NCBI GenBank assembly: GCA_037481775.1
Contig: JBBFKZ010000028.1
Coordinates: 1-15,554, forward strand
Reading direction: 5' to 3'
From: Candidatus Bathyarchaeia archaeon
GTDB lineage: Archaea > Thermoproteota > Bathyarchaeia > Bathyarchaeales > Bathycorpusculaceae
DNA: 15,554 nucleotides
Shown in pieces: positions 1 through 15,554 of this stretch (position 1 is the stretch's first letter; every line of letters begins with the position of its first letter). The translations under genes were made by a program, and so were the position numbers. Below the pieces are notes generated by a model, which was not told where the DNA came from, searched no databases, and worked only from the letters and a program-made list of their open reading frames with translations.

Positions 1-297
1 GGTGATTTCGAAGAGTGTTCCAGCAGCGATTATGGCTTTTGCGTCTTGCGGTTTGTTTTAGGCGCGTAGGCTCGCGGTGTACTTCGTTATTGCGGAGTTT
101 ACGCCCCATTCTCGGAATAGAACTGCCATGTATGTGGGAACAAGCGCGATGGAGTAGAGGCCGTATTCCTCTGGGGTCATTAGTCTTGCGAGGATTATTG
201 TGCCTGCGGCCATGATTATGGTGGAGAGTGCAACGCCCCAGAATAGCTGGAAGCCGCCAGTTGCAGAGACTTTGCCTAGCTCCAGAATTTTCTGCAT
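1..297 (-). pseudogene. Oligosaccharide flippase (Wzx/MOP family), 5' part, interrupted by an in-frame TAA at 58-60; runs off the left edge
   Basis: The translation MQKILELGKVSATGGFQLFWG...IILARLMTPEEYGLYSIAL...REWGVNSAITKY has the Wzx/RfbX N-terminal signature (LARxLxPxxYGxY, then D/E-xG-xxxA-xxK/R-Y). After TAA the same frame stays open to the window edge and reads NKPQDAKAIIAAGTLFEIT, which looks like the next loop and TM helix. A sequencing error is possible. Confidence 0.8.
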
Positions 298-618
298 TGT
301 TACTAGTTAGATATGTGCAGTATGTTACCTTGGCGTTTCTGGATTTGGTTGTTTTAGGTAACTTTTAATTGCTTGTTGTTTTATTTTGAGGATTCTCCAT
401 TTTGAGTTCTCAACTTGAGGATTCAGAGCACAACTTCCAATATTGCCTGTAAGTATCGAATCGGGCAAGTTGTTAACGTTGCGCATATTTAGGAAAATAA
501 CGAATACTGATTTATTTCTGATAGATTGTGCAAAACTGTCTCCGACATTAGAGAGGCTCTATGTAACGTTAGAGATCCTTATAAGAGAGTTACAGTTCAG
601 TTTTCAATGTAAAAAATT

Positions 619-1632
619 TTATGACATATTAGAGTTACTTTGGAAACTAGATAAAGACAACTTGTTCGCGTATGCAAGTTCTATAACTTCTAAATCTTTA
701 AGCGCGTCGTTACCAGATGGTTGAGGCGTGCGATCGTGTTGTATGCACTCAACGAAGTGTAAAAGCTCCTTGAAATAAGGTTCATAATAACTTGGTGTTT
801 TTTTTAGCATTAGCTGGAGAGCAGTTTTTATTTTACTAGGCGAACTGTGAGTAGCTAATGCGTGACCTGCTGTTCCATAAACTTCGATTTTGACTACGGA
901 TTGCGAAGAGAACCAGCCAACATTTATAACAACAATTTGATAACCTTTAAATTTGAGTATACAAATTGCATGGTCTTCATTTTCCAGATTAAACCTATGG
1001 CCTAAGTAACACTTTGCATCAAGTACGTCGCCAAATAACCAGCGAGACAGGTTTATCATGTGCGACCCCAAATCGATAAGAGCGCCGCCTCCTGTGAATT
1101 CTTTTTTCCACCACCATTCTGGAACAGGTTGTGGAGCATCAGACAAGGCTCTATGAACAAAAGGTCCTGAACTTATATTAGTTGCGTAAGCAACTTGGAT
1201 TTCACCAAGTTCATAATTATCTATACGTTCCTTCAACTCAAGATAAGGCTGGAAAAATCTATTAGTATGTCCAACCATTAGCTTCACATCATGTTTTGCT
1301 GCGTGCGCCAAAATCTCTTTACCTTCCCGAGTATTTCTAGCCAACGGTTTCTCAAGTAGGATATGCTTATTATTTTCAGCAGCGATTATCGCACAATCGG
1401 CATGAAGATGTGTCGGGAGGGCGATGATTACAGCGTCAATGTCTTGATCGCTTAAAAGCTGCTGATAATCTGAGTAAATGCGGCGAACACCCATTTTTTT
1501 AGCCAAGGTTAAAGCCTTTTTTGAGGTATCAGCTACAGCTGTCAAATAGGCATTTGGAAGTCTTAGGCTGTTATAGAGGTGGACCTTGCCTATGAATCCA
1601 ATACCAATAATCCCAAGTTTTATCTTATTCAT
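619..1632 (-). CDS. Gfo/Idh/MocA family NAD(P)-dependent oxidoreductase (probable sugar dehydrogenase)
   Basis: Rossmann motif GIIGIGFIG, ALPTHLH, LLEKPLA (EKP motif), GGGALIDLGSH (DxxxH). AGGTG lies 8 nt upstream of the ATG and overlaps the stop of the upstream gene. Confidence 0.93.
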   Translation of the reverse strand: MNKIKLGIIGIGFIGKVHLYNSLRLPNAYLTAVADTSKKALTLAKKMGVRRIYSDYQQLLSDQDIDAVIIALPTHLHADCAIIAAENNKHILLEKPLARNTREGKEILAHAAKHDVKLMVGHTNRFFQPYLELKERIDNYELGEIQVAYATNISSGPFVHRALSDAPQPVPEWWWKKEFTGGGALIDLGSHMINLSRWLFGDVLDAKCYLGHRFNLENEDHAICILKFKGYQIVVINVGWFSSQSVVKIEVYGTAGHALATHSSPSKIKTALQLMLKKTPSYYEPYFKELLHFVECIQHDRTPQPSGNDALKDLEVIELAYANKLSLSSFQSNSNMS

Positions 1633-1643
1633 AATTTTAACAC

Positions 1644-2540
1644 CTATAGAAAATTTTTACTAAGTAAACCCATTTTAACTGCAGTGATATATGCGCGTGT
1701 CAAAATTTTAGCGCTGATTGTCGGCTTTGGATATTCCTTCGCGACAGAGGCGGGGTTAACACCTTTTGTGATGCAATCGATCTTTCCGACGCCTTCTTTT
1801 TGCCCTAAGACAAGTGTTTTTAGCTTTTTAGGGTTTAACCCCGCAATTGATGCAGCAACACTGTCTAAGGCAACAGGATCTCGGCTTGCCATTACAAGGT
1901 TCAATTTTTTAGGAGTTACACCGCTGACAATCATGCCATCTAGAATGTGAAGGTCAAAATTCATTATTTTGTTTAAGGCTACGATGCTTTCTTCAAGCTG
2001 TTTATGAAATTTATATTTTTGCGGCACAGGATTACATCCATACAAGTTTTTCATTGCGCACGATATGCCAGTTTGGCGCATATACTTGATTTTTGGAACA
2101 TTTATGCGTAAGTCAGCGTCTTTAATAATATTTGGTAAAAAGAGGGATATAGATTTCCCATTTACTGAAGTAGTAACTGGCGTGGCGGTTTCCTCTGCAA
2201 GATTCACAAGCCTTACGTTCTGAGCCGCAGCCAGTTTGTCATAACCTAAAAAAGACCAAATATACTTACATTTCATCGCAGACGCATCAGATTCTATTAT
2301 AGATATAGTAACGTCTTTTGAAAAGTGATTTCGAATAAAATTAATGAGTGCACCGACAAATTTAGGATCTGTAGTATGGCCAGTAGACCAATCTAAATAG
2401 TAGCATAAGTTAGGCTTAATTACAATATTTTTTATGGTTTTTGGAAAGGTATATTGAATATTGTTCAAAGAGTCAAGTATAGCGCGCTCAATAGACGCCA
2501 AGTCATTATTAATGACTCTTGATAAACTTACCAAGCTCAT
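1644..2540 (-). CDS. DUF362 domain-containing protein
   Basis: IVIKPNL, TTDPKFV, INVPKIK, ISCAMKNLYG, ILDG and ASRDPVALDSVAA follow the DUF362 motif pattern. GAGTGA SD-like site upstream. Confidence 0.85.
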   Translation of the reverse strand: MSLVSLSRVINNDLASIERAILDSLNNIQYTFPKTIKNIVIKPNLCYYLDWSTGHTTDPKFVGALINFIRNHFSKDVTISIIESDASAMKCKYIWSFLGYDKLAAAQNVRLVNLAEETATPVTTSVNGKSISLFLPNIIKDADLRINVPKIKYMRQTGISCAMKNLYGCNPVPQKYKFHKQLEESIVALNKIMNFDLHILDGMIVSGVTPKKLNLVMASRDPVALDSVAASIAGLNPKKLKTLVLGQKEGVGKIDCITKGVNPASVAKEYPKPTISAKILTRAYITAVKMGLLSKNFL

Positions 2541-2706
2541 AGACGCATCACTCTATTTACAGATCTATCCAGATTCATCTTTATAAGTTGAACTAACACG
2601 AAATATTGTATCATAATACGCCATATTTATATACACCCATCAACTATAAAGTATACGTCACAATAATAAAATTAAGGTAAGTTATAAAAAATATGAGGCG
2701 AATGGC
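2541..2706. promoter_or_regulatory. Divergent promoter region between DUF362 and GH5 with archaeal TATA-like boxes
   Basis: 166-nt AT-rich spacer. TTTATATA at 2626-2633; TTATAAA on the minus strand at 2580-2586, about 40 nt before the DUF362 ATG; TTATAAAA at 2682-2689; GAGGCG SD-like site at 2695-2700 before TTG 2707. Confidence 0.55.
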
Positions 2707-3954
2707 TTGCAAAATTTAAATACGCTGCTAGCCGCGACACTATTATGCATACTATCATTTAGTATTATAGCCAGTTCAATTGCAAACTTAACAAGCATAG
2801 CAATAATTTACAGTACAGGAACCATTGAACTACAACTTACTTACCCGTTGCATATTGAAGGACGTTACATTAAAAATTCAAAAGGAGAAATCGTTTATTT
2901 AAGGGGAGTCAATAAAGCAGGGTTCTTAGACTCTTCTGATGGATTTTGGTCAGCAGGTTCAGATGACTGGTACACATATTACGGTAGATGGAATCAAGAT
3001 CTAGTTAAAACAAATTTACAAGGAATGAAAAACTGGGGAATAAACGTCTTACGATTACCAATCAACATTGATTGGTGGCTTAAAGATTTTCAGGGTACCG
3101 CCACCAATGGTTCCTCAAATATAAGGTATAGGGATTCTATAAAACAAACGATAGACTTGGCAAGCATTTATGGCATATACGTAGTTATTGTTCCTTGGAA
3201 TGTAAAAAGTGGATCAGGACAAGCTAATTTGCCATTCCCGCCATATCAAGGCAGTGCGGCTGATGTAATACCTGATGTAGCATCTTGGATAAATTTCTGG
3301 TTAAACGTTTCGCAAACACTTCGCAATTGTAATAACTTGCTGCTGGAATTGCATAATGAGCCCGCGGGATCACCATCTGATTTAAAAGTGTGGTTTGACG
3401 CAGCTGAAGCATGTATTAATGCACTCAGGACAGATGGTGATAATCGAATTATAATTATTCAATGGGGTTACTGTGCAGGTTTTGATAACGATAACTGGCT
3501 GGATGTTTGGTATAAAGAGGGAAGACGACGGGATAACGTGCTTTTTAGCACGCACATTTATAGGCGACATGGGAGCTTTGGTGACCAATTCGCACCAACT
3601 GACATCGATTTTATTAGAAATCAGCTCATCAGCGATAAATATCTATATGCGCTAAACAACCTTAGTGCCCCTATATGGATCGGAGAAATTGGCGCTTGGG
3701 GAGCTTACACACCGGATCAAGGATATAATGATCCAAGTATCCAGACAGCAGAATTAGAATATTTCAGAAATACGCTTATGATACTGAAAGGGTGGAGCGT
3801 TGGTTACGCAGTTTGGGAGTGGTTCCCAGAATGGGGGTCTACACCAGGAAGAGCTTGGGGAATAATAAGCAAGGACTGGAAGAAGACGGCGCCTTTCACA
3901 CCACCGCTACCAGGAACAATTGGACAAATAATAGTAGCCGATATATTAAGCTAA
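2707..3954 (+). CDS. Secreted or membrane-anchored glycoside hydrolase family 5 (cellulase family, clan GH-A)
   Basis: N-terminal hydrophobic segment; LRGVN; WGINVLRLP; LELHNEP (acid/base E218); STHIY; PIWIGEIG (nucleophile E327); VGYAVWEW. TTG start. Confidence 0.9.
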   Translation: MQNLNTLLAATLLCILSFSIIASSIANLTSIAIIYSTGTIELQLTYPLHIEGRYIKNSKGEIVYLRGVNKAGFLDSSDGFWSAGSDDWYTYYGRWNQDLVKTNLQGMKNWGINVLRLPINIDWWLKDFQGTATNGSSNIRYRDSIKQTIDLASIYGIYVVIVPWNVKSGSGQANLPFPPYQGSAADVIPDVASWINFWLNVSQTLRNCNNLLLELHNEPAGSPSDLKVWFDAAEACINALRTDGDNRIIIIQWGYCAGFDNDNWLDVWYKEGRRRDNVLFSTHIYRRHGSFGDQFAPTDIDFIRNQLISDKYLYALNNLSAPIWIGEIGAWGAYTPDQGYNDPSIQTAELEYFRNTLMILKGWSVGYAVWEWFPEWGSTPGRAWGIISKDWKKTAPFTPPLPGTIGQIIVADILS

Positions 3955-4007
3955 AATTAATAAAAGTACATTAAGAAAATACAATAAACCGTAATTTTCA
4001 AGCAAAC

Positions 4008-6176
4008 TTAATCCTTTATAATACTCCAAACTTGACAATAGCCATTAGAGTAAACTTGGTTTTGGATAGCCAGCTGATTAATTAGAGTAGTAGTGTTCCA
4101 AAACTGCCCACCTGACAGACCACTACAGAAAACGATGTTCTCCAAACGCAAATAAACTAATGAGCCTAAGTCAAAGCGTTGAGTGCTATTAAACAATGCT
4201 GGAAATCGCCAGGTAGCTAACAGACCGTAACTTAGCAAAACATGTTCTATTGAAGGATAATCGCCATATACAAGAGTATTATTAGCAATGTTTTTTGAAA
4301 GCCAGACAGCACCAAATAAATCTTGATCAGGAACTATAAAAGAATAGACATTGCACCCGCTAATGTCAGTCTTTAATCTTCTCCAACTCAGAGGTAGAGA
4401 CCAACTCTGATCGTTTGCAATTTCGTAAACGAATCCTATGTTAAAAAAAAAGTTGGGTATTAAAATTCCAACTGTAATTAGCCACACAGATAGTTTACTC
4501 AGTTTATTCTTTTGGGATTGATGAAATTTACCAATAATGCAAACAATTGCGTTCCAACCTAAAATTACAGCAGGCGCTGCAACCAAGAGAACTGTTTGGA
4601 AGAACCTTTCTGTACGGAAAGTGTTGGCCAAATTCGGTACAAGAATAACAAGAATTAATAATGAAATATTTGTAATAATAAAAATGAGATATTCAAAATC
4701 TATTCTAACATTTTTTGGTTTATAGAGAACTGCATATATACAATATAAGAAACCAAAAATCGCCAATAGTTCTATCAAATAAAAGAAAAATCGACCTATT
4801 TGATGTAAAAAAGAGACGGCTTCAGTTAAACCGATTCCACTCAGCACTTCTCGACTTCGAGCTTCTAAATTCAGGAAATCTGTAAAAAAATTTTGCATAA
4901 CGCGGTCCAAGCTACCTATAAAAGAATCAAATGCGACACCATTAGCCACGAAAATATGCCAACAAAAGGTGATTACAAGAAAGAGCAGTACGAAGCTTAT
5001 GTTAAGTTTTGATGCAGACTTTTTAAAAAAATGTAGAGCAAGAAACACCAATAAGGTTGAAAATAAGAAGATATATGCGAGGGAATAATGAGATACTATA
5101 AGGGCAAAGGCAAAAACCGATAAGAAAACACCCTTTCCTAAGGAGTTAAAATTTTTCTGAAAAAACACAAAAAACAGTGCAATATAAAAAAGTTGGGCAA
5201 CAATCTGCTTATTTGAGCCCCAACCATAGCTCATTGAAACAGTTAAGAAGAAAAATGATGCCAAGAAAGCCCATTTTTTTTCAAATTGGGTATTAAATAG
5301 GAGGAAAGTACCCATAACAACAAAAGAGGCAACCATTGGATAAAAGAATTTAAAAAACCAACTTCCGTCAAAATTTAAAATTTTTGAATACATAGTGGGC
5401 AAGATTGTTACACTTAAAGACGCAAAGCCTTTTTGAACGGAGTCACTTCCAAACGGATAATTCAAAAGCCAAAGCTCATCTTTTTCAACCACTTGGAATA
5501 CGTAATATTCACTATGGGCATCCCAACCAACTACATTATTTGTAATCAGCGAAGAATTCACAAAAGCTAGCAAACTTACACAAATTACCATAACAAATAT
5601 TGAATAAAAATCAGAATTTTGAATTTTTTTATATTTAAATGCGCAAATAATACAAATTGGAATTATTGCCACCACGAAAAGCAAAATTAGATTATTTCCA
5701 TAGATGTTAACTAAAAATATACCTACAGCGCCAGCCAAAGCAAAGAAAAAGAATAAGAGCAGAACACTAAAGGACAAATTCAAACCAACTGATGATGAAC
5801 TAATAAAAGTACCTTTATTTTCTCGTAAAAAATTGAAAATATTAATTGGGAGTAAAAATAGGGTCAAAGTAATAAAAAGGGAATTTGTTGATAGCGGATT
5901 AGACACATTCAAAGCAGGATAAACTAAATTAATGGACAGCCCTATGATCAGCAAAAGTGCAAGACTTAATGAACTAGAGAGAAAAATCATTTCAGCGGAA
6001 TGTAACTTGATTTTTAGGGCTTTTAATAGAGTTAAACCTGGAATAAAAGTCAGGTAAAAAAATCCAATTACTTGACGCAGTATGGGAATTTCGAAAAACA
6101 GAGCTATTGATATCAAAATTTGCAAGATAATTGTAACGAGCAACAAGCTTTTAGATGAAAAATAGTTTCCTGACAT
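4008..6176 (-). CDS. DUF2206-like polytopic membrane protein (possible GT-C-fold glycosyltransferase or polymerase)
   Basis: About 720 aa with many hydrophobic helices; RQVIGFFYLTFIPG, GWDAHSEYY, SLSVTILPT, ALIVSHYS, and a soluble C-terminal domain (GAVWLSKN...VYSNG). This pattern is recalled from archaeal DUF2206 proteins. ATG 6176 is preferred over GTG 6185 because GTGA there looks like the SD. Confidence 0.75.
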   Translation of the reverse strand: MSGNYFSSKSLLLVTIILQILISIALFFEIPILRQVIGFFYLTFIPGLTLLKALKIKLHSAEMIFLSSSLSLALLLIIGLSINLVYPALNVSNPLSTNSLFITLTLFLLPINIFNFLRENKGTFISSSSVGLNLSFSVLLLFFFFALAGAVGIFLVNIYGNNLILLFVVAIIPICIICAFKYKKIQNSDFYSIFVMVICVSLLAFVNSSLITNNVVGWDAHSEYYVFQVVEKDELWLLNYPFGSDSVQKGFASLSVTILPTMYSKILNFDGSWFFKFFYPMVASFVVMGTFLLFNTQFEKKWAFLASFFFLTVSMSYGWGSNKQIVAQLFYIALFFVFFQKNFNSLGKGVFLSVFAFALIVSHYSLAYIFLFSTLLVFLALHFFKKSASKLNISFVLLFLVITFCWHIFVANGVAFDSFIGSLDRVMQNFFTDFLNLEARSREVLSGIGLTEAVSFLHQIGRFFFYLIELLAIFGFLYCIYAVLYKPKNVRIDFEYLIFIITNISLLILVILVPNLANTFRTERFFQTVLLVAAPAVILGWNAIVCIIGKFHQSQKNKLSKLSVWLITVGILIPNFFFNIGFVYEIANDQSWSLPLSWRRLKTDISGCNVYSFIVPDQDLFGAVWLSKNIANNTLVYGDYPSIEHVLLSYGLLATWRFPALFNSTQRFDLGSLVYLRLENIVFCSGLSGGQFWNTTTLINQLAIQNQVYSNGYCQVWSIIKD

Positions 6177-6191
6177 AAGAATCACATTTGA

Positions 6192-7079
6192 TTAAGTCTT
6201 TTTAATTTGCCCACTCGCAAAACCTATAAAAAATGCAAATCTTTTGAAACTGTATTGGATAGGTAACAAAAAAACCCGCTTTTTATGATGCAACATATAT
6301 GCAATTTTTGAGTAAAGTAAGCCAGCTATGAAACCTCCAAAAGGAGACAATTTAATTAAGGAAATGACACCAGGAGCCATTCTGTAGATAAGATGAATTT
6401 TATAGCCATGCCAATAGCCTTCTTTCCAGAGTTTGCACCAACTCTTTCTTCGCAGCTCGTAAAAAAAGGCATTCGTCCCTAAAAAAAGCAGCCAGCCTTT
6501 TTTTCTTATACGATATTCAATATCTAAATCTTCACCGGCACCTTTGATGTTTTCATTGAACCCACCAACTTGTTTAATGGCATCCACCCTATATATAGAA
6601 CCGCCTGCACCAAGTGAGCGCTCTGTGACACCGCTGTACTTAAAATCAACAGCTTGATATGCCGCATTTTCTAAAAAACCAACAAGATTTTCTTGAGCAT
6701 GATTTGCGTATCTAGCTTTAGCGATGCCGATTCGCGGATTTTTTTCCATAAAATCGACTTGTTTCTTTATGTGATCAGCAGGCAATATCATATCGCCATC
6801 TAACCAAATTATATACTTACCACTTGCATTCTGAGCAACCAAATTTCTAGCGCTACCTAGACCTGCCCATTGCCTTTCGAATAGCTTGACACGCATATCT
6901 AAATTGGGTAGATAATTTTTGATTAGCATAAGAGTGCGATCTTCGCTACCGTCATCAACTATTATGAGTTCAATTAAATGATGTGGGTAATGCTGGTGCA
7001 CGATACTCTGTAAGGCCATTTCAATCGTTTCTTCAGAATTTCGAACACAAATTCCTACAGTAACTAAAGGGCCATGCAA
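6192..7079 (-). CDS. Glycosyltransferase family 2
   Basis: VTVGICVRN, IIVDDGSED, ARN, WLDGD (DxD), VGGFNE, GEDLDI. Start placed at TTG 7079, 8 nt after AGGTGA; the ORF-track GTG at 7091 is inside that SD. Confidence 0.93.
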   Translation of the reverse strand: MHGPLVTVGICVRNSEETIEMALQSIVHQHYPHHLIELIIVDDGSEDRTLMLIKNYLPNLDMRVKLFERQWAGLGSARNLVAQNASGKYIIWLDGDMILPADHIKKQVDFMEKNPRIGIAKARYANHAQENLVGFLENAAYQAVDFKYSGVTERSLGAGGSIYRVDAIKQVGGFNENIKGAGEDLDIEYRIRKKGWLLFLGTNAFFYELRRKSWCKLWKEGYWHGYKIHLIYRMAPGVISLIKLSPFGGFIAGLLYSKIAYMLHHKKRVFLLPIQYSFKRFAFFIGFASGQIKKT

Positions 7080-7133
7080 AATCCAGATCACCTATTGAAA
7101 TAAGTTATCATGAGTATAATAGCTTTTAGCAAA

Positions 7134-8291
7134 TTATCGAGTGCTAGAAATTTTTTCCCATATATGGGCATCTTTTCTTTTTATCAAATCAATTAGTGCA
7201 ATAATCGCATAAACTTGAAGAGAAAAGAAGTCAAAGAAAAATAGCACAATTTTTCTCAAGTTCATCGACCTATAATATAAAATGCTCAATAAAATAACAG
7301 CCATTACAAATAATGCAACAATTGAGCTAGGACTAAAAAAGTTAAAAGCAAAATATGACACGTTTACACTAAATAAAAACAACGCCATAAAACAAAGAAA
7401 TGGACCAACGGTCATTTGCAGAAAATGTATGGGAAAAATCAGTAGACCATACAGCCCATATTTAGGATTAAAAAATAAATCAAAGTTTTTAATCATAACT
7501 TGCATGATTCCAAGGATATGCCGAACTTTTTGAGTCTTAGTTTCCCGCCTGCTAGCAGGCAGTTTTTCTTTGACAACCACTTCTGGCGCATATTTAATCT
7601 TGAAATTCTGTTTTCTAATATTCATAGCAATTTCTAGATCATCTGCAGCAACGCGTTCATCAATCTTATTTATCAGATCTTTTCTGAAAGCGAAAAGTTC
7701 TCCAAATACTATAAACACACTATCTATATCAGATTCTAGTTTTTTGTAAATATGGTGAAACCAATAAAATACGTTGTTCCAAAGATTCATTTCGCCACTT
7801 GGCATGAATCTAGGTAAAACGGCGCCTATGCCCTTTTCAAAATTTTTAACAAGGGTATTGATAGAAGTTGGCGTAAATTCGGAATTTGCATCGCTTATTA
7901 CAATTATTTCGCCTCTCGCTTTTGCTAAAGCAAAATTCAACGCATTAGCCTTGCCCAATCGCTTTGCTTGCTCTAGAAGGATTACACCTTTATTGGTATA
8001 TTCTGAAACTATAGCTTTAGTATTGTCAACGGAACCTGAATCAACAACTATGACCTCATAAGAATCACGTGGAAGATCTGCAGATAAAAGTGATTCAAGC
8101 TTCTGTCGAATAACTCTTTCTTCATTATACGTGGCAATTATCACCGATACACTTGCAGGAGATACAGTGTTTAAGCTTAAACGCTTTTTTTTATAAGATA
8201 AACTAACTAAAAATAAAATTGGCAGATACAGAAAATATAGAATAAAGAGACCAAGCAAAGTTACAATAAAACACAAAAAAATTAAACTCAA
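7134..8291 (-). CDS. Membrane-bound glycosyltransferase family 2 (PgaC/IcaA/cellulose-synthase-like architecture)
   Basis: N-terminal TM helix; SVIIATYNEE, VVDSGSVD, GKANALN, ISDAN, GELFAFR, AADD, QKVRH (QxxRW position); two to three C-terminal TM helices. Confidence 0.9.
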   Translation of the reverse strand: MSLIFLCFIVTLLGLFILYFLYLPILFLVSLSYKKKRLSLNTVSPASVSVIIATYNEERVIRQKLESLLSADLPRDSYEVIVVDSGSVDNTKAIVSEYTNKGVILLEQAKRLGKANALNFALAKARGEIIVISDANSEFTPTSINTLVKNFEKGIGAVLPRFMPSGEMNLWNNVFYWFHHIYKKLESDIDSVFIVFGELFAFRKDLINKIDERVAADDLEIAMNIRKQNFKIKYAPEVVVKEKLPASRRETKTQKVRHILGIMQVMIKNFDLFFNPKYGLYGLLIFPIHFLQMTVGPFLCFMALFLFSVNVSYFAFNFFSPSSIVALFVMAVILLSILYYRSMNLRKIVLFFFDFFSLQVYAIIALIDLIKRKDAHIWEKISSTR

Positions 8292-8336
8292 TTTTCACAG
8301 GCACCTTAGAAATTATTTCAACTTTTTTATCGAAAT

Positions 8337-9218
8337 TTAGAAACTGGCCTTGTTGAAACCATAAAACCAAGCTATCATTTTTAATGTGAAGTGAATGGGC
8401 AGTAAGAGCATTTTTTTAGATTTTGTTATTTTATAACCTTGCACTACATACATTAGGGAGAGAATGAAGCTTGCTATTGGATTTATTTTGTAAAGAGAAA
8501 ACAACTGTCTATTTTTTAAAAGCAGCTTGCGGCTGTAAGCCCCCCGACTTACATATCTACGCCACAGTACGCTCCAAGACCCGAGGCCACCATGCTTTTC
8601 ATAAAACACTGCAGTCCCATTCACAATTAACCAACCTCTATCCTTGATTCTTTTAGCAATATCTATATCCTCACCCAAAGTATCGACACTTTCATCAAAC
8701 CCACCAACCTCTCTTGCAGCAGAAACTCGATAAATGGCGCCACCTGTACCAGGAAGTTTTGCGGACGAATTGAAATTTACATAAGCATATTCTATAATAT
8801 TAGGAACAAGATCAAGGGCGAGAACAAGATTATCATCATGTGAAAAGCCAAGTCTTGCCACACCAATACCCGCTTTAGGATTTTGTTCCATTAAATTGAA
8901 CTGTTTGCGAACAAAGTCCTTTTCGAGTATTTCGTCGCTATCTACCCATAAAACATACTCGCCGGCTGCATTGTTTAAAACGATATTTCTTGCCTTCCCA
9001 ATTCCACTCCAAGGTATAGGAAAAAAATTTGCAAGCACGTCGCTTTTTGCAATCATACGCTGTGCTATTCTTAGAGTATCGTCGGTGCTACCGTCATCTA
9101 CGAATATTATCTCAAGTTGATCATGCGGAAAATCTTGGGCTATGACACTTTCAATAGCGTGCTTTATTATTGCTGCAGAATTTCTTGCGCATATTCCAAT
9201 GGTCACTTTTGGTTTCAT
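8337..9218 (-). CDS. Glycosyltransferase family 2
   Basis: MKPKVTIGICARN, FVDDGSTD, ARN, WVDSD, VGGFDE, GEDIDI. The likely start is ATG 9218 (or TTG 9221); the longer ORF-track start overlaps the PIG-L gene by 104 nt. Confidence 0.93.
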   Translation of the reverse strand: MKPKVTIGICARNSAAIIKHAIESVIAQDFPHDQLEIIFVDDGSTDDTLRIAQRMIAKSDVLANFFPIPWSGIGKARNIVLNNAAGEYVLWVDSDEILEKDFVRKQFNLMEQNPKAGIGVARLGFSHDDNLVLALDLVPNIIEYAYVNFNSSAKLPGTGGAIYRVSAAREVGGFDESVDTLGEDIDIAKRIKDRGWLIVNGTAVFYEKHGGLGSWSVLWRRYVSRGAYSRKLLLKNRQLFSLYKINPIASFILSLMYVVQGYKITKSKKMLLLPIHFTLKMIAWFYGFNKASF

Positions 9219-9279
9219 CAAAATCACAATGTTTAATTTGAGACCGCGGTTACCAATTGCAAATACCACAAGCGAGCAA

Positions 9280-9954
9280 TTATGTAAAGAACATCTCCCG
9301 GTTTTTAAGAAAACGCGAAACGTCAGTAATAACAGGTCGTTCCTGCCTGTCTGAAATAATGCCGATTTGGCTTTTATATTCATTGATTATCTCACGTTTC
9401 TTTTGAATAAAGCCAGACACGTCTACATAAAATACGTTGTGCAATATTGGATTTAAAACGCGGGCTAATAAAGGAGATAAGCGAGAGAACTTGGTAGCTA
9501 TAGAATACTTGAAATGTAAAATTGTCTTGTTTATTTCCCTAATGCAATAAGCAATTATCTCACTTGTAGCGGCATGATCGATATTGACATCTCTTTCATA
9601 AGGGAAGTATACTTCAGTTGGCTCTAACCTTTTTAGTAGGAGAAGCGCTTCCTTTCTGAGGCGCTCCTTATGGTAACATACTTTGCCATCTTCAAAATTA
9701 AAGAATATCAAATTTTCGCTGTGCACACCTAACACTTTTGCCGCCGCGTAAGCTTCATTGATTCTCATTGCCTTTAACTCTGCAGGAGATGGATTGAAAG
9801 ATATACCAAATATGTCTGAAAGCGCATTTTCTCCACAAGTAACAAAGACTATGAAAATTTCCCAACCTTCGCTAATGCGTTTAGAGAGTGTCCCGCCGCA
9901 ACCAAGGGCTTCATCATCAGGATGAGGAGCAAATACAACAAGTTTTTTTTCCAA
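9280..9954 (-). CDS. PIG-L/LmbE family N-acetylhexosamine deacetylase
   Basis: VFAPHPDDEALGCGG, VTCGE, RINEA, NIDH, YKSQ. GGTGG upstream of the TTG start. Confidence 0.92.
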   Translation of the reverse strand: MEKKLVVFAPHPDDEALGCGGTLSKRISEGWEIFIVFVTCGENALSDIFGISFNPSPAELKAMRINEAYAAAKVLGVHSENLIFFNFEDGKVCYHKERLRKEALLLLKRLEPTEVYFPYERDVNIDHAATSEIIAYCIREINKTILHFKYSIATKFSRLSPLLARVLNPILHNVFYVDVSGFIQKKREIINEYKSQIGIISDRQERPVITDVSRFLKNREMFFT

Positions 9955-9994
9955 TACGTCTATCCACCATATTAAGTTGCAATAAGCACCAAAT

Positions 9995-10726
9995 TTAACC
10001 AGAACTTGAGCAAAAAAGATCTGGAGAAGTGGATAAATGTAATTTGAAAATAATGTCGCGTATTTTAGGAGGCAATTTGATGCAAGGTATTAAACGCAGA
10101 ATCCTTTTCAAGTTATTTTCATAATCTTTTGTATTTCCAGTGATGAAGCAAAATCGAAAACCAATAATCTTGACAACAATAACCGTGCCCATTTCGTGAA
10201 AACCAACCTTTAAGTAAAGGTTAATTGCGCGCTTGTTTTTTACGTAAACAGAAAGATAGAATCTTTTCACATCTTGGGAACAAAACGTAGGAATGGAAGC
10301 AAGCAGTTTTTTTCCAATACCTTGATTTCTAAAAGTTGAAATTACATATATCCCATATATGTATAAGGAACTTTGATCAAAATATAAGGGTACGTCGAAT
10401 ATTGGAGGAAGAACCAGACCACTACCAAAAAAAGAACAAGATGCTAAAGAACCATGAATTATTCCAACTATGCCTCTATTGCAATTTTTAGGCTCTAAAC
10501 GTTTATGGAACTTTAAGATCTCTGGGATATCACCGTTTTCAATGCACCGAATAACCAAATCCTTAATTGAAACAATCCTCGATGAAGAACCAAGACTATT
10601 TCTAGTTAGCCAATAATATGGGGTAATTTGAATAGTATTATATTTATAGGCGTAGTGTGCAAGCATTGAAATCAGTTTGAAAGCTAAGTTGGTAAACGCC
10701 GCAGATTTATGGGAGATACTTGCCAA
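9995..10726 (-). CDS. GNAT family N-acyltransferase
   Basis: YIYGIYVISTFRNQGIGKKLL (acetyl-CoA-binding motif A) and NKRAINLYLKVGF (motif B). Overlaps the upstream ATP-grasp gene by 20 nt. Confidence 0.85.
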   Translation of the reverse strand: MASISHKSAAFTNLAFKLISMLAHYAYKYNTIQITPYYWLTRNSLGSSSRIVSIKDLVIRCIENGDIPEILKFHKRLEPKNCNRGIVGIIHGSLASCSFFGSGLVLPPIFDVPLYFDQSSLYIYGIYVISTFRNQGIGKKLLASIPTFCSQDVKRFYLSVYVKNKRAINLYLKVGFHEMGTVIVVKIIGFRFCFITGNTKDYENNLKRILRLIPCIKLPPKIRDIIFKLHLSTSPDLFCSSSG

Positions 10727-11930
10727 AAGCCATCCCTAACTTGTTCCATATTTTTTGCATAAAGGCCAAGGCATATGAGGGACAGACAAAAAATGGAGTA
10801 GCAATAAATGGCAAAAGGTCTTTGACGTTGAAATATGCGAAATCCTTCACGTTGCTATATGAGAATAGCCAATCAAAAAGCCCAAGCTCACCATTATGAA
10901 ACAGGGTAATTGCAGAACAAATATCATTAAAAAAATGAACCCATTTAAGACCAGCCCGGTAATTTTTATTGAAAGGAACTTTTAAGCCAACTGAGTCCAA
11001 GAAAGCAATTAAGACTAAATTTAGACCACATGCGGTTGGAAAAAAATTTTGCCACCAAGGGCGCGCATTAATTTCGATAAGCTTAAAAACATCATCCCGC
11101 GCATCACGTTTAAATTCTGCTTCAAACAAGCCATAATACTTAATTTTCCTAAGATAATCCAATAGGGAGCATGTAACACCTTCAACTTGTTTAATTGGAA
11201 TACTCTCAATTAAGCTATTGCAGCCAAAATCAAGTGGCCATCCTCGAATTCGGCGATAAGCAAAAAGCCCCTTCAGCTGATGATCTTTATCGATGTACCC
11301 AGCCAATCCGTAAACATTAGACTGCGGTCCTGGAACAACTTCTTGCAAAACCACAGATATACGATATTTCCTCACTTGTGCAATATAAGTTTTGAGCTCA
11401 AAATAATTCTCTGCTACAAAACTTTTTACATTAAACATCCAAAAATTTTGAGTAATAGTAGGTTTTATTAAAACAGGATAAGTTAAATCACGTGCAACCA
11501 TATCGACTTGATCCAAAGCTACGATGAGGGTAGCTGGATGTGCCAATTGTGAATTAACGAGAGACTTAGCAAATAACGCTTTATCAACTAGTGTCTTAAC
11601 AGAGCGAGGGTTAGAGGAACACAAATACTTTTTATCTAGATAATCACAAATATTGGATATTGCAAGGCAAAACAGATCAGAAGCGGGAAAAATAATTATT
11701 TGACCCGAAACTTGAGCTGCAAACGTTGATAGGAAAGATTGCAAAATTTTAAGATCATGCTCAATCTGCGGAATTACAAAATATTTTGAACAATATCGAG
11801 AAAAAGCAACTTCATTTAAAGTTTCACCAACACAATAAACCTTCACTCCATAGATCCCCAAATTCCGGCAAATTCCCAATGCAGTAACCGCGGAACCCCC
11901 GAGAACTAGCGCGCAATAAGAAGATCTCAC
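10707..11930 (-). CDS. ATP-grasp carboxylate-amine ligase (D-aspartate-ligase-like)
   Basis: ALGICRNLG, FSRY, FPASD, DK, YPVLIKP, LQEVVPG, FEAEFKRDARD, LIEINAR. GAGGT SD upstream of the GTG start. Confidence 0.88.
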   Translation of the reverse strand: MRSSYCALVLGGSAVTALGICRNLGIYGVKVYCVGETLNEVAFSRYCSKYFVIPQIEHDLKILQSFLSTFAAQVSGQIIIFPASDLFCLAISNICDYLDKKYLCSSNPRSVKTLVDKALFAKSLVNSQLAHPATLIVALDQVDMVARDLTYPVLIKPTITQNFWMFNVKSFVAENYFELKTYIAQVRKYRISVVLQEVVPGPQSNVYGLAGYIDKDHQLKGLFAYRRIRGWPLDFGCNSLIESIPIKQVEGVTCSLLDYLRKIKYYGLFEAEFKRDARDDVFKLIEINARPWWQNFFPTACGLNLVLIAFLDSVGLKVPFNKNYRAGLKWVHFFNDICSAITLFHNGELGLFDWLFSYSNVKDFAYFNVKDLLPFIATPFFVCPSYALAFMQKIWNKLGMAFGKYLP

Positions 11931-11990
11931 TAGCCAAACCTCGATTTATACTATAGTTTAGTGCATAACTGAAACTGAATTATCAAAAAT

Positions 11991-13214
11991 TTAGGTGTAC
12001 ACATGGGATTTGACAAAACTTTTCAAAATTCTTACTCGCGCATTTATTACAGCTTGTGTAACCTTGTTAGGTAAGTAGCTGGCCGCTGTTCCGGGTCGAT
12101 CTTCATATTTATAAATTTCCACTTTGGAAAACTGTATTTGAGTAATCACAGATAAAGACTTCTTAAAATCGGCATCAGTTTCTCCGGGAAATCCAACCAT
12201 AACATGTGTTTCAATGTATAGATCAGGAAAAGTCCTTCTCAAATTAAGCAGACACCTTTTCACCTCGTTTATTTTATAATTCCTTTTCATTAATTTAAGA
12301 ACACGATCACTCCCTGACTGTAAAGGAATTACAACGCCTTCAAGTTTTTCGCGATTTGCCTTAAAGATAGATAGCAACTCCGGATAATACTTAACAAACC
12401 AGTGCGGATTAAGATCTGCTAAACGTATTTGGTACCGGCCATTTATTTCAAAAAGTTTCTTTAATAACATAGGCAAATTTGTTCCTATATCAACTCCGTA
12501 GCAACCTATGTCACCGCCAAATACTAAAAAGTCAGTATAACCTTTTTTCAGACCTTCTTTGAAATTTTCCAATATTTGACTTTCAGGTAAACTATGAAAC
12601 TTTTCCATAGCGAGTTTAATCGCGCAATAGCTACAGTTATTGAGGCACCCTCTGGAAATTTCAAGCCTATACCATTTTTTATTTGGTGTGTTGTTCGCGG
12701 ATAATAACTTGTTAAAGACAAAGTATAGGGTTTTAGGAAAATTATCTTTGGATTTGATGCATCGCTTGATTCTTTGCGGAAAACTGCCATGATAGAGATC
12801 ATGAACACCTTCGATGGTTCCTGAATGCGCAATAGTTGAATAAGGCACCTTTGCCTCAATCAACGAATCCAACTTATCTAAATCAGCAGTATGTATTACT
12901 AATATATCATTGTAAGCTTTAAGCGCATCAGGTCTAATTTTTGTTAAGCAACCAGTAACTACAAGTTTAGCCGACTCTGACTTTACTTTCAAAGCATGCT
13001 CTATCGTTAAAAGAGAAAACTCTTCGTGTAACGCAAAACCGCCACATGTGGCGACAAAAATGAAAGCGGCTTTTTGTGGATCAGAAACAGGTTTCAATCC
13101 ATTAGCTACAAGATATCTATAAAGTCTTGTAGAATCCAAACTGCGCCGAGGGCAGTGAATCTTACAATAAATATAGAAAGTTTTTACATCATTTTGCTTC
13201 AACCACATCACCAC
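11991..13214 (-). CDS. Radical SAM protein, methylthiotransferase (MiaB/RimO/MtaB)-like, apparently lacking the TRAM domain
   Basis: UPF0004-type N-domain cysteines C21 (HCPRRSLDS), C57 (VATCG) and C89 (VVTGC); CxxxCxxC at ISRGCLNNCSYC (C190/194/197); GDIGCYGVD, PLQSGSDRVLKLMKR, MVGFPGETDADF, YEDRPGTAA. The real start may be TTG 13202, after GGTGA. Confidence 0.9.
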   Translation of the reverse strand: MVMWLKQNDVKTFYIYCKIHCPRRSLDSTRLYRYLVANGLKPVSDPQKAAFIFVATCGGFALHEEFSLLTIEHALKVKSESAKLVVTGCLTKIRPDALKAYNDILVIHTADLDKLDSLIEAKVPYSTIAHSGTIEGVHDLYHGSFPQRIKRCIKSKDNFPKTLYFVFNKLLSANNTPNKKWYRLEISRGCLNNCSYCAIKLAMEKFHSLPESQILENFKEGLKKGYTDFLVFGGDIGCYGVDIGTNLPMLLKKLFEINGRYQIRLADLNPHWFVKYYPELLSIFKANREKLEGVVIPLQSGSDRVLKLMKRNYKINEVKRCLLNLRRTFPDLYIETHVMVGFPGETDADFKKSLSVITQIQFSKVEIYKYEDRPGTAASYLPNKVTQAVINARVRILKSFVKSHVYT

Positions 13215-13291
13215 TAATAATTTCAGGCAAATTAAGTTGATTTTTTAATCAGAAGTATAATAGAAAACATACCCAATGATAAAAACTTGCT

Positions 13292-14419
13292 CTAATCGCG
13301 CTGAAGTTTTGCGATTGAGTCAAGTAAAGCATCAACCACATACCGAGAGGTATCATAATCTATTCCCAAATGCATTGGCAAACACAAGACCCTTTTCAAT
13401 ACAGTCTCAGCAACAGGAAAAGCGCCCACCAGCTTAAAGTTTTCAATGTACCATGGATGGAGATGACATGGAGGATAATACAAACTGCCAGTTTCAATAC
13501 CATATTCACTTTTTAAAATAGACGCTAATTTATCTCGATTTATATTTTCGGCTAAACGCACAAGATATTTATAGTAACTATGCCGAATATTTGCAGGAGT
13601 TTTAAAGAGTGAAAGCTCGGAACTTTTACTCAGCAAAGTTTCATAAACTCGTGCAATTTCGTTGCGCAGCCGCACAAACTCTTCCAACATGGATAGTTGA
13701 TATTTTCCAATTATTGCAGTTATTTCGCTCATACACCAGTTATTTCCAAGAGACCTCATGCGTCTATCTGAATCAAGGCCATGATCTTGCATACTACGAG
13801 CAAAACGAGCTAAATCAGAGTCGTTGGTTGTTATCATGCCACCTTGCCCGGTTGTTATGACCTTTGTAGGATAAAATGAGAAAGCAGCACCATCAGCCAA
13901 GTTACCGGCCATTTCACCGTCGATCATCGCACCATGAGCATGGGCAGCATCCTCGATTAGAAATAGGTTATTATCTTGGCAGAAGCTACGTATCTCTTTA
14001 ATATCTGGGCAAATTAACCCGGCGATATGGACAGCTATTACACCCACGGTCTTTGAAGTTAGACACCGCCTTATATTCTCCAAATTTATGCACAAAGTAT
14101 CTTCAGAAATGTCGGCGAAAACTGGCCGGCCGCCTGAAAGTAAGACAGAATTAGGAGTTGCAACGAAAGTGTTTGTAGGCACAATAACATCTTTACCTTC
14201 TACATTAAAATATCTGAGCATAATTTCCAGAGCAGCACTTCCGGAACTTACAGCAATAGCATATTTGGCTTTCACGTATTGCGCGAACTGCGTCTCAAAA
14301 TCCTTAATATGTGGACCGTCAGTTAACACACCGCTTTTCAATGTTAACTTTATATCATTTAATATGTTACCTATGCTTTGATCATCGAAAAAAGGCGATG
14401 AGGAAAAAACTTTGGACAT
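13292..14419 (-). CDS. DegT/DnrJ/EryC1/StrS family PLP-dependent sugar aminotransferase
   Basis: AVSSGSAAL, VPTNTFVAT, IEDAAHAHG, FSFYPTKVITTGQGG (PLP lysine), LCLPMH. ATG 14419 is preferred as start. Confidence 0.95.
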   Translation of the reverse strand: MSKVFSSSPFFDDQSIGNILNDIKLTLKSGVLTDGPHIKDFETQFAQYVKAKYAIAVSSGSAALEIMLRYFNVEGKDVIVPTNTFVATPNSVLLSGGRPVFADISEDTLCINLENIRRCLTSKTVGVIAVHIAGLICPDIKEIRSFCQDNNLFLIEDAAHAHGAMIDGEMAGNLADGAAFSFYPTKVITTGQGGMITTNDSDLARFARSMQDHGLDSDRRMRSLGNNWCMSEITAIIGKYQLSMLEEFVRLRNEIARVYETLLSKSSELSLFKTPANIRHSYYKYLVRLAENINRDKLASILKSEYGIETGSLYYPPCHLHPWYIENFKLVGAFPVAETVLKRVLCLPMHLGIDYDTSRYVVDALLDSIAKLQRD

Positions 14420-14463
14420 TAAAACCACTTTATACCATAAATGTGACCAACGAAAAAATAAAT

Positions 14464-15180
14464 TTAAAGACCAAAATATGTGTTATTTGAATTCAAAAAC
14501 AGGTTAATTAGCTCATCTATACTATGCACGCTACGCTCTGCCTCATACTCTTCAGGCATCTTTACAAACTTGAATTCACCGATCAACAAACGTATGGTCC
14601 GCATTCCAAGTTTTTTTGCGCCCCAGAAATCAGTATGAGGATTGTCACCAACGCAAAGAGTCTCTTCAGCTTTGGTTCCAAGCAACTCAAGCGCTTTAAT
14701 ATACACTTGAGGATTTGGCTTTTCAAGCGACGCCGCTACCTCACGAGCGAATAGAATTACATCAAAATACTTTTCAAGTTTTAGTAGCTTAATTTTGTTT
14801 CTTTGAATCTCGACGCAGCCATTTGTTACTAAAGCCAACTTTACTCTTTTCTTTCTAAGCACGCGAAGCAGCTTTTTTATGCCAGGATACGTTCGAAGAT
14901 TGGGCGTTACTTGGGCGTATATTTTTAGTATCTCAGGCAGCAAAGCTACATCAAGATCTAGATCCAAAAGTACATCATTGAAAAGTCTTGGGTACATACT
15001 TGTCTTTTTATGTAGTTCATCAAGCAACTTCTTATAAATTACTTGCTCAGATAACCGACAAATAGAAGCAAGAAAACGGGCTATTTCGCAATAAGCGACA
15101 TCAACATAAGTTCGCTCATCGTAAAGAACATTATCAAGATCAAATATTACTGCCTTGATTCTGACCAAAATTGAACACAA
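14464..15180 (-). CDS. HAD-superfamily hydrolase (subfamily IA-like phosphatase)
   Basis: IFDLDNVLYD (motif I), LVTNG (II), EKPNP (III), VGDNPHTD (IV). The exact start is uncertain. Confidence 0.93.
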   Translation of the reverse strand: MCSILVRIKAVIFDLDNVLYDERTYVDVAYCEIARFLASICRLSEQVIYKKLLDELHKKTSMYPRLFNDVLLDLDLDVALLPEILKIYAQVTPNLRTYPGIKKLLRVLRKKRVKLALVTNGCVEIQRNKIKLLKLEKYFDVILFAREVAASLEKPNPQVYIKALELLGTKAEETLCVGDNPHTDFWGAKKLGMRTIRLLIGEFKFVKMPEEYEAERSVHSIDELINLFLNSNNTYFGL

Positions 15181-15186
15181 TCCAAG

Positions 15187-15554
15187 CTAAGCTAAGGTAT
15201 AGTATTCTTTGAAATATCGAATCATCATTACTCTGTCCTTGACAGCTATATGCGGAATTTCTTCTCCGAGAGCCATTTTCAACGCGTAATAAATCAAGTT
15301 AGCACCAGCAGCACTGCAAAAAGCGGTTGATGCAGCAATTCGCGGGTTAAAATCAAAAGGCAAAGGGGCACCCGTATCGTCACGCGCCATCTCTATGTTC
15401 ACAGTGTAATCAAAACCAAAAGCTTGACTAATTTTTGCAGTCATTTCTTCAATATACGGATCTTTTTTCACCAAACCGATGATCGTCTGACTGGGATTAC
15501 CGAGCACACGCAGTTTTGGCACGATTACCAGTGCTTTACCATTTTTTGCCAAGA
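15187..15554 (-). CDS. ATP-grasp domain protein, C-terminal part (truncated by the window edge)
   Basis: IVPKLR...VNIEM...FDFNPRIAAS...AGANL matches the ATP-grasp C-terminal E/D-x-N-P-R motif. The frame is open to the right edge. Confidence 0.8.
   Translation of the reverse strand, partial: LAKNGKALVIVPKLRVLGNPSQTIIGLVKKDPYIEEMTAKISQAFGFDYTVNIEMARDDTGAPLPFDFNPRIAASTAFCSAAGANLIYYALKMALGEEIPHIAVKDRVMMIRYFKEYYTLA

Follow-up and report, generated by a model that had tools for sequence, protein, structure and literature searches.

According to two recent papers (PMC10702137, 2023; PMC13389010, 2026), the methylthiotransferases (MTTases) known so far modify only tRNA (A37) and the ribosomal protein S12. 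The stretch of archaeal DNA analysed here (the window, 15,554 nucleotides) contains a gene for an MTTase-like protein that lacks the C-terminal TRAM domain, in a row of putative sugar-tailoring genes. In the literature searched, no TRAM-less MTTase is described, and no MTTase that has a sugar or another small molecule as its substrate; subscription journals and supplements, for example the trees of Anton et al. (2010), lay outside the scope of that search.

The gene and its neighbours

The open reading frame fills positions 11991 to 13214 of the window exactly and is on the minus strand; the plus-strand frame over the same interval contains many stops. With its GTG start the gene encodes 407 amino acids. 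Gene callers begin at residue 5, where an alternative TTG start gives 403. The gene is part of a tight co-directional row running from a truncated ATP-grasp gene to a DUF2206 gene, in which it is placed between a DegT aminotransferase gene and a gene for an ATP-grasp-like ligase:

15187..15552, minus strand: ATP-grasp protein (ATPgrasp_Ter), upstream, cut by the contig end (Pfam PF15632, E 1e-11)
14464..15180, minus strand: HAD-IA phosphatase-type hydrolase (Pfam HAD_2, E 4.8e-28; TIGR02253 below cut-off)
13292..14428, minus strand: DegT/DnrJ/EryC1-type PLP sugar or cyclitol aminotransferase (PF01041, E 3.3e-104)
11991..13214, minus strand: TRAM-less MTTase-like radical SAM protein (ORF; Pfam; NCBIfam; AF2; Foldseek top matches MtaB, MiaB, RimO)
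10707..11930, minus strand: ATP-grasp-like ligase, weak matches (PRK12767-type, E 6.5e-11, below cut-off; CPSase_L_D2, E 0.0093)
9995..10726, minus strand: GNAT N-acyltransferase, overlapping the ATP-grasp-like gene by 20 nt (Pfam Acetyltransf_1, E 1.4e-10)
9280..9954, minus strand: PIG-L/LmbE-family de-N-acetylase (PF02585, E 2.6e-25; PDB relatives BshB and diacetylchitobiose deacetylase)
8337-9383, 7134-8291 and 6192-7091, minus strand: three GT2 glycosyltransferases (PF00535, E 4e-27 to 4e-31)
4008..6185, minus strand: DUF2206 polytopic membrane protein, end of the gene row (PF09971, E 8.5e-50)

The aminotransferase gene is located 77 nt upstream and the ligase gene 60 nt downstream of the MTTase-like gene. 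The closest solved structures to the aminotransferase are glutamine:scyllo-inositol transaminase, perosamine synthetase and QdtB, while the ligase had no match among PDB sequences. Judged by these domain assignments, the row is a predicted glycan or sugar-tailoring cluster.

An MTTase core without TRAM

The domains of the protein map to the window as follows:

12909..13154, minus strand: UPF0004 domain, residues 21-102, with C21, C57 and C89 for the auxiliary cluster (PF00919, E 3.1e-9)
12663..12908, minus strand: extended linker, residues 103-184 (family alignment; AF2, low confidence at residues ~150-180)
12153..12662, minus strand: radical SAM core, residues 185-354, with C190-x3-C194-x2-C197 and His337 (PF04055, E 2.3e-22)
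12000..12056, minus strand: single C-terminal helix, residues 387-405, where canonical MTTases continue into the TRAM barrel (AF2 secondary structure)

The features that an earlier note on this DNA had read from the sequence were borne out. The three N-terminal cysteines and the CxxxCxxC motif are present in the translation and fall within the Pfam UPF0004 and Radical_SAM domains. Both Cys triads, which in MTTases bind the two [4Fe-4S] clusters, are intact. The sequence HCPRR occupies the canonical G-C-x-x-N site, as the note had stated, and the canonical motif is present in all 11 canonical rows that align there. After R373-P-G-T376-A-A378 only 29 residues remain to the stop (the note had estimated about 30 after YEDRPGTAA), and Pfam found no TRAM match in the protein (PF01938, PF18693). 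In the AF2 model, which has a mean pLDDT of 91.5, the C-terminus is one helix without a beta-barrel.

Foldseek ranked MtaB 9a6d (TMq 0.75), MiaB 7mjz/7mjw and RimO 4jc0 (0.73) highest, and a profile search of solved structures gave RimO with E 8e-61 and MiaB with E 1.8e-43. The predicted fold is shared with MtaB, MiaB and RimO. The alignment to TIGR00089 (MiaB/RimO) is limited to model positions 9-361 of 429, and its score of 236.9 bits is under the cut-off of 251; scores for the equivalogs are well below theirs (MtaB 200.8/357; e-MtaB, TIGR01578, 197.7/314.7; MiaB 146.2/355; RimO, TIGR01125, 177.1/356.95). The cobalamin-binding domain PF02310 had no Pfam match at E <= 0.01, and the B12-binding radical SAM models TIGR04013 and TIGR04014 matched weakly, far below their cut-offs.

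Of the solved structures, that of RimO, the beta-methylthiotransferase of S12 Asp88/89 (Thermotoga maritima, 4JC0), is closest in sequence to the window protein. RimO shares the three UPF0004 cysteines, the CxxxCxxC core and the PxQSGS, GFPGE and RPGT-type motifs with the window protein. To our knowledge, no other MTTase attacks an sp3 C-H in a substrate other than RNA. RimO differs in having a C-terminal TRAM-type barrel, GCPKN instead of CPRR, Asp instead of His337 and a shorter linker. The tRNA A37 2-methylthiotransferases MiaB, MtaB and e-MtaB (MiaB 7MJV-7MJZ) share the two-cluster architecture (TMq 0.69-0.75), but are tripartite with TRAM. Radical SAM enzymes from glycoside and natural-product clusters that have an N-terminal Rossmann-like domain and small-molecule substrates (AprD4, TsrM, TokK, OxsB, CysS) are remoter fold matches (E 1e-10 to 1e-13); they use cobalamin or another auxiliary cluster and have no counterpart of the UPF0004 Cys triad.

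The earlier note had asked for a check on a separate canonical MtaB in the genome and on a TRAM domain that is frameshifted or separately encoded; the first was found and the second was not. A complete e-MtaB with TRAM is encoded on contig 18 (TIGR01578, 426.6 bits versus a cut-off of 314.7), which rules out the window protein as the sole MTTase of the genome. In a whole-genome search with PF01938 and PF18693 (TRAM_2), this e-MtaB gave the only matches. A separately encoded or frameshifted TRAM is thereby ruled out, and the 60 nt between the stop codon and the next gene leave no room for the latter.

The TRAM-less two-cluster architecture is far beyond chance, as the closest relative among the matches listed is 71% identical, all 120 listed homologs are without a TRAM match, and the six cluster cysteines (C21/C57/C89 and C190/C194/C197) are invariant in 78 of 78 aligned family rows. 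We define the TRAM-less family by UPF0004 and radical SAM domains and an end within about 50 residues of RPGT. A tree was computed from 92 rows, the 78 TRAM-less proteins and 14 canonical MTTases, with SH-aLRT supports. One branch (98) parts all 78 TRAM-less homologs from e-MtaB, MiaB, MtaB and RimO. The window protein groups with two relatives, L089 and L009 (99); it is outside the e-MtaB clade (100), which holds L001, L098 and L094, and is excluded from the RimO clade (99). It nests in no canonical tRNA or S12 MTTase clade and lies outside all four of them, in line with what the note had expected of the phylogeny.

The family also has signatures of its own. Arg23, the Arg after the first Cys-x, is found in 58 of 78 rows and His337, preceding VGFPGE, in 75 of 78, where 10 of 14 canonical proteins have Asp. 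The window protein has both. Two residues typical of canonical MTTases, the Asn that ends G-C-x-x-N and the Asp preceding VGFPGE, are replaced; the window protein belongs to the family by its domains, short C-terminus, tree placement and both signature residues. From the third Cys to CxxxCxxC, the median span is 96 residues in the TRAM-less family versus 73 in canonical MTTases; from CxxxCxxC to the C-terminus, the family has 214-228 residues versus 271-314. Past the position of window residue 405, the medians are 6.5 and 69 residues.

A decaying or non-functional tRNA MTTase paralog that has lost its C-terminus is, in view of these data, very improbable. Such decay would fit the score below the TIGR00089 cut-off and the state of L070, a close relative whose gene is broken into two ORFs. 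Against it, the window ORF is intact, the catalytic cysteines are invariant and the fold is confidently predicted; the family is large (the best 150 representatives at 50% identity each score >= 338 bits), and its clade is distinct from e-MtaB, so the protein is no truncated e-MtaB.

Distribution and gene neighbourhoods of the family

The family ranges over Bacteria and Archaea. At E <= 1e-30 there are 8,246 representatives, a range of E-values into which canonical MTTases probably fall as well. We found no family-specific Pfam or NCBIfam model for the family, and a protein atlas assigned the window protein only to clusters with generic names. In the genus and taxonomic family of the window's genome it is rare. 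None of five other genomes of the genus has a homolog at E <= 1e-40, and three of 36 genomes of the family-rank taxon were matched, two by TRAM-less proteins of another subclade and one by a TRAM-bearing e-MtaB. Among metagenome contigs, only two loci contain close relatives, both 50% identical.

The loci of the two closest relatives in the tree are also predicted glycan or sugar-tailoring clusters. That of L089 (50% identity) encodes a flippase, a hexapeptide acyltransferase, a GT2, a sugar nucleotidyltransferase, an epimerase/dehydratase and two sugar C-methyltransferases. That of L009 (48% identity) contains genes for a GT4, two GT2 enzymes, a hexapeptide acyltransferase, a TylF-like methyltransferase, a DUF2206-like protein and a PIG-L protein, with a gene for a FemAB-like aminoacyl transferase directly downstream. 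A Desulfobacterales clade (nine loci) is accompanied by polysaccharide deacetylase, His phosphatase, GT4, GNAT and GT28 genes. In the 22-row subclade of the window protein, a glycan gene lies within 6 kb in 5 of 7 lineages, against a background of 5/19 (binomial P 0.016, with lineages set post hoc).

The whole family gives a different picture. A first count, made without controls, found glycan genes at 31 of 82 loci. We then compared the homologs with arbitrary control windows from their own genomes and with tiles of the window's genome. In a single pass, a glycan gene within 6 kb was found at 21/82 loci, in 10/50 representatives, in 4/19 control windows and in 13/119 own-genome tiles; with iterated HMMs, the figures were 32/82, 17/50, 5/19 and 17/119. 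The excess over control windows is not significant (Fisher 1.0 for 10/50 versus 4/19 and 0.77 for 17/50 versus 5/19) and a family-wide link is therefore not claimed; significance (0.006) was reached only against the tiles of the window's genome (17/119). The glycan setting proposed in the earlier note is thus partly supported: as far as gene content can tell, it holds for the window cluster, L089, L009 and 5 of the 7 lineages of the subclade, but not for the family as a whole. The note had further taken the sugar aminotransferase and ligase neighbours as a clue to the substrate. This clue is lost among the homologs, near which the window's own partners are rare (DegT at 1/80 loci, ATP-grasp 3/80, PIG-L 1/80, HAD 1/80, GNAT 0/80).

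Other settings occur within the family. In a sister clade from Coriobacteriia/Actinobacteria, the gene is located between feoB and dnaE. In a distant CPR/DPANN/Bacilli clade, 18 loci pair the TRAM-less gene with one for a 287-residue protein, whose C-terminal domain may be an OB fold of the SSB/aaRS-anticodon type (VIA-align Z about 8, borderline; no Foldseek match at E <= 0.001). Among the 96 immediate neighbours at 50 loci, radical SAM proteins are commonest (13, of which 7 are B12-binding); the P-loop protein AAA_18 accounts for seven, and glycan families for about 11 in all.

Genomes with TRAM-less proteins differ in their other MTTases. Four (G061, G062, G063, G065) encode a canonical MiaB, MtaB, RimO or e-MtaB besides the TRAM-less protein. 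In two DPANN genomes, the TRAM-less protein is the only MTTase-type match at E <= 1e-20. Three CPR genomes contain a second MTTase-family match which is above the family cut-off and yet also ends at model position 361, indicating that loss of TRAM need not bring an evident change of role. TRAM loss by itself is not diagnostic.

Isoelectric point and charge were considered as a discriminator between RNA and small-molecule substrates. The core of the window protein has a pI of 9.4 and a net charge of about +21, and the family median pI is 9.0 versus 7.5 for the 14 canonical MTTase cores. These values do not discriminate; if anything, they favour an anionic substrate. Together with the CPR matches, this charge weakens the earlier note's view of TRAM loss as a pointer to a small-molecule substrate.

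Substrate and reaction

The reading that we favour, with a probability of roughly 0.5 for the whole, is that the window gene belongs to a large sister family of MiaB, MtaB and RimO, as an accessory gene that has spread horizontally, and that its product thiolates or methylthiolates a sugar-linked small substrate; we infer both the chemistry and the substrate. The lack of an RNA-binding tail, the large sister family and the sugar cluster together suggest, as a possible activity, the addition of sulfur to a small molecule linked to a sugar.

Instead, the protein could still be an MTTase for a macromolecule (RNA, a ribosomal or another protein), in which the basic surface or a partner in trans replaces TRAM and the glycan setting is incidental. 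We consider this unlikely. Its strongly basic core would also suit RNA or another polyanion, and such a role is compatible with a family-wide glycan linkage not above control windows, with the housekeeping setting (feoB/dnaE) of the Coriobacteriia clade, with the truncated CPR matches and with the DPANN genomes that have a TRAM-less protein only. The paired protein with a borderline OB fold could be such a partner, but its homologs in the window's genome are encoded on a different contig, with no MTTase-like gene nearby. Anton et al. (2010) reported that substrates are not told apart by TRAM. Several observations argue the other way. The genome already has a complete e-MtaB; the gene was not found in any of the five congeners and is rare in the taxonomic family, unlike a modifier of the translation apparatus; it belongs to a co-directional sugar-tailoring row, with gaps of 60-77 nt on either side, and both closest relatives also lie within glycan clusters. 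Finally, the protein belongs to a clade of its own, with changes at otherwise canonical positions.

These same changes, at the canonical Asn24 and Asp337 positions, would also fit a radical SAM enzyme that acts on a sugar or glycoside intermediate without inserting sulfur, its N-terminal cluster serving to transfer electrons or to anchor the substrate. The reaction could then be an oxidation, an epimerisation, a dehydration, the formation of a C-C bond, or a methylation with B12-dependent partners. Auxiliary clusters of other radical SAM enzymes serve non-sulfur chemistry, which, like the replaced Asn and Asp, counts against the sulfur reading. The frequency of radical SAM and B12-binding neighbours and one family representative fused to a B12-binding radical SAM module point in the same direction, as do sugar-acting enzymes of the AprD4 type, with an N-terminal Rossmann-like domain, lower in the fold list. 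On the other hand, the UPF0004 triad is invariant throughout the family, sequence and structure searches alike have only MTTases as their top matches, by a wide margin (E 1e-24 or better, against 1e-13 for TsrM and AprD4), and every characterized UPF0004-bearing enzyme that we know of is a methylthiotransferase. A non-sulfur reaction thus appears improbable, to about the same degree as a macromolecular substrate.

If the enzyme thiolates or methylthiolates a small substrate, as we favour, it would probably work like an MTTase. One SAM would methylate a sulfide on the auxiliary cluster (C21/C57/C89), and the radical SAM cluster (C190/C194/C197) would cleave a second SAM, giving the 5'-deoxyadenosyl radical. 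This radical would take hydrogen from an unactivated C-H, and the resulting substrate radical would capture -SCH3 (or -S-). The substrate would be neither tRNA nor S12, but an amino sugar or aminocyclitol of low molecular weight, linked to a nucleotide or a lipid. Alternatively, the target may be an N-acyl or aminoacyl group that the ligase or acyltransferase encoded nearby attaches to such a molecule once it has been aminated or de-N-acetylated. Incorporation of the product into a surface glycan or glycoside would then fall to the GT2 enzymes and the DUF2206 protein, while the genome's own e-MtaB would serve tRNA.

More tentatively, and with less confidence than for the reading above, a third substrate class of MTTase-type enzymes may be envisaged, of which the window protein would be the first representative: a thioether or thiol would be set on an unactivated carbon, either in an amino sugar or aminocyclitol or in an aminoacyl or acyl group amide-linked to it, leading to a sulfur-decorated archaeal surface glycan or glycoside. 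Several hundred TRAM-less relatives might then form a reservoir of small-molecule C-H thiolation, and in at least one clade the OB-fold partner might redirect the chemistry to nucleic acid.

A coherent and widespread sister family that keeps both Fe-S sites, sheds the macromolecule-binding TRAM and is found in accessory biosynthetic clusters makes the reach of MTTase chemistry towards small molecules and glycans directly testable. If the chemistry does extend to them, it would explain orphan methylthio metabolites, provide a new tailoring reaction for glycan and natural-product biosynthesis, and correct a widespread mis-annotation of TRAM-less proteins as MiaB, MtaB or CDKAL1, names which occur among the source names of the listed homologs. 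If it does not, the family would still show recognition of macromolecules by MTTases without TRAM.

Longer, fused forms of the protein were also searched for. A word-index search found none at E <= 1e-40; a profile search revealed three (P0139, P0154, P0219). One fused representative carries a MurB_C domain (UDP-sugar reductase) before two MTTase-like modules.

The TRAM-less protein and the canonical enzyme of its genome

The methylthiotransferase-like gene is a single intact reading frame on the minus strand (11991–13214) that starts with GTG and encodes 407 residues. Gene callers of public collections start at residue 5 (403 residues), and the plus-strand frame over the same interval carries stops throughout. 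Translation bears out the residue numbers of the earlier note, which had left the strand unstated: C21, C57 and C89 are followed by C190-x3-C194-x2-C197. HCPRR is present, as the note had read it, where canonical methylthiotransferases (MTTases) carry G-C-x-x-N. The protein ends 29 residues past YEDRPGTAA, with only 60 nt between its stop and the adjoining gene, and is basic (pI 9.4, net charge about +21).

Pfam identified UPF0004 (residues 21–102, E 3.1e-9) and Radical_SAM (residues 185–354, E 2.3e-22) and nothing beyond these; the TRAM domain, which the note had held to be missing, was not found. With 84 homologs as input, AlphaFold2 gave a confident model (mean pLDDT 91.5, pTM 0.88) that terminates in one helix (residues 387–405), the beta-barrel being absent. 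The MiaB/RimO model TIGR00089 aligned at positions 9–361 of 429 with 236.9 bits, slightly below its cut-off of 251. All equivalog scores were far below their cut-offs: MtaB 200.8 (357), e-MtaB 197.7 (314.7), RimO 177.1 (357) and MiaB 146.2 (355). The protein thus departs from the curated MTTase family in two respects, TRAM and score.

The catalytic apparatus is preserved. All six cluster cysteines are kept in 78/78 rows of the TRAM-less family alignment, and the motifs PxQ...L..M.R and GFPxE as well as C-terminal Arg positions are common to this family and the canonical enzymes. The closest solved structures by sequence profile are RimO 4JC0 (8e-61) and MiaB 7MJV (1.8e-43). MtaB 9a6d, MiaB and RimO are the closest folds (TMq 0.69–0.75, E about 1e-24 to 1e-26), while B12-type radical SAM enzymes and AprD4 rank far lower. 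Given the intact cysteines, the shared motifs and these matches in sequence and fold, the protein most likely has two [4Fe-4S] clusters and functions as MTTases do. Several positions are nevertheless specific to the family. Arg23 occurs in 58/78 rows; position 337 is His in 75/78 rows, but Asp (10/14) or Thr (4/14) in canonical ones. All 11 canonical rows aligned over G-C-x-x-N have its Asn, a residue which in the TRAM-less proteins does not rank among the four most frequent at this position. The linker from the third Cys to CxxxCxxC has a median of 96 residues versus 73 in canonical enzymes. Cys238 is kept among close relatives, but family-wide only in 18/78 rows.

TRAM (PF01938) and TRAM_2 (PF18693) were searched for across the assembly (1.82 Mb in 54 contigs, 96.7% complete). 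The single matching site is the C-terminal end of a contig-18 gene, which encodes a full tripartite MTTase (UPF0004, Radical_SAM, TRAM) and passes the e-MtaB model (426.6 bits, cut-off 314.7). The searches thus revealed no other TRAM, separate or frameshifted, and with a complete e-MtaB in the genome the window protein is not its sole copy; two objections which the earlier note had raised against its own reading fall away.

A sister family in Archaea and Bacteria

Canonical reference sequences were taken from five genomes which also hold a TRAM-less member, and were labelled by NCBIfam equivalogs (three MiaB, two MtaB, two RimO, two e-MtaB and five unlabelled or borderline). The tree (IQ-TREE, LG+C20, quick search) comprised 401 columns for 92 rows; those of TRAM, filled in fewer than half of the rows, fell away. 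The partial rows L070, L047, L060, L049, L052 and L054 were omitted, as was L090, which is identical to L089. One branch (SH-aLRT 98) separates all 78 TRAM-less rows from the 14 canonical rows, among which e-MtaB (100), RimO (99), MiaB (97) and MtaB (99) are recovered. The window protein is therefore not nested in any canonical tRNA or S12 clade. Since no root was inferred, we cautiously refer to the TRAM-less proteins as a sister family. The nearest neighbours of the window protein are the metagenomic homolog L089 and the Bathyarchaeota homolog L009 (support 99), followed by a Coriobacteriia/Actinobacteria clade (support 83). We conclude that the window protein is a second, TRAM-less, two-cluster MTTase-type enzyme belonging to a distinct, uncharacterised clade.

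The best 120 homologs listed by a word-index search are 39–71% identical and about 350–480 residues long; 116 have PF04055 and PF00919, four have PF04055 only, and TRAM is absent from all 120. Where names are given, they read MiaB, MtaB, CDKAL1 or plain ‘radical SAM protein’. Protein atlas clusters likewise bear generic names only, and a family-specific model is absent from Pfam and NCBIfam (June 2026). When one genome per species was scanned, 80 loci emerged. The archaeal hosts include Bathyarchaeota, Thermoplasmatota, Woesearchaeota, Micrarchaeota and Nanoarchaeota; the bacterial hosts include Coriobacteriia, Thermoleophilia, Desulfobacterales, Syntrophales, Planctomycetota, Aminicenantes, Bacillota, Bacteroidota, Cyanobacteriota, Bdellovibrionota and several CPR phyla. 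The C-terminal tail is short in the proteins of all 80 loci. From CxxxCxxC to the C-terminus there are 214–228 residues in the TRAM-less proteins examined versus 271–314 in canonical MTTases, and past window residue 405 a median of 6.5 (maximum 46) versus 69 (minimum 60). Among 1.84 billion representatives at 50% identity, a profile search found 8,246 proteins at E <= 1e-30, a count that probably takes in canonical MTTases too; the best 150 score at least 338 bits each, and nearly all have 360–440 residues with the match reaching the C-terminus. The Bathyarchaeota locus L070, whose homolog is 50% identical, lacks glycan genes within 6 kb; here a frameshift, pseudogenization or an assembly error divides the homolog between two neighbouring ORFs (9995–10396 and 10396–11223).

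Bacteria and Archaea are interspersed across the whole tree, a pattern that points to spread by horizontal transfer. At E <= 1e-40, matches were found in none of the five other genomes of the window's genus and in 3/36 genomes of its family (two TRAM-less proteins belonging to another subclade plus one TRAM-bearing e-MtaB); the other families of the order, covered by 24 genomes, gave none. This patchy distribution is consistent with an accessory gene.

Genomic context in the window and among homologs

The gene lies within a co-directional row with short gaps or overlaps, as given by the ORF coordinates:

15187–15552, minus: ATP-grasp of the ‘Ter-operon biosynthetic pathway’ type (PF15632), cut by the contig end; 6 nt to next
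14464–15180, minus: HAD phosphatase/hydrolase; 35 nt to next
13292–14428, minus: DegT aminotransferase; 77 nt to next
11991–13214, minus: MTTase-like gene; 60 nt to next
10707–11930, minus: ATP-grasp-like ligase; overlaps next by 20 nt
9995–10726, minus: GNAT; 40 nt to next
9280–9954, minus: PIG-L deacetylase
6192–9383, minus: three GT2
4008–6185, minus: DUF2206 membrane protein (725 residues, polytopic); closes the row after a 6-nt gap

The window is the entire contig, and the first ATP-grasp gene is cut by its end, so the cluster continues past the contig and its earliest genes are unseen. Past the row are a GH5 glycosidase, a DUF362 protein and a Gfo/Idh/MocA oxidoreductase. The nearest relatives of the aminotransferase are Gln:scyllo-inositol transaminase, perosamine synthetase and QdtB; those of the deacetylase are LmbE/BshB and diacetylchitobiose deacetylases. 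Judged by family names, the set could act on a sugar or cyclitol by amination, de-N-acetylation, re-acylation or aminoacylation before its transfer; the DUF2206 protein might serve as the product's transferase or polymerase. We conclude that the MTTase-like gene is an accessory gene within a sugar-tailoring cluster.

These partners are not kept near homologs (DegT 1/80 loci, ATP-grasp 3/80, PIG-L 1/80, HAD 1/80, GNAT 0/80). Glycan genes within 6 kb were counted with 13 glycan-family seeds in a single pass and with HMMs iterated on the joint database, also for 50 representative loci which we picked, one per terminal clade.

Loci and windows with a glycan gene (for loci, within 6 kb)
All family loci: single pass 21/82; iterated 32/82
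50 representative loci: single pass 10/50; iterated 17/50
Arbitrary 13-kb windows, same five genomes: single pass 4/19; iterated 5/19
13-kb own-genome tiles, window's contig excluded: single pass 13/119; iterated 17/119

Representative loci show no significant glycan excess over the control windows (Fisher P 1.0 single pass, 0.77 iterated); against the own-genome tiles P is 0.14 and 0.006. Pfam analysis of their 96 immediate (±1) neighbours, proteins above 900 residues being dropped, revealed Radical_SAM in 13 (seven with a B12-binding domain) and AAA_18 in seven, and among glycan families GT4 in three and Bac_transf, GT2, Polysacc_deac and FemAB in two each. With mixed neighbours and no family-wide excess, the family is functionally heterogeneous, and the glycan reading is confined to the window's subclade.

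In this 22-row subclade, a glycan gene occurs within 6 kb in five of seven lineages (binomial P = 0.016 with a background of 5/19, 0.001 with 17/119), an excess that is suggestive only because the lineages were delimited after the data had been seen. The other two are the Coriobacteriia, where the gene lies between feoB and dnaE, and L010. L089 (50% identity) combines a Wzx-like flippase, hexapeptide acyltransferase, GT2, sugar nucleotidyltransferase, epimerase/dehydratase, two sugar C-methyltransferases and two nitroreductase-family proteins. In L009 (48%), a TylF-like methyltransferase directly upstream and a FemAB-family aminoacyl transferase directly downstream flank the gene in a glycan cluster with GT4, two GT2, hexapeptide acyltransferase, PIG-L and DUF2206-like ORFs. 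The Desulfobacterales clade (nine loci) has a polysaccharide deacetylase (-1), His phosphatase (-2), GNAT (+1), GT4s and GT28-type genes, and GT4 and DUF354 genes adjoin homologs in Aminicenantes/Eubacteriales loci and L012. N-acyl or aminoacyl transferases repeatedly adjoin the MTTase-like gene in these loci. In the window they are ATP-grasp and GNAT, in L009 and the Thermoplasmatales locus L037 FemAB, in L089 and L009 the hexapeptide type, and in Desulfobacterales GNAT. The glycan linkage expected for homologs in general therefore holds for the nearest relatives and five of seven subclade lineages, but not for the whole family (17/50 versus 5/19 in controls), where it is not supported.

Nature of the substrate

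The TRAM-less enzyme might still modify a macromolecule, an alternative we keep alive. TRAM-less cores are basic (median pI 9.0 in 78 rows versus 7.5 in 14 canonical cores), to which low genomic G+C may contribute, and in two DPANN genomes the sole match at E <= 1e-20 is a TRAM-less protein. Three CPR genomes have a second MTTase-family hit which also ends at model position 361 (G066:C36:15405-16421, G067:C9:35085-36101 and G070:C59:3338-4030; ORFs of 329–346 residues, 288–319 bits, above the TIGR00089 cut-off). They apparently represent a further type of TRAM-less MTTase, independent of the first, so that TRAM loss alone is no proof of a new substrate.

TRAM could be replaced by an OB fold on a separate protein in the CPR/DPANN/Bacilli clade, whose 18 loci (L064, L078 at 6719–10303, L086 and 15 others) encode MTTase-like proteins with 28–30% identity to that of the window. 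Their conserved cassette consists of a Gfo/Idh/MocA oxidoreductase, an AAA_18 P-loop protein, the MTTase-like gene and a protein of about 287 residues. The latter has no Pfam match and a confident predicted fold (pLDDT 91.0), for which Foldseek returned nothing at E <= 0.001. By eye, it contains a G-S...D-x-D motif of the Pol-beta nucleotidyltransferase type. Its C-terminal domain (about 210–286) resembles SSB and aaRS anticodon-binding OB folds (VIA Z 7–8.1, borderline by the tool's calibration), and on this predicted structure the partner might supply nucleic-acid binding in trans. The window's genome encodes three tandem paralogs of it (contig 17, 14750–17693; hmmsearch E 4e-15, 1e-11 and 2e-9); these adjoin no MTTase-like gene.

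According to PMC10702137 (2023), no MTTase substrates other than tRNA and S12 are known, and archaeal genomes generally have one MTTase. A tripartite structure is common to all MTTases according to PMC2952846 (Anton et al., 2010), and PMC13389010 (2026) describes methylthiol transfer as characterised for macromolecules only. Our full-text search, which covered the main texts of mostly non-subscription journals, brought up neither a TRAM-less MTTase nor one acting on a sugar. The earlier note's observation of a TRAM-less enzyme in a sugar-tailoring cluster is confirmed; its interpretation finds partial support, though not as a family-wide link to glycans. A small, sugar-linked substrate is plausible but unproven, and methylthiolation as the reaction is unproven. 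As a whole, we consider this the best explanation, with a probability of about 0.5.

Fused or longer forms make up three of the best 150 representatives. One (P0154, 861 residues) has a B12-binding radical SAM module ahead of the MTTase-like module, and another has a 308-residue N-terminus without annotation. In the third (P0219, 1,245 residues), MurB_C, the C-terminus of UDP-N-acetylenolpyruvoylglucosamine reductase, precedes two MTTase-like modules; this single sequence is a lead toward nucleotide-sugar chemistry rather than evidence.

The Thermoplasmatales MAG locus L037 (7214–9769) carries two tandem TRAM-less paralogs (about 231 and 229 bits versus the window protein), which adjoin the FemAB-like gene.
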